This document shows, in pieces, positions 1-64,000 of a DNA stretch of 64,000 bases. This DNA comes from a virus. A program made the translations under genes and the position numbers. Location of the stretch: IMG/VR virus record IMGVR_UViG_3300026484_000333, positions 19,932 to 83,931 of that record; one strand, given 5' to 3'. How positions within the stretch are numbered: the first letter of the stretch is position 1; every line of letters starts with the position of its first letter. Below the pieces are notes generated by a model, which was not told where the DNA came from, searched no databases, and saw nothing but the letters and a program-made list of their open reading frames with translations.

Positions 1-922
1 TATCAACAACTTTTACACCATCAACATATACATTTAATTTTCCTTCTGTATTATTAATAGTAATAACCAATGTAACAATACCCCTGCCTTCTACTATATC
101 CATAATATTACATAGTATCACATCATCAAAATATAAATTACCATTGTTTAAATCTGTAAAAATAGACATTGTTGTTTCATTTGTATAATAATCTGATGTA
201 TAATTATAAATAAACATTTTATTAATTTTACCTGAACAACGAGCTTTTACTAATTCAGAAAATTGAGCTGTTAAAACAATTGAAACATCACCATTTATCT
301 TATGAGAGGAAGAAGATATTGAATTACACACAATTCTACTATTTAAATAAGGAGCAGTTCTTCCGTATGCATTATAATTCCCTCCTCCACAACCTGTGTT
401 TCCTCCTCCTTCAAAAAATACTTTATCTTTCTTTTTAGCAAATCGATGTATATTTCCTCCAAACGAGATAATATAAGTAAAATCCACATCATACCCATAA
501 CTTCCTTGTATCCAAGCTTTATTGTTTTCAATGGTATTTTCTAAATAATTTGCCAAAACCCTCATAGGTTTTGCACTACCCTTTTTCACATCAATTGTAA
601 CAATATCTCCGTCTTGCCAAGCATTATCTCCTTGTCTAATTGTAAAGCTAATAATGCCATTATCATAAGCTTGGTCAATTTGTGCATCATCTTTTGCCCC
701 ACTAACACTGCCTGTTACTTTAAAAACATCGTTAGTACCATCGTATCTTAATTCCCAAGTTTCTGTTTGAACTGTATTTTGATTAAAAGTAATATTTTCA
801 ATATTTCCATCACCTTGTGCTAAATCATAACTTGTTTCCATACTAACAGGGTTACTTAAAAATTCTACTAAATTATCAATAGCCTCTTTTACTGTCTTCT
901 TGCACTCAACTCTATATGCCAT
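1..922 (-). CDS. Tail/distal-tail structural protein (runs off the window start; not in the ORF track)
   Basis: Manual translation from ATG at 922 (MAYRVECKKTVKEAIDNL...) stays open to base 1. It lies directly downstream of the tape measure gene. It contains the TETWE..VTGSVSG.KDDA..YDNGIISF.I..GD..TIDV module also present in the tail tube protein, and a LamG-like ending (LNVYVDG). Confidence 0.8.
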   Translation of the reverse strand, partial: MAYRVECKKTVKEAIDNLVEFLSNPVSMETSYDLAQGDGNIENITFNQNTVQTETWELRYDGTNDVFKVTGSVSGAKDDAQIDQAYDNGIISFTIRQGDNAWQDGDIVTIDVKKGSAKPMRVLANYLENTIENNKAWIQGSYGYDVDFTYIISFGGNIHRFAKKKDKVFFEGGGNTGCGGGNYNAYGRTAPYLNSRIVCNSISSSSHKINGDVSIVLTAQFSELVKARCSGKINKMFIYNYTSDYYTNETTMSIFTDLNNGNLYFDDVILCNIMDIVEGRGIVTLVITINNTEGKLNVYVDGVKVVD

Positions 923-955
923 TAATTAACCTTTTTTAATGAATTTTACTATAAT

Positions 956-986
956 TTATATCGGAAAGTAAGTCTCGCCTACTTAC
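956..986 (-). promoter_or_regulatory. Hairpin (GTAAGT/ACTTAC) at the tape measure stop, followed by late-promoter core CCGATATAA
   Basis: Inverted repeat 968-973/981-986; TTATATCGG at 956-964, about 35 nt upstream of ATG 922. Confidence 0.6.
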
Positions 987-3900
987 CTTCCTACAACATT
1001 CTTAATTATTTCTCTACCACTTCTACTTGTTAAATAATCTTCAAAAGCTTTAGTATCTACACTGTTTAATATTACAATTTCTGGTGTAGGAGCGGTTACG
1101 TTCACTTGTGGTGTTGTGTTACCACTTGCTTTAATTGCTTTAACCTCTTCTTTGCTTAATACATACTCACCTTTTTGTAGAATAGCTGGAATTTCATCAT
1201 CTTTCAAACCACCCATTTGTTTATTGGCAGTCTTTCTATCAACATAACCTCCTGTATGATATTTTTGAGCTTTTATAACTGCTACTCTCATCATACCTGT
1301 AGCAATAGCCAACCCAGCCGCCACGAAGTTTATTGGAGGAGGCAAGGTTGCCATAGCTTGTTGTGCAGAAGTATAAGTGTCTATAATGGCTTGGGCAACT
1401 CTCATAGCTTTATAAACCCTAAACCATTTTTTCTGTTTTAACAGTCCTGCCCTCATCATATCATCTAAAGCACTTGCAAATTGTCCTATATAACCACTTA
1501 CAGCACTTAAAGAGGCATTAAGACTTGCTGTCTCCATTGCCTTTCTTTTTTCAACTTCAGCTTTAATAATTTCAGTCTTCAACTGTTCAATCTGTTTTAG
1601 ACCTTCAATTTCAGACATTCTTCCAGCCATAACTGCTTGTTGTATTTCAAGTTCTTTTGCTTGAATTAAAGCTTTTTTCTCATCATAATACTGTTTTATC
1701 AACTCAATCTGTTGTTGATATTGTTGATAAGCATTTATAGCTCCTGCAGTTCCGCTATCCAACTGTCCTGCTTTTATACCTTCTTGGACTTGTTGTTGTT
1801 TTTGTTTTAATTCCTTCTCTTTAACACCAATATATGCACTTATATTAGCAAAATAGGCATCTAATTTTGCTTTATCTTGTTCAGTGTTAAAATTAACAAT
1901 ACTTAATTTCTGTCTATTTTCATACATTTTATTTTGAATATCAAATAAAATATTATTTGCAGGATTGTTCATAGATTTTGTTTCTCTATTCATTTCAGCA
2001 ATTATTGCTAACATCTTCTGTTTCAATTTTACTTCTTTTATTTCCGCTTTTAAAGTACTTTTCTTTAATTCTTCTTCTTTTTGATACAGACCTTTTATTT
2101 CGTTTTCTAATTGTTTTTTTCTTTCTAATAATTGAGTTCTTTGTTCTTCATCTTTATAACCTGTCGTTCTTAAGGCTTTTATTTGCATAATCAAATTATA
2201 ATATTCTCTTTCTTTTGTAACTCTTTGATTATAATAAGTTTTATATAAACTATCTAATCTTTGTACTTCTTTTTGGGCTTCAAGCAAATCATCTTTAATA
2301 GGTAATCTGCCTGTTTGACTGATTTGTTTTAGTTCATTAAAAGACTGTCTTAATTTATCTGCAAGTTTTGTTATCTCGCTTTCAACAATCCCAAAATCTT
2401 TAAAATTAAAAATATCTTTTATCTGATAATCTACACTCTTAACAGCTATTGGTTGTTTATTTGTTTTTGGCAATAAAGAATTAGTGCTTTCTATTCTTGC
2501 TTTTAAAATACCCTCTAAATTAGCAAAATCTTTATCTAATCCGCTTAAATAAGCTTTTAATGACTGATAAACATTTTTATCCAAACTATCTTTCATTTTA
2601 TCTAAAAGCAATTTAAGCTTCAAAAATTCTGCTTCTAATTTTACAACATCTTTAGGATTAGTTGCATTTTTCATCATATTTTTAAATTTATCAAGTTCTC
2701 TATTTAAATCTTGAGGTAAAACATCTTTAGAAATTTTTGCTTGTTTAAAACTTATTTCCATTGATTTTACTAAACCGTCCATTGTATTTTTAAAGGCTTT
2801 GTCTATTTCTTGATTTAGATTTCTACTTAAATCAGAAACATCTAACCCTTGTTTTAGAAAATATTTTATCTTTTCTGCTATTTGTTGAAATCTTTGTACT
2901 TCTTCTTTTGAAACAATTTTTATTAAACCTTTTTTTGTTTTTTCTTTCATATTTTTTATACTAACACCAAATTTATTCTCAAAATCTTTTATATCTCTAT
3001 TAAGTTGTTCTAACGGATTGACATCAAATTCCATTAGATTTAGATTTTGTTTCATTTTTTCTATTTCTTGGTTAAGAGTTTTACTTTGAGTAACAGCTTT
3101 TGAGAAATCAGGCTGTAAATTTTCCCAAGTCACATTTCCCTTCACAGCTTGAGTAACCACAGGAGTTTTTTCCTGATAAGGCTCAAACACACTAATAGGT
3201 TTTTGTGTTTGATTTTTCGGTTTATAATTAGCAAATTGTTTTAATTTTTCTAATTGCTTTTCTAATAAGTCTATTTGTTTAGAAATTTCTTCTGAATTAG
3301 TTTTATTATATTCAATTTTTAATCTCTCAAGTTTGGCACTTAATAGCTGGTATTCTATATATTTTTGTGCTTTATCTATCTCTTCTTGTTTTTGTTTTAC
3401 AACTTGTTCTTGCTGACCTACAATTTTTTTATAAACTTCTAATTGTTGTTCTATTTTATTTAACTCATTAGTCAGAATCTTAACTCTTTCTTGGTCATTA
3501 TTTACCAATGCTTCTGCTAACTGTTTTTTAAATTGTTGTTTTTTGGCTATCAAACTATCATATTGTGAAACCAAACTATTTAATTTTTGTTGTTCAGCTA
3601 AAAGACCATTGCTTCTAGCAATTTCTTCATTTACATTTTTAACAGTCATAAATAATTTTACAAAAGCCCCAACAGCCAAAGTTGCCAATAAAACATAAGG
3701 ATTTCTCAAGGCAATCGCTCCTATTGCTGTTAAAGCACTCATTATTTTCTTTAATACTCCTACTAACCCTAAACCTGCCACACTTGCACTACTAAATATA
3801 CTTACTAAATTTTTTATACCCCTAAAAACAACCAAACCGCCTAAAGTAACCCCTATACCTTTTATTATAGTCCAAATATTACTTAAATCCTTTTGAATTT

Positions 3901-6900
3901 GTGGCATTGCATTATTAATTGCATTAATCCATTCAGTTGTTTTAGTAATCATTCTTTCTAATACAGGCAAGGCATTTTGCATTAAACCGCTAAAGGCTAA
4001 ACCTAAACTATTTTTTAATTGTTCCCATTTAGTTATATAGGTTTCAAGCATAACATTAGATTTCTCTAATTCACCATTAACACCATTATTTAACACTTTT
4101 AACTGTTCTAAAATAGCAGAGGCTTGGTTTCTCATAGCACTCAAGGTCTGCCTTGCCAACACCTCCATACCGCCAACCGCTTGTTGAAACTCTTGGTCAC
4201 TCATATTCTTCAGTCTTTTAACAAGCCAGACCATCATTCTTTCACTATCTTTTGCACTTTTACTTACTTGTTGTGCAAACAATTGCTGATTAACACCAAG
4301 ACTTTTAAAGAATTGCTGAACAGCCCCAGAATTATCTTGTAATATAATTCCTAATCTTCTTATGCTTGTACCTATTGTACTAGCCTCAAAACCTGCGTTT
4401 GAAAAAGCAATAGCCAACGCTTCAATAAAATGTCTTGTAATATTAGCACTTTTGGCAGTTGCTAGAGCGTAGTTTGAGAACACATTAATATCTTCTGTTG
4501 ATAACTTACTTGCATTTGCTACATAAGTCAATTCATCCGCTAATTGCTTGATACTAACTCCCGCCTGATTATAGTTATGAATATAAGTAATCAAGGCATT
4601 TGCAGTTGTTTCAAATTGGTCACCTGTTAATTTTGACATTTTAATTACATATTCAGTAACTTTAACTAATTTATCACTCTCAATTCCAGCCCTACCAAGA
4701 GCCATTGCTACTTCATTAATTGATTTAATATCTCCGCCATAAGCAATACCAAGTCTTACCAATCTTTCTTCTAAATGTTTTGCTTTACTTGCACTAATAT
4801 CAAAAACAGCACTCATTTTACCAACAGCTTCATTCATTTGAACAATAAAACCAAAACCTCTTTGAATAACATTTATAACTTGATAAATACTCATATATAA
4901 AGCACTATACCCAAGTGCCATTTTAGTGATATGTTTAATAAATTTAGTAAACGAAGTTTCCTGTAATTTGGCTTTTATTTTTGTTAAAGACAAATCAAGT
5001 TTATTTAACTGTTTTACTGACTCATCAGCACCTTTTTTAATATTTGCAAAAATATTGGTGTTAAAAGTCCCCGTTCTCATACTTATTTTTAACTGTTCTT
5101 GTGCCTTTGACAATTCTTCTAATTTTTTAGTATATTGTTCAATTAATTTTTGGGCTTCTTTAATATCTTTTTCATTTGCAAATTCTTTTCTACTACTAAT
5201 TTGTGTTTGTAAATTTTGAATAATTTTCATATACCTATTTTTAACTCTTTCAAGCTCTTTAATAAATCTGTTGGCATCTTTATACAAACCGTCAAACAAT
5301 TTTATTTCTTGTGGATTTGATTTTTTAACAGATTCCATAAATTTATCAAAAGCATTTTTATCTGAAAATAAAACTTCTCTTAAATTTTTAGAACTTAATA
5401 CGATAGCATTCAATCTTTTTTCAAAATCTTTTAAAGCTGTTACATCTCCCGTTTTTTTAATTTCATTACTTAAAATATTAAACTCATTCGTTAATTCCCT
5501 TATTGTATCTCTTGGAACTCCATAACCACTTAAAATTTTTAAAGTATCTTTTAAAGTCTTTAATTTCCTTTCAGTCTCTGATAAATTTTTGGTTTCTTTT
5601 TTTAGTTCTCTCATATCTTTTAACAACAAGCCTAAGTATGTAGTTTTACCTAAACTTTTGCTTTCTTCTGCTAATTTTTGAAAATCTTGTTCAAATTTTC
5701 TTAAAACAACTTCATTTACTCCAAGTTTTTTCAAATCATTTTTTAATCTTTCAAAAGCGTCACTTGCTTTAACCAAACCTAAACTATTATTAACTAACTG
5801 TTTTATTTCTTTATTCAATAAAGCTAATGGCTGACTGTTCCCTGTTTTAACTGCCAAATCGTATAACTGTTTGATTTCATTACCATATTGAGCTATTTTA
5901 TTACTATCAATAAAAGGCAACCTACTTGCTTTGTGTATATTCTCTAAAGCCTGTAAATAGAGAGTACTGTACTTTTGTGCATTTTTAAATGTAATCTGTG
6001 CTTCATTGCTAAACTTAACTAAATCTGCTTCTAATTTATCAAACACTCTTGCGTTTTTTAATTTTATACCCTCTTTAAACAATTCATCAATTTTCTGTTT
6101 TAGTTTATTTATCTCCTCTTCACTTTTTCCTAAAATTCTTAAATCAAACAAACTTGACATTAATTTTTTTCTTTTTTCTATTAAAAGACCAAAATCTTTA
6201 TATTCTTTTTCAAGTTCATTTAATTTTTCATTCAATTTATCAACAGGATAAGAAGCATTTTGCACTGCTTTTCTGAAACTATCTAAAGGTTTAATAAGCT
6301 CTTTTTCTAAATTACTATCTAATTTAAACTCTTTAATTTCTTTTAATTTTGTTTTATAAAAATTCAAAGCATTTATTCTATTTTCAATAGCCTTGTTAAA
6401 TAAAGCTAAATTACCGATTCGTTCATTTTTTTCTTTAATTGCAATAAGTTTTTTATACTCTTCTTCTAAACCTTTTATTAAAGTTTTACTTCTTGTATAA
6501 GCTTTTAAATTTTCTAAATTAGCTTGAACAAGAGCTTTAATTCCTTTTTCGGTTTGACCTATCGACTGTGTTAAAATATCATAGTCTTTTTTTAAAACTC
6601 CTACCTGTTTTGTAATATCTAACAAGGTTTTTCTGACAATATCAAAATCTTTTGGTGTAATTTTCTGTTCTTGTAATGCTTTTAATTTGTTTTTAAACTG
6701 TAAAATTTTATCATTAATATTTTGAATTTCTTTATTTAAAACACTGAATCTATTTATAAAATTAGGTTTTAATTCAAGGTTTTCAATAACTTTTTTTAAA
6801 TTTACAAGTTCACTATCAAGACTTTTAATTGTATCTTCAATCCCTTTAATACCAACTTGTTTAAACTCAATTAAAATTTCAGCTTTATTGTTTCTATAAG

Positions 6901-6904
6901 CCAT
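983..6904 (-). CDS. Tail tape measure protein
   Basis: 1973 aa, long coiled-coil. Central TMP core (ALGRAG...KLTGDQFETTANAL...AFSNAGFEASTIGTSIRR), hydrophobic segments and C-terminal YHTGG...EIPAILQKGEYVL motif; follows the tail chaperones. Confidence 0.95.
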   Translation of the reverse strand: MAYRNNKAEILIEFKQVGIKGIEDTIKSLDSELVNLKKVIENLELKPNFINRFSVLNKEIQNINDKILQFKNKLKALQEQKITPKDFDIVRKTLLDITKQVGVLKKDYDILTQSIGQTEKGIKALVQANLENLKAYTRSKTLIKGLEEEYKKLIAIKEKNERIGNLALFNKAIENRINALNFYKTKLKEIKEFKLDSNLEKELIKPLDSFRKAVQNASYPVDKLNEKLNELEKEYKDFGLLIEKRKKLMSSLFDLRILGKSEEEINKLKQKIDELFKEGIKLKNARVFDKLEADLVKFSNEAQITFKNAQKYSTLYLQALENIHKASRLPFIDSNKIAQYGNEIKQLYDLAVKTGNSQPLALLNKEIKQLVNNSLGLVKASDAFERLKNDLKKLGVNEVVLRKFEQDFQKLAEESKSLGKTTYLGLLLKDMRELKKETKNLSETERKLKTLKDTLKILSGYGVPRDTIRELTNEFNILSNEIKKTGDVTALKDFEKRLNAIVLSSKNLREVLFSDKNAFDKFMESVKKSNPQEIKLFDGLYKDANRFIKELERVKNRYMKIIQNLQTQISSRKEFANEKDIKEAQKLIEQYTKKLEELSKAQEQLKISMRTGTFNTNIFANIKKGADESVKQLNKLDLSLTKIKAKLQETSFTKFIKHITKMALGYSALYMSIYQVINVIQRGFGFIVQMNEAVGKMSAVFDISASKAKHLEERLVRLGIAYGGDIKSINEVAMALGRAGIESDKLVKVTEYVIKMSKLTGDQFETTANALITYIHNYNQAGVSIKQLADELTYVANASKLSTEDINVFSNYALATAKSANITRHFIEALAIAFSNAGFEASTIGTSIRRLGIILQDNSGAVQQFFKSLGVNQQLFAQQVSKSAKDSERMMVWLVKRLKNMSDQEFQQAVGGMEVLARQTLSAMRNQASAILEQLKVLNNGVNGELEKSNVMLETYITKWEQLKNSLGLAFSGLMQNALPVLERMITKTTEWINAINNAMPQIQKDLSNIWTIIKGIGVTLGGLVVFRGIKNLVSIFSSASVAGLGLVGVLKKIMSALTAIGAIALRNPYVLLATLAVGAFVKLFMTVKNVNEEIARSNGLLAEQQKLNSLVSQYDSLIAKKQQFKKQLAEALVNNDQERVKILTNELNKIEQQLEVYKKIVGQQEQVVKQKQEEIDKAQKYIEYQLLSAKLERLKIEYNKTNSEEISKQIDLLEKQLEKLKQFANYKPKNQTQKPISVFEPYQEKTPVVTQAVKGNVTWENLQPDFSKAVTQSKTLNQEIEKMKQNLNLMEFDVNPLEQLNRDIKDFENKFGVSIKNMKEKTKKGLIKIVSKEEVQRFQQIAEKIKYFLKQGLDVSDLSRNLNQEIDKAFKNTMDGLVKSMEISFKQAKISKDVLPQDLNRELDKFKNMMKNATNPKDVVKLEAEFLKLKLLLDKMKDSLDKNVYQSLKAYLSGLDKDFANLEGILKARIESTNSLLPKTNKQPIAVKSVDYQIKDIFNFKDFGIVESEITKLADKLRQSFNELKQISQTGRLPIKDDLLEAQKEVQRLDSLYKTYYNQRVTKEREYYNLIMQIKALRTTGYKDEEQRTQLLERKKQLENEIKGLYQKEEELKKSTLKAEIKEVKLKQKMLAIIAEMNRETKSMNNPANNILFDIQNKMYENRQKLSIVNFNTEQDKAKLDAYFANISAYIGVKEKELKQKQQQVQEGIKAGQLDSGTAGAINAYQQYQQQIELIKQYYDEKKALIQAKELEIQQAVMAGRMSEIEGLKQIEQLKTEIIKAEVEKRKAMETASLNASLSAVSGYIGQFASALDDMMRAGLLKQKKWFRVYKAMRVAQAIIDTYTSAQQAMATLPPPINFVAAGLAIATGMMRVAVIKAQKYHTGGYVDRKTANKQMGGLKDDEIPAILQKGEYVLSKEEVKAIKASGNTTPQVNVTAPTPEIVILNSVDTKAFEDYLTSRSGREIIKNVVGR

Positions 6905-6981
6905 TATAAAATCCTTTGAAACTTATTATTACTAATAGATATATCAGATAAGATTAATATAGATAGAATAAAAAATTAAAT

Positions 6982-7126
6982 GAATTTTTGGTTGGATATA
7001 AATATAAACTTTAAGGCTCCGGACACTTTCGGACAGCTTTAAAACCCCCTAAAATTCGGGATTTTAAATTTTAAACGTAAAAAATCTTTTACAAAAATCG
7101 CCAAAACTCTTGTATAAAATCCTTTA
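6982..7126 (+). repeat. Dispersed ~150-bp intergenic element, copy 1
   Basis: Shares block GTTGGATATAAATATAAACTTTAAGGCTCCGGACACTTTC(G/A)GACA and end block CAAAACTCTTGTATAAAATCCTTTA with 26055-26211 and (inverted) 34102-34258. Confidence 0.95.
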
Positions 7127-7145
7127 TAAAAAGAGGAAAGAAGTA

Positions 7146-7643
7146 TTAAACTCCAACGAAAGAATGGTTGATGAAAACTATTAATTGGTCACTATCAGTT
7201 ACGTCAAAAGCAGAATCAAATAAAAAGTGATTTAAGGCTACTGTAGGAGAATTAGGGTCATCAACTAAAGCACCTTCAGAAATATTGTTTGCAACAACAT
7301 CACCAACCTCATAAGTTATTCTGTATGTTATAACATTCTCACCACCGTTTGTATTACCCTCGTCTGTATAATTTCTTTGAGGAAAACCTGAATCTACTTG
7401 TCTGGCACTAGGGTCTATATAGTTGTTAACATCTGTATCGTCTTTTGTAGGGTTGTCAGTACCCGTACCGAGTCTTAAATATAAAGTATCAAGATTACTT
7501 GTTTCATTCATTACTTTTTTAGCATAATGAATATCACCTGCATTTGTTACTATATTATGACCTTTAATAATCTTTTCTTTTCCTGTTTTTTTATTAACTA
7601 TTTTTACTAAAATATTATCTTTTACAATTCCCTTAATCAGCAT
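7146..7643 (-). CDS. Virion structural protein (tail/fibre-attachment type)
   Basis: HNIVTNAG...LRLGTGTDNPTKDDT motif typical of tail structural proteins; lies in the tail module with its own CTGATATA motif at 7670-7677. Confidence 0.6.
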   Translation of the reverse strand: MLIKGIVKDNILVKIVNKKTGKEKIIKGHNIVTNAGDIHYAKKVMNETSNLDTLYLRLGTGTDNPTKDDTDVNNYIDPSARQVDSGFPQRNYTDEGNTNGGENVITYRITYEVGDVVANNISEGALVDDPNSPTVALNHFLFDSAFDVTDSDQLIVFINHSFVGV

Positions 7644-7673
7644 AAAAACTCCTTATTATTCTTTATAAATATA

Positions 7674-8339
7674 TCAGAAATTAATTTCTTTATTCTTTTG
7701 TAACTCTTTCATCTCTTCTTGTTGTATTTTATCATAAAGTTTTAAACTTGCTAAATAAAAAAATTTAGTTTGGTCATACAATCCTCCTTCATCAGGAAGA
7801 AAGCCTTTTTCAAAAGCATTATAGCACTCAATAGCCTCTGCAATTAAATTCTTATCAACATCATAAATAGGACAATAAGTATAAACTTTATCTCCTACAT
7901 AAACTTTAAAATCTTTTTTCTTATTTTTCTCTCCTCTGTATCCACAATTTCTAACCCTGTCAAGTCTTTTTGCTCTACAAACCTCACACTTCCAAGTTTC
8001 TGCTTTAAATTTGTTATCAAAATAAATTTCTATACTATCATATAAACGATTTAAAACTTCTAAAGTAACATCACTTTTTTCAAAAATTTCTTTTCCAACT
8101 TCTTTTATAGTTTCCGCTGATAAAAAAGAAAAAGGAAGTTCTACTCCTCTTTTATCTTCTATTTTAATTAAAGCAAACTTTAAAGCATAATAATATAACT
8201 TTAAAACCTCTCCATTTAACATATACTTTTCAAGAGAGTTTATTTCCCTATATGATAGAGTTCTTGCCATAATTTCAATAAAGGGTTGGGTAGAGGGAGT
8301 AATAAAATGAATTACTTTATGACTTCTTACTTCATTCAT
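7674..8339 (-). CDS. Tail assembly chaperone (second)
   Basis: Synteny between tail tube and TMP; Cys-rich C-terminus with CPI and GFLPDEGGLYDQ motif. Confidence 0.65.
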   Translation of the reverse strand: MNEVRSHKVIHFITPSTQPFIEIMARTLSYREINSLEKYMLNGEVLKLYYYALKFALIKIEDKRGVELPFSFLSAETIKEVGKEIFEKSDVTLEVLNRLYDSIEIYFDNKFKAETWKCEVCRAKRLDRVRNCGYRGEKNKKKDFKVYVGDKVYTYCPIYDVDKNLIAEAIECYNAFEKGFLPDEGGLYDQTKFFYLASLKLYDKIQQEEMKELQKNKEINF

Positions 8340-8742
8340 CGCTTTCTATATCACCCAAATACATTTTTGCATTTTCTGGGTCTTTAGAAACTCCAACAAT
8401 TACATTTGCAATTTCCGCAATATAAGATACAGGCAAATAATTTAAAGTCTCATCAGAAATACCTATTTCATCTCTTATAATAGGAATTTCCCTATTTCTT
8501 TCGTCTAATAGGTTTCTCCAATCAACAATTCCTCTTTTACAAACCTCCCAATTGTACGACCCTGTTGAAACACTTACACTTTCATCTTTGTTAAGTCTAA
8601 CCATTTTATCTTCAATTTCAATAAGTTCTTTTGGGGTTAAAGGTCTGATTTCAACTGTAAAAGGGTCTTTTTCGTCCCTTTGTAGAATAGGAATGTATCT
8701 ATAAGTGATATCTTTTTTTGTTCTATCAATTTTAATTGCCAT
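8332..8742 (-). CDS. Tail assembly chaperone
   Basis: 136 aa immediately after the tail tube gene; GIVDWRNL motif typical of TACs. Confidence 0.75.
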   Translation of the reverse strand: MAIKIDRTKKDITYRYIPILQRDEKDPFTVEIRPLTPKELIEIEDKMVRLNKDESVSVSTGSYNWEVCKRGIVDWRNLLDERNREIPIIRDEIGISDETLNYLPVSYIAEIANVIVGVSKDPENAKMYLGDIESDE

Positions 8743-8790
8743 TTTTGATTCCTTTCATTGATTTATTTTTAATTAATAAAGCACACAAAA

Positions 8791-10116
8791 TTATTTGTGT
8801 GCTAGATAAAATGCTTCACCTAAAACAGGATGTTCATATGCTTCAAACTCAAGTTTGTTAGCAAGAACACCATCATCATCTTCAACACTAACACTTGTAT
8901 ATTTGATGTATGGTAACCAAATTGCAAATTTATGTTTTTGTGTTTCATCATCAGTTTCAGTTCTCATTTCAAGGAAAAACTCTGCTGTTTGATTGTTTTT
9001 AAATTTGTTAAGTTCATCCCAATTTTCAAAAGTAACAGTCATTGTTCCTTTGATTGTTTTTTTAGTAATAATTTTTTTCATAATACCAGAAGAAGTAATT
9101 GCTTCTCTGTCAGATACCTGATTTTCAATAGTTATTTCGACATCTTTTCCTTCGTAAGTTTTATTATCAACTGTTAAAATCGCATTTTTACCTACATAAG
9201 GAATTGTTGTTAAATATTGATTTGAAAGTAAAGGCTCATTTTCATTAGTTTCAAAAGAACTTGCTCCTAAATCAATTGACAATGTTGCAATATCAGCAAC
9301 AGGGAAACTAAACTTAACTGAATTAGGAACTGCACCTTTTAGTGTTAGACTTCTACTATCAGTATCATCACAACCATACATTAGTTTAACTGCTAATGAC
9401 TGTTCCTCACCACAAGGTTTAGCAAGTTTGTAAAGGACTGCGTCCCCCTCTTCACCATCTTGAACTTCATAAATTTTATATGCAACGTGTGAAACAACAT
9501 CAATTGTGAATTTATCTCCTACTGCAAAATCAGTTGTACCACTCTCAATTTTAAACTTAATTATTCCATTGTCATAATCTGTACTTGTTGTGGCGTCTTC
9601 TTTTGTACCACTAACACTACCTGTTACACTCCAAACTTCTGCACCAGCAGTGTCAGCATTTGTACATTCAATTGTCCAAGTTTCCGTTACTATAGTGTCC
9701 TCATTGTAACCAAAATTAGTTAAATTACCATCACCTGTATTACCACTATCAGCAGTAATTGTGCTTTCAACTTGTGGAGCTGAATCTGCTCTAATAACTG
9801 CTCCTGTTCCTACTCCAGCCTCTTCTCTTATGCCAAGTGCTACTTCAAGAACAACATTACCTGCAAGGTCATTACTACCGTTTCCAAGTGGTATTAACTC
9901 AAAAGCAAGAGTACCGCTACCAAACTCTTTACCCGGTAATGCAGGGGCTGTAATGTAGGAATTTCTTACAACTTTTCTTTCAATAACATCAATCTCTGGT
10001 TTTAACGCACTATCAGAGGTAACTTCAACTACATCATTGTCTGTAAAATTTCCTCCCTTGTTAAATTCCGCTTCCTTAATAACCGCATATAGCGTAGAAA
10101 GTGTTTTATATGCCAT
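8791..10116 (-). CDS. Major tail tube protein with inserted beta-sandwich domain
   Basis: 441 aa, acidic and beta-rich; tail-tube-like C-terminus (IKGTMTVTF...FAIWLPYIKY...LEFEAY); sits upstream of the chaperones and TMP. Confidence 0.85.
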   Translation of the reverse strand: MAYKTLSTLYAVIKEAEFNKGGNFTDNDVVEVTSDSALKPEIDVIERKVVRNSYITAPALPGKEFGSGTLAFELIPLGNGSNDLAGNVVLEVALGIREEAGVGTGAVIRADSAPQVESTITADSGNTGDGNLTNFGYNEDTIVTETWTIECTNADTAGAEVWSVTGSVSGTKEDATTSTDYDNGIIKFKIESGTTDFAVGDKFTIDVVSHVAYKIYEVQDGEEGDAVLYKLAKPCGEEQSLAVKLMYGCDDTDSRSLTLKGAVPNSVKFSFPVADIATLSIDLGASSFETNENEPLLSNQYLTTIPYVGKNAILTVDNKTYEGKDVEITIENQVSDREAITSSGIMKKIITKKTIKGTMTVTFENWDELNKFKNNQTAEFFLEMRTETDDETQKHKFAIWLPYIKYTSVSVEDDDGVLANKLEFEAYEHPVLGEAFYLAHK

Positions 10117-10163
10117 TCTAATATCCTTTCAACAATATTCTTACAAAGATTATATCGGATTAT

Positions 10164-11153
10164 CTATTCTTCCGCTTCTATCACACCTTCTCCTGCAAAT
10201 TTAATAGGACTTTGTGTTAAAGGATTTAATACTCTGTATTTGACATTTAATTTATCTAAATTATTTTCATTAATTATTTTTGCGTCTATAATTTCTATTT
10301 CTGGTAACTCTAAACCAAAGCTAAATTGAACATTTTTATTATTAATTTCAAAAAACGAAACCTCTTTATATAATAATGAAATTTCCCCAACAGATAAAAT
10401 ACGATTAAAAAATCTTGTTTGGTCAAATAAAGTCTTTTGATAATTTCTATTGCCTGTAGGAGGGAGAAAAGTAAAGTTTCTTTTTAAACACAATCTATAA
10501 GAAATTTTTACACCGTTTTCAAATTCAATAGTCAATTTATTTTTATATAATTCTTTAACACCAAAAGGATATAAAAATTTTACATTAAATAATTTGGTTT
10601 CATTTGGGGCTATTTCTTGTCCTATTTCTAAATCTATTATTTTAATACCATAAGTATTTAAAAATATAATATCTTTAATTTTTAAATTTTCTTTATAACC
10701 ATTTGTAAAGCCTAATTCTAATATTTTATTCTCATCATCAGTTAAATCAACATAAACCCAAAAATTATCATTATATGGATTTTTTGCCCAGATTAAATTA
10801 TTTTTGATTGATATGTCTTTAATATCATATTTATTATAGCTTTGTTTAGTATTATAAACATAAAATGAAGATTTAATATCTGTATAATATGCTTTTGGTT
10901 TGGATTTTTTTGGAAAAATAATATCCCCTGAAAAACTAATATCATTAAAATAAATACAAAAGTTTTTATTAACAAAAGCACTATTACAATAATTCTTACT
11001 GCTTACTATACCTTTAATAGCTTGTTTAATAACAACAACAGAATTATCTGTAATTGATTCTTCTTCTGTATAATATATTCTTAAAAGTATAGGGGTAAAA
11101 CTTTTATCTCCTATATTTGTTTGTTCTTGTATATATTTATAAATCGTAGCCAT
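10164..11153 (-). CDS. Tail-associated protein; C-terminus completes the LamG/tube paralog encoded by the upstream gene
   Basis: Ig-like middle (EIAPNETKLFNVKF); LFDQTRFFNRILSVGEISLLY is a LamG terminal strand and helix; FSFGLELPEIEI resembles the tail-tube C-terminus. TAATG overlap with the upstream gene. Confidence 0.55.
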   Translation of the reverse strand: MATIYKYIQEQTNIGDKSFTPILLRIYYTEEESITDNSVVVIKQAIKGIVSSKNYCNSAFVNKNFCIYFNDISFSGDIIFPKKSKPKAYYTDIKSSFYVYNTKQSYNKYDIKDISIKNNLIWAKNPYNDNFWVYVDLTDDENKILELGFTNGYKENLKIKDIIFLNTYGIKIIDLEIGQEIAPNETKLFNVKFLYPFGVKELYKNKLTIEFENGVKISYRLCLKRNFTFLPPTGNRNYQKTLFDQTRFFNRILSVGEISLLYKEVSFFEINNKNVQFSFGLELPEIEIIDAKIINENNLDKLNVKYRVLNPLTQSPIKFAGEGVIEAEE

Positions 11154-12874
11154 TAAACAATCCTTGTAAAGTTACCTATTTTAAATATCTTATCTGCTAA
11201 ATCATTTTCTGGTAAATATCCCCATAATACTTTTAGACCGTTTAAATAAATTTCTACATAATTATTTTCTTTATCATAATTTAAAGCATAAAATATCCAT
11301 TCTAATAAATTATATTGATTGTCTGTAATAGTTTTACCGTCTAAATACTCATAATTACCGTCTTTTAACATATAAAAATAAATTTTCCCATTTGGATGAA
11401 TTCCTAAACCTATTCCATTATTTGCTTCATAATCACTAATAAGCAATCTTTCATAATCTTCTAAATAAAACCAACCACTAACTGCAAAACTTGAATTTGG
11501 TGTAGGAACATTAGTTTTAACTCCTGAAAAATCTTCTAAAACAACTGCTTTATGTAAATAGCCATCTGTATAATAACCTTGATACTCTGAATTAGTCCAT
11601 TCCCCTAAATAAACTTCCTCTTCATCGTTTAAATTTTCTTCAAATCTAAATAACCCTATACAACTACCATCACCAAAAATATCTTTTACTTTTTCAGTTC
11701 CATCTTGTTTATAATGCCCTACTAAAACATTTGAACTAATACCGTAATACAACGAAGCTACGTAATCATTATCAAGAGCTTTTTGGATTAAATCAAAACA
11801 TTTAATATCAGTTACAAATTCACCATAAGCAATTTTATCTACTACTTCAAAATCTTTTATACCTGTTTTACTGTTTAAAGTATTTATTTCTTTTAATTTG
11901 TTTTCTAGAGTAAATTGGAATTTATCAACAAAAAACTTTTCCCCTTCAATAGAAAAACAACCCCATTGAGGATAAACTTCAGTTAAAAATACTTCTCTAA
12001 AAGGCTCTCTCAAAAAATTATCTTTATGAAAAATATAATTTGGAGATTTCAATTCAAAAGCAATTTCAGGAGATTTTTCAACACTAAAAGCCATTGTCAT
12101 TTTAGAAACAATTGCTCTGTCTAATTCAATGGCACAAGTATCTTCCCCACAATAATAGCCCATTAATAAATCAACTCTTGGTAATTCACTGCATTTCAGC
12201 GAAGGTTTATATAAAAAGGCACTTCCTAACTCCCCTCCTTGTACCTCATAAATCTGACAAGCCACATTAGAAGTTATATTTATTGTAAAATAATCGCCAA
12301 CATTATATTCATACTCGTCTGAAATCAAAACTTTTATAATTTCATTAAAATATTCTTTTCCTGTTATGGCATTATGTTTCCAACCGCTTTCACTGCCGTA
12401 AACAGACCATTTTTTATCCCCTAAATATTCAAACGTCCAAAGTTCAGTTTTTATATTAAAAGCGACATAATCTAATAATTGAACTTTTTTATTAATGCCT
12501 TCTATTGTATCACTCTCTACTTTATATTCAATTCTCGGATATTTACTTGCATTTAAAATTGCTCCGCTACCAACTTGTGGTAATTCCATTTTCCCAAAAG
12601 CACTATAAAAAAGTTCATTATTTATATTTTTAAAAACTTTGCTATAAACAAAGGGCAATAAAGATGTTTTAATAACAGCAGTCCCGCTTATTTTACCAAG
12701 CACCCTTTTTTTATCAAAAAAATAAGTTTTACTTTTATTTCTGTCTATTTTTTCAAAGTCTATATTTAGTAAACTACCACTTTTGAACTCAATTAAATCA
12801 TTAGGAACAAAATAATCATTATCAATGCTTCCACTTTTTTTAACCGCTATTATTTTAACATTTTCTTTTTTCAA
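11153..12874 (-). CDS. Tail-tube paralog with LamG/concanavalin-like domain
   Basis: Colinear similarity to 8791-10116 (e.g. VACQIYEVQGGELGSAFLYK vs VAYKIYEVQDGEEGDAVLYK); LamG motifs FAVSGWF and VEIYLNG. Confidence 0.7.
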   Translation of the reverse strand: MKKENVKIIAVKKSGSIDNDYFVPNDLIEFKSGSLLNIDFEKIDRNKSKTYFFDKKRVLGKISGTAVIKTSLLPFVYSKVFKNINNELFYSAFGKMELPQVGSGAILNASKYPRIEYKVESDTIEGINKKVQLLDYVAFNIKTELWTFEYLGDKKWSVYGSESGWKHNAITGKEYFNEIIKVLISDEYEYNVGDYFTINITSNVACQIYEVQGGELGSAFLYKPSLKCSELPRVDLLMGYYCGEDTCAIELDRAIVSKMTMAFSVEKSPEIAFELKSPNYIFHKDNFLREPFREVFLTEVYPQWGCFSIEGEKFFVDKFQFTLENKLKEINTLNSKTGIKDFEVVDKIAYGEFVTDIKCFDLIQKALDNDYVASLYYGISSNVLVGHYKQDGTEKVKDIFGDGSCIGLFRFEENLNDEEEVYLGEWTNSEYQGYYTDGYLHKAVVLEDFSGVKTNVPTPNSSFAVSGWFYLEDYERLLISDYEANNGIGLGIHPNGKIYFYMLKDGNYEYLDGKTITDNQYNLLEWIFYALNYDKENNYVEIYLNGLKVLWGYLPENDLADKIFKIGNFTRIV

Positions 12875-12876
12875 AA

Positions 12877-13284
12877 TTAAATCCTTTTTATATACCTAAC
12901 TTCAATGTCTATTTTAGCAATAGCGTGAGGATGGACAACACCTCCTTCTCTTTTCATACTACTAACAGTCATATCAACAACACCCATAGGTTGCCATCTT
13001 ATATCTTCTACAACCTCATACACAGCCTCAATCAAATCACTTAAAATATCCTCATACTGATTTCTTGCCTGTTTATTAAAAACATAAACACTTATATTTC
13101 CAACATAATAAGCTTTTCTATTTGTTAAATTATCCCTCTCTTTTTCTTCACTCTCATACATAACACTAACAGCAGGAAACCTATCAATTTGAGTCCACAA
13201 AGGAACAATATTTTTATAAATTTTTACAAAAATATTCTTATCTCTTAAACCATCTATTAATTTTTCTACAATTTCTTTTCTCAT
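12877..13284 (-). CDS. Tail terminator protein
   Basis: 135 aa, FPAVSV motif; positioned between neck genes and tail tube genes. Confidence 0.7.
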   Translation of the reverse strand: MRKEIVEKLIDGLRDKNIFVKIYKNIVPLWTQIDRFPAVSVMYESEEKERDNLTNRKAYYVGNISVYVFNKQARNQYEDILSDLIEAVYEVVEDIRWQPMGVVDMTVSSMKREGGVVHPHAIAKIDIEVRYIKRI

Positions 13285-13367
13285 ACCGACAATCCTTTTG
13301 CTAATTCAACTAATAAGAGTAACATAATAATTACATAATAAATTCCAATACTATTTTGTACAGTCAT
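13281..13367 (-). CDS. 28-aa hydrophobic peptide (not in the ORF track)
   Basis: MTVQNSIGIYYVIIMLLLLVELAKGLSV*; ATGA overlaps with both neighbouring genes. Confidence 0.5.
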   Translation of the reverse strand: MTVQNSIGIYYVIIMLLLLVELAKGLSV

Positions 13368-13849
13368 ACTGCTTCCTTTGTTTCTTTTAGTAATAATTCA
13401 AATAAATCATTTACTGATATAATACCATCTCTGCCTTTGTCAAACAAAACATCATACATCCAATCTTTCCAAGCAGGTGTTTTTCCATCTGCTCTTTTTG
13501 GTTTTGCCATATCTGTATATTTAGCATAAGGAACGCCTATTTCTGCCCAGCTATGAATTACAAAACCCTGACCTTTCTTATAAGCATTTACTTTTGTCTT
13601 AATATGTTCTAACTGTTGTCCACTGACTTTATAAGTAAAACGCCTATGAGACGGTCTTCTTCTATGTAAATATTTAACAGGAATAGGTGTTCCCAATGCT
13701 TTTTTAATAGCTTTTTCCCAAGATTTTAAATCACTATCAAGTTTTTTAGCTAAAAACTCTAATCTATGTATTCCTAAAAGAGGAAGTTCTTTTTTAAAAT
13801 TTTTCCAGGATTCCCCTATAGGTTTTTTGATTTTAACCACTGCTATCAT
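13364..13849 (-). CDS. Neck/tail-completion protein (HK97 gp10-like position)
   Basis: Basic 161-aa protein with SGQQLEHI..VPYAKY motif; synteny. Confidence 0.6.
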   Translation of the reverse strand: MIAVVKIKKPIGESWKNFKKELPLLGIHRLEFLAKKLDSDLKSWEKAIKKALGTPIPVKYLHRRRPSHRRFTYKVSGQQLEHIKTKVNAYKKGQGFVIHSWAEIGVPYAKYTDMAKPKRADGKTPAWKDWMYDVLFDKGRDGIISVNDLFELLLKETKEAV

Positions 13850-14403
13850 AATCTAAACATCCTAAAAGAACTTAATAAATTTTCTACCATAGGAGGAACA
13901 TCGTCAATCACTTTTACTTGCTCTTTAATACCTGTTGACATAGAAACAATACTATCCGTGTCTTTTGTAATATCATTATAAACTTTTTTACCTAACATAT
14001 ATAAACCTGAAACCAAACCTTCGGGAATTAAATCAATATCATTATAACCTACTTTATATTCAATTCTCATAATTTGATTATCAGTAATTGTAAATAAAGG
14101 AGGTAAATAAATACGATTATTTTCCCCAACTTCAAATTCAAGCAGAGTATTGTTATCTATACTCTCACCGTCAATTTTTACATCAACTAAATCAGAAACA
14201 ATACCTTTTTTAGTATAAATCGAATTGCCATAAATTTTATTAATTCTTTCAACCAAATCTCTCTCAAAAATGGCGACGTTATAATAATCATAAATATAAC
14301 TTTCACTGATTTTCAAGACATCTTTTAAAAGGTCATCAATCAAATCATCTTGAATATCTAAAATCTTTTTAAACTCTACTAATAAATCATCTATAAGAGC
14401 CAT
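13846..14403 (-). CDS. Head-tail adaptor/connector protein
   Basis: FKKILDI..DDLL..SESYI..Y...IEYKVGY..IPEGL...LLSSFR pattern of gp15/gp6-type adaptors; follows the capsid genes. Confidence 0.8.
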   Translation of the reverse strand: MALIDDLLVEFKKILDIQDDLIDDLLKDVLKISESYIYDYYNVAIFERDLVERINKIYGNSIYTKKGIVSDLVDVKIDGESIDNNTLLEFEVGENNRIYLPPLFTITDNQIMRIEYKVGYNDIDLIPEGLVSGLYMLGKKVYNDITKDTDSIVSMSTGIKEQVKVIDDVPPMVENLLSSFRMFRL

Positions 14404-14443
14404 AACTTATCCTTTTATAAAACTTACAATTTTAAACCAAAAA

Positions 14444-14782
14444 TCAACTATTTTCTTTTTTAGACTCTGTTTTTCTTCTCTTTGTTTGGTTTTTAATATG
14501 TAATTCGCTTGTGGTTTCTCTTTTGACTTCTGTCCTTCTCCTCGTTTTACTTTTGGTATGTAATTCGCTTGTGGTTTCCCTCTCTTTACGAAGTAACTCC
14601 TTTTTAGGGTTTTTAGCAGTATCCTTAATTTTTTCTATTAAAACAAATTCTTTTGGAAAAGTGTTTATAAGATAATCGCCGAACTCTTTATCTACAACAT
14701 ATAATCCATCATATCTATCAGGGCTAAATAAAATTCCTCTTACCATAATTCCATTTCCAACAACTTTAATTTTATATTTCAT
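14444..14782 (-). CDS. Small basic head-associated protein with internal duplication
   Basis: RETTSELH occurs twice (DNA repeat TATGTAATTCGCTTGTGGTTTC, 60-nt period); CTGATATA motif upstream. Confidence 0.55.
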   Translation of the reverse strand: MKYKIKVVGNGIMVRGILFSPDRYDGLYVVDKEFGDYLINTFPKEFVLIEKIKDTAKNPKKELLRKERETTSELHTKSKTRRRTEVKRETTSELHIKNQTKRRKTESKKENS

Positions 14783-15006
14783 ATCAAAACTCCTATAATA
14801 AGTATTTTAATATATATCAGTTTTACATCTTATTTATTAATAGCTTTATCTATACAAATCTGTAATGAAAAATAAAAATTAAAATAACGAATTAATAGAA
14901 ATTTTCAAAATAAAAAGTTAATAATTTATATATTAAAGTATAGTTTTTTATCAAATTCCAAGCAAGAATACTCCATCCAAATTACAAAGTAATTAGGCAG
15001 AGAGGT

Positions 15007-15297
15007 TCACATTAATTCATTTATAAATTTTTCAAATTCTTTTTCTTTTTCAGAAGAATTGTTATTTGTGATTTTAAATGAATCTATTATGTCATTTTCA
15101 TAAGTCAACAAACTACCTCTATATATAATAACCCCATTTACTTGATGTCTATTAAAATCCGGAAATGATTTTATCTTATCACCAATATCTTCTATTCTAA
15201 TATTTCTAAACGCGTCAGCCATCATATTACTAATTTCTAAACCAAATATTTCTTCTTCTTTTAACATTTCTAAAGTAGGATTTCTTAATAAATCCAT
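15007..15297 (-). CDS. Hypothetical protein (moron-like, downstream of the capsid terminator)
   Basis: ORF track; AAGGA RBS. Confidence 0.5.
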   Translation of the reverse strand: MDLLRNPTLEMLKEEEIFGLEISNMMADAFRNIRIEDIGDKIKSFPDFNRHQVNGVIIYRGSLLTYENDIIDSFKITNNNSSEKEKEFEKFINELM

Positions 15298-15500
15298 ATC
15301 GTATCCTTCCTCATTATAGTATCATCCATATGCTTTACAGAATCTATATAGTTTTTGATTATCATATCTTCGTCAAATAGCACTTCTATAATGTGAAAAT
15401 AAAATATTAATATTAGCATCATATTATTAGTTTCATTCAAAGATTCTTTATAAAACTTTGGACAGTCTCGAAGAATAATATAAAGAGAAAAATCACTCAT
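15285..15500 (-). CDS. Hypothetical protein
   Basis: ORF track; its start is buried in the terminator hairpin. Confidence 0.35.
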   Translation of the reverse strand: MSDFSLYIILRDCPKFYKESLNETNNMMLILIFYFHIIEVLFDEDMIIKNYIDSVKHMDDTIMRKDTIWIY

Positions 15501-15516
15501 TAGAGTGAGTGATTTT
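15489..15516 (-). terminator. Rho-independent terminator after the major capsid gene
   Basis: 11-bp perfect stem AAAATCACTCA/TGAGTGATTTT, followed by a U-rich tail on the minus strand. Confidence 0.75.
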
Positions 15517-16729
15517 AGTTAGAAGCTACATTAACAATTGCAGATACAGGAGTTGAGTTCACACAAAGTTTTTTGAAGTCAATATCTCTATATCCAACAT
15601 ATAGAGTTGTTGAACTTACAGCTTTTCTTTCAGTTTCGATTCCAATGTTTCCTCTGTCTGCAACACCAAAGTATGCTTTGTTAACAAGAAGAACTGCTGT
15701 TTTATCTCCGTTTGTTTCGTCAACATCACCATTAGCGTCAAGATTGTCAGGGATGTATTCAGTTACAATAATAGGCATACCAAATAGTTTTCCGATTTCA
15801 CCTACCATAATAGTTGCTTTAGCACCATATTTGTCAACAGTTAAAACTTCAGGTAATTCAAGCATTTGATATGCTACATTTACAGGAGCTACAATAGCAA
15901 GGTCACTTAAATTAATACCATAAACGCCAAGTAGTCTTCTTGCTTGTGCAATTAGTGAAGCAGTTACTGCATTTCCACCTGCGTCAACTTTGTTACCAGC
16001 ACCTTTTGCATATTTTAAAAGACCGTCAAATGCTTTTTTAACATCGTTAACGTCAGCAATAGCTGTGTCACCCATTACAAGTGCATCCTCTGTTGCTCTT
16101 GCAAGTGATTTTACAAGTTCTTGTCTTACAAGCTGTGTAATCGCCGTTACCATTTCTTGGTCAGCTTGGTCAGTTACTGCAAGTAGTGTTTTAAATCTTG
16201 AAGTTGCAAAACTTACTTTTGCACCATTAATTGCACTTTCAATTGCGTCATCACCCGGAGCAATTAAATATGCTTTTGCTTTGTCCGTTTTTGCTGGAAT
16301 AGAAAATGTGCTTCTATTTTCAGGCATTCTAAATCTTTGGAATAATCCCTCAACTTTAAGGTCAAGTTCTAGTTCTTCCATTACCCTGTTAGAAAACTCT
16401 TCTGCCAACCAACTTGCAATGTCTGCTGGTTTAATTGCTTTTTCAACAACAGGAGCGATTTCTTTAAATTCTGCAAAACTATCGGCAGGTCTTCCAAGAA
16501 GTTTTGACTTAATATGCAAATCAACTGCTTTTTCTCTTGCTTTTGCTACTTCTTTGTCATCAACAGATTTTTCTTCAAATTGTGTTTTTCTTTCAGTCCA
16601 TTTGTCTTCAAATTCTTTTTTAAGTTCTTCTACTTTTTTTTCTGATTCAGTTTTTGTACTGTCAAGCTCTTTTTTAAGCTCTTCTACTTGTTTTTGTAGA
16701 GTTGAAATTACTTCAATTCCCATAACCAT
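15515..16729 (-). CDS. Major capsid protein (HK97 fold, N-terminal coiled-coil delta domain)
   Basis: 404 aa; FDGLLK, GEIGKLFGMPIIVTEYIP motifs; follows the protease and portal. Confidence 0.95.
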   Translation of the reverse strand: MVMGIEVISTLQKQVEELKKELDSTKTESEKKVEELKKEFEDKWTERKTQFEEKSVDDKEVAKAREKAVDLHIKSKLLGRPADSFAEFKEIAPVVEKAIKPADIASWLAEEFSNRVMEELELDLKVEGLFQRFRMPENRSTFSIPAKTDKAKAYLIAPGDDAIESAINGAKVSFATSRFKTLLAVTDQADQEMVTAITQLVRQELVKSLARATEDALVMGDTAIADVNDVKKAFDGLLKYAKGAGNKVDAGGNAVTASLIAQARRLLGVYGINLSDLAIVAPVNVAYQMLELPEVLTVDKYGAKATIMVGEIGKLFGMPIIVTEYIPDNLDANGDVDETNGDKTAVLLVNKAYFGVADRGNIGIETERKAVSSTTLYVGYRDIDFKKLCVNSTPVSAIVNVASN

Positions 16730-16900
16730 TTCCTTTCAATGTTATTTTACAAAAGTTATATCGGAAAGTTGTAGTTTGTTTTATCATTAGCAAACTTTTT
16801 ATTATATTCTAATATTTGTTTATTTAGAAAATCGTTAATTTTTTTTAAATCATCACGTTCTTTGACACAAAGTTTATAGCGGTTTAAAAGCTCCTCAAAC

Positions 16901-17107
16901 TCATCTTGAGGAATTTCTATCATTTTCTTTTCCATTTTTTACCTTTATATGTAATGTAAGAGGTTTTGTTTTTGTTATATTATAATCATAAGTTTGCAAT
17001 TTAGGACAATTTGTTTTTAGATAAACATATTTTATTTTTTCTTTACAAGCACAACCATTAAGGAATAGTGATATTAATATCACGCTCAATAGTAATATTT
17101 TTTTCAT
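16901..17107 (-). CDS. Outer-membrane lipoprotein, o-spanin (Rz1-like)
   Basis: Signal peptide with lipobox FLNG-C; overlaps the i-spanin 3' end. Confidence 0.7.
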   Translation of the reverse strand: MKKILLLSVILISLFLNGCACKEKIKYVYLKTNCPKLQTYDYNITKTKPLTLHIKVKNGKENDRNSSR

Positions 17108-17411
17108 CTTTGTTTCCTTTTATTTGCTTTACTACATTAATCTTTTCTTTGAGAATTTTATTTTCAAAATTAATATTTTTTAATGTGTCCTTAATTTGTA
17201 AAAATGTTTGTTTTAGGTTATTATTTTCAAGTTCTAAATCTTTAATTTTCATTTCTTGCTTAATCACAGTATTTTCAAGCTCTTTTTTATATAAATAAGA
17301 TTTAAAAGAAAAAACACCTAAAACAACAAATAAAACTGCCAATACTACATTTAACATTTTATCTCTAAAAAAATTAAACATATTCATCTTCCTTTTTTTT
17401 AATTTTTTCAT
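17058..17411 (-). CDS. Inner-membrane spanin (Rz-like)
   Basis: One N-terminal TM helix plus coiled-coil; the true start is probably a downstream Met. Confidence 0.7.
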   Translation of the reverse strand: MKKLKKRKMNMFNFFRDKMLNVVLAVLFVVLGVFSFKSYLYKKELENTVIKQEMKIKDLELENNNLKQTFLQIKDTLKNINFENKILKEKINVVKQIKGNKDEKNITIERDINITIP

Positions 17412-17631
17412 AAGTTCTACCTGCTATCCAAGCTATAGGAATACCAACTGCAAGAGTTGACCAAAGTTCTATAAATTCTTTTTTAATATCTAATATGTGT
17501 AAACCGCTTAAAATTGTAATCAATGAAGTAAAAAATAAAACATACCACGCCATTGAAGGACGTGATATCCTTCTAAATATAGTAACCCTACTCATCTTCT
17601 TCTTTTTGTAAATGTTCTGTAAGTTTTTCAT
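17374..17631 (-). CDS. Holin-like 2-TM protein
   Basis: RISRPSMAWY..2 TM..GRTYEKIKKK, typical of small holins; adjacent to the spanins. Confidence 0.65.
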   Translation of the reverse strand: MKNLQNIYKKKKMSRVTIFRRISRPSMAWYVLFFTSLITILSGLHILDIKKEFIELWSTLAVGIPIAWIAGRTYEKIKKKEDEYV

Positions 17632-19114
17632 TTATGATTTTTTCAAGTTCACCATAAACATTTAAAAGATAATCAAGTCCTTCAACATCATTTGCTTTTT
17701 CTTTTAATTGCTCTAACAAATCAGGCTGGTTTTCTTCCGTTTTTTGTTCAGTTACATTTTCTTCTTTATTTTCTTCTTTTCCTGCTTGGTTGCTATCATT
17801 ATCTAATTCTTTTTTATTGTCTGGCTCTTGTTCTTTTTTTACTCCGTTATCATCTCTATCTTGGAAGTAATCTTTCATAAATGCCAAAAGTTTTGCAACC
17901 TCGCTTCTGCCTATAACAAAATCATAAACATTACCATCGTCTTTTACATATCTTCTAATTCTATAACCTAAAGGCGGATTAGGATAAGCAGTTAATACAC
18001 TTTCGCTTGTAACATTAACAATAAGTTCGCCATTATCTCCGCCTTGGACTTGGTCACCTTCTTTTAAACCTTGACTTGATTCAATAATTTGATTTACCTT
18101 ATCTTTTCCAAGATTAGTTGTCCCACCCCTACTAGCTTTTGTTTCTATAGCAGTCAATTCCTTAATTTCTGAATAAATTTTTTCAACTTGTGCTTCAAAT
18201 TCTTTTGCCATTTCTTCTAAATCAGCTGGAATTTCACTTATCATTTCTTGTTTTAACATTTCTCTATAATGTTTTAATAAATGCCTACTTGCATCTCTTT
18301 TTTCCACAGCACTAATATTAGGATTATTCCTTGCTCCTCTTAAAGCCTGATAAGCACTTATAACACCGTTTTTATTAACAACTAAATCTTCGCCTTGTAG
18401 TTCGTGATGGGGGAATTTCCAAGTACTTCTCTTTTCAACATCGCCTACAACTAAATAGCATTCTTTGATATAATTTTCTTTCCCTAAATCTGCCAACTTT
18501 TGCCCGAGAGCTGTTTTATCAACATCTCCCCACGCTTTATCACTAATTACATTGTTTTTAATTGCTTTTTCTATACCCATTTCTACATATCCTTTCGTAA
18601 TTAAATTTTGTCTTGTTGATAATAAGCACACACCATTTTCACAAGGACTATTTTCTAAAACCGTAAATAAACTTTCCTGATTATCTGGTATTGAAACAAT
18701 ACTAACCTCATAAAGTTCAATTTTAGTCCAATACCAAACACCATTCATTTCTTTATAATCTATGCCTTTAAAGCCGATAGAAAATGCTTTTAAAATACCT
18801 TCTTTTACTGCAAAATAAACTTTTGGATTTAATGCCTCATAAACTACAGCCTCAATTTCAAGACCTTTTGAAGTTAGATTAATGTTTGTGACTTTACCTA
18901 CAATTTCATCTTGCCTGTGTTGATAAAGTAAAACAGGATTTTTCATAAAATTAGTTAAATCATAGCTTTCAGGCAAAACGCTCTCATCACTTCTATCAAC
19001 AACCAAATTTCCGTTATCATCAAGATAACGGTTTGCAAAACCTTTGATAGTTATTTGTCCATCACCTGCTTCTGTTGTAAAATTTTTTATAACCAAATTT
19101 AAAGTTTTATCCAT
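17588..19114 (-). CDS. Prohead protease (HK97-type) with long C-terminal extension
   Basis: NPVLLYQH, AFSIGF and LYEVSIVSIPDN catalytic motifs; about 330 extra C-terminal residues. Confidence 0.92.
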   Translation of the reverse strand: MDKTLNLVIKNFTTEAGDGQITIKGFANRYLDDNGNLVVDRSDESVLPESYDLTNFMKNPVLLYQHRQDEIVGKVTNINLTSKGLEIEAVVYEALNPKVYFAVKEGILKAFSIGFKGIDYKEMNGVWYWTKIELYEVSIVSIPDNQESLFTVLENSPCENGVCLLSTRQNLITKGYVEMGIEKAIKNNVISDKAWGDVDKTALGQKLADLGKENYIKECYLVVGDVEKRSTWKFPHHELQGEDLVVNKNGVISAYQALRGARNNPNISAVEKRDASRHLLKHYREMLKQEMISEIPADLEEMAKEFEAQVEKIYSEIKELTAIETKASRGGTTNLGKDKVNQIIESSQGLKEGDQVQGGDNGELIVNVTSESVLTAYPNPPLGYRIRRYVKDDGNVYDFVIGRSEVAKLLAFMKDYFQDRDDNGVKKEQEPDNKKELDNDSNQAGKEENKEENVTEQKTEENQPDLLEQLKEKANDVEGLDYLLNVYGELEKIINEKLTEHLQKEEDE

Positions 19115-19149
19115 TACTTCTCCTTAAACTTTCTTTAAAATTATATCGG

Positions 19150-20508
19150 CTAAACTTTTAAGTCGGGACTGCCCCCTAATGGGTCTGTACTTCCCATACT
19201 GCTTGGTTTATTGTTACTTTGGTTTTCAGAATTATTAGTATTATTTTCTGAATTATTTTGGCTCATTGCAACTAAATCTTGAAAGAATTGTGCTTCACTA
19301 CCTGTTAAGAAGGCAGGTACAATATTCTTATCTGCACCTTCAAAATCCATTTCCGGTAAATCAACCAAATCCCTTGCTTCATTTAATGTAGCAAGTCCTG
19401 TTGCAAACAATGTTCTTGCACTGTCAGCTTTTACATCTAAAGCAGTATCAAGTTCAGTAATTCTTCCAAAGTCAAATTCAAAATGATATTTTCCATAACC
19501 AAATTGTTTTCCTAAAAATAAATTAATTTGGTCTTGTATTCTATAAAGATAAGGTCTAACTGCGGTATTAAACACAACTTTCATTAATTCCTGTGGTTTT
19601 CCAGCACTGTTTGCCTCACCGCCTAAAACAAGTGCGTTTAGTTTGAAAACTCTTAAAACTCTTTTTTCACTTATATTCATACTATCTAAAAGCATTGCGT
19701 CTTTAGGACTTGCTTGAACGGTTTTATAATCCATTTTGGCGGGTAAGACTGCTATACCTCTCCTCTCACTACCGCCTTTTCCATATAAAGCGTTAAATTG
19801 TTCTCTCAATTCTTCAATTTGTTGTGGAGTTAAGGCATATTCGGCTTTTAAAATACCAGCTAAAATTACACTGCCCTCATAAAACTCTTGTAGGCTATCA
19901 ATTGCATTTTTTTCCAACTTTAATGTATCAAGCAAAGGTGCTACGCTTGGTAGTCCATAATAAGCATTGTTTAGAGTTGGATTTATAATCCAAATAAGTT
20001 CGTTTTCTTTATAAGCAATCTTATCATTATAAATATAGCCTTTTATAAATTTAGTAGCGTCTGGAACAACTTTAACATTATGAGGTTGAGTTAAAAACCA
20101 AGTTTCATAACTTCCTTTTACATTTTCAAAGGTTAAAGGGGCTACACCTGAAAGCAACAAACCTTGAATTGCAAGTTCAATTGTTGTTCCCCAAGACCAA
20201 AATGGATTAGGTCTATATTCCCATTCTCTTAATTTTTTGTCTTTAACAGGAAGTTTTTTACCTGATTTATCTAATTGATATAAGCGTGGAACTGCTTGTC
20301 CTCCTGCTTTAGCAATATAATCAACTGCACTAAAAACAAGTTCAGTTGTATGGAATGTATTTTCCATAGCACTTGTAGCTAATACACCGTTTCCATCTTT
20401 ATAATCTTCAATGATTTTTTTGTTTGCTTTTGTAGCTTTAGTGTCCATATAAATTAACGTTTCTTTATTTTGTTGAGGCTGTTTTTTAAAAAAATCAAAA
20501 AAACCCAT
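19150..20508 (-). CDS. Portal protein (HK97 family)
   Basis: YYGLPS...AGILK...SPKDAMLL...GLATLNEARDL motifs. Confidence 0.93.
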   Translation of the reverse strand: MGFFDFFKKQPQQNKETLIYMDTKATKANKKIIEDYKDGNGVLATSAMENTFHTTELVFSAVDYIAKAGGQAVPRLYQLDKSGKKLPVKDKKLREWEYRPNPFWSWGTTIELAIQGLLLSGVAPLTFENVKGSYETWFLTQPHNVKVVPDATKFIKGYIYNDKIAYKENELIWIINPTLNNAYYGLPSVAPLLDTLKLEKNAIDSLQEFYEGSVILAGILKAEYALTPQQIEELREQFNALYGKGGSERRGIAVLPAKMDYKTVQASPKDAMLLDSMNISEKRVLRVFKLNALVLGGEANSAGKPQELMKVVFNTAVRPYLYRIQDQINLFLGKQFGYGKYHFEFDFGRITELDTALDVKADSARTLFATGLATLNEARDLVDLPEMDFEGADKNIVPAFLTGSEAQFFQDLVAMSQNNSENNTNNSENQSNNKPSSMGSTDPLGGSPDLKV

Positions 20509-20549
20509 TTGTTTTCCTTTTTAATTTATTATATAACATATATCAGCTT

Positions 20550-20725
20550 AAAGGAAAACAATAAAAACAAAGGAGAGAAAAATGAATAGATTGATTGAAT
20601 TATGAGCTGGAAGCTCAATTGAAGTTTATACAGAAATAAACTTCAATTGAACGCCCATCTCAGGCGTTCTATATTTAACACCCACATCAGGTGTTATAAA
20701 TTGAACGCCCACATCAGGCGTTCTA
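20550..20725 (-). ncRNA. Putative late structured ncRNA: three 27-nt hairpin repeats, two further hairpins and an anti-RBS tail
   Basis: CCGATATAA motif at 20729-20737 with no ORF behind it; hairpins start at 20649, 20676 and 20703 with compensatory base changes; 14-bp inverted repeat CAATTGAAGTTTAT/ATAAACTTCAATTG. Confidence 0.65.
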
Positions 20726-20741
20726 CTGTTATATCGGAAAA

Positions 20742-21791
20742 TCACACAAGTCTTGTTGAAATATAAACGCCTTTGTATGTTCTTTCACTTAAAGTTGCAT
20801 TAGTAGTAAATAAAGGAAAATGTTTAATACTTACAGTTTCTTTGAAAAATTCACTGAAATAAACTTTTCCATCTGATGTTTCTTGTCTAAATCTAAATTT
20901 TAGTTGATTTACTCTTCCCCATTGTGGATTTGAACTTGAAAAGTCAAGTGATATTTTATTGCTTGTGAATTTACCAATAGGATAATAGGTACTTCTTCTT
21001 GATTTTGACCTTCCTCCGGTATTTCCGTGATTATTAAAGTTGGTAACTTTATCATAGCCCCACATCTCAAGAACTAAATCTTCTGGGAAAGCTTGTCCAA
21101 AAACAAAACCGCCTACTGAAATTGTATTAAAAAATTTCTTGTTTAATTGCATAGTGTCAGTTCCGTTAAACTGCCTATATGTTACCGTCCAATCCGTTGG
21201 GTCATCATTATTCATAACTGCACTTTCTAAATACATACTCTGCTTTGTATTATCCCATAAAGTAGTAGGTATCATAGCATTTCTTGCTTTTACTCTTGTA
21301 CTACCTTCATATCTATCTAATCTTATATTATACATTCCACCGAATTTAATCGGCTCTTTATAAATAATTTTAATTGTTCCTGATGGATAGCCGTTAGGGA
21401 AACTAATATGCTGGGTGTAACCCGCAGGATTTGCAAATTGTATTCCAAATTCCCAATCATCAAACAACGTTTCATTGATATAGATTCTTACTAAATCTTT
21501 ATTTGGAAAAATTAATTGTCTTAACCATAATAAGTTATGGGGTGAAATATTATCTGTATGTGAATACATAATTATTTTTTCTTCTCTTATATTATTGCCT
21601 CCAAACGGAATTAAATATCCATTTGTAATTGCATCGTTTACATTGCTTGAAGCCACTGAATTATCCGCCACAACATAATAACCATAATCACCTGAATCCA
21701 CAATAACCAGCTGATTTAATTCATAATTTTTTAACATAATTGTGTCAGTTGTTTTTAACACAGGTATTTTATAATGTGTGTAAACTGCCAT
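20742..21791 (-). CDS. Virion decoration/fibre-like protein, paralog of the C-terminal half of the upstream gene
   Basis: RIYINETLFDDWEFG vs RVWVNDAEYTDWDFG; SIKHFPLFTT vs SIRTFPIFTT. Confidence 0.55.
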   Translation of the reverse strand: MAVYTHYKIPVLKTTDTIMLKNYELNQLVIVDSGDYGYYVVADNSVASSNVNDAITNGYLIPFGGNNIREEKIIMYSHTDNISPHNLLWLRQLIFPNKDLVRIYINETLFDDWEFGIQFANPAGYTQHISFPNGYPSGTIKIIYKEPIKFGGMYNIRLDRYEGSTRVKARNAMIPTTLWDNTKQSMYLESAVMNNDDPTDWTVTYRQFNGTDTMQLNKKFFNTISVGGFVFGQAFPEDLVLEMWGYDKVTNFNNHGNTGGRSKSRRSTYYPIGKFTSNKISLDFSSSNPQWGRVNQLKFRFRQETSDGKVYFSEFFKETVSIKHFPLFTTNATLSERTYKGVYISTRLV

Positions 21792-21800
21792 TTTTACTCC

Positions 21801-23672
21801 TTATATAAGTTTCATTAATTTGTAGTTTCCTACAAATTTGTTTTCATTATCTTCTGCATCTGTAGTAAATATCGGAAAAGTCCTTATGCTAATAACCGTT
21901 GACAACCATTGACTAAAAAATACATTTCCTTCATCATCTTTTCTGCCTAGCCTAACATAATATAAACCACAATCATATAAACCTGAAATTTTATTTTTTG
22001 TCATTTTTCCAATCGGAACTAAACGTCCTTGTGCTTCTTTATTTTTTGGAATATGCTTACTATTTGGAGATTTAACATCAGACGCTCTCCATAGCTCAAT
22101 CCAATAATTATCAGGTAATACTTCTTCTTTTGGAAATTCAGCTATATAACCAAAATTAGCACTTGCTTTTTCTACGTCTATTGTTATATTTGAATTATCC
22201 ACACGCTTATAGTGGCACATATAACGTCCGAAATCCATATAATTATTTAATAAATCAACAGAATCCAAATAGAATCTATTGCCCTGACTATCGGTGATAA
22301 ATTTGGTAATTAATTTTGACCTTACCATTACATCAGTACTGCCTTCTTTTCTATATAAAACAATTTTATAATCACCTAAAGCAATCGGCTCAACATATTC
22401 AATTTTGATAACATCATCGTCATTTAAACTTGTATTAAATTTCAAATGTGTTGTATAATCGCTGTTTAAACTTTGGACTTGGTCGCCAAAATCCCAATCT
22501 GTATATTCAGCATCATTTACCCAAACTCTAAACAAATTCTTATCTTTATAAACATAGCGTTTTAAGAACAACAAACTTTTACCTGAAATATTACTGCCTT
22601 TTCTATAAATAAAAACACGATTTAAACTGTCGGCAGTAGCATTAAAACTAAAAAGCTCTCCCGTACTAATATCAACACCTATAACATAAGAATTTTCTGG
22701 TTTTTGTTTAGGTGTTTTTCCATAACTATAAAAAATAGGATTATCTTTTTTAAAATCAAATTTATCTTTAGTTACAGACATATAAGCTTCAATTGAGGCA
22801 AAATCATCACCTAATGCTACATCAAATTGTGCTGTATCTCCATAAGCACCGACTGCCAATTGCTTATCACTAAAGTTACCGCCTTTTCCAGCCAAATAGG
22901 TTTGATAAAAACTTGAAGGATACATTGTTAGAAAGACTTGGTCTTTATATGGGTCAGTTGAAGTAGAGGCAGTAAAACTTGCCCCAGCATAATTATCAGA
23001 ATTATTTGTATTTGTTACATTTACTTCAACAATTCCATATACATTTTTACTAATTTGAATTTTTTGAACATCGTTTGCAGTTTGGTCGCTTGGGGTTAAA
23101 GTTTTACCTATTCCTGTATCTGCATCTTCTTTTTGCCAATAGTTCTTTCCATCAATTATATCACACAAATCTTTTGGCGTATATCTTCTAACTTCATTAA
23201 CATCACAAGGGTGGGTTTTTTCTTCATCAGATATTTTATGAATATTAACTCCCAAATAAAACCAATTTGGATTGCCTTCTTCATCGCTTCTTGCTTCATA
23301 CAAACCAGCTTTTTTTCTATTAAATAAAACCCAAGTTCCTGTTGCTTTTTGAACTAACCATTGTTCTCCAAGATGGTCGGCTGGGTCTGGTAAATCAGCA
23401 TAAGTTTCAACTTCGCCTTCCCAACCGTCAAAATTAGAACTGCCTCCTCCTAAATTAACCTCAACCCAATCAACAAGATTATCCTGTAATTGCCAAAATT
23501 TTTGGTCTTCTTGGTTATAAACAACCATTCCCGCTTTTCTTCTCAAATCAGGAATGTTATCACGCTCTTCAGTTGTGGCTACAACACGAAACCCGCCTTC
23601 TAAATGGATATCCTTAATTAAAGGAAAATCCCCATTAGGATAAAATAAACCCGTTATTTTTATACCAGCCAT
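21801..23672 (-). CDS. Head/tail fibre-like structural protein
   Basis: N-terminal GGFRVVATTEERDNIP..RRKAGMVVY and GEVETYADLP modules common in fibre proteins. Confidence 0.6.
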   Translation of the reverse strand: MAGIKITGLFYPNGDFPLIKDIHLEGGFRVVATTEERDNIPDLRRKAGMVVYNQEDQKFWQLQDNLVDWVEVNLGGGSSNFDGWEGEVETYADLPDPADHLGEQWLVQKATGTWVLFNRKKAGLYEARSDEEGNPNWFYLGVNIHKISDEEKTHPCDVNEVRRYTPKDLCDIIDGKNYWQKEDADTGIGKTLTPSDQTANDVQKIQISKNVYGIVEVNVTNTNNSDNYAGASFTASTSTDPYKDQVFLTMYPSSFYQTYLAGKGGNFSDKQLAVGAYGDTAQFDVALGDDFASIEAYMSVTKDKFDFKKDNPIFYSYGKTPKQKPENSYVIGVDISTGELFSFNATADSLNRVFIYRKGSNISGKSLLFLKRYVYKDKNLFRVWVNDAEYTDWDFGDQVQSLNSDYTTHLKFNTSLNDDDVIKIEYVEPIALGDYKIVLYRKEGSTDVMVRSKLITKFITDSQGNRFYLDSVDLLNNYMDFGRYMCHYKRVDNSNITIDVEKASANFGYIAEFPKEEVLPDNYWIELWRASDVKSPNSKHIPKNKEAQGRLVPIGKMTKNKISGLYDCGLYYVRLGRKDDEGNVFFSQWLSTVISIRTFPIFTTDAEDNENKFVGNYKLMKLI

Positions 23673-23743
23673 TATGCTACTCCTTCTAATTCCGCACGTT
23701 CTCTCACATTTCTTCTCTGTGCTAATACTCTTTTATTATTCAT
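23672..23743 (-). CDS. 23-aa basic peptide (not in the ORF track)
   Basis: MNNKRVLAQRRNVRERAELEGVA*; the stop overlaps the next ATG (TAATG); AAGGG upstream. Confidence 0.4.
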   Translation of the reverse strand: MNNKRVLAQRRNVRERAELEGVA

Positions 23744-23753
23744 CACAAACCCT

Positions 23754-24572
23754 TTAAGATAACTCTACACAAGCACTGCCTGTTTGCTTGTAAGTAGTTC
23801 TTAATAATTTATAAGTTATAGTTGCACCATAAGAGTTAGTAACATCAATATCCCCGGCATAAGAAATATCCCAACCAAAACCATTATCACAATCAACTGC
23901 TTGATTTACTTCTCCCCATTCAGTAGGATAAACAATATAATAATACAAACCTTCTCCGTTAGGGTTATCAAAACTATAATGTTCAGCATATCCACTTTTC
24001 AAAGCACTATTTTCAAGATTTTTAACTTCATTTTCCGTTAACGTATCATTCACTGAAGTTCCCCAATAAACTCTTGCCCTCCAATAAACACGAAAATCAC
24101 GGCTAAATGTTTGACCTTTTGTGTTAACTCCGCTAATTCGCCAAGTATAATAGCTGTTAATTCCGTTTGAAGTTTTATCACTGCCTATGTCCAAGTCTTC
24201 TTGTCCGTCATTAGCCAAGTTCTGTCCTAAAACTTGATTGGCATTCACATCTTTAATGCTAATTGAATTTTCCTGTATGTTTTCAGGACGGCTTGTAGTC
24301 CATTTGAGTGTTCTAACTCCTCCGCTTATAACTTGACCTACTTCTAACTGTGTTGCCTGTCCGTCAATATAAAAACTTGTAAAAGCAGGATATTGATAAG
24401 GAAACAAAATCATTTTCAAAACATCACAAGGTTGCATTCCGTTGATGTCAGTTCCAGCTTCCAAACCTCCGTGCGTTTCAGGAACTGCATCTTCAGTTTG
24501 CATAACACAACCGCCAGACCCTCCACCAGCTCCTATGTCAGGATAAATCACAGAAAACTTATTATTTGCCAT
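23754..24572 (-). CDS. Virion structural protein (Ig-like)
   Basis: GGLEAGT..LKMILFPYQYPAF and YYYIVYP motifs common in phage structural proteins; late motif at 24599-24606. Confidence 0.6.
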   Translation of the reverse strand: MANNKFSVIYPDIGAGGGSGGCVMQTEDAVPETHGGLEAGTDINGMQPCDVLKMILFPYQYPAFTSFYIDGQATQLEVGQVISGGVRTLKWTTSRPENIQENSISIKDVNANQVLGQNLANDGQEDLDIGSDKTSNGINSYYTWRISGVNTKGQTFSRDFRVYWRARVYWGTSVNDTLTENEVKNLENSALKSGYAEHYSFDNPNGEGLYYYIVYPTEWGEVNQAVDCDNGFGWDISYAGDIDVTNSYGATITYKLLRTTYKQTGSACVELS

Positions 24573-24610
24573 TTTCTTCCTTTATAAGCATTTATACATA
24601 TATCAGTTAT

Positions 24611-25969
24611 TTATACAACTTGGATTTGTAAATTTTGTAGCTTCCACCAACCGCTTGTCAAATAACGCAAGGCACCAACCGCCAAGTCAAAATGCCCGTC
24701 TTTGTTTCTTTCTATTGTTTTTCCGTTTCCATTTTCTTTCCAATGAGCCAATTTTAATTCTTCAATCAACTGCATACAATTTTCTGATATGAACAATTTT
24801 CCTTTTTGAAATGCCGTATTAATATCACGTATGCTTTCTACTAATTGAATCGGTGCTGGTTGTGTATAATAATTATGGCTATATGCCATATCAGCCATCG
24901 TCAAACTTGCACTCGGGTCACAAAACCTTACAATTTGCATATCAGGATTTTCACAATATCTTTGTTCTATTTCCTTAAAATGTTTTAAATGCCATTCAAT
25001 AGGCATTTGTCCAGCCATATATTCATCTAAAACATAAATATTGCCCGTCATCGGCTCAATCCAAGCTATAACAAAGCTTGTATTATCTCTAAAACCGATA
25101 TCAATTCCTACTGCAAACGTATCTTTTGTTGTCATTTTGTTTTTTAAATCATTAACTCTAAACACATTTTTTTCTAAATCAAAAGCATAAAATACTTGTA
25201 AATCCTCGCTAAATCCGCTCTGGAATTCACATAGATATTCCTGTTCAAAACTTCTTTTATCAAGTTTGGCTTTAATTGCCTCAATCATTTCTTTTGTTAT
25301 CATAGGATTATCATAAACCGTAACTTTTTTACAAAAATAATCATCACGTTCTCCGCACCTTTTCCATAATTTATAAAAATCATTGTCAAAAGTTCTTGGC
25401 GTTCCTATAAAATAAGTTTTGGAAAACATAAATCCGTTTTCATCAGTTCCATAATCGTTTTGTGCAGGTGAAATATAAGTTTCCCAAATTTCAAGAACAT
25501 TATTTATACTTGCAGTTTCATCAAAAATAACCAAACTAAATTTATCACCAAGTGCATTTTCATAATTTTTCTCTGTAACCACACGAAATTTGGCACCATT
25601 TTCTAATGTAAATGTCAAGCCTTTCATATCTTTTGATTTAAAAGGCAACTGTAATTTATTTACATCTTTTTCAACATTACTAAAAATAGCTTGAGCATTT
25701 GCAAAAGTCGGCGTTACTAATAATATACTTGCATTCGGAATTAAAAGTTCTGACAATGCGATTTTTGACATAATTGTAGATTTACCAGCCCTTCTTGACA
25801 TTAAGAAAACACCAACATTAAAATCCGCTTTTTGAATTCTGTCAATTATTTCTTGTTGATATTTTGTAGGTGTAAACTCTAACAATCTTAAAACTTTATT
25901 ATAATCAATTTTTCTTTTTACTTTTTTATAAATTTCAATTTCTTGATTTACAGGTTTAAATTCAGACAT
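24611..25969 (-). CDS. terL: Terminase large subunit
   Basis: Walker A SRRAGKS, Walker B VIFDE, GTP coupling motif, nuclease GIDIGFRD and HFDLA..LRY. Confidence 0.96.
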   Translation of the reverse strand: MSEFKPVNQEIEIYKKVKRKIDYNKVLRLLEFTPTKYQQEIIDRIQKADFNVGVFLMSRRAGKSTIMSKIALSELLIPNASILLVTPTFANAQAIFSNVEKDVNKLQLPFKSKDMKGLTFTLENGAKFRVVTEKNYENALGDKFSLVIFDETASINNVLEIWETYISPAQNDYGTDENGFMFSKTYFIGTPRTFDNDFYKLWKRCGERDDYFCKKVTVYDNPMITKEMIEAIKAKLDKRSFEQEYLCEFQSGFSEDLQVFYAFDLEKNVFRVNDLKNKMTTKDTFAVGIDIGFRDNTSFVIAWIEPMTGNIYVLDEYMAGQMPIEWHLKHFKEIEQRYCENPDMQIVRFCDPSASLTMADMAYSHNYYTQPAPIQLVESIRDINTAFQKGKLFISENCMQLIEELKLAHWKENGNGKTIERNKDGHFDLAVGALRYLTSGWWKLQNLQIQVV

Positions 25970-26054
25970 TAAATTATCCTTTTTAATGAATTGTAATTTT
26001 AAGTTATATCAGATTTGATAGAGGTATAAAAAGAAAGTATAAAAGAATTATAAG

Positions 26055-26211
26055 GAATTTTTGGTTGGATATAAATATAAACTTTAAGGCTCCGGACACT
26101 TTCGGACAATTTACAAAAGTCCGAATTTTCGGTAGTTTTGTCGATTTTAATATAAAGAATTTTTTATAAAATAACTAAAATTTTGTCAAAACTCTTGTAT
26201 AAAATCCTTTA
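26055..26211 (+). repeat. Dispersed ~150-bp intergenic element, copy 2
   Basis: Same conserved blocks as copies 1 and 3; contains TTCGGAC/GTCCGAA inverted repeat. Confidence 0.95.
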
Positions 26212-26216
26212 CGCTA

Positions 26217-26245
26217 TTGACAAAATGTAAAAAATCCTTTATAAT
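26217..26245 (+). promoter_or_regulatory. Sigma70 promoter
   Basis: TTGACA-N17-TATAAT upstream of 26277. Confidence 0.85.
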
Positions 26246-26276
26246 TTCAATATAAATAAAAACAAAGGAGAATAAA

Positions 26277-26924
26277 ATGGCATATTTTGATGGGATTAAA
26301 GTAGGTGATAAAGTTTGGCATTTTGAATATGGATGGGGAACAGTTGTAGAGTTGTTAAAAGCTTCTGATTTAGATGGAAAAAATTTTAATCCTTTAAATG
26401 ATTTTGATTTAATAGAAATTAAATTTGATAATGTTTATTTTGGGTGTGGGTATTTTGATTTGAATGGAGTGGCTTTTTACTCCAATGGTAATCAAACATT
26501 ATTTTGGGGTGAAGTTAAATTTGAAATCCCAAAAAAGCCTAAAATTGAATTAAGAAAAGAAGAATATCTTATAGATGTTGTATACAATAAAATTCATTAT
26601 GATAAAGATTTTAAAATGTTTGATAATTTTAACCATTCTTTAACAAGGAATGATAAAGAAACAGCTGAAAAAGCTTTTAGAACTATTAAAAGATTTACAA
26701 GACTTTTGGCTCTTCGTGACCAAGAATGCCCTAATAGTAAAGGCTATGAATTTAAGCCTAATAAAGAAAATTATTATATTTTTTACAATGAATTAGAGAA
26801 TAAGTATGAATATGATTATGAATGTATTTATAATCATTTAGATGTTTACTTTAATACAGGAGGAGATGCCCAAAAAATTTGTAATATTTTGAATTCAGGA
26901 AAATTTAATTTAGAAGGAAAATAA
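26277..26924 (+). CDS. Hypothetical early protein (SH3-like N-terminus)
   Basis: KVGDKVWHFEYGWGTV; this domain is shared with the N-terminus of 51252-51935. Confidence 0.75.
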   Translation: MAYFDGIKVGDKVWHFEYGWGTVVELLKASDLDGKNFNPLNDFDLIEIKFDNVYFGCGYFDLNGVAFYSNGNQTLFWGEVKFEIPKKPKIELRKEEYLIDVVYNKIHYDKDFKMFDNFNHSLTRNDKETAEKAFRTIKRFTRLLALRDQECPNSKGYEFKPNKENYYIFYNELENKYEYDYECIYNHLDVYFNTGGDAQKICNILNSGKFNLEGK

Positions 26925-26925
26925 A

Positions 26926-27129
26926 ATGGATAAAGAACTCATTTTAGAAAAAATAAAAGATGTGGAAAAGGAATATGAAGATATTAGAAAATTAGTAAAT
27001 TGGGATTTTAATGGATTAACAACAAGTGAATTGAAAGAAATTAAAGAAGCATTCAGCAATACAATAATTGAATTTGAATACCTTAAAGACGTGCTAATTG
27101 AGCAATTAGAATTAGAGTTGGAAGATTAA
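26926..27129 (+). CDS. Hypothetical acidic protein
   Basis: ORF in operon, with RBS. Confidence 0.7.
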   Translation: MDKELILEKIKDVEKEYEDIRKLVNWDFNGLTTSELKEIKEAFSNTIIEFEYLKDVLIEQLELELED

Positions 27130-27140
27130 AAGGAGAAAAA

Positions 27141-27818
27141 ATGACAAGAGAAGAAGCTTTAATGGAAATTTTAAAAAGAAGAGGCGAGGGAGATAAAATA
27201 CATTATTCAGTTGCATATGATGTTATAAATGAAATTTTTGATGATTTAGAAAGCAGAACTTGTAAAAATTGCAAATATAATTTTTGTGGTTGTTCTATTC
27301 AAGATATGATATTGGAGTTTAAAGATAAATACGGAATTGAGCCATTAAATTTTGATGATTTTGGGTGTAATAGATTTGAAAAGAAAAAGAAAGAAATTAA
27401 GAAAAATGAATTTATGATTGTTGAGTTTTTATCTGAAGATACATTTAAAGTATTGTTTGTGTTTGATAAAGAAAAAGCGAAAAAAGAATATAATAAAACA
27501 TTCACTTTAGGTGAATCCTATGAAATAGGCAATGAAGTAACTCTTTCTGGTATAAGAAAAAAATATAATTGGAAAGATGTTCCATACAATGAAAAGCATA
27601 AATTATGGGACGGACAGCCTGTATTTGTTCGTGGAAACGATACTCCATTTTTAAGAGTTGTCAGATTTTACAGTGCAGTAAATAATAGTTTCTTTTATGA
27701 TAATATAGGAAAAAGGAATGTTACTCCTAATTTGATTGATGATGAGTACAGTTGGGAGCCGTATCCGCACTTAAATGACGAATGGGTTATTAAAGCATAT
27801 AGACAACTTAAATTTTAA
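27141..27818 (+). CDS. Hypothetical protein with CxxC motif
   Basis: TCKNCKY; AAGGAG RBS. Confidence 0.7.
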   Translation: MTREEALMEILKRRGEGDKIHYSVAYDVINEIFDDLESRTCKNCKYNFCGCSIQDMILEFKDKYGIEPLNFDDFGCNRFEKKKKEIKKNEFMIVEFLSEDTFKVLFVFDKEKAKKEYNKTFTLGESYEIGNEVTLSGIRKKYNWKDVPYNEKHKLWDGQPVFVRGNDTPFLRVVRFYSAVNNSFFYDNIGKRNVTPNLIDDEYSWEPYPHLNDEWVIKAYRQLKF

Positions 27819-27830
27819 AAAGGAATAAAA

Positions 27831-28052
27831 ATGAAAGATTTAGATAGTTTATGCAATGAAAATTTTGATTACATAGTTAGTTGTAAAAATTGTAAATATA
27901 ATGAGGAATACAAAGCTGGTAAAACTATAAGAATTTGTAAAAAACTTACAAAACATATCCCAAAATACTTCGGAAATGAGGTATTTAAAATAATTGATGA
28001 AGATTGGTTTTGTCCATATTTTGAAAAAAAGGAACAAAATGTTAAAAATTAA
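27831..28052 (+). CDS. Small Zn-binding protein
   Basis: SCKNCKY...C...FCPYF. Confidence 0.65.
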   Translation: MKDLDSLCNENFDYIVSCKNCKYNEEYKAGKTIRICKKLTKHIPKYFGNEVFKIIDEDWFCPYFEKKEQNVKN

Positions 28053-28176
28053 AAAACGTGATTATAATATTTTAAAAATTTATCGTAGGGAAATAAACTG
28101 CCGACCAAAAGTTGTTAAAAATAAAAAGAAATATACAAGAAAAATAAAACACAAAAATCAATCTTTTATGACTTGA
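28039..28176 (+). CDS. Small very basic peptide, ArfA-like C-terminus
   Basis: AAGGA RBS then MLKIKKRDY...RPKVVKNKKKYTRKIKHK. Confidence 0.5.
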   Translation: MLKIKKRDYNILKIYRREINCRPKVVKNKKKYTRKIKHKNQSFMT

Positions 28177-28679
28177 TTTAGAATGTTTACAAAAACATTT
28201 CCTGTTGTTCCTAATTTTTTTCTTTCTTCTTCTTTCATAACATCATCAAGCATTTTGGCAACATCTAAAATATCCTTGTCAGTAGCGTTGGCAAAATCAC
28301 CGCCCTGTTTTTCAATTTGTTCAATTTTATCTTCTAATGTCCGCATAACAACCGAAACTACAACATTTTTGGCGTTTTCTTTTATTTCCTTCATAATTGC
28401 ATTGTAGAAATCTTTAACATAAGGTTTTGATAAAGTTCTGCTAATATATTGATAAGGAAGACCAAGTTCTTTTGCTATTCTTTTATTGCTATATCCACGA
28501 ACTTTCATTTCAACTACATATCTTTCGATTGTAGATAAAGGTTTGTCAAAATCAACATTTGTAAATTCAAGCAGTTCTGTTTTTATTTCTCCTTTAACAT
28601 TAGCATCAGGCAAGTTGGAAACTTCATCTTGGCTAACAACAGGAACTGCTTCAATTTCCTTTATTTTTTCAGACATCAA
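28158..28679 (-). CDS. Probable terminase small subunit
   Basis: HTH (GYSNKRIAKELGLPYQYISRTL) followed by helical oligomerisation region; near terL on the same strand. Confidence 0.65.
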   Translation of the reverse strand: MMSEKIKEIEAVPVVSQDEVSNLPDANVKGEIKTELLEFTNVDFDKPLSTIERYVVEMKVRGYSNKRIAKELGLPYQYISRTLSKPYVKDFYNAIMKEIKENAKNVVVSVVMRTLEDKIEQIEKQGGDFANATDKDILDVAKMLDDVMKEEERKKLGTTGNVFVNILNQVIKD

Positions 28680-28899
28680 TTTTCCTTTTCTCTAATGATT
28701 CAGTAAATTTTAACACCAAATCATTTTTTTCATCTTCATTTATTTCTGCTATTTTATTTTCACATTGCTCACATCTGCTTTTGTTTTCTAATTCATCTAA
28801 ATCATCAACATAAAAAACATTAGAACAAGTACAAATAACTTCATATTTACTAAAATCTTCTAAATAATTGTAGTCCAACATTGGATTTATTTTTTTCAT
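28669..28899 (-). CDS. Small Zn-ribbon protein
   Basis: CTC...CEQC. Confidence 0.6.
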   Translation of the reverse strand: MKKINPMLDYNYLEDFSKYEVICTCSNVFYVDDLDELENKSRCEQCENKIAEINEDEKNDLVLKFTESLEKRKIDV

Positions 28900-28965
28900 T
28901 TTATTTTCCTTGTTGTATAAAATTTAATCAATTTATTATATCAAATTTAATCAATTTGTCAAAAT

Positions 28966-29280
28966 TTATAATTTTGTTTTTACTTTTTTTACAAGTTCAA
29001 CCTCAATTAAATATAAGAAATTTGCTCCTTTGTGTGCCATAATTCCTCCAATAGCACTTGCCCCGTAAATACTGACATTAAGCATATCGTAAGCAAGAAT
29101 AAAACCTATCAAACCTAAAAAACCAGCATATAACAAATCTAATAAATATAACATTATTCTTGTTTTGATAGGTTTGTTTTTTAAGTCGCGTTGAGTAAAA
29201 TTAACTGAAGTTGCCCAAATTATAAAAACTGCCAAAAGCACAAAAGCTTTTAAAGTTATTTCATCCCACTTACTTTTCAT
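28966..29280 (-). CDS. Holin-like 3-TM protein
   Basis: Three hydrophobic segments, GIMAHKG motif and basic C-terminus. Confidence 0.65.
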   Translation of the reverse strand: MKSKWDEITLKAFVLLAVFIIWATSVNFTQRDLKNKPIKTRIMLYLLDLLYAGFLGLIGFILAYDMLNVSIYGASAIGGIMAHKGANFLYLIEVELVKKVKTKL

Positions 29281-29403
29281 TTTTTACCTTTTTATATAAT
29301 ATTACTTATATATCGAAAAATCAAGACTTATAAATTATTGTTCTTGACATAATATAAGGAATATCTTATAATTTTAATATGAACAAAATTAAAAGGGGAA
29401 AAA

Positions 29404-29907
29404 ATGAAAAAACATATAATTGAAAATTTTAAAAAATATAAAGAAACTAACGATATTAGATATTTATTGGAGTGCAAAAAATTAATTTCTGAAGATGGTT
29501 TTATTGTTAAGGTTGAAAATAATGAGGGTTACTGTTCTGGTAGGCTTAAATCATTAAACAATAATAATGCTTTTTATTTTACTCATAGCCAAGAGGAATA
29601 TGTATTAATTCGACTTATAGAAGAATATTTTGAAATTTTTAATCCATTAAAAAATATTGTTTTATTAATCAGAGATAAAGATGCTTTAGAAGAAGCCATA
29701 CAAATTTTTCCTGTTTATTTAAAAGAAGAAGATTTTTCTTATTATATTAATGGGAAGTATCATTTTCCTTTATTAATTTGGGATATAACTTCTAACCATC
29801 TTTATCACCAAGGTTTACCAGATATCTCTTTTGATTGGGATGAATATATCCCTTTAATTAAAAGAGCAATTACTTGGGGAGACTTCAAAAAACAAAATCA
29901 AAGCTGA
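29404..29907 (+). CDS. Hypothetical protein with its own sigma70 promoter (moron)
   Basis: TTGACA-N17-TATAAT at 29344-29372; oriented opposite to the late module. Confidence 0.7.
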   Translation: MKKHIIENFKKYKETNDIRYLLECKKLISEDGFIVKVENNEGYCSGRLKSLNNNNAFYFTHSQEEYVLIRLIEEYFEIFNPLKNIVLLIRDKDALEEAIQIFPVYLKEEDFSYYINGKYHFPLLIWDITSNHLYHQGLPDISFDWDEYIPLIKRAITWGDFKKQNQS

Positions 29908-30269
29908 TTTTGTTTTTTAATTGCTTTTGGTAATTTATATTTAAAGAAATGATATATTTTTACAGCATAATAAAAAAGATAGCTTGTAAATTTTCCAACT
30001 TTTAAATCAAGTAAGCAATTTAGAAAGCATTTGTCCGCTTTATCATAAAGCTCTAAATCACATAAATAATCGTGTAAAATGGCACAAGGCAAATAATCAG
30101 GTCGATATTTTGTATAATTAAACAAATAAGCTATATAAGGCACAGAAGCCCCGTCGCTTACAAAACCTTCAGGAATTATAATATCTTTATATTTAACTTT
30201 CTTTTTAAGTTTTACCTTATTATTTTTAAGTGGTTGAAATATAAAGTCACTGTATTTTAATCTGCCCAA
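29898..30269 (-). CDS. DUF1353-like protein
   Basis: IPEGFVSDGASVP...AILHDYLC...AD..F motif. Confidence 0.85.
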   Translation of the reverse strand: MGRLKYSDFIFQPLKNNKVKLKKKVKYKDIIIPEGFVSDGASVPYIAYLFNYTKYRPDYLPCAILHDYLCDLELYDKADKCFLNCLLDLKVGKFTSYLFYYAVKIYHFFKYKLPKAIKKQNQL

Positions 30270-30889
30270 GTTTCCCCCTTTAACATTCTACATATAGTAG
30301 AATGTTGTGTATTAAATATTCTGGCTAATTTACAACAAGAATATCCTAAATTATGCAAATCTCTAATAGCGTTGTTTCTTTCTTCATTTAACACATTAAT
30401 TCTTGTGTTTCTTGCTTGTAATTTATAAGTTGCCAACCTGCAATTGTTTGGCTCATAATTACCGTTAACATTTATTCTATCAATACTTAACTTTTTTGCA
30501 ATTTGTAATTTTTCATCTTCCGATAAATTTTCTTTAATATTGTTTTTTACATAATTATCAAGTTCTTTTAAAAACCATTTTTTAAATAATAAATAATTAT
30601 TTTTCCATTCATCACAAATTTTAATACCCCTTCCTCCATAATTTTTATAAGCTTTACTTTTTGTATTGTAACACCTCTTTAAAATATCTTTATATCTACT
30701 ATAAATAAAATGATATTTGGAGCTACTAACACTATCCCCTTCAACAGAACTATTACTCTTTATACAACCACAAGAATATCTTTTCTCACCATAATCTTTT
30801 CTAACTTGAATTACTTTTCCACAAAAAGGACATTTAAAATCACTATAAATTTTACCTTTTTTTCTAATATCATTTCCAACATATATCAT
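30257..30889 (-). CDS. HNH homing endonuclease
   Basis: SCGC, YGGRGIKICDEW and SIDRINVNGNYEPNNCRLA motifs; C-terminal HTH. Confidence 0.9.
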   Translation of the reverse strand: MIYVGNDIRKKGKIYSDFKCPFCGKVIQVRKDYGEKRYSCGCIKSNSSVEGDSVSSSKYHFIYSRYKDILKRCYNTKSKAYKNYGGRGIKICDEWKNNYLLFKKWFLKELDNYVKNNIKENLSEDEKLQIAKKLSIDRINVNGNYEPNNCRLATYKLQARNTRINVLNEERNNAIRDLHNLGYSCCKLARIFNTQHSTICRMLKGETWAD

Positions 30890-30958
30890 AACACAATCCT
30901 TATTAATTAAATCTATGATTTTTTAAAAGTTGTAACCATATATCACTATATCTTAACA

Positions 30959-31477
30959 TTATTCCTCCCAATTTATAGCGTCAAGTTCTTCTAAACTTAC
31001 CGCTTTTTTTGCTTTTTTTCTTAATGCTATTTTTTTATTCCATAATGTTGAATAATTAACACCAAGTTCTGTTAGCATTTTTTTAATTTCATCAACTTCT
31101 ACTTCGTGGTCTTCATCATAAAAATCACCGACAATTGTTACTTTTAAACCTAAATCAAGTGCCAATTCATATCCGGCTTTTAATTTTTGAATATCATCAA
31201 AATCTGCGTCCATTGTAATTCCATTTGAACAAGTAAAACCATTTTTTATAAAATAATTAAAAGCAGATTTTATTTCTTCAATTTTCAATTCTTTTGCTTT
31301 TTCTAAAATTAGTTCTTCATCAGGAATAATATTTCCATTTTCATCAAGTTTATAAAAAGGAAATCTTGCTTCTGGCAGTTTATTTGTTAAAACAAAACCT
31401 TCCCTATCTTTATAATCTTCTTCGTTTTCAACTTCAACAGGTATTAATCTTCTTTCTTCATTTATAAAAAATAACAT
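30959..31477 (-). CDS. Tail fibre assembly-like protein (DUF4376 type)
   Basis: AKELKIEEIK...SLEELDAINW pattern; follows the fibre genes. Confidence 0.75.
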   Translation of the reverse strand: MLFFINEERRLIPVEVENEEDYKDREGFVLTNKLPEARFPFYKLDENGNIIPDEELILEKAKELKIEEIKSAFNYFIKNGFTCSNGITMDADFDDIQKLKAGYELALDLGLKVTIVGDFYDEDHEVEVDEIKKMLTELGVNYSTLWNKKIALRKKAKKAVSLEELDAINWEE

Positions 31478-32454
31478 TATTTTCCTCCTTCGGCTTGATA
31501 AATTAAATTAGCTTCGCTTTCTGTCAAGTTTCTTGTAAAAATTCTCAAATTATCAACTGCTCCTGCTTTTCTATAACCACTGCTTCTGCCCCAACCAAAA
31601 ACGCATAGATAATTAGTAAAATACATATTATATTTTGCAATTTTACTGCAATTTTGTTTTAAAGTTTGTTTTTTTCCATTAATAAAAATATCACCATATT
31701 CAAATTTTCTAAAATTTACTGAAACGTGAATCCATTTATTTTTATATTTATTAATATCAACTCCAAAATTATCGCCATTGGCGGAATTGAATCCAAGTTT
31801 TCCACTGCTACAAACATATAAATCGCAATTATAAAAGCCAATAGGCATTTGATAATTTACTCCATTCCATTTAAACCAAAAGCTGATATTTAATTCTTTT
31901 GTATCTTTATTAAAAGGTAATTTATTAATTTTAAGCTGTCCTCCGTTAGAATAAACAGCTAATTTTTCTTTGCCTTCTACATATGTTATGCTTCCGCTTT
32001 TTGTAGCTTCATATTTTCCGCTTACATCAACCAAGCTACTATTAAATTTAAACAAGGCAATTCCGCTTTTATCATCAAAAAAATCAACTTTATCAGCTGG
32101 GGGAATATTCATAATTACCGTGCCTTTATCACCAATCCAAACATTATCATCTTTATCATTTTTTAAACATTCAAATTTTTCTAAAGTTTTAATATTTAAC
32201 CAAACAAAACCTTTAAATAAAGGATTGGTTGTTACCTGCGGATTATTTAAGCCGATAACATTTGCTATATTTTTAGGAAATTTGTCAGCAATTTTTAATT
32301 TGCCTTGATTTATTAAATCACGAATTTTTTGATTTTCTACATTTTCTTTTAAAAAGCACTTATAAATAAAATTTTGTTTATCAACATTTAAAACTACAAT
32401 TAAATCATCTTTTTTACCTGAAACTTTACTATCTAAATTTTCTACTAACATCAA
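31477..32454 (-). CDS. Receptor-binding/fibre protein with LamG domain
   Basis: ISFWFKW, WIHVSV, IFING and VDNLRIFTRNLTESE motifs. Confidence 0.8.
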   Translation of the reverse strand: MMLVENLDSKVSGKKDDLIVVLNVDKQNFIYKCFLKENVENQKIRDLINQGKLKIADKFPKNIANVIGLNNPQVTTNPLFKGFVWLNIKTLEKFECLKNDKDDNVWIGDKGTVIMNIPPADKVDFFDDKSGIALFKFNSSLVDVSGKYEATKSGSITYVEGKEKLAVYSNGGQLKINKLPFNKDTKELNISFWFKWNGVNYQMPIGFYNCDLYVCSSGKLGFNSANGDNFGVDINKYKNKWIHVSVNFRKFEYGDIFINGKKQTLKQNCSKIAKYNMYFTNYLCVFGWGRSSGYRKAGAVDNLRIFTRNLTESEANLIYQAEGGK

Positions 32455-32466
32455 AACTCCTTATTT

Positions 32467-34029
32467 TTAATTAATTTGGTATCCCCAAAGTTCGTCTTTA
32501 TAAACATTGCCGTTTCCGTCCGTCCAATAAACAACAAAACTTGAATTATCGCTTTCTTTCACCCCGCCTATAACAAATGCAGGTTTATCTAATGGCTCTA
32601 GCAATGCAGTAGCATTATCATCATTTGCTATAAAATTGATAAACAGCATATTTCTTTTTGTATCATTGCCATCACCATCATTATTAATTAATTTTAATCC
32701 ATTAGGCAAGTTGTAAAATTTAATGCTGTCCTCGTCGCAATCAACTTCCATTCTTGTTGCGTCAGCTATGCTTGTATATTTGGAACTTGTAGCTCTGATA
32801 TGTAGATGTTTTTTGCCGTTTGAATCGTTATACCAATCAATTCTGGCTTGTGCTGGATAAGCACTACCCAAACCAAAATTATAACCCACCCAATTATCTG
32901 CACTTGTTGTGTTTTTGTAAGCTTGATATGTTCCCATATCACCAGCCACAATATCATAAACATTAATATTTGAGCTTGTAACATCAACGCCTAAACCAAG
33001 CGTTCCTGTAGTCCAATTATATTTTAAGCTTTTTCCTAATGTGGAACTTCCGTTATAGTTATCATCTTGGCTTACAACAACATCATAATTTACATAATCA
33101 TTAGTTTTAACAACTAACGTTTTCCATTCGTTTGAATTGCCTTTTCTTCTAACAATAATTTCTTCTGCGGAATTATCATAAATTAACTGCCCACCTTTTG
33201 GGTATTCATTGATATCGTTTTTCCAATCTTCAATTTTTTGGTGAACAACATCTTGTGAATTTGCAGGTAAATAAATCCAGCTATCGCTCCATAAAACAAA
33301 ACCTGAATATTTAATTTCTTTATTTGCTATTAATGAGGTTTTACCTTTAAACCAACCAAAATGCCCGTTTGAATTATAAATAGCAAGATTTTGATTTTCA
33401 TAATCAATCCAATAATATCCATCTTCGGGCGTTCCTTGTCCTGTAGCCGGGTATCCTGTAACATAATTAATGCGGTTTTCTATAGAACGATTAATATCCC
33501 AACCAAAACTACCACGAGCTTTAATCGCATTTGAGCGTCCACAATATAAAGTATAATTGTTTGTATTACCATCAATAGCTATACCAGCTCCAATAACGCC
33601 ATATTGATTAACAACAAATTGTACTGATGATGTATAAGCTTGTATAACTTTTTCGCTATGTGTAAAAATTCTCAACGGCGTAACACCCTTGTTATCTACA
33701 GTTGTATCAATATTTAATGCTGAATTTGTGCCTTGTGGGTTATGTTGTAAATAAGGGCTTGTTGTTGCTTTATCACCATTAATTTTGTATAAAAACTTTC
33801 CATTTTCACCTTCAATCGTTGTTCCATATTTTAATTTTAAAAGCTGTCCGTTATCAATCGCATCCGTTACGCTTACCCCGACAACATCAGCAGGATTAGC
33901 TACCAAGACATAATGCTCAAATTCATCTTGGTCAACCTCAACTTTTATAATGTCACCTTTTTTAAATTTATCAAGTTCTTCAGATTGAATATCAACCACA
34001 GCTATTTCTGTGTGAGTAAAAATTGCCAT
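32467..34029 (-). CDS. Fibre-like structural protein
   Basis: Gly/Asn/Thr-rich beta protein; N-terminus resembles that of 20742-21791; late motif at 34061-34068. Confidence 0.6.
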   Translation of the reverse strand: MAIFTHTEIAVVDIQSEELDKFKKGDIIKVEVDQDEFEHYVLVANPADVVGVSVTDAIDNGQLLKLKYGTTIEGENGKFLYKINGDKATTSPYLQHNPQGTNSALNIDTTVDNKGVTPLRIFTHSEKVIQAYTSSVQFVVNQYGVIGAGIAIDGNTNNYTLYCGRSNAIKARGSFGWDINRSIENRINYVTGYPATGQGTPEDGYYWIDYENQNLAIYNSNGHFGWFKGKTSLIANKEIKYSGFVLWSDSWIYLPANSQDVVHQKIEDWKNDINEYPKGGQLIYDNSAEEIIVRRKGNSNEWKTLVVKTNDYVNYDVVVSQDDNYNGSSTLGKSLKYNWTTGTLGLGVDVTSSNINVYDIVAGDMGTYQAYKNTTSADNWVGYNFGLGSAYPAQARIDWYNDSNGKKHLHIRATSSKYTSIADATRMEVDCDEDSIKFYNLPNGLKLINNDGDGNDTKRNMLFINFIANDDNATALLEPLDKPAFVIGGVKESDNSSFVVYWTDGNGNVYKDELWGYQIN

Positions 34030-34101
34030 TTTTATTTTCTCCTTCTTATAGCTTTACTTATATATCAGCTTTATAAATTGATTAAAAAATTTACAATTTT
34101 G

Positions 34102-34258
34102 TAAAGGATTTTATACAAGAGTTTTGGCAAAATTTCACACATTTTATAAAAAATCTTTTATACAAAAATTGCTCAAATGCCCATAAATTCGGACTTTTGT
34201 AAATTGTCTGAAAGTGTCCGGAGCCTTAAAGTTTATATTTATATCCAACAAAAATTTC
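34102..34258 (-). repeat. Dispersed ~150-bp intergenic element, copy 3 (inverted)
   Basis: Reverse complement of the conserved blocks in copies 1 and 2. Confidence 0.95.
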
Positions 34259-34353
34259 ATTTTTTTTATTCTATAAACTGATATATAAATAAAGTTATAA
34301 AAATAAACAAATTCATAATTTATGTTTTATGTTTTATAATTTATATTTTAATC

Positions 34354-34382
34354 TTGACAATAGATGGATTTTTAGGTAGAAT
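34354..34382 (+). promoter_or_regulatory. Sigma70 promoter of the plus-strand operon
   Basis: TTGACA-N17-TAGAAT upstream of 34408. Confidence 0.75.
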
Positions 34383-34407
34383 TAAATAAAAAAAGAAAGG
34401 AGCATAA

Positions 34408-36276
34408 ATGAATAGAATGAATAAATTGATTGAATTAATCGAAAAAGAAAAAAAAGAAAGAAAAAAAATTGAAAAAATTTTGATAAAAAGAAAAGATAAA
34501 AAAGTTGCAATCAAGCCAAACTCATTTAATGAATTAGCTCAATTGCTTAAAAATTATACAATAATTTTATATCAAATGTCAAGAGTTTTATCAAATTTTT
34601 CTAACAAAAATTCAGGAATTCTTAACAATTTGTTATTTTTGTTAGAAAAATTTAACAATTCGTCAAGTTTTTATAGAAATTATAAACATTTTGTTATGGC
34701 AATAATCGAAGGAAAAATCGAGCCACAATTTGTTGCCCAAAATTTCGCTCAATTTTATATTGCCCTTACTTCAACGCATTTTGAAACCAAAGGTTTGAGC
34801 TTTGTTGCAAATCCTTATCAAGCTACGCAAATTGATAAAGCAAGACCGAATACAAAATATGGAAAATTCAGCTATATTAGAAAACAGGGATATGAGCAGA
34901 ATTTAGGTCTGACTTTTGACAGTGAAAGCTATGATGTTGTTGAATATTTTAAAATGATAACAAATGACAAATGTGCGTTTTTTACACCAAACAACAAATA
35001 TTCTAAAAATTCATTAAGATTTGATGTTGATGATAAAACTTTGAATATGGATGAAATGGAAATTTTGATTAGAACTGCGATGGACAAATTGAACATAAAC
35101 GGTGAAGTCGAAATCGTCGAAACAACGAAAGGTTGGCAGTTTGCTGTTTATGTTCCGTTGTTTTTCGTTAAAACTTTTTATGATAAAAATGATTATGTTG
35201 TTGAGCAGATTTTCGTTAGTGATAGAAAAACAACAAAAGCATTTAAGGCATATCAAAAATTCAACGAAAAATTTGTTGAGATTTTAGAAAATTTGGCGGT
35301 TGAGCTTTTTAATGTCAAATTAGAAATTGACAAATTTGCAGTAGAACAAGAAAAAGTTAGAATTTGGAGAAATGCAAAAGCCCACAATCATCGCTATTTT
35401 TCGGTGGTTGAAAACGAAAAATCAACGATTTTAGAAATGATTGATTTGCCAAAATTAGAACAAAAAGAAAATTTTGTCAATCATTTTGAAGCCAAAAAAG
35501 CAAATGAAATTGAACTCCGCAACAAAATGCCGAATGTTTATAAGTTCTTTAAAAAACACAACTTTTCAATGCCGAAAATCAAATGCGGATTGATTGGCAA
35601 AATGAGCGAAAATACCGAAAGTTTTTATCTTACAAAAGCAATTGTTCACAAATTTATAATTGATTATAATCATTTAGAAAATTTTGATGTTTTGTTGTTG
35701 GATTTGGCAGAAATGATAGAACTTGATTTTAGGAATATTTATCAAGAAGAAAAATCAATTGAAAATATAAATGTTGTGATTGATTATTATTTAGAAAATT
35801 TTGATGTTTATTTAACCGCCCAGAAAACCGCAAGAAGCCGAATGTTTGTTAAAAGTGCGAAAGCACTTGATAACATAAGAAAAAATAGAAATAATTTAGA
35901 TGAAATGAAACAAAAAATTGAAAAAAGCAAAAATGAACTTGAAAAATTTAAAAATAACGATGAAAATAAATTGTCAATTAGGAAAATGTCCGAAGAATTG
36001 AAGAAAATTGCTTTTGATTTGCCAAAATCAACGCTTTATGAATATATCAAAAAAGAAAATGTTGATATTTTAGTTGAAATGATTGAAATGTTGTATAGAT
36101 ATGTTATAATTTTAATGAACGGCAGTGAAAAAGAACAGCAAAAAGCAATTCAATTGTTCGAAATTATCGAACAGTTACAAGGTGCGGTCAATTATGTTAT
36201 AGCTATGATGAAGTTTGATTTGGTTGAAAATGAAAAATTACGAAAATTTTTTTATGTTGAAAAACGGAAGGAATAA
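34408..36276 (+). CDS. Putative replication initiator: AEP/primase-like Rep with C-terminal HTH
   Basis: LRFDVDD (DxD), ETTKGWQF and RIWRN..H resemble AEP motifs I-III; HTH LSIRKMSEEL...LPKSTLYEYIK. Confidence 0.55.
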   Translation: MNRMNKLIELIEKEKKERKKIEKILIKRKDKKVAIKPNSFNELAQLLKNYTIILYQMSRVLSNFSNKNSGILNNLLFLLEKFNNSSSFYRNYKHFVMAIIEGKIEPQFVAQNFAQFYIALTSTHFETKGLSFVANPYQATQIDKARPNTKYGKFSYIRKQGYEQNLGLTFDSESYDVVEYFKMITNDKCAFFTPNNKYSKNSLRFDVDDKTLNMDEMEILIRTAMDKLNINGEVEIVETTKGWQFAVYVPLFFVKTFYDKNDYVVEQIFVSDRKTTKAFKAYQKFNEKFVEILENLAVELFNVKLEIDKFAVEQEKVRIWRNAKAHNHRYFSVVENEKSTILEMIDLPKLEQKENFVNHFEAKKANEIELRNKMPNVYKFFKKHNFSMPKIKCGLIGKMSENTESFYLTKAIVHKFIIDYNHLENFDVLLLDLAEMIELDFRNIYQEEKSIENINVVIDYYLENFDVYLTAQKTARSRMFVKSAKALDNIRKNRNNLDEMKQKIEKSKNELEKFKNNDENKLSIRKMSEELKKIAFDLPKSTLYEYIKKENVDILVEMIEMLYRYVIILMNGSEKEQQKAIQLFEIIEQLQGAVNYVIAMMKFDLVENEKLRKFFYVEKRKE

Positions 36277-36278
36277 AA

Positions 36279-36536
36279 ATGAAAAAGCTAAATTATAACA
36301 AAGCAAGAAAATTTTATAATGAAGCAAAATTGTTTGTAAAAGAAAATGGTTATCCTACAAATGTTCCAAAAGCATTTTGGGAACTTTATGTTATGGTTGG
36401 ACATTTTTCTGTTAAATTTAAAAGAACGCCAAATGAAGACGAATATGAATTAATGATTAGTTTATTTCCTGAAGAAGAACAAAAGGAAATTAGGAAATTT
36501 TCGCTTTTAGTCCAAGAAACATTAGATGGAGAATAA
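36279..36536 (+). CDS. Hypothetical protein
   Basis: ORF in tightly packed operon, with RBS. Confidence 0.7.
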   Translation: MKKLNYNKARKFYNEAKLFVKENGYPTNVPKAFWELYVMVGHFSVKFKRTPNEDEYELMISLFPEEEQKEIRKFSLLVQETLDGE

Positions 36537-36538
36537 AA

Positions 36539-36784
36539 ATGCAAGTTACAAAATCAAATCTTTATAATTTAATAGCAAATGATTTTATGTTATCAAAGCT
36601 TTGGGAAGAAAATTTGGCTTGGTATCAATATTATAAAAGCAAAAATGAAGAAAATGGAATGAGCTATACAAAATATATGGCTTATTTGGATTTGCACCAA
36701 AAATGCGTTGAACTGAAAAAAGAAAAATTAGACAAACAAGAAGAAAAAATAATAAAAGATTTTGTTAATTTTTATTTTAGTTGA
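36539..36784 (+). CDS. Hypothetical protein
   Basis: ORF in operon, with GGAG RBS. Confidence 0.7.
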   Translation: MQVTKSNLYNLIANDFMLSKLWEENLAWYQYYKSKNEENGMSYTKYMAYLDLHQKCVELKKEKLDKQEEKIIKDFVNFYFS

Positions 36785-37281
36785 AAAGGAAAAATATGAA
36801 ATTAATAAAAGCTGATTGGTCGTTTGGGCTTGAAAATATAAAAGAAAAATTAGAAAAGCAGAAAATTCATCTTACCGAAAAGCAATATGACGTTATAACG
36901 CCCGTTGCCTTGCCCTCAAAAAATTATGATGAATTAAGAAATGCTTATATGAAATCGGTGCAAAAATTAAGAAGATATTATCATATTCCTGCATTTAGCA
37001 ATGTTAAAATGGTATATTTTAACAATATGAGTTGGTTTGTTTATTCTAAAGCTTATTTAGAAGAATGGTTGGCGTTTATTTTGCGTGAGGCAAATATTAA
37101 ACTGCCCGATTATATTTTTGAGCCTCATAAATTATCCGATAAAGTTATCGACAAGGAACTTAAGTTTTTTATTAAACCAAAAGAAAAAGCTCAATTTGAT
37201 TTGGTCAAAGTTTTCTATGAAAATAAAGCAATCGGTTATAATGCAATTAATGAAATTTTAAATTTTAAGGAAATTAGATGA
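36781..37281 (+). CDS. Hypothetical protein
   Basis: ORF in operon. Confidence 0.7.
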   Translation: MKRKNMKLIKADWSFGLENIKEKLEKQKIHLTEKQYDVITPVALPSKNYDELRNAYMKSVQKLRRYYHIPAFSNVKMVYFNNMSWFVYSKAYLEEWLAFILREANIKLPDYIFEPHKLSDKVIDKELKFFIKPKEKAQFDLVKVFYENKAIGYNAINEILNFKEIR

Positions 37282-37532
37282 TGTTAAAAAGAAAAATAAA
37301 TTTTGACAGGCTGAAATTTATTTTAGATAATTTGAATAAAAATGTTGAGGTTGTCGGTTATGTTTATTCTCCTTCTTATAAAATTGAAGTTAAAATTGGA
37401 GTAATTTGCTATGAAATTTTGCTAAAAACATTAAAATTTTTAAATAAAAATAAAGAATTTTACGAAATTGTTGGTTTTTTACATAAAAAACAAATAAAAA
37501 TCGTCGAATTTTATGAAAATGACAAAATTTAA
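37278..37532 (+). CDS. Hypothetical protein
   Basis: ATGA overlap with the upstream gene. Confidence 0.6.
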   Translation: MMLKRKINFDRLKFILDNLNKNVEVVGYVYSPSYKIEVKIGVICYEILLKTLKFLNKNKEFYEIVGFLHKKQIKIVEFYENDKI

Positions 37533-37541
37533 AGGAAAAAA

Positions 37542-38081
37542 ATGCAAAAAAACGAAAAAAATTTGCTAATTTTGCCGATTTTTGAGCTATTTCCTTCAAA
37601 AAATATTGAAAGTTGGTTTGGAACGTTAACTTTTCAACGTTTAGCGAACTTATTTTATTATATAAAGCAAAAAGAACTTGGGGATTTAGCTGAAGATTTA
37701 AACGAAATTAGCAAGGAATTGGCATTTGCAAGTTATCTCAAAACTTATAAAACTTTGGATTATTTTTATGTTTTAATTAAAAATGATAAATTTGTTGGCG
37801 TGATTAGCTTTGATATTTCACAAGAAAATATATATTTTAAGCAAGGCAAATATTTGATATTCGCCCAAACAGGATTAGTTACAAACGAAATTTCGGATTT
37901 TTGGTTTTTGATGCGGAATTTACGTAATTTGACGGATAAAATTATAGAAAAAGAACAACCTAATTTTGCAATTGCTTATTTAAAAAATGTAAGTCATAAT
38001 AAACGATTTTTAAATTATGTAGAAAAAGAACATAATTTAAAAGTAAATTTGGTTTATAATTTAACTTATGGAGCATTTTAA
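37542..38081 (+). CDS. Hypothetical protein (possible GNAT-like fold)
   Basis: YFYVLIKNDKFVGVISF strand pattern; weak. Confidence 0.45.
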   Translation: MQKNEKNLLILPIFELFPSKNIESWFGTLTFQRLANLFYYIKQKELGDLAEDLNEISKELAFASYLKTYKTLDYFYVLIKNDKFVGVISFDISQENIYFKQGKYLIFAQTGLVTNEISDFWFLMRNLRNLTDKIIEKEQPNFAIAYLKNVSHNKRFLNYVEKEHNLKVNLVYNLTYGAF

Positions 38082-38359
38082 TGAAAACAAATTTGATTTT
38101 ATCCGATAAAAAGCTCGGCAAGGAAAACGACCAAAAAATTGTTGATTTGATTCGAGAAGTTTATCCTTATTTATCATTAGACGCAGTAGCAAAACTTACA
38201 GGATTATCAAAAACAAAAGTTAAAGAAATTTTAAAAGCGAATAATATAAACAAGGAAAACGACCCGAGCTGGTATAATAATGTTCCGATTGTTATTTGGC
38301 TACCAAGCGAATTTTATGATAAAGTTGATGTAGAAAATTTGAAATTTATTGAAAAATAG
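38081..38359 (+). CDS. HTH DNA-binding protein
   Basis: LSLDAVAKLTGLSKTKVKEIL. Confidence 0.7.
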   Translation: MKTNLILSDKKLGKENDQKIVDLIREVYPYLSLDAVAKLTGLSKTKVKEILKANNINKENDPSWYNNVPIVIWLPSEFYDKVDVENLKFIEK

Positions 38360-38421
38360 CTTGACATATGCAATGATAAAATGTTATAATTTATTGATGA
38401 AAAATTTAAAAGGAGCGACAA

Positions 38422-38871
38422 ATGAACGAAATTAGCTTATCTGCTTATTTAAAGCAAATGCTTGAGCCGGAAATTGCAATTGCAATTTGTAACCACAAAT
38501 TTGGTAAAGATTTTAAGGAAGATTTAAAAAAAGAAAAATTATTGCAATATTTGCTTGATAGGTTGCTTGTAAATGAAGATTTATCAGCAAATATGTATGA
38601 TTTTGTTGAGGTTGTTGGTTATATTATGCAACAGGAATTCAAAAATTATGGGCAATTTTATATTGAAGTTGACGAACTTGATAATGTTTTTTATGTTTTG
38701 GTCGGTAAAATGGCACAAGCAGGAATACCAAAAGCTTATGTTAAACAATTTTTGGTTGATTGCTTCAAATCGTTTTATGGTTTGATTAATAAAAAAATTC
38801 CTGATTTGGTATTTGAATACCAAAATAAAAAAGAACAATTGCCAAATCAACTTTCAGGATTTGACAAATGA
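38422..38871 (+). CDS. Hypothetical protein
   Basis: TTGACA-N18-TATAAT at 38361-38390; AAGGAG RBS. Confidence 0.7.
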   Translation: MNEISLSAYLKQMLEPEIAIAICNHKFGKDFKEDLKKEKLLQYLLDRLLVNEDLSANMYDFVEVVGYIMQQEFKNYGQFYIEVDELDNVFYVLVGKMAQAGIPKAYVKQFLVDCFKSFYGLINKKIPDLVFEYQNKKEQLPNQLSGFDK

Positions 38872-39173
38872 TTGAAAGAAAATTAAGTTGCCATCAAGTT
38901 CAGAAAGTTATGGATTTGTTTTATTTTAAAAAAGCAACCATAACTAAAATTGCCCAATATTATAAAGTTGGTTATAAAACGATTCAATATATTGTACAAG
39001 GCAAAACTTATCGTGATTGTTGGCGTTATGATAGATACAGCTGGGAAAATGAAAACGATTTCAAACTTGCTTATCAGCATAGAAAACGTGAAAACATCAA
39101 AAATTTTGGAAACGGTAGGAAATCGCAAAAAATTGAATTCCTGTTAGAAGAACTAAAAAAAGGAAATGTTTGA
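38868..39173 (+). CDS. HTH DNA-binding protein
   Basis: TITKIAQYYKVGYKTIQYIVQGKTY. Confidence 0.7.
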   Translation: MIERKLSCHQVQKVMDLFYFKKATITKIAQYYKVGYKTIQYIVQGKTYRDCWRYDRYSWENENDFKLAYQHRKRENIKNFGNGRKSQKIEFLLEELKKGNV

Positions 39174-39409
39174 AAACAATTTGGCTTGTCAAATGCCTAA
39201 AATGCAATGATGAAGTTGAAAATGGAAAATGCAAATGCGGAAATGTTGGCGTTAGAAAAAAAGGAAACCAAATTTTGGCTTTGTTTTGTGATGATTTGCG
39301 AACTTGTAATTTGAAAAAAATTATAAAATACAAAAATTTGATAATAAAGGAAAAAAGCTGGTTTCCTTTTAGCTTTGCCAAAATTGAAAAAGTTGAAATG
39401 GAGGTATGA
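39170..39409 (+). CDS. Small Zn-finger protein
   Basis: CLKC...CKCGN. Confidence 0.65.
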   Translation: MKTIWLVKCLKCNDEVENGKCKCGNVGVRKKGNQILALFCDDLRTCNLKKIIKYKNLIIKEKSWFPFSFAKIEKVEMEV

Positions 39410-39484
39410 ATGGATTTTTATTTTAGCTTTATTTTAGTTGGTTTTATTTATTTGTTTTCACTTTTAATTTTAAAGGAACTTTGA
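39410..39484 (+). CDS. 24-aa single-TM peptide (not in the ORF track)
   Basis: GGAGG RBS then MDFYFSFILVGFIYLFSLLILKEL*. Confidence 0.5.
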   Translation: MDFYFSFILVGFIYLFSLLILKEL

Positions 39485-39565
39485 ATGCTTGAGGAAATAA
39501 TTTTTCTGGTTAGTTTTTTTATGTTTTTAATTATTGTAGTTGTTGAACTTAAGAATAAAAAATAA
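39485..39565 (+). CDS. 26-aa single-TM peptide (not in the ORF track)
   Basis: AAGGA RBS then MLEEIIFLVSFFMFLIIVVVELKNKK*. Confidence 0.5.
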   Translation: MLEEIIFLVSFFMFLIIVVVELKNKK

Positions 39566-39577
39566 AGGAGTTTTTAA

Positions 39578-39832
39578 ATGAAAATAAAAATACAAAGTTT
39601 TTTAAGTGCGGTGGCGTTTGTTAGCTTTACGATTGCGAGTTTGTATATTAGCACGGTTTTAGGTTATATTGCATTTCTTTTTGGCGGATTTTTTGTAGAT
39701 GGTATGGAAGTTTTTATGAAAGCAAATTGGGCGTTGTTTAGCAAGGAGCTTGTTTTGGCAATTGCTTCATTAATTGTAGGTGGAATTGCTGTTTTTTTGG
39801 CTTTTTGGATGGAGGATTGGAATGAAAGCTAA
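39578..39832 (+). CDS. Small membrane protein (2 TM)
   Basis: Two hydrophobic segments; AAGGAG RBS. Confidence 0.7.
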   Translation: MKIKIQSFLSAVAFVSFTIASLYISTVLGYIAFLFGGFFVDGMEVFMKANWALFSKELVLAIASLIVGGIAVFLAFWMEDWNES

Positions 39833-40007
39833 TTTGTACCTTGAAAAATACAAATTTGATGAAATAAGTTCAATTATTTATGATGATAAAAACAAAATCA
39901 TTCAATTTTGGTATAATGGCAGGAAAGTTGTTGGAAAGCTCCAAACAATTTTACAGGATAAAAATGAAATAATAATCGAGAAAGGAAATTATGATGGTTT
40001 GGCTTAA
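39822..40007 (+). CDS. Hypothetical protein
   Basis: ORF track 39780-40007; likely start MKANLY after GGAGG. Confidence 0.55.
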   Translation: MKANLYLEKYKFDEISSIIYDDKNKIIQFWYNGRKVVGKLQTILQDKNEIIIEKGNYDGLA

Positions 40008-40236
40008 AATTGAAAATGTAGGTTTTTTAAAAGTTAGCGATATTAGTTATGTTGGCGAAGTTGATTTAGTTGAAATTGATGATTTGACTAACAAAAATTT
40101 ATATGGATTTGAATTGGTAGTCGGCGGTGAGCTTTTACCTTTGGTTTATGATAGCAGAGAAAAAGCAATTAAGGTAAATGATGCAATTAAAAAGCAACTT
40201 TTGATGAGTGCTAAAATTATAAAATTGGAGGTGTAA
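39991..40236 (+). CDS. Hypothetical protein
   Basis: ORF in operon. Confidence 0.7.
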   Translation: MMVWLKIENVGFLKVSDISYVGEVDLVEIDDLTNKNLYGFELVVGGELLPLVYDSREKAIKVNDAIKKQLLMSAKIIKLEV

Positions 40237-40237
40237 A

Positions 40238-40537
40238 ATGAACGAATGTAGAATTTATAGCTTTATGGATTTGTTTGTAGAAATGGTGGATAATGTTGAA
40301 AATGATGAAATTAAAAGCAAAGGAATCCAAAAAATTTTGCTTGAGGTTACGGGGCAGGTACTTGAAATTGAAGAAGAAATAAGCGAAGGTTGTAAGCAAT
40401 TGAAAATAAATGATAACTTGGTTTATGAAAAAGGAATGTATTTTATTCCTGTTAAAAATGTTGGTGTTGTAGTTGTAAATGAAGAAGATTTGAGTAAAAT
40501 TGCAGAGCTTTTAAATAAGGAGGAAAGCGATGGTTAA
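40238..40537 (+). CDS. Hypothetical acidic protein
   Basis: GGAGG RBS. Confidence 0.7.
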   Translation: MNECRIYSFMDLFVEMVDNVENDEIKSKGIQKILLEVTGQVLEIEEEISEGCKQLKINDNLVYEKGMYFIPVKNVGVVVVNEEDLSKIAELLNKEESDG

Positions 40538-40889
40538 GTTTATAAAGCGATACGTTTGCCAAGGCAAAGTTCAAAATGATTATGAAAACAAAGTTGATTT
40601 TTTTCAGGTGATTGTTGAAAAGGAAAACGGCGGTTTGGAATGGAATGATATTGTTGTTAAAGGTTTCTTGGTTTTTCTAAAGGGCGGTAGATATGACCGC
40701 TTGATTCGCGGGATGTATAAAATAAAAGAAGAAAAATGGAAAGAACTTGAAAGCAAGTTGTTTGACAAAGTTGAAGCCATTGATTGCGAGAAAGAAACCG
40801 AACTTGAAGTTTATGAACTTGCTTTGGCTGGTGTTAGTTTGCCAGAAGTGCAAAAATTTTTAGAAGAAAATGCGGAGAAGGTCAAATGA
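40530..40889 (+). CDS. Hypothetical protein
   Basis: GGAGG RBS; overlaps the upstream gene. Confidence 0.7.
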   Translation: MVKFIKRYVCQGKVQNDYENKVDFFQVIVEKENGGLEWNDIVVKGFLVFLKGGRYDRLIRGMYKIKEEKWKELESKLFDKVEAIDCEKETELEVYELALAGVSLPEVQKFLEENAEKVK

Positions 40890-41203
40890 AACTTTTGCTC
40901 CGCTTGTTGATAGCTGGTTTGATGGTTTCGCAGTTGTTTGGCTGGGAATTGCTGTGCTTGGTCGGAAAGGAAAATGACAAATGGTTGAATGTTGAAAAGC
41001 AGGTAAGTTTACGTTGTAGTAGTGGGAAATTGAAAGCAAGTGCGGTTGGGGTTAGGAAAGTTGGCGATATGTTTGTTTATAAAATGCCAAATGGCGAGGC
41101 GTTGTATTGCGAAGAAGATTGGGTGTGGAGTTTTAGAAAGCTTGTTGTAGTAGGCGGGAAAAATTTTAAAAGCAGAAGTTGTAAGGTTTACTATAAAAGG
41201 TAA
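40886..41203 (+). CDS. Secreted Cys-containing protein
   Basis: N-terminal signal peptide (MKLLLRLLIAGLMVSQLFG); 4 Cys. Confidence 0.65.
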   Translation: MKLLLRLLIAGLMVSQLFGWELLCLVGKENDKWLNVEKQVSLRCSSGKLKASAVGVRKVGDMFVYKMPNGEALYCEEDWVWSFRKLVVVGGKNFKSRSCKVYYKR

Positions 41204-41372
41204 GGCAGTTGGTTGCCTGTTGGTTTGGTTTTTGCAGGTTTAGGGTCAGGTACTTTTTAGTAAATAGCTAAAATCTTGTTAGTTATATGCCAAGCTATTT
41301 GTGAGTAATTGTTAGGTGTTTTAGAGTCAGCAACTTTTTGAGTGCTTTTCGCTCAACCAACCTCCCCCGTTG

Positions 41373-41478
41373 TTATTCACAACTACCTGTGAATAACTTG
41401 TTTTGGTGTCAAACACTTATTTTTTACTTAACATAATGCATATTCTCGGGAAAATTTAAATGGGAAAAATGTGAATAA
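41373..41478. promoter_or_regulatory. Cluster of DnaA-box-like 9-mers (TTATTCACA)
   Basis: TTATTCACA at 41373-41381; TGTGAATAA at 41388-41396 and 41470-41478; non-coding region. Confidence 0.65.
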
Positions 41479-41693
41479 CTCGGCGAATAGTTGTTCAGTT
41501 TTAAGTGAATATTAAGGATTCTTTACAAAACAGTGAAAATTTAGTGCCAGACACCATAAAGGATTTTTAACGCTAGGTAGTTTATAGAATAAGCGTCTGA
41601 CACTATTTTATCGGGATTTGGAGGAAGTTATTTATCTGGCTATAAAAAAAGGGCGAAAAATGGTGCGTTTTATGGGTCACATTGTAGACTTAA

Positions 41694-41815
41694 AATTTTT
41701 TAGTAATTATTTTATAATCACTTGGCAATTTTTTAGTAATTATTTTATAATCACTTGGCAATTTTTTAGTAATTATTTTGTAATTACTTGGCAATCATTT
41801 TTATAATCATTTGGC
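41694..41815. repeat. AT-rich 33-bp tandem repeat (3 copies plus a degenerate partial)
   Basis: AATTTTTTAGTAATTATTTTATAATCACTTGGC at 41694, 41727 and 41760 (two mismatches in the third). Confidence 0.95.
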
Positions 41816-41908
41816 GGTTATCTGTTATTCATTTTATAATTATCTACCTGTTATTTATTTATAAAATAGTGCCAGACACTTATTTTTATTTAATAGCAAA
41901 AAGGATAA

Positions 41909-42247
41909 TTATCCTTTTTGCTCCTCGAAAATCTTACTCCATAATTCTTCTTCTGTTTCCACTGTTTCTATATTTCCTTTCTTTATTTCTTGCTCTATTG
42001 CTTTTCTTCTTCCATCTTTAAAAAAACAAAAATCTTCCAAAAAAATTCTCAAATACTTGGACGTTGTAATGGAAAAATTATAAGCATCTTTTAAGAGATA
42101 AATTTTTCTTTTCTTTGTTATAACTCCATTTTTTTCTTCTTTAATATAAGTCTTCCCTGCAATAAGTGTATTATAACTCTGAAAAATAACTCCAAAATCA
42201 TTACCAATTAAAAACTGATTTTTTTGAATCTGTCTTACTTTTAGCAT
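41909..42247 (-). CDS. Early hypothetical protein
   Basis: GGAGGTACATA-ATG gives MLKVRQIQKNQF...FQSYNTLIA...SITTSKYLRIFL; start revised from the track's 42298. Confidence 0.8.
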   Translation of the reverse strand: MLKVRQIQKNQFLIGNDFGVIFQSYNTLIAGKTYIKEEKNGVITKKRKIYLLKDAYNFSITTSKYLRIFLEDFCFFKDGRRKAIEQEIKKGNIETVETEEELWSKIFEEQKG

Positions 42248-42260
42248 TATGTACCTCCTC

Positions 42261-42818
42261 TTAATGTTTTTTAATCCACAAACTGAATCCAGTTTCAAAG
42301 GGATGAATATAATTAATTTTAAATAAAAAATCGTCTTTTATATTTTTAGTAATTTCCCCAGGGATATCTTGTTTATCATAATAACCGTTGGCATAATCTC
42401 CTATTTTTTCCCATCCGACGTTATTTAGCCATTCCTCTGGTACCCACTCAGGTACCGCTATATTTACCTGATTTACAAATAAATCTAAAAAATCGGAGAT
42501 TAATTCCTTATTTTTATTTAATTTTTCAAAATAATAAAAATCTCCCTTATTATTAATAAAAATTTCATCAATATGTTTAATTATGGGTAATTCCTCACCA
42601 CTTTCACACTTAACAGAAAAATCGAAGTCGATTATATGATTATCACTATAAGCATAATTATAAACTTCATTTTTTTCTAAAATTTCACTTAATTCGTAAT
42701 TTTCTTCATAATTAATCAGAAAAAACACTTCACCATCTAAACAACCTATATCAATGTCGCCATTTTCAAGTGCTTTTTTTATTTTTTCATTTTTTAAAAT
42801 TTTTTCAAGTTCTTTCAT
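42261..42818 (-). CDS. Early acidic hypothetical protein
   Basis: GGAGGTACACA-ATG. Confidence 0.8.
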   Translation of the reverse strand: MKELEKILKNEKIKKALENGDIDIGCLDGEVFFLINYEENYELSEILEKNEVYNYAYSDNHIIDFDFSVKCESGEELPIIKHIDEIFINNKGDFYYFEKLNKNKELISDFLDLFVNQVNIAVPEWVPEEWLNNVGWEKIGDYANGYYDKQDIPGEITKNIKDDFLFKINYIHPFETGFSLWIKKH

Positions 42819-42829
42819 TGTGTACCTCC

Positions 42830-43246
42830 TTAATTTATTCTATAAATATAATGAGTTTTGCCATTAATAGTAATTTCTCTCTCATCACCATCGTACGAAG
42901 CAATAACGTTTCCTGCCCCGTCGTTTCTCAAAACATCATCTACCCACTGCTCCACATCTACATAACAACGTAAATTTTCAGGTATGTTCGGCTCATAGCA
43001 TTCTTCATAAATATTGTATAATTCATTTTTTGCATATTCTTCTACATCATCGTAATCATCAAAAATTAAAAATTCATAACAATCACAATCAGCAAAAATG
43101 TAATTATCTTCTTTTTTGAATTCACAATCCTTTATATCCTGAGGAAATACCTCAAGTGTTTCCGATAAAACTTTTAAATCGTGTTTATTTTTAATATTAA
43201 AATAATTTAACACTTCTTTAAAAGTTAATTCACTGTCGTATAGCAT
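42830..43246 (-). CDS. Early acidic protein, C-terminus reminiscent of ArdA-like antirestriction proteins
   Basis: Very acidic; IPENLRCYVDVEQW..D motif; GGAGGTACAAA-ATG. Confidence 0.5.
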   Translation of the reverse strand: MLYDSELTFKEVLNYFNIKNKHDLKVLSETLEVFPQDIKDCEFKKEDNYIFADCDCYEFLIFDDYDDVEEYAKNELYNIYEECYEPNIPENLRCYVDVEQWVDDVLRNDGAGNVIASYDGDEREITINGKTHYIYRIN

Positions 43247-43260
43247 TTTGTACCTCCTTT

Positions 43261-43601
43261 TTAAATTTCATAAAAAATACAAATTTTTTGTTTGTTAAAT
43301 CTGTTAATTTTTTCTTTAAATCTTTTTAAAAAAGTTACCATATCTTCAAAAATTTCAAAATCTAAATTATAAAATTTTGTATTATATTTATACTTTAAAT
43401 AAGTTTCTATATCGTCCCTTAATCCAGTTAAAAAGACATTATTAAGGGTATATTCAACGTTGTTTATAATAATACCCTCTTTATTCGTTTTGAAATTGTT
43501 TTCTTCTTCATAAACGGAAAAAAACTCTTTTTCCGTTATTTCTTTTTCGTTTAATTTTACTTCAATTACTTTTTTTCAAAAACTTTTGTTTCTATTAACA
43601 T
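43261..43601 (-). CDS. ~113-aa gene interrupted at an A_AAA_AAG slippery site (needs a -1 frameshift)
   Basis: GGAGGTGCAAA-ATG TTA ATA GAA ACA AAA GTT TTT GAA AAA AAG TAA; the -1 frame is open from ~43569 to TAA at 43261. Confidence 0.65.
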
Positions 43602-43613
43602 TTTGCACCTCCT

Positions 43614-44519
43614 TTAATCTTCTAAATCTTCTATAATAGCATCAAAAAAAACATCTTCATCAAATTCTAATAAAATTTTGATGAAATTGTCAAATTTATC
43701 ATAATTTACAATTAAATGATAAATAAATTCGTCTTCAGCCCAATTGAATAAATTTTCAAATAGTTCTTTTTTTGTTTGTTTTTTATTGCAATTTTCACAA
43801 TCTTTATAATAATCTTCATAAATTTCAATTAATTCCTCTTTTTTTATTTTTTTAAGAAGTACATCAATCAATTTGTCTTCCCTGTATTTAATCATATCTG
43901 TTATAATCCAGCTTAAAGTCTCATAATCTAAATTGTCGTAATATTTAATTTCCTTTAAATATTCCCTTATGTCGTCTATCAATTCATAATAATTCCTACC
44001 ATCGTGGTGAATTATTATTACCTCAATTTTTTTGTATTTTTCACAATCAAAAACTTCCACCTCAATATCGCCATCAGCCGCTTTATCTAAAAAATCTTCA
44101 AAAGTGCCAATATATTGCATATCATAACTGAATCTTCCCCGCCAAGTCCCGGCACTACCTTCCACAAGCCATAAATTCCCATTATTAATTTCTTCTTTTA
44201 GTTCATCTAAAAAGCATTTCCAATCTTCCCTTGCAAAGTCTCCAGCCGTCCCCCAATCCCAATTCTCATAATCTTCTATAATTTCCTCTTTTTTGTTTTT
44301 TAATTCTTCCAATTTTTCTTTTAACTCTTTTATCTCTCTTTTAATCTTATTGTATGTAATGCTCCCTGTTATTATGTCTTTTAACATTTCATTTTTTTCT
44401 TTTATTTCATCCTTAAGTGTTTCAACCCCTTCATTAAAATTTTGTTCAGCTAAATATTTAGCATTATTTTCTACTACTTCAACCCAGTTAAATTCCATAA
44501 CTTTTTTACATTCTTTCAT
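43614..44519 (-). CDS. Early acidic hypothetical protein
   Basis: GGAGGTACAAAA-ATG; GTWRG and HHDGRNYY motifs. Confidence 0.8.
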   Translation of the reverse strand: MKECKKVMEFNWVEVVENNAKYLAEQNFNEGVETLKDEIKEKNEMLKDIITGSITYNKIKREIKELKEKLEELKNKKEEIIEDYENWDWGTAGDFAREDWKCFLDELKEEINNGNLWLVEGSAGTWRGRFSYDMQYIGTFEDFLDKAADGDIEVEVFDCEKYKKIEVIIIHHDGRNYYELIDDIREYLKEIKYYDNLDYETLSWIITDMIKYREDKLIDVLLKKIKKEELIEIYEDYYKDCENCNKKQTKKELFENLFNWAEDEFIYHLIVNYDKFDNFIKILLEFDEDVFFDAIIEDLED

Positions 44520-44538
44520 TTTTGTACCTCCTTTTTAA

Positions 44539-44823
44539 TTATAAAGATAGGTAGAAGTATTTTAATTCTCCCTCGTCTATTCTGTAACTTACTTTTGCTT
44601 TTTTTAAGAGTTCTTTATTAAGACCTCTTAAAGCACTTTCTAACTTTATATAAGTCTCATAATTACTTGTTCCCCCCTCATTAAATACTCCATATAAGTA
44701 TTCGTTTAATCCCTCTTTTGCATTTTCTCCCCAAAACCAACCACACAAACCGACGGGTATTTTACCCCAATCGGGGAAAATTTTTTTGAATTTTTTTAGC
44801 CTTACTGTTTTTTCCAATTTCAT
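44539..44823 (-). CDS. Early hypothetical protein
   Basis: GGAGGCATAA-ATG. Confidence 0.75.
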   Translation of the reverse strand: MKLEKTVRLKKFKKIFPDWGKIPVGLCGWFWGENAKEGLNEYLYGVFNEGGTSNYETYIKLESALRGLNKELLKKAKVSYRIDEGELKYFYLSL

Positions 44824-44842
44824 TTATGCCTCCTTTTTAAAA

Positions 44843-45184
44843 TTATTCAATTTCTAAAATAATTTTTTCTTCTCTTTTTAATTCTTTCATTTTTTCCCTA
44901 ACCTCTTCAATTAAATCAAAAAGATTTTCCTTAAAACTTTCAAAAGGACGATTTATAATATCGTCTGTTTCATTATTGTTATAATATGTTGTGTAATTGC
45001 TTAAAAACAATTTAACACTTTCTTTATTAAGAGAAATATAATAATCTTCATCACCATCATTTATTATTTTAAAACCTTTTTCCTCCACATATTTATCTAT
45101 AATATGTGTAAAGAATTTCATCTCTTCATTGTTGTTCATTACCCTTTCTACTCTACCCGCTCTTAATGTTACTTCTAGTTTCAT
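44843..45184 (-). CDS. First gene of the early operon, hypothetical
   Basis: GGAGGTACAA-ATG directly behind a sigma70 promoter. Confidence 0.8.
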   Translation of the reverse strand: MKLEVTLRAGRVERVMNNNEEMKFFTHIIDKYVEEKGFKIINDGDEDYYISLNKESVKLFLSNYTTYYNNNETDDIINRPFESFKENLFDLIEEVREKMKELKREEKIILEIE

Positions 45185-45221
45185 TTGTACCTCCTTGTTT
45201 TTTATTGTTTTCTTAACACGT

Positions 45222-45250
45222 ATTATAAAGGATTTTTAACAAAATGTCAA
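45222..45250 (-). promoter_or_regulatory. Consensus sigma70 promoter of the early operon
   Basis: TTGACA-N17-TATAAT on the minus strand. Confidence 0.9.
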
Positions 45251-45519
45251 GGATTTTTTATAAAAATTTTCAAAAATTTTTTAATTTTTATTCTTGTATA
45301 TACATTATATATAATAAAAAATTTTTTTTATTGTTTTAATTTTTTAGCTCAATATTATAAGAAATAAGTGTCCAGCACTAAAAATTTTCTTATATTTTAC
45401 TTTATAAAAAATTTAAAAATTTTTCAAAATTTTCCTATATTATACTATTACCGCTTTTTCAGCAAATTTGGCAAGTTTAATTTCTATTACTATTACCACT
45501 TTTTTAGTAGCTTTCAGAA

Positions 45520-45617
45520 AGTTTAAAAGGGAGGCACAAAGGCAAAAGCCTGAAATCTCGGAGGCACAAATGAAATTCTATAAGTAAGGAGGCACAATTT
45601 CCTTTTTGGCTTTTGCC
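45520..45617 (-). ncRNA. Putative sRNA with three anti-Shine-Dalgarno motifs (UUGUGCCUCC)
   Basis: Own consensus promoter at 45624-45652 with no RBS-led ORF behind it; 10-bp closing stem GGCAAAAGCC/GGCUUUUGCC; motifs at 45530-45539, 45560-45569 and 45588-45597. Confidence 0.75.
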
Positions 45618-45623
45618 ATTCAA

Positions 45624-45652
45624 ATTATAAAAAATTTTTAACTATTTGTCAA
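45624..45652 (-). promoter_or_regulatory. Consensus sigma70 promoter of the putative sRNA
   Basis: TTGACA (45652-45647)-N17-TATAAT (45629-45624). Confidence 0.88.
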
Positions 45653-45693
45653 GAGATTTTTTACATTTTTGTAAAAAATTTTTATAAAAAACA

Positions 45694-45996
45694 TTATTTT
45701 GGCTGTTTTTCTTTTTTCTTATTAAAACGTTCTACAATATGACCCATTCTACGCTTAATTATAACACTGATGACTGCTCCTAATGTTCCACCCAAAATAA
45801 ACATACAAATAACAAAATAATCTTTGGCAATTATTCCTTCACTAATTCCCAAACCCATACTTGTAATCCAAAGCACTTGAATTATAAAAGCAAATATACC
45901 TGTTTTAAAAACCGACTTTTCAACCACAACATATACACTGTATGTTCTCATAATTTGAAACAAAAAATTAAAAAAGAAAACTAAAAAGGCAGTCAT
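45694..45996 (-). CDS. Small multi-TM membrane protein (DUF2179/DUF5698-like)
   Basis: Three TM segments; LGGTLG motif. Confidence 0.6.
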   Translation of the reverse strand: MTAFLVFFFNFLFQIMRTYSVYVVVEKSVFKTGIFAFIIQVLWITSMGLGISEGIIAKDYFVICMFILGGTLGAVISVIIKRRMGHIVERFNKKKEKQPK

Positions 45997-47357
45997 TTTT
46001 CTATCTTTGTAATTACAAGTTCTTTTAAATAATCTGCCCTGTCTTTGTCAATTCTAAACTCTTTAAATCTCGGAAAATCCATAACTAATTGTTTTTCTTT
46101 ATTTGTATTTGTTATATAATATAAATCAGTATAATAAATTTCTACAAGTTTTCCTATTAGTTTGTCTCCATCAAGCTCTCTAATTTCATCAGTTAATCCA
46201 CTTCCTACTTTAATTTTAAATTTTTCATCTTCTGTTTGACAAATAAATCCGCCTATTTTGCCTTTATATTTTCCTTCGCCTTCAAACCAATTTACAATTT
46301 TTAAAGTGCAACTCTCAAGCCCTTTGTATTTAATCCATTTTTTACTTCTTTTTTTCTCATAAATTCCATTCAAATCTTTAAGCATAATTCCCTCACCATT
46401 TTTATCTTTGACTTCATCAAAAAAGTTTTTAACCTGTATTAAATTGTCACAGACAAATTGCTCAACCAATCTGATAAAATTTCTGTTGTTTAAAATTTTA
46501 ACCCCCCTTAAATTTTGACCCCCCTTATTTTCAAAATCTAAACCCCCCAAGATTTTTAAGAGCCTAACCCTCCTGTCTTTTAAAGTTGGACAATAGGATT
46601 TGAGGTTGTTCCACTCTCTAATTGTAAGATAATCAAAACAATAAAAATTAAGTTCTTGTTTTTCTTGCTCTGTTGCAGTTTCTTTTATAACTTTATTAAC
46701 AAGCCCAGATGTTTCCTGCCTTGTGTTTGCAAGTAGCTCTCCATCATAATAGCCGTCAGGTTTATTTTTTAATTCATCAAAAATATGCGGTAGATTTAAA
46801 ACACTGCCATTGTAAGTAACTGCATTTATTTCATTTTCATTTTTATAAATAAGACATCTTACACCGTCTAATTTTTCTTCTACTGCAACAGGAAATTTAA
46901 TCTCATTAATGTCGATTTTATTTATATCATAAGCCTTCATAATTGTTGTATCAGGTATAAACTCATAACCGAGTGCTTCATTTATTAGTTTGACTTTAAC
47001 TCCGATTTTTAACTTTTTAGTTAAAACGTCTTGATAATATTTACCTTCTAACCCACATTTAGATAAAAAACTAATTACCTTTTGTTCAGCCTCATTGTTT
47101 CTTGCTTTAAGATTTGCAAGATAACCAACAAGCTCGATAAATTTATTGGGTGGGATTATTAGCCCCCCATAATTAAATTGCATTTCCGGTAATTTTTTAA
47201 TATGTGTATTTAAGAAAGGATTTATAAGAATTTTTAACAAATCAAGAAAATATGGAACATCTTTATACTCCTGAATTATTTTTATTTTTTCTTTTTTAGA
47301 AGTTGTTAAAATTAATTTATCAAAACCTGAAATCCATTTAAAATTATCTTTTTTCAT
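45993..47357 (-). CDS. ATP-dependent DNA ligase
   Basis: EEKLDGVR, YDGEL, FYCFD, EGIMLK, WIKYK, VGSG and FPRF motifs. Confidence 0.96.
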   Translation of the reverse strand: MKKDNFKWISGFDKLILTTSKKEKIKIIQEYKDVPYFLDLLKILINPFLNTHIKKLPEMQFNYGGLIIPPNKFIELVGYLANLKARNNEAEQKVISFLSKCGLEGKYYQDVLTKKLKIGVKVKLINEALGYEFIPDTTIMKAYDINKIDINEIKFPVAVEEKLDGVRCLIYKNENEINAVTYNGSVLNLPHIFDELKNKPDGYYDGELLANTRQETSGLVNKVIKETATEQEKQELNFYCFDYLTIREWNNLKSYCPTLKDRRVRLLKILGGLDFENKGGQNLRGVKILNNRNFIRLVEQFVCDNLIQVKNFFDEVKDKNGEGIMLKDLNGIYEKKRSKKWIKYKGLESCTLKIVNWFEGEGKYKGKIGGFICQTEDEKFKIKVGSGLTDEIRELDGDKLIGKLVEIYYTDLYYITNTNKEKQLVMDFPRFKEFRIDKDRADYLKELVITKIEK

Positions 47358-47579
47358 CTAATTCTCCTTTTCATTGTCTTTGTAAGTTGTTTCTTTCCAA
47401 CGCCACAAGCTTGTAATTAAATCGTATTCCCCAAAATCCTTATCTACAACAATTAAATTCTGGGTAATTATTTCTATCTGATAACCTTGACTAACCCATT
47501 GTCTGATTTTCTTTTGGGTATTAACCACCGTCTCAACCATACAAATAAATTCTTTTTTCATTTTTAATTCTCCTTGCAA
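47358..47579 (-). CDS. Hypothetical protein
   Basis: ORF in operon. Confidence 0.6.
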   Translation of the reverse strand: MQGELKMKKEFICMVETVVNTQKKIRQWVSQGYQIEIITQNLIVVDKDFGEYDLITSLWRWKETTYKDNEKEN

Positions 47580-47836
47580 TAATCTTTTAAAAAGTCCAAA
47601 AGTTCATATAACCCTATTTCATTAACAAACTCTTCCCAGCTTAACTCAAACTCTCCCAATTCCCTGCAATCTTCATCATAATGCCCCCTGAATTCAATAG
47701 GACGACATTCTCCATAACTTACTACTATATAACCTCCTTTTGAAGAAATAAATTCCTCAAAAGTTTCCTCAAAATAATCATCAAAAATTTTATTATAAGC
47801 CTCATCATAGTCTTTAGCATTAATCCACATTTTCAC
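47564..47836 (-). CDS. Hypothetical acidic protein
   Basis: ORF in operon. Confidence 0.65.
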   Translation of the reverse strand: MKMWINAKDYDEAYNKIFDDYFEETFEEFISSKGGYIVVSYGECRPIEFRGHYDEDCRELGEFELSWEEFVNEIGLYELLDFLKDYCKEN

Positions 47837-48158
47837 TGCTCCTTATTTCAAGATAATCTTCAAATTTTTTGAATTTTTTATACAACTCTTTTTCAATATA
47901 TTCTTGATGTAACTTTTTAATGTTTTTCAAAATAAATTTAACAAAATTGTAAAATTTATCTGCTTTATCCTCTTTTTCCCAATTATACAAATAGACACTA
48001 AAATTGCCTCTATTAAGATAAAAAAATGTAACTACAATTGTAGGATTCTTTTTACTATCCCAGCTTATATTAACCCATATCTCTCCAATTAAATCTGCCT
48101 TCATAATTTGTTTATTTATTTTATTTACTAATTTAATCATTTTTTCTCTACTAATCAT
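47820..48158 (-). CDS. Hypothetical protein
   Basis: ORF in operon. Confidence 0.65.
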   Translation of the reverse strand: MISREKMIKLVNKINKQIMKADLIGEIWVNISWDSKKNPTIVVTFFYLNRGNFSVYLYNWEKEDKADKFYNFVKFILKNIKKLHQEYIEKELYKKFKKFEDYLEIRSSENVD

Positions 48159-48406
48159 CTTATTACCTCCTCATCGGGAATTAAAGCTTTGACTTTACCA
48201 TTTAAAATCCACCAAATTTTTTTCCATAAAGGTAGTTTGATGATATACCATTCTTTATCATCCATTGAGTATTCAGGAATTCTGTTTTTATTTGTAGTCC
48301 ATTGGAAACCCATCAGTTTAAAAACAATAGGTTTTGTTTTGCCTCTGGGGTTTCTAAAAGCATAACCTTTTTCTAAAAGATATTTTTGTGCTTTTCTTAT
48401 TGTCAT
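48155..48406 (-). CDS. Hypothetical protein
   Basis: GGAGG RBS. Confidence 0.65.
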   Translation of the reverse strand: MTIRKAQKYLLEKGYAFRNPRGKTKPIVFKLMGFQWTTNKNRIPEYSMDDKEWYIIKLPLWKKIWWILNGKVKALIPDEEVIR

Positions 48407-48417
48407 TTTTTCCTCCT

Positions 48418-48732
48418 TTATTTACAATCATAATATGAAATGCCACATCTAATTGAATAACCCTCTTCACCAATTTCCTTATAAGTAAAAAGTCTGCCAA
48501 AATTTACAACATTTTTCTCTTCTTTTAGTAAATAACAAATCTGGCGGGTCAATTCTTTTAAAACATTTTCATAATTTATTTCCTCAAAAGCCCAAAACCA
48601 TCCGTGTTCTTGGGCTAACTCTATAAAATCTTGTATTAGACAACCAAATTCTTTTTTAACTTTTTTTCTTATTTTTTTGTTCAATACATCTTTTTTAACC
48701 CATTTTTTAACTTTTTCTTTTTTTAAATACAT
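48418..48732 (-). CDS. Hypothetical protein
   Basis: Start revised to ATG 48732 after AAAGGAGAGAAAA. Confidence 0.65.
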   Translation of the reverse strand: MYLKKEKVKKWVKKDVLNKKIRKKVKKEFGCLIQDFIELAQEHGWFWAFEEINYENVLKELTRQICYLLKEEKNVVNFGRLFTYKEIGEEGYSIRCGISYYDCK

Positions 48733-48786
48733 TTTTCTCTCCTTTGTTTTAAAATTTTCCACCATAATAATCAATAACTAAATTAA

Positions 48787-49038
48787 TCATTCGTAACACC
48801 CTTCTTTAATATCATCTAGTTTACTTTCCATTCGAGAATAAACCTCTGGGTAAACCAATTTGTTAATTTCATTTGTTAATAAATTTATAAGGACAGACTT
48901 TTCTAAATAATCTAGCCCTTTGTTTTCTTCTTTGGTATTTCCCATTTCACGTATTACTTTATGCCTTGCTTTTTTTAACCTATTCAATTTGTTAAGTTGT
49001 CCGCCATTTAAATATGCATAAAAGTTTTTTCTTTCCAT
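48787..49038 (-). CDS. Hypothetical protein
   Basis: Sigma70 promoter at 49072-49100 and AAGGAG RBS; starts MERKNF. Confidence 0.65.
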   Translation of the reverse strand: MERKNFYAYLNGGQLNKLNRLKKARHKVIREMGNTKEENKGLDYLEKSVLINLLTNEINKLVYPEVYSRMESKLDDIKEGCYE

Positions 49039-49111
49039 TTTTTTTTCTCCTTTGTTTTTATTTGTATTCAAATTATAAAAAATTTTTTATAAAATGTCAA
49101 GAAAAAATAAA

Positions 49112-49999
49112 TTATTTATAAAGAATTTGAAGAAAATCATTAAAATCTTTCTGCCCACTATTATAGAACTCTCTTATAAGAGGGTTTTTGGAGCTAATTG
49201 CAAGTTTTAAATTAAACCATTTTTTCAAATCAGATTGATAGAATTTTTTAATTGCTTCTTGTCCTCTTTTGTCATTATCAAGCATAATATAAATTGTATC
49301 TATGCCTTTTTTCAAAAGATAACTGATTTTATAAGAATTAAAATTAACTGCCAGACCGAAGTTTGCAATAGCTTGAATGTTTAATTGATAGAGGCTTAAA
49401 GCATCCATAATACCTTCAACAAGATAAATTTCATTTTGATTTAAGTCAATTTTAGGGTAAATTAAACTTTTTAAATCCAAACCTTTTGCATAAAGATATT
49501 TTGGCTCTAAATTTTTATCATAAGCTCTTGTGTTATAACCTATACAAATATTTTCATTATTATAAAAAGGAAAAATAACCCTGTCTTTATATAGACCTCT
49601 TCTACAAATATAAAGGTCATATTTTTTAATTGTTTGGAAATTTAACCCTCGCCATCTTTCTGGTAATTCTTCGTCTCTTGGAGGTAGAATAAAATTTTTT
49701 GTAATTGTTTGTTCTTGGTTTGTTAATTGTTGTAAAAGATTGTTGTATTTAGTTTGCTGTTGGATTTCATAAAGTTCTTCGTCAGAGAAATTAATATTAT
49801 CTAACCAAAAGTTTTTATTAACCTTATAACCGCAACCAAAACACTCACCAAAACCCGTTTCAAAATTAATCCACATACTTTCGTGTTTATCGTCGTGTTC
49901 TGGATTTAAGCAATTAACAAGAAAAAAACTATCCCCTGTTTGTTTATAATTAACGCCCAATTGTTTAAGTTTATCAATTATTAATAATCTTAAATTCAT
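49112..49999 (-). CDS. DNA primase (Zn finger + TOPRIM)
   Basis: CLNPEH...CFGC, RVIFP, PKY, YLVEGIMDALS, MLDND..GQ and KDFND motifs. Confidence 0.95.
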   Translation of the reverse strand: MNLRLLIIDKLKQLGVNYKQTGDSFFLVNCLNPEHDDKHESMWINFETGFGECFGCGYKVNKNFWLDNINFSDEELYEIQQQTKYNNLLQQLTNQEQTITKNFILPPRDEELPERWRGLNFQTIKKYDLYICRRGLYKDRVIFPFYNNENICIGYNTRAYDKNLEPKYLYAKGLDLKSLIYPKIDLNQNEIYLVEGIMDALSLYQLNIQAIANFGLAVNFNSYKISYLLKKGIDTIYIMLDNDKRGQEAIKKFYQSDLKKWFNLKLAISSKNPLIREFYNSGQKDFNDFLQILYK

Positions 50000-50498
50000 T
50001 GTTAAATCTTTCGATTATTTCTGGCGTATTTTCTTTTCTTAATTGAATATCAAATATTTCCAAATTAATTGTTTGGGTATCCAAAAAGACCTTATAATAA
50101 TTAAATTTTTTTTGAATGTCTTTATCTTTTAAGAGGAAATGTACTTTTTTATAAGTATCTTTTAGCATAGGCTTGACATTATATATAGTATCAAACCAAA
50201 AATAATAAAGAATATATTTAATAATATGCTGTCCTATTTTTTTAAATTTTGATTGTTTATTACCTGTAGCCTCATAAATAAAAACCAAATTCCCCTTTGC
50301 CAAATGTAATAACATATCATCTGGCACATTTAATAAAAATTTTTTATACGCTTTTTGCTCTAATAAAGAAGATTGTAGTCTACAAAAAGAAATATTAGAA
50401 ATTGGATTTATAAAAATATGTCTATGCTGAAAAGCCTCTAACCCTGCTGTTAAATTAACATACTCTTTTACTATCATTTCTTTTACCCTTCTTTTCAA
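49974..50498 (-). CDS. Hypothetical protein
   Basis: ORF track; YVNLTAGLE...RLQSS. Confidence 0.65.
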   Translation of the reverse strand: MKRRVKEMIVKEYVNLTAGLEAFQHRHIFINPISNISFCRLQSSLLEQKAYKKFLLNVPDDMLLHLAKGNLVFIYEATGNKQSKFKKIGQHIIKYILYYFWFDTIYNVKPMLKDTYKKVHFLLKDKDIQKKFNYYKVFLDTQTINLEIFDIQLRKENTPEIIERFNNEFKIINN

Positions 50499-50961
50499 TT
50501 ATAATTTTATCTAATTGTTTTATACTTTCGTGAAAGGATAAATTATTTCCAAAATAGCCTTCTGCAAAAGTAATATTTTTAATTGAACTTAAATTTAATT
50601 TATCATAAGGCTGGTAAATAACCACAAATTCATCTCCTCCTATTCTAAAAATCCTACCACTAACATTTTGTTCTTTCATTAAATTTTTAATTTGCTTAAC
50701 AACATTAATTATAAATTCATCTCCTGCTTCATAACCTTGTTCTCTATTTAACAAATGTAAATTATCCAAATCAATCAAAATTAAATTATAAAACCATTTA
50801 TTTTTAATCTTAATTTGCTCTTTATATTCTGTTTTTAAAAGTTCGTCAAGATAATGTCTGTTATAAACCTGTGTTAAATAGTCTTTTTTAAGGCTTTCAA
50901 TTTCCTTTTTTAAATCAGAAATTATTTCCTCTAAAAGCTCTACTTTCTCTTCGCAAGTCAT
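50455..50961 (-). CDS. GGDEF-domain protein (diguanylate cyclase-like)
   Basis: Coiled coil, DYLTQVYNR, IDLDNL..LN..GY.AGD and FRIGGDEF motifs. Confidence 0.9.
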   Translation of the reverse strand: MTCEEKVELLEEIISDLKKEIESLKKDYLTQVYNRHYLDELLKTEYKEQIKIKNKWFYNLILIDLDNLHLLNREQGYEAGDEFIINVVKQIKNLMKEQNVSGRIFRIGGDEFVVIYQPYDKLNLSSIKNITFAEGYFGNNLSFHESIKQLDKIIIEKKGKRNDSKRVC

Positions 50962-50962
50962 T

Positions 50963-51259
50963 TTAATCCCCTATTAATTGTAAATGTAGATTGTTTTTCG
51001 CCAAAAGCCCTTTTCTTTTTGCCTTAAAAGTAAAAAATCCTTCAATTTTATTAAACAAGAGATTATATAAACCATTTATATTTGAATTTATCCCAGCTTT
51101 TTCAATATATTTATCAATTGTATAAAAAATATCTTCTGCTTTATTTTCAATTCCTTCTTCTGTATTTCCTTTTACTTTTAAATATACCTCAAAAACTTCG
51201 GTATCTTTATTAATAAAAGAAACAGGAATTTTAAATTCCCTGTAAATTGTTTTAATCAT
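50963..51259 (-). CDS. Hypothetical protein
   Basis: ORF in operon. Confidence 0.6.
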   Translation of the reverse strand: MIKTIYREFKIPVSFINKDTEVFEVYLKVKGNTEEGIENKAEDIFYTIDKYIEKAGINSNINGLYNLLFNKIEGFFTFKAKRKGLLAKNNLHLQLIGD

Positions 51260-51935
51260 TTTTATATCCTTTATCTAAATTTATTTTGCAGTTTTTATAG
51301 TCAGCTTTTACCCATTTAGTTTTTGCTTCAGGGGAAGTATCTTTTTGAAATTTACCATCTACTATTTTACCTTTTCTACTGTCGATTTCCTTCCAAGTCT
51401 CATATAGAGTACATTTAGGGTCATAACCAAGTTTCATTAACATTCCTATACAAAACACCATAATATCATTAATACCATCAACAATTTTTTCTTCACTAAT
51501 TCCAACGTAATCATCAAATTTTTTCTTTTCTTTTTCTGGTAAATTTAGCATAAAAAAATCCTCAACCCATTTTTTTAGAGCAGGGCGTCTTTCTTTTGTA
51601 ATTTTATAACCAACAATCTCAAACATTTCTTCAATTATATTTGTAAATTCGTTTGTCATATTAAATTCCTGCTGGTTTAACAATCTTTCTTTTTGCCATT
51701 TTTCAATTTTATTTATTACATTGTTTGGAATATCATCAATATAAAATAATGTTTGATTACAAGCATAATCATAATGTCTTGTAATTCCAGCAAAATTAAA
51801 ATCTTCTATATGCCTTGTATCATCAAATTCTACACTAAAAAATTCGTATTCTTTTTCAATATCAATAACAATCCCATAACCATATCTACAATCCCAAACT
51901 CTATCATTTAACTTCACATTTTCAAAATAATTCAT
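51252..51935 (-). CDS. MazG/all-alpha NTP pyrophosphatase-like protein with SH3-like N-terminus
   Basis: IIEEMFE...IVDGINDIMVF...EIDSRKGKIVDGKFQKD. Confidence 0.75.
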   Translation of the reverse strand: MNYFENVKLNDRVWDCRYGYGIVIDIEKEYEFFSVEFDDTRHIEDFNFAGITRHYDYACNQTLFYIDDIPNNVINKIEKWQKERLLNQQEFNMTNEFTNIIEEMFEIVGYKITKERRPALKKWVEDFFMLNLPEKEKKKFDDYVGISEEKIVDGINDIMVFCIGMLMKLGYDPKCTLYETWKEIDSRKGKIVDGKFQKDTSPEAKTKWVKADYKNCKINLDKGYKND

Positions 51936-52183
51936 TTTAATTCTCCTTTTTGCTTTAGATATATTTTAATTTTTTGATGTTTTTCTTTAATTTGTTTGTC
52001 TTCTTGTTCGGTATAGCACTTTTTAGCTCCGCCTTTAAATGCAATACAAAAACCAATTCCCAAATCTTTATATTTAATACTGCCGTTTTCGTTCCAACCA
52101 AAAGGAATTGAAAAAGGATGTAAATCCTCAATAAAACTAATTTCATCCAAATAAATTAAATCTTTTCCTATTTGTATTGTCAT
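51932..52183 (-). CDS. Hypothetical protein
   Basis: ORF in operon. Confidence 0.6.
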   Translation of the reverse strand: MTIQIGKDLIYLDEISFIEDLHPFSIPFGWNENGSIKYKDLGIGFCIAFKGGAKKCYTEQEDKQIKEKHQKIKIYLKQKGELK

Positions 52184-52185
52184 TT

Positions 52186-52401
52186 TTATTTCCTTTCTAT
52201 CGCTTTTATTATTTTATCAGCCAACTCATCAGAAAATTGTTCACTAATTTCCCAATTCATCATTTTTCTATAACAATCTTCACAAGGGTCTGAATTAAAA
52301 TCTTCTTGTGTATAATCATAATTTTCATCAGCAAATCTACAATTAGTACAATAAATATAACTTAACTCCTCAAATATAATTTTACTTATTATTTTCTTCA
52401 T
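52186..52401 (-). CDS. Small Cys-rich protein
   Basis: CTNC...CEDC. Confidence 0.65.
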   Translation of the reverse strand: MKKIISKIIFEELSYIYCTNCRFADENYDYTQEDFNSDPCEDCYRKMMNWEISEQFSDELADKIIKAIERK

Positions 52402-52412
52402 TTTCCTCTCCT

Positions 52413-52679
52413 TTATGCTCTAAAATCTAATTTTAAATCAAAATCTTTTAATTTTAGCTCTTTTTCCCATAATTTACCGTTTAATCTTTTATTTTCTGCT
52501 TTTTCTTGTTCATAAAGTTCTTTATAATAATTAATTTTATTTTCAAGCTCATTAACATACTCTTGTAATACACGTAAGTGAAAAAACCTGATAGATAATT
52601 TATCATTATCAGTAACTTCAAGTTTCCATCTTTTAATTGCATCAATAGTAGGTTGAACAATTTGTTTTTTGTTTTTCAT
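52413..52679 (-). CDS. Hypothetical coiled-coil protein
   Basis: Sigma70 promoter at 52710-52738; AAAGGAGAGAAAA RBS. Confidence 0.7.
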   Translation of the reverse strand: MKNKKQIVQPTIDAIKRWKLEVTDNDKLSIRFFHLRVLQEYVNELENKINYYKELYEQEKAENKRLNGKLWEKELKLKDFDLKLDFRA

Positions 52680-52724
52680 TTTTCTCTCCTTTATTTTTAT
52701 TGTATAGAAATTATAAAAAATTTT

Positions 52725-53619
52725 TTATGATTTGTCAAGCTCTTTTAGATGTTTTTCAATTTCTTTTTCATCAATATTATTTGGTAAGGTTATATTTTCT
52801 TTGTAATTATAACCCAAATCAAGCTCTGCTTCTAATTTTACAATAGGCTCTTCATATAAACCATTATTATAATTTCCTATCATACATTTAATTAAATTAT
52901 CATTTACAAATTTAATTATTTTCGGGTTTAATTTTATATATAATAATATGCTATCGTGGATTGTATTAACAATTTTCACTTCATCAATTAATCCAGCTTC
53001 TTCAATTTTCTTTTGAAAACAAACTATCGCATAAAGCGTTAAAATATTCCCACTTTGAATGTTAAAGTTAGTCGCTACCCTTTGTGCTTTTTCTTTTATT
53101 TGACTGCTCCAGCTTTTAATATCCGGTATTAACAGTCTTAATCCTGAATACCTTGAAACTAAATAACCTTGTTTTTCTGTTTGTTTAATGATACTATCTT
53201 GATATTCTTTTGTAACTTTATATAAAGTCCAATAAGCCTCATATATTTCTTTTCCTACTAAATGCTCACTTGCACCATAACTCATACCAAAAGTATAAGG
53301 CTTTCCTTTTTGTCTAATTTCAGGATATTTTTTCTTAATAGAGTTTATTACATTAATTCTATATGTTTCTCTATCAATTTCCTTTTTATTTTTATAATTA
53401 TCTGGTAACAGACTTTCACTAAAATAATCAACTTCTTCATTTTCTAATTCAACCTCATAAAATTTTGTATCAATTTTAAGTTTTTCTATTTTTTCTTTAA
53501 TATCAAGCATTTCATCAGAAAAATAGTAAAAGGCGTTCTGACAATGACCATCCACACCTTTTAAAAATACATCTAATTTGGCGGGGTCTTTACTTGCGTT
53601 TGCTATTAATCTATCTTCG
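52725..53619 (-). CDS. polA: Family A DNA polymerase, exon 2
   Basis: EDRLIAN, motif B RQKGKPYTFGMSYG, NFNIQS and motif C TIHDSI. Confidence 0.93.
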
Positions 53620-53908
53620 CTTACCGTTACGCAGGACGCCACTCCTGCTCCACCCTTTCGGGTGGTGTCGGACTATATCATCTCCCACAGCATTACCTGT
53701 TTGGGAGGCGGGTGTTTCGACAGGTCAGTCGCTTACCTGCCTACTCTACTCGGTGGCTTTTTAAACCCCTTTCGATAGTCTCTGCACCTTCCTATTCTGT
53801 TAAAGAATAGGCTTGGCTCAGGATTGCCCTCAGCATTACCTGTTAGGGTTTCCCTGAATTAACCCGCTTTTCTATCAGAGTTTCCTCTGATAGCCCCCCA
53901 TTCTGTTA
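53620..53908 (-). mobile_element. Group I self-splicing intron (289 nt, IC3-like core, no endonuclease ORF) in polA motif A
   Basis: Core elements P AAUUCAGGGAAA, Q AAUCCUGAGC, R GUGCAGAGACUA and S GAUAUAGUCC. Exon GCCCU pairs with IGS GGGGC (U-G at the splice site). Terminal G at 53620; splicing restores DYSA-L-EDR. Confidence 0.93.
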
Positions 53909-55701
53909 AGGGCAGAATAATCACTTGCACCAAGTAAAAACCCATCAGGTGCTATAAATAATTTTTTAATTTCTTTTCCATACTTACTACCACTTGGTAT
54001 TGTTTGCATATTAATAACCCCGCTACTACTTAATCTACCACTAATTGTTCCGCTTTGATTAAAGTTGGCAAAAATTCTATAATCATTTGGTGTAACTTCA
54101 ACACACCCCTCAATCATATTTTTTAAATAAGCGGTTTTTATTTTTTCACTTGCTTGATATTCACTTATTAAGTTTAATACTTCTAATTTTTCCTCATCTG
54201 TAATTGTTTTTTTCCATTCTTCTAAAACATCATTACCTGTTGAAGGCTCTCCAGCTTTTGTAGTTTCAATAACAGGCAAATCCATAATTTCAAAAAATAG
54301 TATTTTCTTTTGTTGACTACTGCTTGGATTGAACGGTTTTAAAAATTCCTCCCAATTTTCCTTTTTATTTTTATGTGTTTTATTATATTTTTCTTTTGCC
54401 TGTAATGCTATAACTTTTTCAGTAGCTTTGATATAAACATTTTCTCTTAATTTTGCCAAATCTCTTTCAACTATTTCCTCCATTTCTTTATAGAATTCTT
54501 TAGTTCGCTCTAAATCAATTCTCATACCATTCATTTTCATTTTATTTAAAGCAAAGCCAATATCTCTAAACTTCTTATAAGTTTCTATAAAACCTTCTTG
54601 CTTTAACTCTTTCCATAAATCTTTAAAAATTTTGTAGTTTGCCACAACGTCAATATTGTTATATGTGGCAACTTTTTCAAAATCATACTCAATCAGTTTG
54701 CTTTGGTCAATTTCTTTATCCCAATCTCCAAAATATTTAAAAGCCAACTGTTTTAAACTCAAACTTTTTCTTTCAGTGGAATTATAAAGCAAATAAGCCA
54801 TTAATAAAGTATCATCTATTTTAAATTGATTTATTAAAGGCTCTTGATTTATTTGAAAGCTAAAATCTCTCATAATTTCGTGGACTAAAAAAGTTAAGTC
54901 AAAGCCTAAAAAATTATGCCCTATAATTACGCCTTCATAATTTTCAAAAAACTCTTTTAAGTACTGTTTAATCAATTGATAATTTTCTTCATTATGATAT
55001 TGAGGATGTATAGCTATACAAGCGGGGTTTTTATCATCTTTTGTAAAACTAATTGTAAGAAGTCGGTTTTTATACCACTCAAGCCCTGTTGTTTCAATAT
55101 CACACACTACAGCTTTTGCTTTTAATAATTCTTCTAAATATTGTTTTATTTCATCCGGTTGTTTTAAAAAAGAATGATTAATTTCAATATTTTCAAATTT
55201 ATCTTTATATTCACCCTTTTCAAAGGCTTTATAAGCCTCAAAACTTAATTGCAGTTCTCTTGCTCTGTTAGGATATTTTTCAACAATAATAGGATTTAAA
55301 AAAGGTACAACATTTATTTGGGATAGGTCAAAAATTTCTTTATTTTTTCCACTCCCAAATGTAAATTCAGCACCTTTAATAACTCTACCAAAATTATTAC
55401 TAAAGTTTTTATCTTTTGCAATTTCCTGATAAGTATCTGAATGCCCTATTAACCATACATCTATGCCCATAATTTGTGAATACTCAAAAACCTCTTCTAT
55501 AACTTCTTTTAAAACTGCTTTTTTAATTCTGCCTTTTTTAGGTACAGGTATTGATACAAAAGCAAAATCTTTTACATCCAAATTAAAAGGTTGTAAAAGC
55601 TGTTTATGTAAAAAACCATAATTTTCTTTAAAGCAGATATTATCTGGTAACCAGATAATTGCTTTTGGGTTTGCATTGTTGTAAGTAAATAAATAGTTCA
55701 T
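53909..55701 (-). CDS. polA: Family A DNA polymerase, exon 1 (N-terminal domain, 3'-5' exonuclease, start of polymerase domain)
   Basis: CDIETTGL, GHNFLGFDL, FNPSS, TISGRLSS..NMQTIP and ASDYSAL motifs. Confidence 0.95.
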
Positions 55702-55702
55702 T

Positions 55703-56152
55703 TTAATCTCCTTTTATATTAATTTCAATAATTATTTTATTATTATTTTCTTTATTTATGTTTATTGAGTAATTTTTATTTTCTTCATAATTTTTATAAG
55801 GTTTTAATAAACAATCCATAGAAATAAACAAATCGTTTAATTCATAAACACAACCATCATCTGCAGTAAATAAAATACTACTAAAATTGGCATCTTGTGG
55901 AGGTCTATTATCAAAACTAATACTTTTTATTTTAAGAGGGCTTTTTCTTTTATCAAAATAAAATTTGCAACCAGTCAATTTATTAAGTTCTTCCCATTTT
56001 GAAAATTCAATTATAAAAAAGTTTTCTGGTAAAGGCTTTTTTAAAAAAAGCCATCTATCTAAATTATAGACTTTTAAGTCTTTTAGATTAATTAGTAACC
56101 TCATTCTTTTTCTTTCTCGATAAAGAGGGTCATTTTCTGTAAAAATTCTCAT
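55703..56152 (-). CDS. Hypothetical protein
   Basis: AAAGGAGAGAAAA RBS; TTGCTT-N17-TATAAT promoter upstream. Confidence 0.7.
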   Translation of the reverse strand: MRIFTENDPLYRERKRMRLLINLKDLKVYNLDRWLFLKKPLPENFFIIEFSKWEELNKLTGCKFYFDKRKSPLKIKSISFDNRPPQDANFSSILFTADDGCVYELNDLFISMDCLLKPYKNYEENKNYSININKENNNKIIIEINIKGD

Positions 56153-56220
56153 TTTTCTCTCCTTTGGTTTAATTTTACAGTAGTATTATAAAGAATTTTT
56201 TATAAAAAAGCAAGAGAAAA

Positions 56221-57576
56221 TCAGAAAGATTTAAAAGAATTTATCCATTTTTGGTAAGAAATATATAAGATAATATCTTTGTGGGAGATTCTTAATTTTT
56301 GAGACCATTCTTTTTGTAGCCTACAGCGTCTTTCTCCTTTTTCTAAAAAACAAAATGTAAAAAACAAAGGCTCTTTTTTGTTTTTATGTTCTCTTCTTAA
56401 CCTACCTATTGTTTGTTCATAGGTTTCTTTTGTATGTGTTGCCAAATTGATAATAGTATCCATTCTATAAATACTAACACCTTTTTGTAAAATAGTACCA
56501 CCAATTAATACTCTTAATTTCTCGTTTTCAAAATCTTCCAAATATTTTTTCCTTTCTTTGCTTGTAGTAGCCTGATTAATGATTTCAGCTCTTATACCTT
56601 TTTTAGCCAACAGATTTTTTAAATTTTCCTGGTTTTCATTATAAGTAGAATATAAAAATACACTCCTACCTTTTTTTAACAAAAATTCAACAAAATTGAC
56701 AACATCATCAAGTAAAAGTTTTGAATTATAAAGTCTTTGCCAAGCTTTTTGAGCCTCATATTTTCCGCTATAAAAAATAGGTAAAGAATGTTGAATTATT
56801 ATATGTTTAACAGGTTTAATATCAGGATTACCTCCTACAACCAAATTACTAAAATGGTCATAAATAGCCTCTGTAAGTCCGTCTGAACGTGTCGGTGTAG
56901 CACTCAATCCTAATCTGTATTTAGCATTAAAAGAAAGCATTGTTTTTGTTAAAGCTCCCACTGAAACTAAATGGCACTCATCAACTATAATAAAACCTAC
57001 TTCTCTATTTAGTCTATTAACCACGTCTTTATTTAGATTTAAAAATTGAAGTGTAGAAATATAAATATCCCCATCTTTAAATTTATTTTTAGAGTTTAAT
57101 AAAACAACTTTAGCATTAGAATTTTGTGTAAATTCTTTATAGGTTTGTTCTAATAAAGATGTTTTATCAACTAAAAATAAAGTCCTAATACCTAATTGCT
57201 TTATCAAATAAATTGAACTATAAGTTTTACCAGACCCGGCAGGTGCTTGATAAACACAAGCATTTTCAGGCGTATTTTTAAATTTGTCTAAAATTTTTTT
57301 AGTATCAGTTTTTTGGTATTCCCGCAAATTAAAATTAATTAAATCAAAATTTGTTTTTATACCAAGATTTCTTTTATAAGTTAATTTAAAATTTTCTGTT
57401 TTTAAACTTCTAATTAATTTTTCATAATTCCTTGGCAAAATTATTCCGTCTTTAACAGGAATTATAGTAGAAACCTGCTCTTCTTTTCTTTTATCATAAT
57501 AAATGTAATTTTTTATTTTTACATTTTTTACAAACTCTTTTATTATTTTATAACCAGAGCCTACTATAATTTCCAT
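56221..57576 (-). CDS. SF2 DNA helicase
   Basis: LREYQ, APAGSGKT, IVDECH, GLSATP and QTIGRLRR motifs. Confidence 0.95.
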   Translation of the reverse strand: MEIIVGSGYKIIKEFVKNVKIKNYIYYDKRKEEQVSTIIPVKDGIILPRNYEKLIRSLKTENFKLTYKRNLGIKTNFDLINFNLREYQKTDTKKILDKFKNTPENACVYQAPAGSGKTYSSIYLIKQLGIRTLFLVDKTSLLEQTYKEFTQNSNAKVVLLNSKNKFKDGDIYISTLQFLNLNKDVVNRLNREVGFIIVDECHLVSVGALTKTMLSFNAKYRLGLSATPTRSDGLTEAIYDHFSNLVVGGNPDIKPVKHIIIQHSLPIFYSGKYEAQKAWQRLYNSKLLLDDVVNFVEFLLKKGRSVFLYSTYNENQENLKNLLAKKGIRAEIINQATTSKERKKYLEDFENEKLRVLIGGTILQKGVSIYRMDTIINLATHTKETYEQTIGRLRREHKNKKEPLFFTFCFLEKGERRCRLQKEWSQKLRISHKDIILYISYQKWINSFKSF

Positions 57577-57578
57577 AA

Positions 57579-57857
57579 CTAAACCATTTCAAAAAATTTG
57601 CTTAATTTATTATATAAAACAGCTCCTATTCTATAATTACCGTTCCCCAAATTTTCAATATATTTCTCAAACCTTTTTAAAACATATAAAATTCTCTGTT
57701 TGCTATCTCCTGTTTCTTTGGCAATTTCTTTTAAAGAAAATTTACCTTTTTCTCTTTGACTTTTTGCACCTAATAATAAATATAACAAACCTCTTGCTGA
57801 AACAGTATTAAGTTCGTCTTTTGAAATTTCATCCAATCTTTGTAGTAATAATTTCAT
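57579..57857 (-). CDS. Winged-HTH DNA-binding protein
   Basis: FSLKEIAKETGDSKQRILYVLKR. Confidence 0.65.
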   Translation of the reverse strand: MKLLLQRLDEISKDELNTVSARGLLYLLLGAKSQREKGKFSLKEIAKETGDSKQRILYVLKRFEKYIENLGNGNYRIGAVLYNKLSKFFEMV

Positions 57858-57886
57858 TTTTCTCTCCTTATAAAAAATTTTTTAAA

Positions 57887-58345
57887 TTATAACATATTTT
57901 TTAAATTAAATCCATATGTTCTTTCAAGTTCACTACTTGAAACACCACTTAAAATAAGTTTTTTATTAACTTTTAAGACCCTTGAATATAAACTTTTTAA
58001 AATTTGTCCGCTATATGCTTTATTATTTGCAAGTTCTGTGCCGATATTATAAACAACATTATACTCTTTTAGATTTAACTCATTAATATTGATTTCGTTG
58101 TTTATAATATTTGATTGTAGCTCTGAAAAGTCAAAACCTTGCACTTTACCATAAAAATTTTCTAATAAATATTTAACAACTTTTTCTATACCTTGATTTA
58201 AAACTAAAAGATTGTTTTTAAATTTTAATTTATTTTCTATTTTCACTAAATCAACTTCTGTTAGTTGAACTTTTGCCCAATTTTTCGGGAAACCATAATA
58301 AAAATAGACAAGTTCAGTTTTTCTATTCATACCTATGCCTTTCAA
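57887..58345 (-). CDS. Hypothetical protein
   Basis: ORF in replication operon. Confidence 0.6.
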   Translation of the reverse strand: MKGIGMNRKTELVYFYYGFPKNWAKVQLTEVDLVKIENKLKFKNNLLVLNQGIEKVVKYLLENFYGKVQGFDFSELQSNIINNEININELNLKEYNVVYNIGTELANNKAYSGQILKSLYSRVLKVNKKLILSGVSSSELERTYGFNLKNML

Positions 58346-58898
58346 TTATTTCTGAAATTATTTTAAGACATTCTATAGTAAAATCTTCCATTTTTTCGTT
58401 TTTAATTACATAATCAAAAATTAAATTTTCCCATTCTTTTTCACTAATATGTTTATCTTTACTTGGCAAATCTCTTTCTATTTTAATAGCATAATATTCG
58501 TAATCAGAATAATCATCTAATAAACTCTTATATTCATTTTTAAAACGCAAGTCAGGAATAAAAATAATATCATAATCATTTTTATCAATTTCTTTTTTTA
58601 GTGTTTTTACAAAAATATCTTCTCCAAAAACTTCTCTTAAATTCATACCTGTGTCTTGTAATAACTCACGCATTGTTTTATGCCCAACTGTTTTTAAATC
58701 TTTATTTTTCCATTCCTCTATCATATCAAAAGAAAAACCCCATTGTTTTGAAATAAATTTCTTTATGGGATAAGCAAAAGAAAGTTTTTTTACATTTAGC
58801 AAGGGATAATTTTTTAAAAGATAATTTATCATAATATTTGCACAAGTATCCTTACCTGCACCTTTTTTACCGCTAATACTAATAATTATTTTTGGCAT
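58323..58898 (-). CDS. Deoxynucleoside monophosphate kinase
   Basis: GKKGAGKDT, FAYPIK, RELLQ..G, IPDLRFKNE and HISE motifs. Confidence 0.93.
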   Translation of the reverse strand: MPKIIISISGKKGAGKDTCANIMINYLLKNYPLLNVKKLSFAYPIKKFISKQWGFSFDMIEEWKNKDLKTVGHKTMRELLQDTGMNLREVFGEDIFVKTLKKEIDKNDYDIIFIPDLRFKNEYKSLLDDYSDYEYYAIKIERDLPSKDKHISEKEWENLIFDYVIKNEKMEDFTIECLKIISEIIERHRYE

Positions 58899-59722
58899 TA
58901 CAACTCCTTAATTATGTTTTCATATAAATTAGGTTGAAAAGCTTTAATATTATTTAACATTGCTAAAGCAATTTTTTGTATTTCTTCTTGTGCATCTTTT
59001 TTTAGCCTTAAATTAAAGAAATTTACCAAATTATCTTTATCCATCTGCACCCAAAATGTTGTATAAGCTCCAACAGGTTGAACTGCCCTTGCCTGTTCAG
59101 GTTTTAATCCTATTTCCAATGCTTTTTCATAAACAGTAGTTATATAATTGTAAGTATCTTCAAATATTCTCTCAATATTTTGCTTATCCCCATAATCTAA
59201 AGAAGTATAATTTTCCATTTCAGGCATATAAAACTCAAAAGGTACCTTATTATTTTTTACAAACCTACGACTCATTTCTAAAAATGAAGCCCCTCTGTGA
59301 CGCATAAACTGCCTTGCAACAAAAATAGGACATTTAATTTTAAATGTAGCTACTTCACTTGCGTGGTCAAGCATTAATTGCGTTAAAATTTCTTCATTTC
59401 CTTCTGCAATTTGTTCAAACGTAGGTAAATTTTCGTGTCGCAAACTTTCTCTTATTCTATCTTCAAAATAAGCAGGAGTAATAAATTCAAATACGCTTTC
59501 GTGTTTTAATTTTTGTAGTCTTTTATATAATTTTGCAGGGTCTTTTGCTTGTTCATTACCATAACTTAAACTTGCTATTGTAGCAACCATTTCTTCTCTG
59601 CTTTCTTGATTAAAGTTACCAACCCAACCGCTCCACAACTCAACAAAACCGTTTTCCCATTTTGTACCAATATTATAAACAGGTTTTACAAAAGAAACCA
59701 TTTTAAAATATTTATTTTCCAT
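58898..59722 (-). CDS. thyX: Flavin-dependent thymidylate synthase
   Basis: HESVFE, PIFVARQFMRHR..SFLEMSRRF, PEQAR and LRL..DAQEEI motifs. Confidence 0.93.
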   Translation of the reverse strand: MENKYFKMVSFVKPVYNIGTKWENGFVELWSGWVGNFNQESREEMVATIASLSYGNEQAKDPAKLYKRLQKLKHESVFEFITPAYFEDRIRESLRHENLPTFEQIAEGNEEILTQLMLDHASEVATFKIKCPIFVARQFMRHRGASFLEMSRRFVKNNKVPFEFYMPEMENYTSLDYGDKQNIERIFEDTYNYITTVYEKALEIGLKPEQARAVQPVGAYTTFWVQMDKDNLVNFFNLRLKKDAQEEIQKIALAMLNNIKAFQPNLYENIIKEL

Positions 59723-59960
59723 TTGCTTTTCCTTTCAAAAATTTTAATAAATCTTTTTCGAGTTTTTCTTTTGTAGGCTCTTTTCTAACCTTTTTAATCA
59801 TTTTACTGCTTGTATGATGTCTTAAAATGGTTTTTTTCGGCAACTTAAATTCCTTAACTAATCCCTCTGGTATAATCAAATCGTAATAATAAACTTTTTT
59901 CTCCTCCGGCACATACAAAATTGTTCCTTTATAATTTTTATAAGTAGTTTCAATTATCAT
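59712..59960 (-). CDS. Hypothetical protein
   Basis: ORF in operon. Confidence 0.6.
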   Translation of the reverse strand: MIIETTYKNYKGTILYVPEEKKVYYYDLIIPEGLVKEFKLPKKTILRHHTSSKMIKKVRKEPTKEKLEKDLLKFLKGKANGK

Positions 59961-60204
59961 TGCTTTCTCCTTTTAAATTTTTATAAATTTCAACAAACTG
60001 CTCTTTTGCACTTAAAAAATCTTTGTGTTTACTAACTACCACACGTTTATCACCGTTAAATTTTGTTATAAAATACATACTACCATACTGTCCTATTTCA
60101 AATTCTTTCATATTTTTATCTCTTAAAGCTCTACTATACATAGTATTTATGTATTTTTCATTTTTCTTGTTCTTCTTTATTAGTTTTTTAATAAAACCAA
60201 ACAT
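59950..60204 (-). CDS. Hypothetical protein
   Basis: GGAGG RBS. Confidence 0.6.
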   Translation of the reverse strand: MFGFIKKLIKKNKKNEKYINTMYSRALRDKNMKEFEIGQYGSMYFITKFNGDKRVVVSKHKDFLSAKEQFVEIYKNLKGESNDN

Positions 60205-60215
60205 TTGTTCCTCCT

Positions 60216-61463
60216 TTATAAAATTATTCCTGTGTCATCAAAACGCATAAAGTGGAAATTTGTTTCCGCTACATATACGTTTTTCTGTGCGTTTCTTGCT
60301 TTTATTGTAAAAATTCTTGCAACTTTATTATCAAAATCGTCTTTATTTTGATAAATAAACAACAACACAGTAGCACTAAATTCAAGCTCTCTACTGCCTC
60401 TTGTAGTAATAGAAATTTTGTTATCTTTTTCTTTGACTTCAGTTAAATTAACTTGTGTCGGAGCAATTATAACAATTCCAAGTTCCCTTGTCAATCTATG
60501 CAATTTCTTAACAAAACTACTCAAACTTTTCCATTCTTCTTTTGATGTAGGCATTTCTACTAAATTAAGGTAGTCAATGCCAAAAACTTTAAAACCTTCT
60601 TTTGCTCTAATTCTAATTTCTCTTTCTAATTCATAAATATCATAAGGCTGGTCGTTCATATAAAATTTATTTTCCCTATCAAAGAACTCTTTTTTCCATT
60701 GTTTAATTTTTTCAATATAATCGGGATTTCCGTAAACTTCTTTAAAATATTCTTGATTTTCACAACAATACATTCTTGCTATTGTTTCATCGTTACCAAG
60801 CTCTAAATTAAACAAACAAACATTCTCTCCTTGTTTATAAGAATGTAATAATTGTTGAAGAGTAAAAATAGATTTACCTCCTCCAGACAAACCTCCAATA
60901 ATAGAAAGCCCTCCAAGCATTAGATTTTTATCTTTCATTGACTTCATAAAAGGCTCAATTAATTTAATATTAATAGGGTTATAGTCTGCGTCTTTTACAT
61001 CTGTTGCTGATTTCGCAACAATTGAAAGTTCTTCTTCAATTCTTTTAATTAAATTAATAGCGGTCTTGTCTTTTTCTTTTAGTTTATAAACCAATGTTTC
61101 AATATGTTTATCAATAACATTTAGCTGATAACTTTCAATTAAAATTTCTAACAAACCATTTTTATTAACGTCATTAGTATCTATATCTTCAAAACTTTCT
61201 AACAAACTAATATAATTTAATTCGTCTTTTTCCTTAACTTTTAATTTTATATAATCTTTTAACAAATTAAAAGAGGGTAAAAAGCCTTTTTCTTTTTCAA
61301 AGTTATCAATAAAAAAATATATATCTTTTAATCGTGTTATAAACATATCTGGTTTTAATCTGCGAAAAAAAGATAAATCCTTTTTTTTCAAAACATAAGC
61401 TAATGCTGTTCGCTGTGTTGTATTGGTATTAATCATATTGCAACCTTTCAACTTTAATACCAT
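60216..61463 (-). CDS. DnaB-like replicative helicase
   Basis: GLSGGGKS, FNLEL, GIDYLNL, PTQVN, RGSRELE and KARN motifs. Confidence 0.92.
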   Translation of the reverse strand: MVLKLKGCNMINTNTTQRTALAYVLKKKDLSFFRRLKPDMFITRLKDIYFFIDNFEKEKGFLPSFNLLKDYIKLKVKEKDELNYISLLESFEDIDTNDVNKNGLLEILIESYQLNVIDKHIETLVYKLKEKDKTAINLIKRIEEELSIVAKSATDVKDADYNPINIKLIEPFMKSMKDKNLMLGGLSIIGGLSGGGKSIFTLQQLLHSYKQGENVCLFNLELGNDETIARMYCCENQEYFKEVYGNPDYIEKIKQWKKEFFDRENKFYMNDQPYDIYELEREIRIRAKEGFKVFGIDYLNLVEMPTSKEEWKSLSSFVKKLHRLTRELGIVIIAPTQVNLTEVKEKDNKISITTRGSRELEFSATVLLFIYQNKDDFDNKVARIFTIKARNAQKNVYVAETNFHFMRFDDTGIIL

Positions 61464-62109
61464 TTTCTTTTAAAAATTCTAAACCACTTATATCTCTATA
61501 CTCCTCTTTATAAACCACCCTTTTAATCCCTGCTTGTATAATATGTTTGGCACAATTATGACAAGGAGATAAAGTAACATATAAAGTTGTATCTTTTGTC
61601 GGTAAACCGTTTTTAGCACAAAATAAAATCGCATTTAATTCTGCGTGTATTACTATATCGTGATTAGTTTTAAGTTCTTTTTTAACCTCAAAATCACCAA
61701 CAAGTCTATAATTATCTGAATTATCATTTGCAAAATCAATAATTCCAACTTGTTTACCACATTTTGAACAGAATACTTTTTTCTCTTCTTTATTTTCTAT
61801 AAGTTCTGCACTGCAACATTTACTTACCAAAATCTCTTTTTCTTCTTCACAATCAAGTTTTTGTGGAACTTCTATATATCCAAGCCCCCCACAACAATAA
61901 CAATAGCAATTACCTGTAACGCCACTACCGTTACAACAATTGCAAACTTCTTTTATTTTTTTAAAATAACCTGTTGGCGTTCCGTTATAACCAACACTAA
62001 TTATTCTTCCTTCTTTAGCTATAACCGCACCCACTTTTGCTCTAATACACTTACTTTGTTCTGCCCAAACTTCTGCTGTTTTCATCATTGCAATATCATA
62101 TTTTTTCAT
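61429..62109 (-). CDS. dCMP deaminase with Cys-rich insertion
   Basis: SKC.RAKVGAVI..GYNGTP, HAELNAI and TLSPCHNC motifs. Confidence 0.93.
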   Translation of the reverse strand: MKKYDIAMMKTAEVWAEQSKCIRAKVGAVIAKEGRIISVGYNGTPTGYFKKIKEVCNCCNGSGVTGNCYCYCCGGLGYIEVPQKLDCEEEKEILVSKCCSAELIENKEEKKVFCSKCGKQVGIIDFANDNSDNYRLVGDFEVKKELKTNHDIVIHAELNAILFCAKNGLPTKDTTLYVTLSPCHNCAKHIIQAGIKRVVYKEEYRDISGLEFLKENGIKVERLQYD

Positions 62110-62110
62110 T

Positions 62111-63139
62111 TTAACTCCTTTCTAAACTTAATAAAACTTTTTCAATAGCTTTGCCAAAAGTTAAAGTAGAATATTGATTTTTAATGTTTAATAAATTGTT
62201 TATTCTTTTTGGTTGTAAAGCATAAGCTCTCTCTATTCTTGTTTTATCATATTGTAACCCAAAACCACAAACCACACAACCTGTTCTTTTTTCTATTTCA
62301 TAAGCTTTTGAGATTTTAACATTATACTTATTTATATAATCCCAAATATCTTTTTCTGTCCAAAAGTAAATAGGATAAACTTTGTAGTCGTGTTTGTAAC
62401 CATTCTTTAAAATACTTTGAAGTCTTAAACTACTTTCTTCTGTCATTAAACCTACAAAACTAACTTCCTTTGTTTTATTTTGATAAATTTTAAAAGGATT
62501 TTTCTTTAAAACATTACAACAATAATTAGTCAAAACTATTCTATCATTAATTTTTAAACCTAATTCTTTTCGTTTTTTAGTTATAACATCAAAATAATAC
62601 TGTTCTTTTTCTTTTAAAACTTTATACCAACTCTCTTTTTTTACCACTTCTTTTGGCGGATTAAAATAATGTTTTGCAACTTCTTCGTCTAAAAGCCATA
62701 ACCACTTATTTGAAAATTTATACTTATTTTCTCCAAAAAAACTCATATGATAAATACTTTTTAAATGTTTGTTTCCTCTAAATTGTCTCATTATTTCTTT
62801 TTGTAGTTGGCTTATTTCTTTACTAACAAGAGGGTAACCCTCTGTTTTTAAAATTTGACTAAAACTTTTTTTAGGTTTTAACCAAACTACATTTTCTGTT
62901 TCTTTTACAAATTTTATTATTTCCTTATGTTCATTTGTAGTATTAAAAAACACTGCTTTTACTTCAGGATATAAACTTCTAACTAAATGCAAAACTACTG
63001 TACTGTCTTTTCCACCACTAAAACTCACATTTACATTCCCATTATTTTCTTGATAAACCTCTCTTATAATTTGTTTAGATAATTTTATTTTTTCTTCTAA
63101 TGGTAAATTCTTTAATTGTTCTAATTCTTGATATGTCAT
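62111..63139 (-). CDS. PAPS-reductase-family protein
   Basis: VSFSGGKDSTV, CC..LKK.P and RTGCVVCGFG motifs. Confidence 0.9.
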   Translation of the reverse strand: MTYQELEQLKNLPLEEKIKLSKQIIREVYQENNGNVNVSFSGGKDSTVVLHLVRSLYPEVKAVFFNTTNEHKEIIKFVKETENVVWLKPKKSFSQILKTEGYPLVSKEISQLQKEIMRQFRGNKHLKSIYHMSFFGENKYKFSNKWLWLLDEEVAKHYFNPPKEVVKKESWYKVLKEKEQYYFDVITKKRKELGLKINDRIVLTNYCCNVLKKNPFKIYQNKTKEVSFVGLMTEESSLRLQSILKNGYKHDYKVYPIYFWTEKDIWDYINKYNVKISKAYEIEKRTGCVVCGFGLQYDKTRIERAYALQPKRINNLLNIKNQYSTLTFGKAIEKVLLSLERS

Positions 63140-63174
63140 TTTTATTCCTTTAATTTAAACTTAACATAAATTGT

Positions 63175-63639
63175 TTAATCCCCATAATACATTAACTTAA
63201 TTAAATATTCAGCTCTATTTTTTGTTTGTTTATACCATAAACTTTTTTTCATTCTATTGGACGCCCCATGATAATAACCGTGTTTTAAACACCAAATAAA
63301 ATCTTTAAATTTATATAATTTAGGCAACCCTAAATTATAAGCCATATCTAACAAGACTATTTTTCTGCTTACTGAAAGTTTATTATACCAAGTATGTCTT
63401 TTTAATTTACTTTCAATTTTTCTTAATCTAAACTTTAATAAAAATAAAGCTTCTTCTTTTGAAATACCATCATTTAAATTTGTTCCATAACCTATACTAT
63501 AACCATTAGCATCATAATACAAATAACGAGAATAACCTTCATGTTTTTTTATTAATTCAACTGCCTTATCAAAAGCATTTAATTGTTTCCCTTGTAAAAG
63601 TGTCAATGATACTACTAATACGATAAATAAATTCTTCAT
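63175..63639 (-). CDS. Lysozyme (T4-like/GH24) with N-terminal signal sequence
   Basis: HEG..Y.D..GYSIGYG, DMAYNLG and SLWYKQT.NRA motifs. Confidence 0.9.
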   Translation of the reverse strand: MKNLFIVLVVSLTLLQGKQLNAFDKAVELIKKHEGYSRYLYYDANGYSIGYGTNLNDGISKEEALFLLKFRLRKIESKLKRHTWYNKLSVSRKIVLLDMAYNLGLPKLYKFKDFIWCLKHGYYHGASNRMKKSLWYKQTKNRAEYLIKLMYYGD

Positions 63640-64000
63640 TTGTTTCTCCTTTATTAGGTAAAATTAATTCATTATTCCCACCAAATAATATATTTCTATT
63701 AATAGCTTTCCTACAATGTTTAAGTATTTTATTCTCAAGCAACATTGCTTGTCCCCACTCTATAAAAAATACTTCTTTAATAACTTTATATTTCAAGTTT
63801 TTATTTTTAATTTCTCTTCTAAATCTCTTTTCAATACCATATTTTGCAAGTGTAACACCTACTTTATATAAATTAAAATCATATAAATAAATTAAATATA
63901 ATATTGCTGGTTTATTAATGTATTTTTCTCTTAATTTTTCTTGTCCACATAAAGGGCAACCATAGCCAGACAAATGGTCGTGAGCAACTTGTTTAAAAAC
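63569..64000 (-). CDS. Putative homing endonuclease (Zn-ribbon plus GIY-YIG-like domain), 5' end outside the window
   Basis: HLSGYGCPLC then LYLI...YKVGVT...RF...E motifs. Confidence 0.65.
   Translation of the reverse strand, partial: VFKQVAHDHLSGYGCPLCGQEKLREKYINKPAILYLIYLYDFNLYKVGVTLAKYGIEKRFRREIKNKNLKYKVIKEVFFIEWGQAMLLENKILKHCRKAINRNILFGGNNELILPNKGETNEEFIYRISSIIDTFTRETIKCF

Follow-up and report, generated by a model that had tools for sequence, protein, structure and literature searches.

To our knowledge, early gene shut-off in lytic phages has been worked out for a few models only, in which proteins carry it out. An 84-kb phage genome (G0; IMG/VR record IMGVR_UViG_3300026484_000333) raises the question of whether a piece of RNA could serve the same end. 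We analysed 64,000 nt of this genome (positions 19,932 to 83,931 of the record), referred to here as the window, whose numbering is used throughout. Positions 20559-20605 of the plus strand hold an orphan inverted copy of the transcribed leader of the phage's sigma70-type early promoter-leader cassettes, and this copy comes without a promoter. Our best reading, which we hold tentatively, is that the element provides a late anti-leader pairing with the start regions of early mRNAs. A first-pass annotation of the same DNA had read it as the tail of a late RNA that could shut off both a class of leaders and the initiator gene.

An inverted leader copy without promoter or gene

About eight promoter-leader cassettes are repeated in G0, with the architecture TTGACA-N17-TATAAT-N7-CAATAAAAAYAAAGGAGAGAAAAATG. 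The homology between the element and these cassettes begins at CAAT and stops at ATGAA, comprising the transcribed part only and not the promoter. Neither the –35 nor the –10 region of the cassettes is present upstream of the element's copy, and the plus strand at 20000-20559 proved free of sigma70-like sites, in line with the first-pass annotation. The letters of the plus strand and the small ORF MNRLIEL* are also as quoted there.

The first 27 nt of the element recur with one mismatch in the leader of gene 52679 (52676-52702, minus strand), and BLAST lengthens this match to 28/29. A second recurrence, with three mismatches, is found at 56149-56175 (minus strand); any match to the 27-mer was seen in 0 of 100 shuffles. 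The exact runs shared with other leaders have the lengths reported before: 21 nt for gene 48732, 18 nt for gene 56152 and 17 nt for gene 57857. The 16-mer AAAGGAGAGAAAAATG occurs exactly at 48730, 52677 and 56150 and with one mismatch at 57855 (all on the minus strand); with up to two mismatches allowed, 17 matches were observed and 0.45 expected. Outside the window, the whole contig holds one further near copy (25/27 at genome positions 11149-11175, minus strand). Counting the element itself, the exact 16-mer is present four times; only the copy in the element lacks a real gene start, and only this copy is antisense to its neighbours. No other orphan copy was found within the window. The promoter-leader cassettes of G0 are likely the source of the element.

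The stretch ATGAATAGATTGATTGAATTA agrees at 20/21 positions with the start of a 622-aa gene (34417-34437), as had been noted, and the 21 nt of the mini-ORF match the G2 homologue of this gene at 20/20 (G1 and G2 being the two close relatives introduced below). The element of G0 is a leader copy fused to 20/21 nt of the 622-aa gene start. The label "Rep-like" given to the 622-aa protein gained no support, as neither Pfam nor PHROGs yielded a family for it.

A second locus of G0, at 45.5 kb, also carries inverted copies of start regions. They are located in a non-coding RNA behind a strong promoter, and this RNA contains three anti-start-region repeats.

Table 1. Features around the portal gene and predicted pairing partners of the element (window coordinates).
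Feature	Position	Strand	Remarks
Portal gene, 452 aa	19150..20508	-	phrog_12, E 2.8e-55
Proximal late-type motif CTGATATAT	20538..20546	-	29 nt before portal ATG
Second module UUGUUUUCCUUU, 12 nt	20550..20561	-	perfect complement of portal SD region (20509-20520)
Anti-leader core	20559..20585	-	reverse complement of early-cassette 5' leader CAATAAAAACAAAGGAGAGAAAAATGA; spans SD, spacer, AUG
Mini-ORF MNRLIEL*	20582..20605	+	21 nt correspond to start of 622-aa gene
Short hairpin	20604-20616	-	between repeats and anti-leader
Long AT-rich hairpin, 14 bp	20616-20649	-	between repeats and anti-leader
Three tandem 27-nt repeats	20645..20725	-	each a 7-8 bp hairpin GAACGCC-N7-GGCGTTC, loop G-N-N-N-U
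Distal late-type motif CCGATATAA	20729..20737	-	directly 3' of stop codon of 349-aa gene
Start of 622-aa gene	34408..34437	+	complementary to mini-ORF part of minus-strand RNA, G0 only
Predicted target: leader of 104-aa gene	48730..48750	-	21 nt exact
Best predicted target: leader and start of 88-aa gene	52676..52702	-	TTGACA-17-TATAAT promoter; -33.1 kcal/mol, ddG -32.4
Predicted target: leader of 149-aa gene	56149..56166	-	18 nt exact; sigma70-like promoter
Predicted target: leader of 92-aa gene	57853..57869	-	17 nt exact

Position of the element in front of the portal gene

The element is located in a 233-nt gap before the portal gene (Table 1). Read along the minus strand, this gap contains the late-type motif CCGATATAA, the three hairpin repeats, two further hairpins, the element and a second late-type motif, followed by the portal gene itself. 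All five CCGATATAA sites of the window are on the minus strand (0.35 expected), and the distal one at 20729-20737, 150 nt upstream of the element, is the sole site of the motif in the late cluster without a start codon within 60 nt downstream. The first-pass annotation had placed a promoter here: the motif is indeed at this site, as a putative promoter. In its more general form, C[CT]GATATA[AT], the motif is followed by a predicted start 25-34 nt downstream at 11/16 sites in G0, 10/12 in G1 and 9/13 in G2, and the reverse-complement control gave 0/16, 0/12 and 0/13, respectively. The proximal motif is identical at 9/9 positions in the three genomes and lies inside the 29-nt loop between the 12-nt module and the Shine-Dalgarno (SD) region of the portal gene; from the position of the motif at 9-11 other genes per genome, we infer that it acts as a promoter. 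The timing classes assigned to genes here are based on promoter motifs alone.

The intergenic region as a whole is conserved (84% mean column identity) and structured (z-scores of -5.3 to -6.9). The locus with the three hairpin repeats is unique in each of the three genomes, and its hairpins show compensatory G:C to A:U changes among them. The long AT-rich hairpin is retained in 3/3 genomes, with changes on both sides at three pairs and with G:U pairs on the portal-sense strand. The hairpin domain is more stable in the portal-sense strand than in the plus strand in all three genomes. Rfam 15 returned no family (lowest E-value 0.056; best score 21.6 bits compared to a gathering score of 72), and 20/20 matches listed were far below the gathering threshold. 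A pac site or genome end at this locus is unlikely: the classification of the relatives places direct terminal repeats at the ends of their contigs.

On the minus strand of the window and of both relatives, a search for intrinsic terminator-like sites before or at the element found none. An end of the RNA at the hairpins before 20605, which the first-pass annotation had named as an outcome that would contradict its reading, is therefore not predicted in any of the three genomes. Its description of the element as an RNA tail did not survive: no terminator was detected that would make it one, and the second late-type motif lies downstream of it. Since no terminator was found, the element would be an internal part of a long portal leader rather than a discrete sRNA.

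In the mechanism that we propose, the inverted leader copy, reaching from about the transcription start to the AUG and devoid of a promoter, would be embedded in a conserved and structured portal leader of ~220 nt. Late transcription of the minus strand would start at the CCGATATAA motif at 20737 or read through from the terminase operon, and would yield the pyrimidine-rich anti-leader UUCAUUUUUCUCUCCUUUGUUUUUAUUG. In the unstructured leaders of several sigma70-driven mRNAs, this RNA could pair over 21-29 bp and thereby cover the SD, spacer and AUG. Such duplexes would block translation of these early mRNAs and probably expose them to double-strand-specific cleavage; with the late genes on, one class of early genes would in this way be shut off by RNA.

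Conservation of the element in two relatives

A search of IMG/VR gave two close relatives only (G1 and G2). Scanning metagenomes returned the same two, one contig cut inside the portal gene, and the next relative, with 64% portal identity, which is without the element. The GenBank phage collection contained no DNA match, and its portal protein matches were all below 60% identity (22-26% among the matches listed). A pattern scan of genome contigs gave 0 loci; a looser hairpin pattern gave 49 loci in viral contigs, two of which are the known relatives and 47 of which come from many unrelated contigs. The element is known from G0, G1 and G2 only.

Conservation in relatives had been suggested as a check, and the anti-leader block is indeed kept at the same site in both. 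It is an island of conservation: pairwise identities among the three genomes are 23/26, 23/26 and 23/25. The flanking block on the side of the mini-ORF is hypervariable (13/25, 16/25 and 10/21 identical), the block on the other side has 10/15, 2/15 and 3/15 identical positions, and flank identities overall range from 13 to 67%. For comparison, identity at fourfold sites is 0.66 and 0.53 in the portal gene and 0.46 and 0.38 in the upstream gene. An intact MNRLIEL gene was not found in the relatives, which have unrelated mini-ORFs of 11 and 10 aa. The element of G1 carries the variant AAAAAACAAAAGGAGAA, and this is the sequence of the G1-specific cassettes.

Predicted pairing with early start regions

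For target prediction, we used predicted ORFs of at least 45 codons that are preceded by an SD-like motif; this crude caller drops starts without such a motif, and starts within 35 nt of a contig end were left out. The resulting sets comprise 119 (G0), 104 (G1) and 101 (G2) start regions. Pairing at -24 kcal/mol or below is predicted for 8/119, 5/104 and 3/101 of them, compared to a mean of 0.00-0.01 for shuffled elements, and the reversed element gives 0. A comparison with a shuffled background was another check named in the first-pass annotation: the observed best energy was reached by none of 150 composition-matched dinucleotide shuffles per genome. Pairing above the level of shuffles follows automatically from homology, so this result does not show selection.

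Each element was also paired with the start regions of the other genomes. The best energies with own and foreign start regions are -33.1 versus -33.1 and -27.3 kcal/mol for the G0 element, -27.9 versus -25.7 and -22.9 for that of G1, and -32.8 versus -30.9 and -24.1 for that of G2. Own-genome targets are best or tied in 3/3 genomes, a pattern (n = 3) that gene conversion would give as well. The predicted target start regions are unstructured (-0.5 to -3.2 kcal/mol). With unfolding costs included, the gain from dimer formation is largest in G0 (-28.6 to -34.8 kcal/mol), followed by G2 (-25.1 to -27.3) and G1 (-15.3 to -17.3). The probability that the anti-SD is unpaired is 0.87 in G0, 0.51 in G2 and 0.31 in G1 for a modelled leader with an assumed start 7 nt after the motif.

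Their near-consensus sigma70 promoters and their location in the replication module suggest that the targets are early or middle genes transcribed by the host polymerase. The four target genes tested gave no Pfam or PHROGs family. For the extended element, the 622-aa gene start ranks 4/119 in G0, and its homologues are outside the top ten in G1 and G2. The earlier proposal fares differently in its two parts. Silencing of the leader class by a late RNA is partly supported by the conservation of the block, by its tracking of the leaders of each genome, by the shuffles and by its accessibility in G0, whereas the match to the initiator gene is confined to G0.

Alternative explanations

Somewhat unlikely, in our view, but the most serious alternative is that the element is a non-functional relic, left by an early cassette or a small moron that was inserted in inverted orientation, whose promoter and ORF decayed and whose leader stays close to the working ones through repeated overwriting by short-patch gene conversion between the dispersed cassettes. 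Complete plus-strand sigma70 cassettes with ORFs are still present inside the late cluster of G1, one of them directly downstream of the portal gene, and they have 17 nt in common with the G1 element. In G0, the body of the mini-ORF duplicates 20-21 nt from the start of another gene and is as such a visible recombination patch, and a hypervariable body is expected from repeated patches by different donors. The genome-specific tracking of leaders together with the 622-aa patch is what conversion between dispersed cassettes would produce, and repeated regulatory cassettes are described as driving such shuffling in T4-type phages (PMC2839356). Gene conversion among dispersed leader cassettes would explain the same sequence facts without any function. 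What speaks against a relic is, first, that the exact 16-mer has no second orphan copy within the window and that the transcribed part alone was retained, never the promoter. Second, the block is held at one site in three genomes with 34-62% change at neutral sites, and with indels right beside it. Finally, conversion between 27-bp inverted repeats separated by 28-50 kb would need to be faster than mutation in each of the three lineages.

The structures predicted for the portal transcript allow another explanation, in which the pyrimidine tract acts in cis: it would fold back on the portal start in long transcripts and lower translation, and transcripts from the proximal motif, lacking the tract, would be translated. 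In the minimum free energy structures of 3/3 genomes, the tract is paired with the portal start region. RNAalifold retains a helix of 12 pairs, one of them compensatory (G:C in G0, A:U in G2, G:U in G1), and the late-type motif, invariant in the three genomes, is within the loop between the two arms. G0 additionally has a perfect 12-bp stem (20550-20561 with 20509-20520). The mean probability that the portal start region is unpaired is 0.22 in the long and 0.48 in the short transcript of G0, and 0.25 and 0.51 in G1. The layout is that of the T4 genes e, soc, 49 and I-TevI (PMC3014915). We nevertheless regard this explanation as improbable. In 35, 84 and 23 of 100 trials, a dinucleotide-shuffled tract equalled or surpassed the real one in sequestering the start region, and in G2 the long and the short transcript barely differ (0.33 versus 0.38). 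As a partner of the core, the portal start region reaches -10.0, -9.4 and -12.8 kcal/mol, which corresponds to ranks of 86/119, 80/104 and 57/101. The perfect 12-nt module lies outside the core element and is specific to G0, being absent or different in both relatives. Moreover, action in cis leaves the 28/29 identity to another gene's leader unexplained, and gives no reason for silencing upstream transcripts that carry the same late-type motifs. Given the shuffle control and the low rank of the portal start, we rejected a cis-acting anti-SD role for the core element as not specific; because the portal start is a poor partner, such a role fits only the adjacent 12-nt module.

The tract and the hairpins could also form a late leader with some other role on the minus strand, in protein binding, antitermination or mRNA processing, and the complementarity to early leaders would then be a legacy of its origin. 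The entire intergenic region is conserved and structured, and three hairpins with conserved G-N-N-N-U loops directly follow a promoter-like motif. This is quite improbable all the same: independent conservation does not predict that the G1 element changes in step with the G1 leaders, no Rfam family matches, and no candidate binding protein is known.

Least probable is a working plus-strand start, belonging either to a tiny translated ORF or to the leader of an RNA that is transcribed from the plus strand, antisense to the 349-aa gene. All three genomes retain a strong SD at the correct spacing from an ATG, and a terminator-like hairpin is present on the plus strand at 20649-20669. Against this, a sigma70-like site is missing upstream in the window (20000-20559), those of the relatives are not conserved and no commoner than in shuffles, the peptides are unrelated (MNRLIEL, MKPNFKGRTFN and MKKKKERKLN; 7, 11 and 10 codons) with no gene following, and the plus strand gives the less stable hairpin domain in 3/3 genomes. 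Lack of a promoter in the window, unrelated peptides and weaker structure led us to reject a plus-strand gene, intact or decayed, that would still be expressed.

Implications and comparison with known systems

If the element is a late anti-leader, a family of early messages would be silenced by a late leader through pairing over the whole 5′ untranslated region; such a mechanism would be simple, and the sequence would suffice to recognise it. A single inversion could then turn dispersed promoter-leader cassettes into regulators, and orphan inverted copies of start regions inside late leaders would provide a search rule for uncultured phage genomes. We consider it doubtful, though worth stating, that the clade times its expression partly by RNA, with a full-length antisense copy of the untranslated leader common to several early operons, carried by the late portal mRNA and turning off that entire class when late transcription begins, and with an early 45.5-kb sRNA that holds down a different class, both being inverted cassette copies. 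Should the element instead be a relic maintained by conversion, it would be a clean case of concerted evolution among very short phage regulatory repeats. A late leader antisense to early start regions is not described among the literature matches listed, which is a weak basis for novelty.

Several known systems share parts of the proposed mechanism. In bacterial multi-target sRNAs, a single pyrimidine-rich (C/U) seed binds several mRNAs at their SD regions. These sRNAs are discrete, with their own terminators and short seeds, whereas the pairing predicted here extends over 21-29 nt and no 3′ end was detected before the portal gene.

The promoter-leader cassettes of G0 resemble the PeSL cassettes of T4-type phages, which PMC2839356 describes as repeated strong sigma70-like promoters among small genes that recombine and shuffle genes. 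A PeSL combines a promoter with a terminator stem-loop, whereas the cassettes of G0 consist of promoter, leader and SD, and the two have no sequence relationship. The element also differs from a PeSL in that the leader alone is retained, and in inverted orientation.

For the T4 genes e, soc, 49 and I-TevI, a strand complementary to the SD/AUG precedes a late promoter and only the long transcripts are silenced, according to the account of these genes in PMC3014915. The order of an anti-start-region strand, a late-type motif and a start region is matched before the portal gene of G0. Only the G0-specific 12-nt module fits this arrangement, however, as the core pairs poorly with the portal start and no better than shuffles.

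The c4 antisense RNA of phages P1 and P7 binds around a ribosome binding site and blocks translation (PMC12197685). It acts on one operon (antirepressor) in the immunity of temperate phages, whereas the anti-leader would have several targets, in dispersed operons of a phage that is probably lytic. The leader from which c4 is excised belongs to a transcript that also carries the c4 target. The carrier of the proposed anti-leader, in contrast, is the leader of the portal mRNA, for which no processing signal is known.

A parallel in outcome is provided by RegB and RegA of T4. In the course of infection, the two inactivate many early transcripts, each at its translation initiation region: RegB cuts within GGAG Shine-Dalgarno motifs, and RegA and ribosomes compete for start regions (PMC3014915). 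The anti-leader would likewise silence a whole class of early messages, acting at the SD and AUG. RegB and RegA are proteins, whereas the agent proposed here is a stretch of RNA within a late mRNA leader; its specificity would come from pairing over 21-29 nt and not from a short motif, and no homology is involved. If the clade does time its expression partly by RNA, then RNA would do here what the proteins RegA and RegB do in T4.

The gap upstream of portal contains an inverted copy of a putative early-gene leader

The resemblance between the 47-nt element upstream of the portal gene (20559-20605) and the leaders of early-type genes, first reported in the first-pass annotation, is real and non-random, and the other sequence statements made there hold as well. 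Its 27-mer recurs at 52676-52702 (minus strand) with one mismatch, a match that BLAST extends to 28/29, and exact runs of 21, 18 and 17 nt are shared with the leaders of genes 48732, 56152 and 57857. The 16-mer AAAGGAGAGAAAAATG is found exactly at three other gene starts, and 17 matches with at most two mismatches compare with 0.45 expected. The genes sharing this leader sit downstream of near-consensus σ70 promoters with a characteristic A-rich spacer. Together these form a near-identical repeated cassette, TTGACA-N17-TATAAT-N7-CAATAAAAAYAAAGGAGAGAAAAATG, in which an A-rich leader and an SD follow the promoter and of which this phage (G0) has about eight copies; the one at genome position 7518 has no obvious RBS after it. 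The inverted copy spans from CAAT, approximately the expected transcription start of the cassette, to ATGAA, and lacks the –35, the spacer and the –10 entirely.

The next 21 nt in G0 correspond to the start of a 622-aa gene, with 20/21 identity to 34417-34437 and 20/20 to the G2 form of that gene; unlike the G2 form, the gene in the window carries a 9-nt duplication. The 47 nt are therefore a mosaic of two gene starts, and there is good support for their having arisen as an inverted copy of a leader. The 622-aa protein matches no PHROG or Pfam family, which leaves the label “Rep-like” unsupported. A 380-nt AT-rich non-coding stretch (34030-34407) precedes this gene and may serve as a control or origin region; it contains a consensus σ70 promoter and late-type motifs in divergent orientation (34068 minus, 34278 plus).

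Genomic context and organization of the gap

The window represents bases 19932-83931 of a single phage contig of 83,931 bp with ~28% G+C. Structural genes (terminase large subunit, portal, and a head protease/major head protein-like gene) occupy the minus strand of bases 1-26000, and replication genes (DNA polymerase in two ORFs, two helicases, primase, ligase) that of bases 42000-64000. Both DNA polymerase ORFs (52725-53642 and 53875-55701, minus strand, 232 nt apart) match phrog_17 at consecutive profile positions. The element is located in a 233-nt gap between a 349-aa gene and portal. Two minus-strand genes of unknown family, 20742-21791 and 21801-23672, lie between terminase and portal; with their similar C-terminal sequences (...FPLFTTNATLSE... 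and ...FPIFTTDAEDNE...), they are likely to be paralogues. The 349-aa gene has diverged far more rapidly than portal, with 59-83% vs 90-95% amino acid identity.

The late-type motif C[CT]GATATA[AT] is followed on its own strand, after 25-34 nt, by a predicted start at 11/16, 10/12 and 9/13 sites in G0 and its relatives G1 and G2, respectively; the reverse-complement control gave 0 in each genome. Start codons of structural genes are preceded by it at this distance in all three genomes. Judged by position, it behaves like a phage-specific late promoter element and looks like one serving a phage-modified or phage-encoded transcription factor. The distal copy, already noted in the first-pass annotation, is the sole late-cluster exception per genome, being followed by ~190 nt of non-coding structured sequence. 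The three hairpins directly after it carry G-N-N-N-U pentaloops, show compensatory changes and form a locus unique in each of the three genomes. They resemble boxB/nut-type or put-type leader hairpins and may be a protein-binding or antitermination site.

Features of the gap (in minus-strand order), with block identities between pairs of genomes, and of related loci
Feature	Position	Strand	Identity or content
349-aa gene (unknown family)	20742-21791	-	
Distal late-type motif CCGATATAA, after the stop codon of the 349-aa gene	20729-20737	-	13-15/15
Three 27-nt hairpin repeats in tandem	20645-20725	-	68-71/79
Long AT-rich hairpin (14 bp)		-	30-31/40
5-bp hairpin		-	
Variable stretch (mini-ORF body)		-	13/25, 16/25, 10/21
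Anti-leader UUCAUUUUUCUCUCCUUUGUUUUUAUUG	20559-20585	-	23/26, 23/26, 23/25
12-nt stretch UUGUUUUCCUUU, perfect complement of portal's own SD region	20550-20561	-	
Spacer to proximal motif		-	10/15, 2/15, 3/15
Second (proximal) motif CUGAUAUAU, portal AUG 29 nt further	20538	-	9/9
Portal	19150-20508	-	
C[CT]GATATA[AT] sites	956, 6939, 7669, 10150, 14812, 16756, 19141, 20538, 20729, 24598, 26004, 34060	-	
Early cassette, window	26217	+	
Early cassettes, window	45250, 45652, 49100, 52738, 56213	-	
Early cassettes outside window	genome 7518, 11211	-	
G1 cassette	G001:C1:23480-24200	+	ORFs 128+86 aa
G1 cassette	G001:C1:35680-35900	+	ORF 41 aa
G1 cassette	G001:C1:41280-41900	+	ORF 189 aa

The anti-leader is conserved and probably read from the minus strand

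Only two close relatives were found, the IMG/VR genomes G001 (G1) and G002 (G2), whose portals are 88% and 94% identical in tblastn. Both keep the gap layout of G0. Fourfold-degenerate sites show identities of 0.66 and 0.53 for portal, and of 0.46 and 0.38 for the gene upstream; on this scale, the uneven block identities mark the anti-leader as an island of conservation. In a more distantly related phage, with 64% portal identity, a comparable motif, ACGATATAA, precedes portal by 33 nt; hairpins and anti-leader are both missing.

In 3/3 genomes the hairpin domain is more stable on the portal-sense than on the opposite strand (–55.7 vs –50.1, –49.9 vs –44.7 and –50.7 vs –37.5 kcal/mol), and G:U pairs as well as compensatory changes appear in the portal-sense consensus fold. 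On the plus strand, we found no σ70-like site upstream of the element, in agreement with the first-pass annotation, and no promoter for it in the window; candidates in the relatives are weak, non-conserved and at chance frequency. Fold stability and promoters thus indicate that the relevant molecule is most likely a minus-strand late RNA. No terminator-like site was detected on the portal-sense strand in the three genomes, so that the element would lie inside a long leader of portal and would not form the RNA tail proposed earlier.

Predicted pairing with early gene starts and alternative explanations

Such an RNA could act in trans on early leaders, and we tentatively favor a late-transcribed, trans-acting anti-leader as a quite possible function. 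The 26-nt core pairs at ≤–24 kcal/mol with 8/119, 5/104 and 3/101 predicted start regions (G0, G1, G2). The target prediction against a shuffled background proposed earlier bears this out: 0/150 shuffles per genome reached the best observed energy, and the reversed element gave none of these pairings. Co-folding of the whole leader with 67-nt target 5′ ends, themselves almost unstructured, gave dimer formation gains of 28.6-34.8 (G0), 25.1-27.3 (G2) and 15.3-17.3 kcal/mol (G1). In the modelled G0 leader, the anti-leader is 0.87 unpaired, in an internal loop. The best targets are mostly first genes after σ70 cassettes (88-, 115-, 149-, 83-, 215- and 92-aa ORFs). When the mini-ORF part is added to the element, the start of the 622-aa gene ranks 4/119 in G0; its homologues fall outside the top ten in G1 and G2. 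All three elements pair with start regions of their own genome at least as well as with those of the other two, and the G1 variant AAAAAACAAAAGGAGAA shares 17 identical nt with cassettes specific to G1. All these pairing results follow from homology and do not on their own demonstrate selection for pairing.

A parallel locus lies at 45520-45652 (minus strand), where a strong σ70 cassette drives non-coding sequence that includes three UUGUGCCUCC copies within a long-range stem (GGCAAAAGCC...GGCUUUUGCC). The complement of UUGUGCCUCC is GGAGGCACAA(ATG), the start-region type (GGAGG(C/T)A(C/T)AA-ATG) of the next four genes downstream (45184, 44823, 44519, 43246). The locus is conserved in G2; a crude search did not find it in G1. 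G0 therefore has a second site of inverted start-region copies in a transcribed non-coding region, which raises the prior of such copies acting as regulators.

The element might instead be a relic whose similarity to working leaders is maintained by gene conversion, which we consider somewhat less likely. This would reproduce the conservation, the genome-specific variant tracking and the hypervariable body, and T4-type phages recombine repeated regulatory cassettes (PeSLs), as outlined in PMC2839356. The late cluster of G1 holds complete plus-strand σ70 cassettes with ORFs, all absent from the window, one of them inserted directly downstream of portal, before the next head gene; inverted cassettes thus do land in this region. 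The patch from the 622-aa gene in G0 indicates short recombination patches at the very site of the element. However, no other exact copy is an orphan; in three lineages with substantial neutral divergence the element has been kept at a single site, and it always retains only the transcribed part.

An improbable role in cis, in portal translation, is suggested by the arrangement of anti-start-region strand, late motif and start region, as in T4 e, soc, 49 and I-TevI, where, according to passages of PMC3014915, a hairpin silences long transcripts and late-promoter transcripts from inside it are translated. In MFE folds of 3/3 genomes the pyrimidine tract pairs with the portal start region, and the RNAalifold consensus retains a helix of 12 pairs, one of them compensatory. 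Yet dinucleotide-shuffled tracts sequester the start region at least as well in 35, 84 and 23 of 100 trials, its accessibility in G2 is nearly the same in long (0.33) and short (0.38) transcripts, and it is among the poorer partners of the core (ranks 86/119, 80/104, 57/101), which disfavors a core tuned for this role. The T4 model does match a perfect 12-bp stem of 20550-20561 with 20509-20520, which in the G0 leader as modelled holds the portal SD and leaves the anti-leader in an internal loop; this stem is located next to the core, however, and both relatives lack it. Some other minus-strand role of the tract is a slim prospect. A plus-strand function is highly improbable, and the sequence, within its limits as evidence, excludes a gene there: MNRLIEL occurs in G0 only, neither relative having an intact gene of this kind, and the unlike mini-ORF peptides (MNRLIEL, MKPNFKGRTFN, MKKKKERKLN) indicate that no plus-strand gene is being conserved.

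Comparison with known systems

If functional, the trans-acting anti-leader would extend phage antisense control by a new variant. By function, it comes closest to the T4 proteins RegA and RegB, whose outcome is the same, and to the c4 antisense RNA of P1/P7, as summarized in PMC12197685. By layout, the closest system is the T4 gene e hairpin, and by origin the PeSL cassettes; the G0 cassettes resemble these shuffling cassettes of T4-type phages.

Follow-up and report, generated by a model that had tools for sequence, protein, structure and literature searches.

A conserved array of three hairpins and an anti-leader tail behind an orphan late-promoter motif in an uncultured vent phage

An array of three 27-nt hairpins, followed by a longer hairpin and by a tail that is antisense to early gene starts, lies on the minus strand upstream of the portal gene of an uncultured vent phage. 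The comparison with two related phages supports a structured element that is under selection on its pairing and is probably read from the minus strand. The best reading is a late structured non-coding RNA or a long portal leader; judged from sequence, the structured RNA element is new, and three close genomes are known to carry it. The earlier note on this DNA had interpreted the array as a protein-binding non-coding RNA. The covariation, the strand bias of the G.U pairs and the orphan promoter motif bear out a structured, non-coding element at the RNA level, on the minus strand and behind a late-type promoter; a protein partner was not found among the genes scanned.

Location and sequence of the array

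The genome (G000) is an IMG/VR record of 83,931 bp with 27.6% GC and identical ends of 127 bp. The window, that is, the whole stretch of 64,000 nucleotides that was analysed, corresponds to bases 19932-83931 of this record, and positions are given as window positions. The genes around the array are all on the minus strand, in the order terL, ORF272, ORF623, ORF349, a gap, portal, prohead protease, and major capsid protein. The gap between ORF349 and the portal gene is 233 nt long and holds the array, which starts 19 nt past the stop codon of ORF349. The placement between terL and portal given in the earlier note is loosely right, but three ORFs (272, 623, and 349 amino acids) intervene between terL and the array. 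None of the three has a Pfam family, and their sole PHROG match, to ORF623, is weak and of unknown function. No small terminase was recognised beside terL. The features of the region, with their state in the two related IMG/VR phages (G001 and G002, with portal identities to G000 of 88% and 94%, respectively), are as follows.

25969-24611, minus strand: terL
20730-20737, minus strand: P1, the late-promoter motif (CYGATATA) in an orphan copy that reads TTTCCGATATAAC; also present in G001 and G002
20703-20723, minus strand: hairpin 1, GAACGCC(UG)-AUG-(UG)GGCGUUC; pair 5 is G:C in G000, A:U in G001 and G002
20676-20696, minus strand: hairpin 2, UAACACC(UG)-AUG-(UG)GGUGUUA; pair 1 is U:A in G000 and G002, A:U in G001
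20649-20669, minus strand: hairpin 3, GAACGCC(UG)-AGA-(UG)GGCGUUC; pair 5 is G:C in G000 and G001, A:U in G002
20617-20648, minus strand: long hairpin of 13 bp (14 counting the base shared with hairpin 3) with a 6-nt loop; 42 of 42 cells paired
20603-20616, minus strand: small hairpin and variable linker, GAGCU-UCC-AGCUC; not conserved
20581-20602, minus strand: stretch antisense to the first codons of a Rep-like gene (34408), 21 of 22 positions matching; G000 only
20558-20586, minus strand: anti-leader core UUCAUUUUUCUCUCCUUUGUUUUUAUUGU, antisense to the common leader, Shine-Dalgarno (SD) sequence and AUG of the early sigma70 cassettes
20550-20561, minus strand: UUGUUUUCCUUU, which complements the portal SD region (20509-20520) exactly over 12 nt
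20539-20546, minus strand: P2, the late-promoter motif of the portal gene
20508-19150, minus strand: portal gene (ATG at 20508; PF04860, 9.8e-39)

The three units at 20649-20723 follow a period of exactly 27 nt and are separated by 6-nt linkers, without spacers. Each has a 7-bp stem (9 bp with the U.G and G.U pairs) and a conserved UGNNNUG loop. A repeat search returned three copies of 27 nt with identities of 100, 74, and 93%, and TRF reported a repeat at 20645-20722 (period 27, 2.9 copies, score 107). In the middle unit, two pairs depart from those of the flanking units (G:C to U:A and G:C to A:U), each with compensation in the opposite arm. The earlier note had described both the exact period and the compensatory changes, and both were confirmed, the period from the sequence, the repeat search, and TRF alike. 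The pattern GAACGCC-N7-GGCGTTC with up to three mismatches has three matches in the window, two in the array and one, unrelated, at 32985, versus 0.13 expected; none of 100 shuffles reached three. In the whole 83,931-bp genome, 5-bp stems around TGNNNTG are limited to the three units and one AT-only match.

Two further hairpins had been noted behind the array. The long one, with arms CAATTGAAGTTTAT (20616-20629) and ATAAACTTCAATTG (20636-20649), is kept in both relatives. The small one (TGAGCT-GGA-AGCTCA, 20603-20617) is present in G000 and is not conserved: only 4 bp remain in G001, and it is lost in G002.

The motif CYGATATA occurs 14 times in the window versus 2.47 expected, a count reached by none of 100 shuffles. 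Eleven of its 12 minus-strand copies precede an ORF start by 30-45 nt (terL, ORF272, portal, protease, major capsid protein, tape measure, and other late genes); P1 is the sole minus-strand copy in the window without an ORF behind it. Its motif CCGATATA lies 6 nt upstream of hairpin 1, so that the array does sit, as had been claimed, directly behind a late-promoter core with no ORF, and its 13-nt core TTTCCGATATAAC is identical to the copy before the major capsid gene. The layout of the late motifs, orphan copy included, is the same in G001 and G002. Canonical TTGACA-N17-TATAAT promoters precede replication and other non-structural genes. We infer from the gene content that the CYGATATA sites are late and the sigma70-type sites early, and we name them so throughout.

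ORF623 and ORF349 have neither a late-promoter motif of their own nor a terminator. The terminator scan found no intrinsic terminator on the sense strand between the array and P2; in this region it reported just one, at unit 3 and on the plus strand. On the sense strand, the sequences behind the hairpins are AAUUUA, AAUAUA, and AAUUGA, and no U-run follows any hairpin, the 13/14-bp palindrome behind the array included. The idea that these hairpins form an intrinsic terminator was rejected on these grounds. With no such terminator between the array and P2, the putative transcript may be a discrete small RNA or a long leader that runs on into the portal gene.

Conservation and covariation of the hairpins

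The array is kept unit for unit and in the same place in G001 and G002, with orthologous units, exact 27-nt phasing, and a copy number of three in all three genomes. Across the nine units, 81 of 81 pair cells are standard pairs, and none of 500 shuffles reached the observed pairing or covariation score. Pair 1 is GC in six units, UA in two, and AU in one, and pair 5 is AU in six and GC in three; they are never mixed. Two pairs are changed on both sides in this nine-unit alignment, a count without statistical significance (177 of 500 shuffles). When the whole block is aligned by orthology across the three genomes, all 120 cells pair and six pairs are changed on both sides, a result reached by one of 500 shuffles; when the partners are slid by 1-3 columns, the pairing drops to 30-48%. 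Taken by itself, the long hairpin shows pairing in 42 of 42 cells and three double changes over the three genomes, a result that 35 of 500 shuffles equal. Because the readable comparison consists of three close genomes, two of them from one dataset, these changes represent few independent events (about four double changes in the small hairpins and three in the long one). The loop ends UG...UG are invariant in nine of nine units while the stems covary, and this combination suggests that the cap may be recognised by a protein.

The wobble pairs favour the gene-sense (minus) strand. The U.G/G.U cap can be added to all nine small stems on this strand only, and the long hairpin of G001 contains one G.U and one U.G pair on it, versus A.C and C.A on the other strand. 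The fold energies of the minus and the other strand (-68.5 versus -63.8 kcal/mol, z -6.9 versus -7.2) do not separate the two. RNAalifold prefers a nested fold that unites units 1 and 3. This fold was rejected: one of its pairs is broken in G001, where units 1 and 3 differ from each other, and the local hairpins therefore fit the data better.

Among 40 portal-related viral loci, the array was found in G001 and G002 only; in portal relatives that are more distant (37-59% identity), the neighbour of the portal gene is terL or a divergent gene, and the array is absent. The single-unit pattern matched 88 loci in viral contigs, with three units only in the two relatives. For a looser two-unit pattern in metagenome and genome contigs, the matches listed (at least 120 each) contained only unrelated repeats, such as the Nitrosopumilus-type CCACCTGGAATGGGTGG coding repeat. 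INPHARED phages had no match to a 5.4-kb stretch. Contigs from two runs of another study, among four DNA runs compared, cover the array at about 85-92% identity. The earlier note had staked its reading on conserved pairing at homologous loci and had proposed a covariance model from related phages. The pairing is conserved in the three genomes, as described above, and the model built from the block, with its six double-changed pairs, found only the three arrays in 525,521 bases (the window, 29 related loci, G001, and G002). Another match of the model, L388 (E = 0.044), proved on reading to be unrelated hairpins within an early gene.

The Infernal comparison that the earlier note had also proposed returned no family: Rfam 15 at gathering threshold had no match in the whole window, a search that includes the phi29 pRNA only insofar as its family is part of the library. 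To that extent, a packaging RNA found no support. Below threshold, the best hit in the 301-nt region was to a microRNA model, with 21.6 bits versus a threshold of 72, and ARAGORN detected no tRNA or tmRNA.

Complementarity of the tail to early gene starts

Minus-strand positions 20586-20558 are the exact antisense of a sequence common to the first genes of the early cassettes, comprising the leader, AAGGAGAG, the spacer, and ATGA. This is the extended complementarity to translation starts that is looked for in trans-acting antisense RNAs: matches of 17-29 nt were found to at least seven gene starts in G000, to five in G002, and to at least two in G001. The matches to gene starts in G000 measure 29 (one mismatch), 22, 21, 23 (one mismatch), 18, 17, and 17 nt. 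Those to early gene starts measure 27, 26, 25, and 24 nt in G002, all exact, and 27 (two mismatches), 17, 17, and 25 nt (two mismatches) in G001. The best RNAduplex energies in the three genomes (-38.5, -35.4, and -29.4 kcal/mol) are all with early or early-type starts. For starts behind the late motif, the medians are -12.6, -13.2, and -12.9 kcal/mol, and none lies below -18.7. The hairpin loops are not complementary to the early-leader targets.

The tail differs between the genomes exactly as the leaders do, with C/T at one leader position and CAAAGGAGAG versus CAAAAGGAGAA. It reads AAAAACAAAGG in G000, AAAAATAAAGG in G002, and ACAAAAGGAGAA in G001, each variant matching the leaders of its own genome. 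The preference is modest when the longest match within a genome is compared to the best match across genomes (22 versus 20, 27 versus 25, and 17 versus 17 nt). For an RNA whose end lies before P2, predictions leave the anti-leader mostly free, with mean unpaired probabilities of 0.90, 0.76, and 0.83 in the three genomes (0.90 in G000). A point against reading much into the matches is that, in a genome of 27.6% GC, U/C-rich stretches in general pair with A/G-rich ribosome sites.

In an RNA of P1 length, the portal SD is predicted to be mostly paired (unpaired probabilities of 0.08, 0.24, and 0.28 in the three genomes). The masking partner is the exact 12-nt complement in G000 and the anti-leader itself in G001 and G002. 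Read on the plus strand, the tail resembles a gene start. This look-alike has no sigma70 promoter, and its mini-ORF of 7, 11, and 10 codons encodes a peptide that is not conserved; a functional mini-ORF was rejected.

The match between the tail and the leaders could have arisen through gene conversion among the repeated cassettes, or it could be a recombination scar. The latter is considered because the early cassette recalls the PeSLs of T4-type phages, which are repeated early promoter/stem-loop cassettes scattered in the genome (PMC2839356). Repeats of this kind can recombine and leave orphan copies, and the early cassette here is likewise a repeated regulatory unit. Unlike the PeSLs, the copy in the tail has the opposite orientation and is missing both promoter and coding part; it consists of the ribosome footprint only and stands behind a late promoter in three genomes.

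A proposed late antisense RNA and its alternatives

The reading that we prefer, and to which we give about an even chance, is that the array forms the 5' domain of a late RNA made from P1, the tail of which would silence early operons, while the hairpins would stabilise the RNA, hold a protein, or both. We infer the firing of P1, the end point of the RNA, its action on early mRNAs, and the role of the hairpins from the sequence features described above. P1 would fire alongside the late genes, and the RNA would start at hairpin 1 or within a few bases of it. With a start at the first hairpin, the 5' end would lie hidden within four consecutive stable helices. The RNA would fold into three local 9-bp hairpins 27 nt apart and the 13-bp hairpin, followed by an unstructured U/C-rich tail. 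The hairpin block may stabilise the RNA as a structured 5' end that resists 5'-dependent RNases, and it may also, or instead, hold a protein. Late in infection, the tail would pair across the ribosome sites of the early operons and cover both SD and AUG. The pairing would block translation, and a double-strand RNase could cut the resulting duplexes of 22-29 bp; through both effects, the early operons would be shut off. P1 transcripts that read into the portal gene would carry a masked SD, as predicted above, and we propose that the portal protein would for this reason be translated mainly from P2 transcripts. For 5' protection as such, one hairpin would suffice.

Short untranslated RNAs rich in stem-loops that pair with a ribosome site or a leader include P22 sar, lambda OOP, P1 c4, and ColE1 RNA I, the last with three stem-loops and loops of 6-7 nt. 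Most of these RNAs are cis-encoded opposite a single target. The proposed RNA would act in trans on several operons via their common leader. The outcome would be similar to the action of T4 RegB, an endoribonuclease that cleaves early mRNAs within GGAG (PMC3014915). With RegB, the phage inactivates its own early mRNAs at SD sites and spares the late ones, an effect that is only proposed here; RegB is a protein made early, whereas the proposed agent here is an antisense RNA made late.

An extended version of the preferred reading would make the element a bipartite timer RNA, in which the triple hairpin is a dock or decoy for a host RNA-binding protein or nuclease, bound via the U.G/G.U cap, and is fused to a seed for the early leaders; such an RNA would silence the early programme and at the same time disarm or recruit a host factor. 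We regard this version as unlikely, though it deserves mention.

One alternative is a multivalent decoy. Three hairpins of identical format, produced abundantly at the late stage, would titrate a host RNA-binding factor: a type III toxin-like endoribonuclease, as phage pseudo-ToxI does, a Cas6-type repeat binder, as Racrs do, or a host RNase. The tail would then be incidental or serve a second function. Invariant loop ends over covarying stems suit sequence-specific recognition, and the phasing is exact in three genomes. The order of promoter, tandem array of 2.9 units, and palindrome is that of the antitoxin half of a type III locus; in ToxI, CptI, and TenpI, a promoter is followed by some 2-5 short RNA units in tandem and by a palindrome, and type III antitoxin arrays comprise 1.9-5.6 repeats of 31-62 nt, then a short palindromic terminator, with the toxin gene downstream (PMC3401426). 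Phage TE carries expandable ToxI-like repeats, its pseudo-ToxI being a phage-borne array without a toxin (PMC3475682). Racrs are repeat mimics: small structured phage RNAs right behind a promoter and not beside cas genes (PMC10651486). A promoter motif within 250 bp upstream is present here too, and no cas family was found among 47 ORFs scanned against Pfam. The copy number of 2.9 falls into the type III range, but the 27-nt unit lies outside 31-62 nt, the units are plain hairpins rather than the pseudoknot of ToxI, the palindrome lacks a U-run, and the gene downstream is the portal gene. A search with the ToxN model (PF13958) found no toxin gene in G000, G001, or G002, and the antitoxin reading raised in the earlier note finds no support in these comparisons. 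Without spacers the units are not a CRISPR array, and three tandem copies are not the solitary repeat, defined by its likeness to a CRISPR repeat, that characterises Racrs. The copy number fixed at three and the orthologous units are unlike an arms-race array. No candidate partner was found encoded nearby: no RNA-binding family was detected among 30 ORFs scanned, and CsrA-type GGA loops are absent by eye. ORF349 has three homologues, all within the three genomes, and its AlphaFold2 model (pLDDT 43, all-beta) is too poor for a fold search; the ESM Atlas returned nothing usable for ORF349 or ORF623. On balance, a decoy is rather improbable. A purely cis-acting long leader of the portal mRNA, with 5' stabilising hairpins and an anti-SD that tune the portal dose against P2 transcripts, would treat the likeness to early leaders as a by-product. 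It is in keeping with the lack of a terminator ahead of the portal gene, the exact complement of the portal SD at 20550-20561, the predicted pairing of that SD in all three genomes, and the position of P2 within the loop of this pairing. However, the early leaders, with 22-29 matching nt (AUG+2 included), fit the tail far better than the portal site does, and late starts reach -17.5 kcal/mol at best versus -38.5 for early ones. The 12-nt element is exact in G000 only, with G001 and G002 pairing via the anti-leader, and three phased hairpins are left unexplained; we regard this explanation, too, as rather improbable.

Three further readings were considered. The array might be the 3' end module of an ORF623-ORF349 operon, with read-through RNA trimmed back to the hairpins, which would protect against 3' exonucleases or slow the polymerase as an insulator or non-canonical terminator. 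The 19-nt distance from the ORF349 stop codon and the lack of a late motif or terminator for ORF623 and ORF349 would agree with this, and stacked hairpins are a common form of 3' protection. But a full late-promoter motif, invariant in three genomes, stands between the stop codon and the array, there is no sense-strand U-run, and conserved loop ends are unneeded for such a role, which leaves this reading very unlikely. We judge a site at the DNA level to be very unlikely as well, be it a set of three palindromes that serve a dimeric regulator as operators, a pac/cos site for packaging, or hairpins for single-strand initiation. Three 21-bp palindromes and a large one adjoin packaging genes, the small terminase is not recognised beside terL, and hairpins of single-stranded DNA tolerate G.T pairs too. 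Against this, nine of nine palindromes are symmetric over 7 bp with every change mirrored, a symmetry that a protein site does not need; the wobble pairs in the long hairpin speak for one strand; comparable sites are absent from the other 11 late promoters of the window; and the 27-bp spacing is a non-integral number of helical turns. The contigs of the three genomes also end at different genome positions, so there are no fixed genome ends here. Finally, 27 nt equal nine codons, and one frame reads (R/I)TP(D/E)(V/M)GV(Q/K)(F/Y/L) three times. In G000 and G002 this frame stays open through the array (52-53 codons), and it places the stem changes G/A and C/T at the third position of codons (ACG/ACA, GGC/GGT). 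In G001, however, it is stopped after unit 2 and just upstream; it has no ATG and no SD, the late-promoter motif lies inside it, and the two synonymous changes always occur together (nine of nine units). A small repeat protein was rejected because of the stop codons in G001 and the lack of a start signal, the former refuting it in practice, and its probability is close to nil.

To our knowledge, most regulatory RNAs described for phages come from a small number of model phages, and they usually have one target each. If the late antisense RNA is real, several early operons may be turned off by one late RNA via their common leader. This would be a simple, testable RNA-based switch from early to late expression, in a phage with likely hosts that may be without the usual RNA chaperones. 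A new RNA family would be added as well, with a structured module of a kind absent from Rfam. A second anti-Shine-Dalgarno RNA candidate is present in G000, and RNA-level control may thus be a general habit of this phage group.

Early operon starts and a second candidate antisense RNA

A near-identical start cassette is found at at least five to eight early operons, genome-wide. Its layout is a sigma70-type promoter (TTGACA-N17-TATAAT), followed by an A-rich leader, roughly 20 nt long, and then AAGGAGAGAAAAATG. The cassette is also present, as genome-specific variants, in both related phage records that carry the hairpin array (G001 and G002). Examples in the window, together with a short non-coding stretch that lies behind a promoter of the same type, are:

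26217-26280, early cassette
52680-52740, early cassette
48735-48770, early cassette
56150-56190, early cassette
45500-45660, minus strand, short non-coding stretch behind a sigma70-type promoter

The non-coding stretch contains three copies of TGTGCCTCC, which are complementary to the GGAGGTACA ribosome site of the adjoining operon, one G.U pair included. The stretch is a candidate for a second anti-SD RNA, the first candidate being the tail that lies behind the hairpin array.

Candidate readers of the late promoter

Two candidates for the factor recognising the CYGATATA promoters are small proteins with weak helix-turn-helix (HTH) matches:

28158-28679, minus strand, 173-aa ORF, weak HTH match
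30257-30889, minus strand, 210-aa ORF, weak HTH match

The matches are to the GerE/LuxR type (E = 0.0011) and to HTH_38 plus a zinc ribbon. For the 173-aa ORF, a variant of the late motif, TGATATA, is located at 28937-28943, 32 nt upstream of an in-frame ATG; no copy of the late motif was seen before the 210-aa ORF.

The split DNA polymerase and other protein domains

Four further coding features of the window are:

52725-55701, minus strand, family A DNA polymerase in two ORFs
50455-50961, minus strand, 168-aa phage protein with a GGDEF (diguanylate cyclase) domain (E = 9.4e-18)
31477-32454, minus strand, 325-aa late protein with a LamG-type lectin domain (PF13385, 4.7e-10)
62111-63139, minus strand, PAPS-reductase/QueC-like protein (PF01507, 1.7e-21)

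Of the polymerase, a 608-aa ORF encodes the exonuclease together with the beginning of the polymerase domain; the remainder falls in a 305-aa ORF. The 232-nt gap between them contains GC-rich pairing segments, and an Rfam search at the gathering threshold found no intron in it. The match of the 325-aa protein to a clostridial neurotoxin receptor-binding domain was sub-threshold (E = 0.0015) and reflects only a shared lectin fold. The PAPS-reductase/QueC-like protein hints at a DNA-modification pathway.

Repeats upstream of the portal gene in distant relatives

In two of the more distant portal-related loci, other repeats take the place of the hairpin array before the portal gene:

L359, 5700-6000, perfect inverted repeat of about 45 bp
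L360, 5780-5960, a pair of direct repeats, each some 45 nt long

The repeats in both loci have in common a core resembling GGTCTTGGGACAC, which is also found in the loci L352-L358.

Follow-up and report, generated by a model that had tools for sequence, protein, structure and literature searches.

The LhrC1-5 small RNAs of Listeria monocytogenes carry three redundant C/U-rich sites, lying in loops or along a single-stranded segment, each of which can bind the G-rich Shine-Dalgarno (SD) region of a target mRNA and block initiation, according to the part of the published account used here (PMC4132741). The candidate phage RNA described below resembles them in its predicted fold, with copy 2 of a repeated anti-SD motif in a loop, copy 3 single-stranded and copy 1 half-exposed, and it has a consensus promoter of its own, as expected of such an sRNA. 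It differs from them in being encoded by a phage, in having a 10-nt motif made of CCUCC and a specific extension, and in having no terminator hairpin that we could find. Its motif fits a private spacer common to one adjacent operon, whereas the targets of LhrC are scattered host mRNAs. LhrC is one of the UCCC-motif sRNAs of low-GC Gram-positive bacteria, which also include RsaE, RNAIII and FsrA.

The c4 antisense RNA of phages P1 and P7 (immI operon) is encoded upstream of its target, in matching orientation and in the same operon region, and acts at a site ahead of the downstream genes icd and ant, with expression being blocked, as set out in the sections of the source on which we draw (PMC8198154). 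The candidate RNA (45617-45520) similarly lies upstream of its operon (45194-41909), both on the minus strand. The two differ in that c4 serves the lysogenic immunity of a temperate phage, whereas the locus described here has three motif copies and seven start sites; no sign of lysogeny functions was seen in the parts of the phage genome examined. c4 acts at one target region. Citron and Schuster reportedly showed in 1990 that the loop/target specificities of P1 and P7 c4 differ by matching changes, and these resemble a paired copy 1/RBS change found in a relative of our phage. The C4 family is presumably listed in Rfam. A search of the window (the whole 64-kb stretch of DNA that was analysed) gave no Rfam match at the gathering score, and at E values up to 10 the region 45150-45750 gave six chance-level matches, none of them c4-like, with no relationship to LhrC or Cuckoo.

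The Cuckoo/CcsR RNAs of Alphaproteobacteria bear an anti-SD-like CCUCCUCCC, one per loop, in two to four adjacent hairpins, in the portion of their description cited here (PMC4615179). Repeated anti-SD-like motifs are common to these RNAs and ours; as far as that description goes, they differ in motif, host range and architecture, the phage RNA having one enclosing helix and not a row of hairpins. The RegA protein of phage T4 is a class-wide translational repressor of early mRNAs, acting via their start regions. Class-wide shut-off of early mRNAs is also what we propose here, but with an RNA in place of a protein as the effector. As multi-site anti-SD sRNAs (LhrC) and an upstream antisense RNA (P1 c4) are already known, the initial annotation of the locus as a candidate new system was an overstatement.

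Results

A consensus promoter facing a stretch without open reading frames

The locus belongs to an uncultured hydrothermal-vent phage with a genome of 83,931 bp (83.9 kb). A crude gene caller gave 108 ORFs in this genome, and 109 start sites were taken for the pairing and energy tests. The genes around the locus, from 41909 to 64000, are all on the minus strand. A consensus promoter had been annotated at 45652-45624 (minus), pointing into a stretch without an RBS-led ORF. This promoter, P1 (45624-45652), is a 12/12 sigma-70-type match, TTGACA-N17-TATAAT; the genome has 12 such perfect matches in all. An SD-like AAGGA or GGAG follows within 30 nt downstream of eight of the 12, but P1 lacks one and faces an ORF-free stretch. 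The TATAATTTGAAT of P1 recurs at the promoter at 49100, which precedes an SD-led gene. The operon has a promoter of its own, P2 (45222-45250, minus), also a 12/12 match to TTGACA-N17-TATAAT and present in all three phages compared. P1 and P2 seem to be of the same strength and equally early, which makes the regulatory logic less obvious.

The predicted non-coding RNA extends from 45617 to 45520 (minus). Its 5′ end near 45617 was placed from the −10 box, and 45520, where homology to an RNA-less relative starts in a three-way alignment, was used as the module boundary. No RNA run was found to contain the stretch. Perfect pairing had been proposed between the 5′ end at 45617 and 45550-45541, and the MFE fold contains this pairing as a 10-bp closing helix, with GGCAAAAGCC (45608-45617) as 5′ arm and GGCTTTTGCC / GGCUUUUGCC (45541-45550) as 3′ arm; after the helix comes only UUUGUG. 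The folds have weak z-scores (−1.29 in the window phage, −1.46 in the relative L011), and the closing helix is the only element shared by the single-sequence folds of the two. No conserved ORF was found in the RNA stretch; the minus-strand frames diverge after the indels in L011, and a reading of both sequences showed that the SD-like AAGGA of the window RNA stretch is lost there.

A search of the minus strand from 45617 to 45185 found no intrinsic terminator. The RNA may therefore be a free trans-acting sRNA or a long cis leader, as the missing terminator would permit read-through. An AT-rich spacer (45251-45519, minus) separates the RNA module from P2. It contains two units of ~47 nt that end with GGTAATAG, as well as a GTG-N5-CAC element and TAATGTATATACAA, and its conservation extends to all three phages, the RNA-less one among them.

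Three anti-SD copies

The sequence TTGTGCCTCC occurs only three times in the genome, against about 0.02 expected from base composition, and all three occurrences are in the ORF-free stretch, at 45597-45588, 45569-45560 and 45539-45530 (minus). The pentamers CCTCC and GGAGG occur 81 times each. In the RNA each copy consists of the anti-SD core CCUCC and a 5-nt extension, and by our own count the copies are spaced by 28 and 30 bp, spacings that differ in L011. Copy 1 (45588-45597, UUGUGCCUCC), which covers AAGGAGGUACAA together with the next UU, is half paired in the window MFE fold and reads UUGUGUCUCC in L011. Copy 2 with its 5′ extension (45560-45577, AAUUUCAUUUGUGCCUCC) occupies the 12-nt hairpin loop of GAAUUUC/GAGAUUU, and copy 3 (45530-45539) lies in a single-stranded stretch beyond the helix and is engaged in two of the three MFE dimers listed. 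In the L011 fold, copies 1 and 3 are unpaired. The triple motif with its middle copy in this loop, as first described, was thus recovered and proved to be genome-unique.

Operon genes and their ribosome sites

The operon (41909-45194, minus) has seven start sites, all of the form GGAGG-Y-R-Y-A. Five read GGAGGTACA, which occurs five times in the genome, always in the operon (0.17 expected), and the remaining two are GGAGGCATA and GGAGGTGCA. A related RBS at all seven genes had been noted correctly, but with positions that belong to the start codons; each 9-mer starts at the first RBS position given below. Gene 1 (113 aa, 44843-45194) has GGAGGTACA at 45194-45186 and its start at 45184, and ranks first of 109 start sites in predicted binding energy. 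Gene 2 (94 aa, 44539-44833) has GGAGGCATA at 44833-44825, start 44823 and rank 2. Gene 3, an orphan of 301 aa (43614-44531; GGAGGTACA at 44531-44523, start 44519, rank 8), has the L011 protein as the sole homologue found. Gene 4 (43261-43612; GGAGGTGCA at 43612-43604, ATG at 43601, rank 3) is broken or frameshifted: a stop follows after 11 codons and reading continues only after a −1 shift. Seven start sites are therefore present as claimed, but the intact seventh gene assigned to 43601 is not. Gene 5 (138 aa, 42830-43257; GGAGGTACA at 43257-43249, start 43246, rank 4) is ArdA-like; it scores 19.7 bits against Pfam ArdA, under the 27-bit cut-off, and all three of its homologues match ArdA (best E 1.1e-5). 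This protein is the only functional hint on the operon's role, which the initial annotation had supposed to be host takeover. Gene 6 (185 aa, 42261-42829; GGAGGTACA at 42829-42821, start 42818, rank 7) and gene 7 (112 aa, phrog_21575, 41909-42258; GGAGGTACA at 42258-42250, start 42247, rank 6) complete the operon. An SD match of at least 7 nt was found in 11 of 108 ORFs, six of which are operon genes; for most other genes the AAGGA/AAGGAG described earlier holds by the crude gene caller (108 ORFs).

Specificity of pairing

Contiguous, ungapped pairing of at least 9 nt with the 10-mer was found at eight of the 109 start sites, namely the seven operon sites and the gene at 40238 (plus strand); at the other 101 the longest run was at most 8 nt. 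The 10-nt pairing first proposed for the operon sites is present at five, and is 9 nt each at 42247 and 42818. When all 1024 possible 5-mers ahead of CCUCC were compared, UUGUG paired completely with the most operon sites (five of seven), UUGUA being next with four. The GUG of the extension can pair with any pyrimidine-purine-pyrimidine, by Watson-Crick or G-U pairs, and so would read the GGAGG-YRY-A(A) sites of every operon gene. The longer pairing claimed for copy 2 at the start of gene 1 is also present (16 nt with GGAGGUACAAAUGAAA, one G-U), and at gene 2 it extends to 18 nt (GGAGGCAUAAAUGAAAUU, one G-U).

In cofold calculations of binding energy, unfolding costs included, the operon sites ranked 1, 2, 3, 4, 6, 7 and 8 of 109 (Mann-Whitney p = 6e-6), rank 5 being one non-operon gene of the window. 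With copy 1 alone, duplex energies ranged from −19.0 to −19.6 at six operon sites, and the best site after these reached −17.0. A non-operon gene came second of 36 in the cofold of L164, and the window RNA gave −16.8 and −15.3 kcal/mol with two RBSs of L165 that are outside the class. Energy scores by themselves are thus not very specific. Complementarity specific to the operon is supported in silico.

Conservation and loss in relatives

The comparison covered three genomes, the window phage, L011/G003 and L165/G001, so that every comparative item is a single event. L011/G003 (ligase 87% and 301-aa protein 73% identical to those of the window phage) retains P1, as TTGACA-N18-TATAAT, together with the helix, the three motifs, the spacer, P2, the RBS class and an operon of three genes. 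The RBSs of this operon are GGAGGCACAAAUGAAA, GGAGGUGUAA and AAGGAGACACA. Copy 2 is identical in L011 and forms a perfect 16-nt complement with the first of these, and this first start site is joined to another gene, that for the 301-aa protein. The 5′ arm of the L011 helix is GGCAAAAAGC, with one added A that has its counterpart in one added U of the 3′ arm; A-run and U-run each lengthen from 4 to 5, and the 10 bp are retained. Copy 1 has a C to U change in L011, and the third operon gene has GGAGA in place of GGAGG, giving an 11-nt perfect duplex with one paired change. This 'compensatory' change is permissive and not forced, since the U in copy 1 can also pair with G. By our own count the three 10-mers differ between the two phages at 1 of 30 positions and the rest of the RNA at 11 of 68 (Fisher p = 0.10). 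With the intergenic region ~87% identical overall, the conservation of the motifs does not significantly exceed that of the sequence around them.

In L165/G001 (ligase 82% identical, direct terminal repeats present), P1 and the motifs are absent, and homology to the other two phages starts right past copy 3. The operon behind its P2 has the RBSs GGAGCGAAA, twice, GGAGGAAUA, at the ArdA-like homologue, and GGAGAAAAA. Five scattered GGAGGYRYA were found in G001, none of them RBS-like (four judged by sequence, the fifth by coordinates that place it within the ligase gene). The joint absence of the module and, as far as seen, the RBS class from G001 is a single event. A search for a relative with the RBS class but no RNA found none, an outcome in favour of the initial annotation: in G001, the sole RNA-less relative, no RBS of the class was seen. 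The operons of the three phages contain 7, 3 and 4 genes.

Discussion

We consider it somewhat probable, judging from sequence, that the locus encodes an anti-SD RNA, either free or a long leader, which is aimed at the start sites of the adjacent operon and likely blocks their translation. Host RNA polymerase would most likely transcribe 45617 to ~45520 (minus) from P1 into a non-coding RNA that contains the 10-bp closing helix and the three UUGUGCCUCC copies. The target would be the GGAGGUACAA start site, with GUG lying against YRY. Pairing would mask the SD, and at the first two genes also the AUG; binding of the 30S subunit would then most likely be blocked, limiting or ending translation of the operon. 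The RNA might work on its own as a free sRNA, or form a long leader on transcripts that read through from P1 into the operon. We infer transcription, the RNA ends, pairing in vivo, repression as opposed to another effect, and timing. The initial annotation proposed an sRNA that recognizes an RBS barcode; operon-specific complementarity and conservation in one relative with paired changes argue for this reading, while its trans-acting part is not separable from a cis leader.

It is rather unlikely that the copies are DNA repeats without RNA function, the RBS and spacer forming a junction for cassette swaps and the inverted copies being recombination remnants or sites for a DNA-binding protein. 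Operon content does vary (7, 3 and 4 genes), the fusion of the first L011 start site to the 301-aa gene would be expected from recombination at such a junction, and the ~87% conservation holds even across the intergenic region. Cassette exchange between direct repeats does not yield inverted copies, however, and the copies stand exactly behind a perfect promoter, in a helix that is still paired after a double indel. Nor do spacings of 28 and 30 bp, different in L011, suggest phased protein sites, and gain or loss affects the module and the RBS class jointly. An improbable reading, offered earlier as an alternative, is a general anti-SD sponge or 16S 3′-end mimic whose three CCUCC mask GGAGG sites, mainly on host mRNAs, leading to host shut-off in a phage that mostly uses the weaker AAGGA(G). 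CCUCC is the universal anti-SD core, GGAGG is missing from most phage genes outside the operon, and copy 1 reads CCUCCUUA. Compared with what we take to be the 16S 3′ terminal sequence, the match beyond CCUCC is nevertheless not conserved: CCUCCUUA becomes UCUCCUUA in L011, where the 16S-like core is broken, and copies 2 and 3 continue with GA and CU/UA. The mimic is weakened by this change, and it leaves unexplained why UUGUG is the best of 1024 extensions for the operon sites.

That the plus strand is the functional one seems decidedly improbable. Its three GGAGGCACAA RBS look-alikes would be a decoy for ribosomes or a regulator protein (CsrB-type titration), or would serve a mini-peptide, MKFYK. 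GGAGGCACAAATGAAATTCTATAAGTAA is indeed a perfect SD-AUG-stop unit with a 5-codon ORF, MKFYK, which a reading of both sequences shows is kept in L011 as MKCYK. Yet the peptide changes F to C there, a start codon follows only one of the three copies, the neighbours from 41909 to 64000 are all on the minus strand, and the best plus-strand promoter nearby matches at most 9/12, a level reached by chance (39 found vs 35.7 expected). Most improbable of all is coincidence, an AT-rich intergenic repeat being complementary by chance to an operon with strong SDs. GGAGG and CCTCC are common, at 81 each, and the energy scores are of limited specificity; against this, the 9- and 10-mers are both unique, the seed ranked first and L011 repeats the pattern with paired changes.

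On the preferred reading, an anti-SD RNA would act on an operon that is an early-type unit with its own consensus promoter, P2. The genome has a second candidate anti-start-site RNA at 20490-20740 (minus), which is conserved in G003 with compensatory stem changes; G001 has neither this RNA nor the start sites that it would target. The candidates at 45617 and at 20490-20740 would represent one design seen twice in the genome.

Results

Organization of the locus

The window is part of a virus record that consists of one contig of 83,931 bp with direct terminal repeats, and the genome has a G+C content of ~28%. In a search of sequencing runs, one hydrothermal-vent metagenome, from which this DNA may derive, was the sole run containing the whole stretch, four runs of one 2025 study shared 8–15% of its words, and no RNA run contained it. 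The locus is on the minus strand. An ATP-dependent DNA ligase gene (45993–47357; PF01068 and phrog_114) and a hydrophobic ORF of 100 aa (45694–45996) precede P1, a perfect TTGACA-N17-TATAAT promoter (45652–45624), which is followed by ~100 nt without a usable ORF. An AT-rich spacer of ~270 nt (45251–45519) then leads to P2, a second perfect promoter (45250–45222), and to an operon of six intact genes and one broken gene (45184–41909). Twelve perfect promoter matches occur in the genome, P1 and P2 among them; eight of the 12 have an SD-like sequence within 30 nt downstream, and P1 lacks one. No late-type CYGATATA motif was found within 40000–48000, and the window has no tRNA genes.

The stretch behind P1 carries three minus-strand copies of the anti-Shine-Dalgarno 10-mer TTGTGCCTCC, with starts at 45597, 45569 and 45539 (copies 1–3). 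These are the only copies in the genome, where ~0.02 would be expected from base composition. The predicted 5′ end of a P1 transcript, GGCAAAAGCC, forms a 10-bp helix with GGCUUUUGCC around copies 1 and 2. In the predicted fold, a 7-bp hairpin holds copy 2 in its 12-nt loop, and copy 3 is unpaired, 3′ of the closing helix; as a whole the fold is little better than that of shuffled sequences (z = −1.29). The promoter suggests that this candidate RNA (~45617–45520) is transcribed. There is no intrinsic terminator between it and P2, only UUUGUG after the helix, so the candidate may be a free sRNA, a processed fragment or a read-through leader from P1 that places anti-SD sequences in cis. In an Rfam search, nothing in the window reached the gathering score, and 45150–45750 gave only chance-level matches at E values up to 10.

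Pairing of the motif with the operon ribosome sites

The operon start sites share the ribosome-site class GGAGG-YRY-A. All five genomic copies of GGAGGTACA are operon ribosome sites, and the remaining two operon sites are GGAGGCATA and GGAGGTGCA. Among 108 ORFs called with a crude gene caller, most use AAGGA or AAGGAG; an SD match of at least 7 nt occurs in 11, six of which are operon genes. The coordinates listed as ribosome sites in the initial annotation turned out to be those of start codons and not of the motifs.

Contiguous pairing of the 10-mer (ungapped, Watson–Crick and G-U) was scored against 109 start regions. Pairing over at least 9 nt was obtained at eight, namely the seven operon sites and a plus-strand gene at 40238, and the other 101 paired over 8 nt or fewer. 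The 10-nt pairing claimed initially for the operon class does not extend to 42247 and 42818, which pair over 9 nt. When all 1024 5-mers were placed before CCUCC and ranked by the operon sites paired over the full 10 nt, UUGUG came first (5/7), followed by UUGUA (4/7). UUGUG ranks first because G, U and G each take two partners, so that GUG reads UAC, CAU, UGC, CAC and UGU alike. Together with its extension, copy 2 pairs over 16 nt with the SD and AUG of gene 1 and over 18 nt with those of gene 2, with one G-U in each case.

Duplex energies for copy 1 alone were −19.0 to −19.6 kcal/mol at six operon sites, the next gene scoring −17.0. With cofold binding energies, which include the cost of unfolding both RNAs, the operon sites ranked 1, 2, 3, 4, 6, 7 and 8 of 109 (p = 6e-6), rank 5 being an unrelated gene (29898–30269). 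The specificity in energy is limited, as the window RNA scores −16.8 and −15.3 with two sites outside the class in L165, a relative that lacks the RNA module.

Outside the operon, one gene alone showed 10-nt pairing with the motif (40227–40537, plus strand; site GGAGGTGTAAAATG, three G-U pairs). It belongs to a converging plus-strand operon and could be either an additional target or a match by chance.

Relatives with and without the RNA module

Only two relatives were found. A blastn search of GenBank phages in distant mode with 41900–46000 gave no match. The double 10-mer pattern matched 42 stretches in viral contigs, of which one was a true relative (L011) and 41 were rejected as coding repeats or unrelated. 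In metagenome contigs the same pattern matched at least 118 stretches; those of low G+C were screened, and none of 12 inspected resembled the locus. An 18-mer around copy 2 matched L011 and one unrelated contig among viral contigs, and a conserved pattern from the P2 region recovered only the two known relatives. The 301-aa operon protein alone led to no relatives, and the gene 1 protein to one weak partial match. A ligase search of genome contigs gave at best 36% identity, to 'MAG: Desulfurellales bacterium', and was set aside as too distant to name a host.

The relative that carries the RNA module (L011/L164, record G003; 78.9 kb, direct terminal repeats) has a ligase 87% identical and a 301-aa operon protein 73% identical to those of the window. 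Its layout is unchanged: P1 (with an 18-nt spacer), helix, three motifs, spacer, P2 and an operon, here of three genes. The first operon site, GGAGGCACAAAUGAAA, precedes the 301-aa gene and is a perfect 16-nt complement of copy 2; the other two are GGAGGUGUAA and AAGGAGACACA. Over 17 kb of L011 with 36 called genes, pairing of at least 9 nt with its own motifs was found only at these three sites, which rank 1, 3 and 4 by binding energy. Two paired changes are seen. In the helix, the A-run and the U-run have both grown from 4 to 5, so that 10 bp are kept. Copy 1 is UUGUGUCUCC and the third operon gene has an unusual GGAGA in place of GGAGG, giving a perfect 11-nt duplex. The whole intergenic region is ~87% identical between the two phages, and differences fall at 1 of 30 positions in the 10-mers vs 11 of 68 in the rest of the RNA (p = 0.10), which is only suggestive of better conservation of the motifs.

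A coding reading of the minus-strand RNA was discarded. A 39-aa ORF begins before the predicted transcription start, and L011 has lost its start codon; an internal UUG frame is altered after the indels.

The second relative (L165, record G001; 80.6 kb, direct terminal repeats, ligase 82% identical) has neither P1 nor the triple motif; a single TGTGCCTCC lies elsewhere in the record. Its homology to the other two phages starts directly 3′ of copy 3 and runs through the spacer and P2, which indicates that the RNA module is a separable insert or deletion. Four genes lie behind P2 in L165. Two have GGAGCGAAA, the homologue of the 138-aa protein of the window (53% identical) has the ribosome site GGAGGAAUA, and one gene has GGAGAAAAA; none of the four sites is of the YRY class. 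The record contains five scattered copies of GGAGGYRYA, four apparently inside coding sequence and the fifth, by coordinates, within the ligase gene. A relative that keeps the ribosome-site class without the RNA was sought and, in the sole candidate, L165, both module and class are missing, in agreement with the link drawn in the initial annotation. The more distant relative L166 (ligase 44% identical) shows no such gap.

Operon content and flanking elements

The operon proteins are nearly orphans in Pfam, PHROG and protein searches, and the only match of the 301-aa protein in a set of 5.8 billion proteins was its L011 homologue. The 138-aa acidic protein (42830–43246, minus) scored 19.7 bits against Pfam ArdA (anti-restriction), for which the cut-off is 27; all three homologues of this protein match ArdA, with a best E value of 1.1e-5. 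A search of PDB sequences with an alignment of the ArdA-like proteins returned no match with E below 0.07. Host-type consensus promoters and an ArdA-like gene would fit an early anti-defence unit.

The seventh gene of the initial annotation, gene 4, does have a start and a ribosome site but is not intact. From its start at 43601 (minus) it runs for 11 codons, ending GAA AAA AAG TAA, and the −1 frame then continues for ~100 codons, to ~43261. The heptamer A_AAA_AAG at 43575–43569 matches the dnaX-type −1 slippery site. The break could reflect programmed frameshifting, homopolymer phase variation or an assembly error; the L011 operon has no counterpart of gene 4. At the end of the last operon gene, a perfect hairpin, GCAAAAAGGATAA/TTATCCTTTTTGC (41896–41921, minus), overlaps the stop codon, with TATTAAAT after it, as noted by eye. 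It is likely to be the operon terminator, and was missing from the terminator scan because the scan demands a T-run.

Directly upstream of the P1 −35 box is an AT-rich palindrome, TTTTTTACA-AAAA-TGTAAAAAA (45655–45676, minus), whose arms are kept in L011 around a TTTT centre; it could serve as a weak terminator for the ligase operon or as a protein site. The spacer (45251–45519, minus) contains two tandem units of ~47 nt, ending in (C)GGTAATAGTA, and a block, TAATGTATATACAA. Units and block are kept in all three phages, including L165 (counterpart at 9760–9900), and may be sites for a regulator or a replication protein. The genome has three copies of GTGTCTGGCAC/GTGTTTGACAC (GTG-N5-CAC), all in the 700-bp gap that follows the operon (41416, 41554 and 41879, minus). 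The spacer before P2 contains a less exact copy, AGTGCTGGACACT (~45383), with counterparts GGTGTTTGGCA in L011 and GGTGTTTAGCAC in L165.

A second candidate RNA

Another element was seen at 20490–20740 (minus), consisting of a late-type motif, CCGATATAA, three hairpins of the GAACGCC...GGGCGTTC type, a longer hairpin and then CAUUUUUCUCUCCUUUGUUUUUAUUG. This tail is the reverse complement of the leader, SD and AUG common to several early lead genes (the AAAGGAGAGAAAAATG class). An exact 13-mer antisense scan was too noisy to be of use, except at the site near 20560. The element is kept in record G003 (G003:C1:19250-19650, L243) with compensatory changes in its stems. The last base of the 17-nt tail pattern is G in the window genome and A in G003, and the partner of that base is present at three of four matching start sites in the window genome (partner of G) and at four of four in G003 (partner of A). 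Record G001 has neither the tail nor the AAAGGAGAGAAAAATG start-site class. The same design is seen twice in one phage group.

Discussion

The feature is real and beyond chance, in an analysis that is wholly computational and covers three genomes. We consider that the RNA is probably an anti-SD regulator tied to the neighbouring operon. On the simplest reading, the three heads of a P1 transcript would pair with the start sites of the operon mRNA and so keep 30S subunits off them, with repression as the expected outcome by analogy with other anti-SD RNAs. As P1 and P2 look similar, capping or ending expression would be a more likely effect of the RNA than preventing it.

Other explanations were considered. 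If the RNA were a general anti-SD sponge or a mimic of 16S RNA, the extension of the motif would be left unexplained, and copy 1 carries UCUCC in L011; this reading is weakened. Repeats acting at the DNA level as junctions would account for the variable gene content of the operon and, in L011, for a first start site that is fused to a different gene, but not for inverted copies behind a promoter and in a helix whose pairing is kept. The motifs could also be read on the plus strand, as SD look-alikes with a 5-codon ORF, and such an ORF is indeed present in both phages (MKFYK in the window, MKCYK in L011); however, no promoter above chance level was found on that strand.

We know of few phage-encoded base-pairing RNAs with a known role, and a limited full-text literature search gave no paper title describing a phage RNA of this kind. 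A 2024 preprint on lambda describes post-transcriptional regulation in the interplay of phage and host as little explored (10.1101/2024.10.31.621285). LhrC of Listeria is reported to bind a target's SD region with each of three redundant UCCC sites, two of them in loops and one in a single-stranded stretch (PMC4132741). The c4 RNA of phage P1 is described as part of the same operon as icd and ant, blocking both at a site ahead of them (PMC8198154), and Cuckoo RNAs as having CCUCCUCCC in each of two to four hairpin loops (PMC4615179). The candidate RNA would work similarly to these three and has no sequence relationship with them. Beyond them, it has a private extension of the ribosome site that is common to the operon and would be read by a wobble-tolerant seed.

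A broader, doubtful possibility is that this phage group times early gene classes by translation as well, each class having an SD-to-AUG barcode and a dedicated RNA reader, with RNA and barcode gained, lost and mutated together. One RNA would act early, its three wobble-tolerant UUGUGCCUCC heads directed to the GGAGG-YRY-A anti-defence operon. The other, structured and behind a late-type promoter, would use its anti-start-site tail on the AAAGGAGAGAAAAAUG early lead genes. If the candidate RNA is an anti-SD regulator as proposed above, a lytic-type phage would mark a whole, probably anti-defence, operon with a private extension of its ribosome sites, and one RNA with a G-U-tolerant seed that accepts all variants of the mark would control it. 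This would be a compact translational switch for one gene class, and its design would be usable for orthogonal control of translation.
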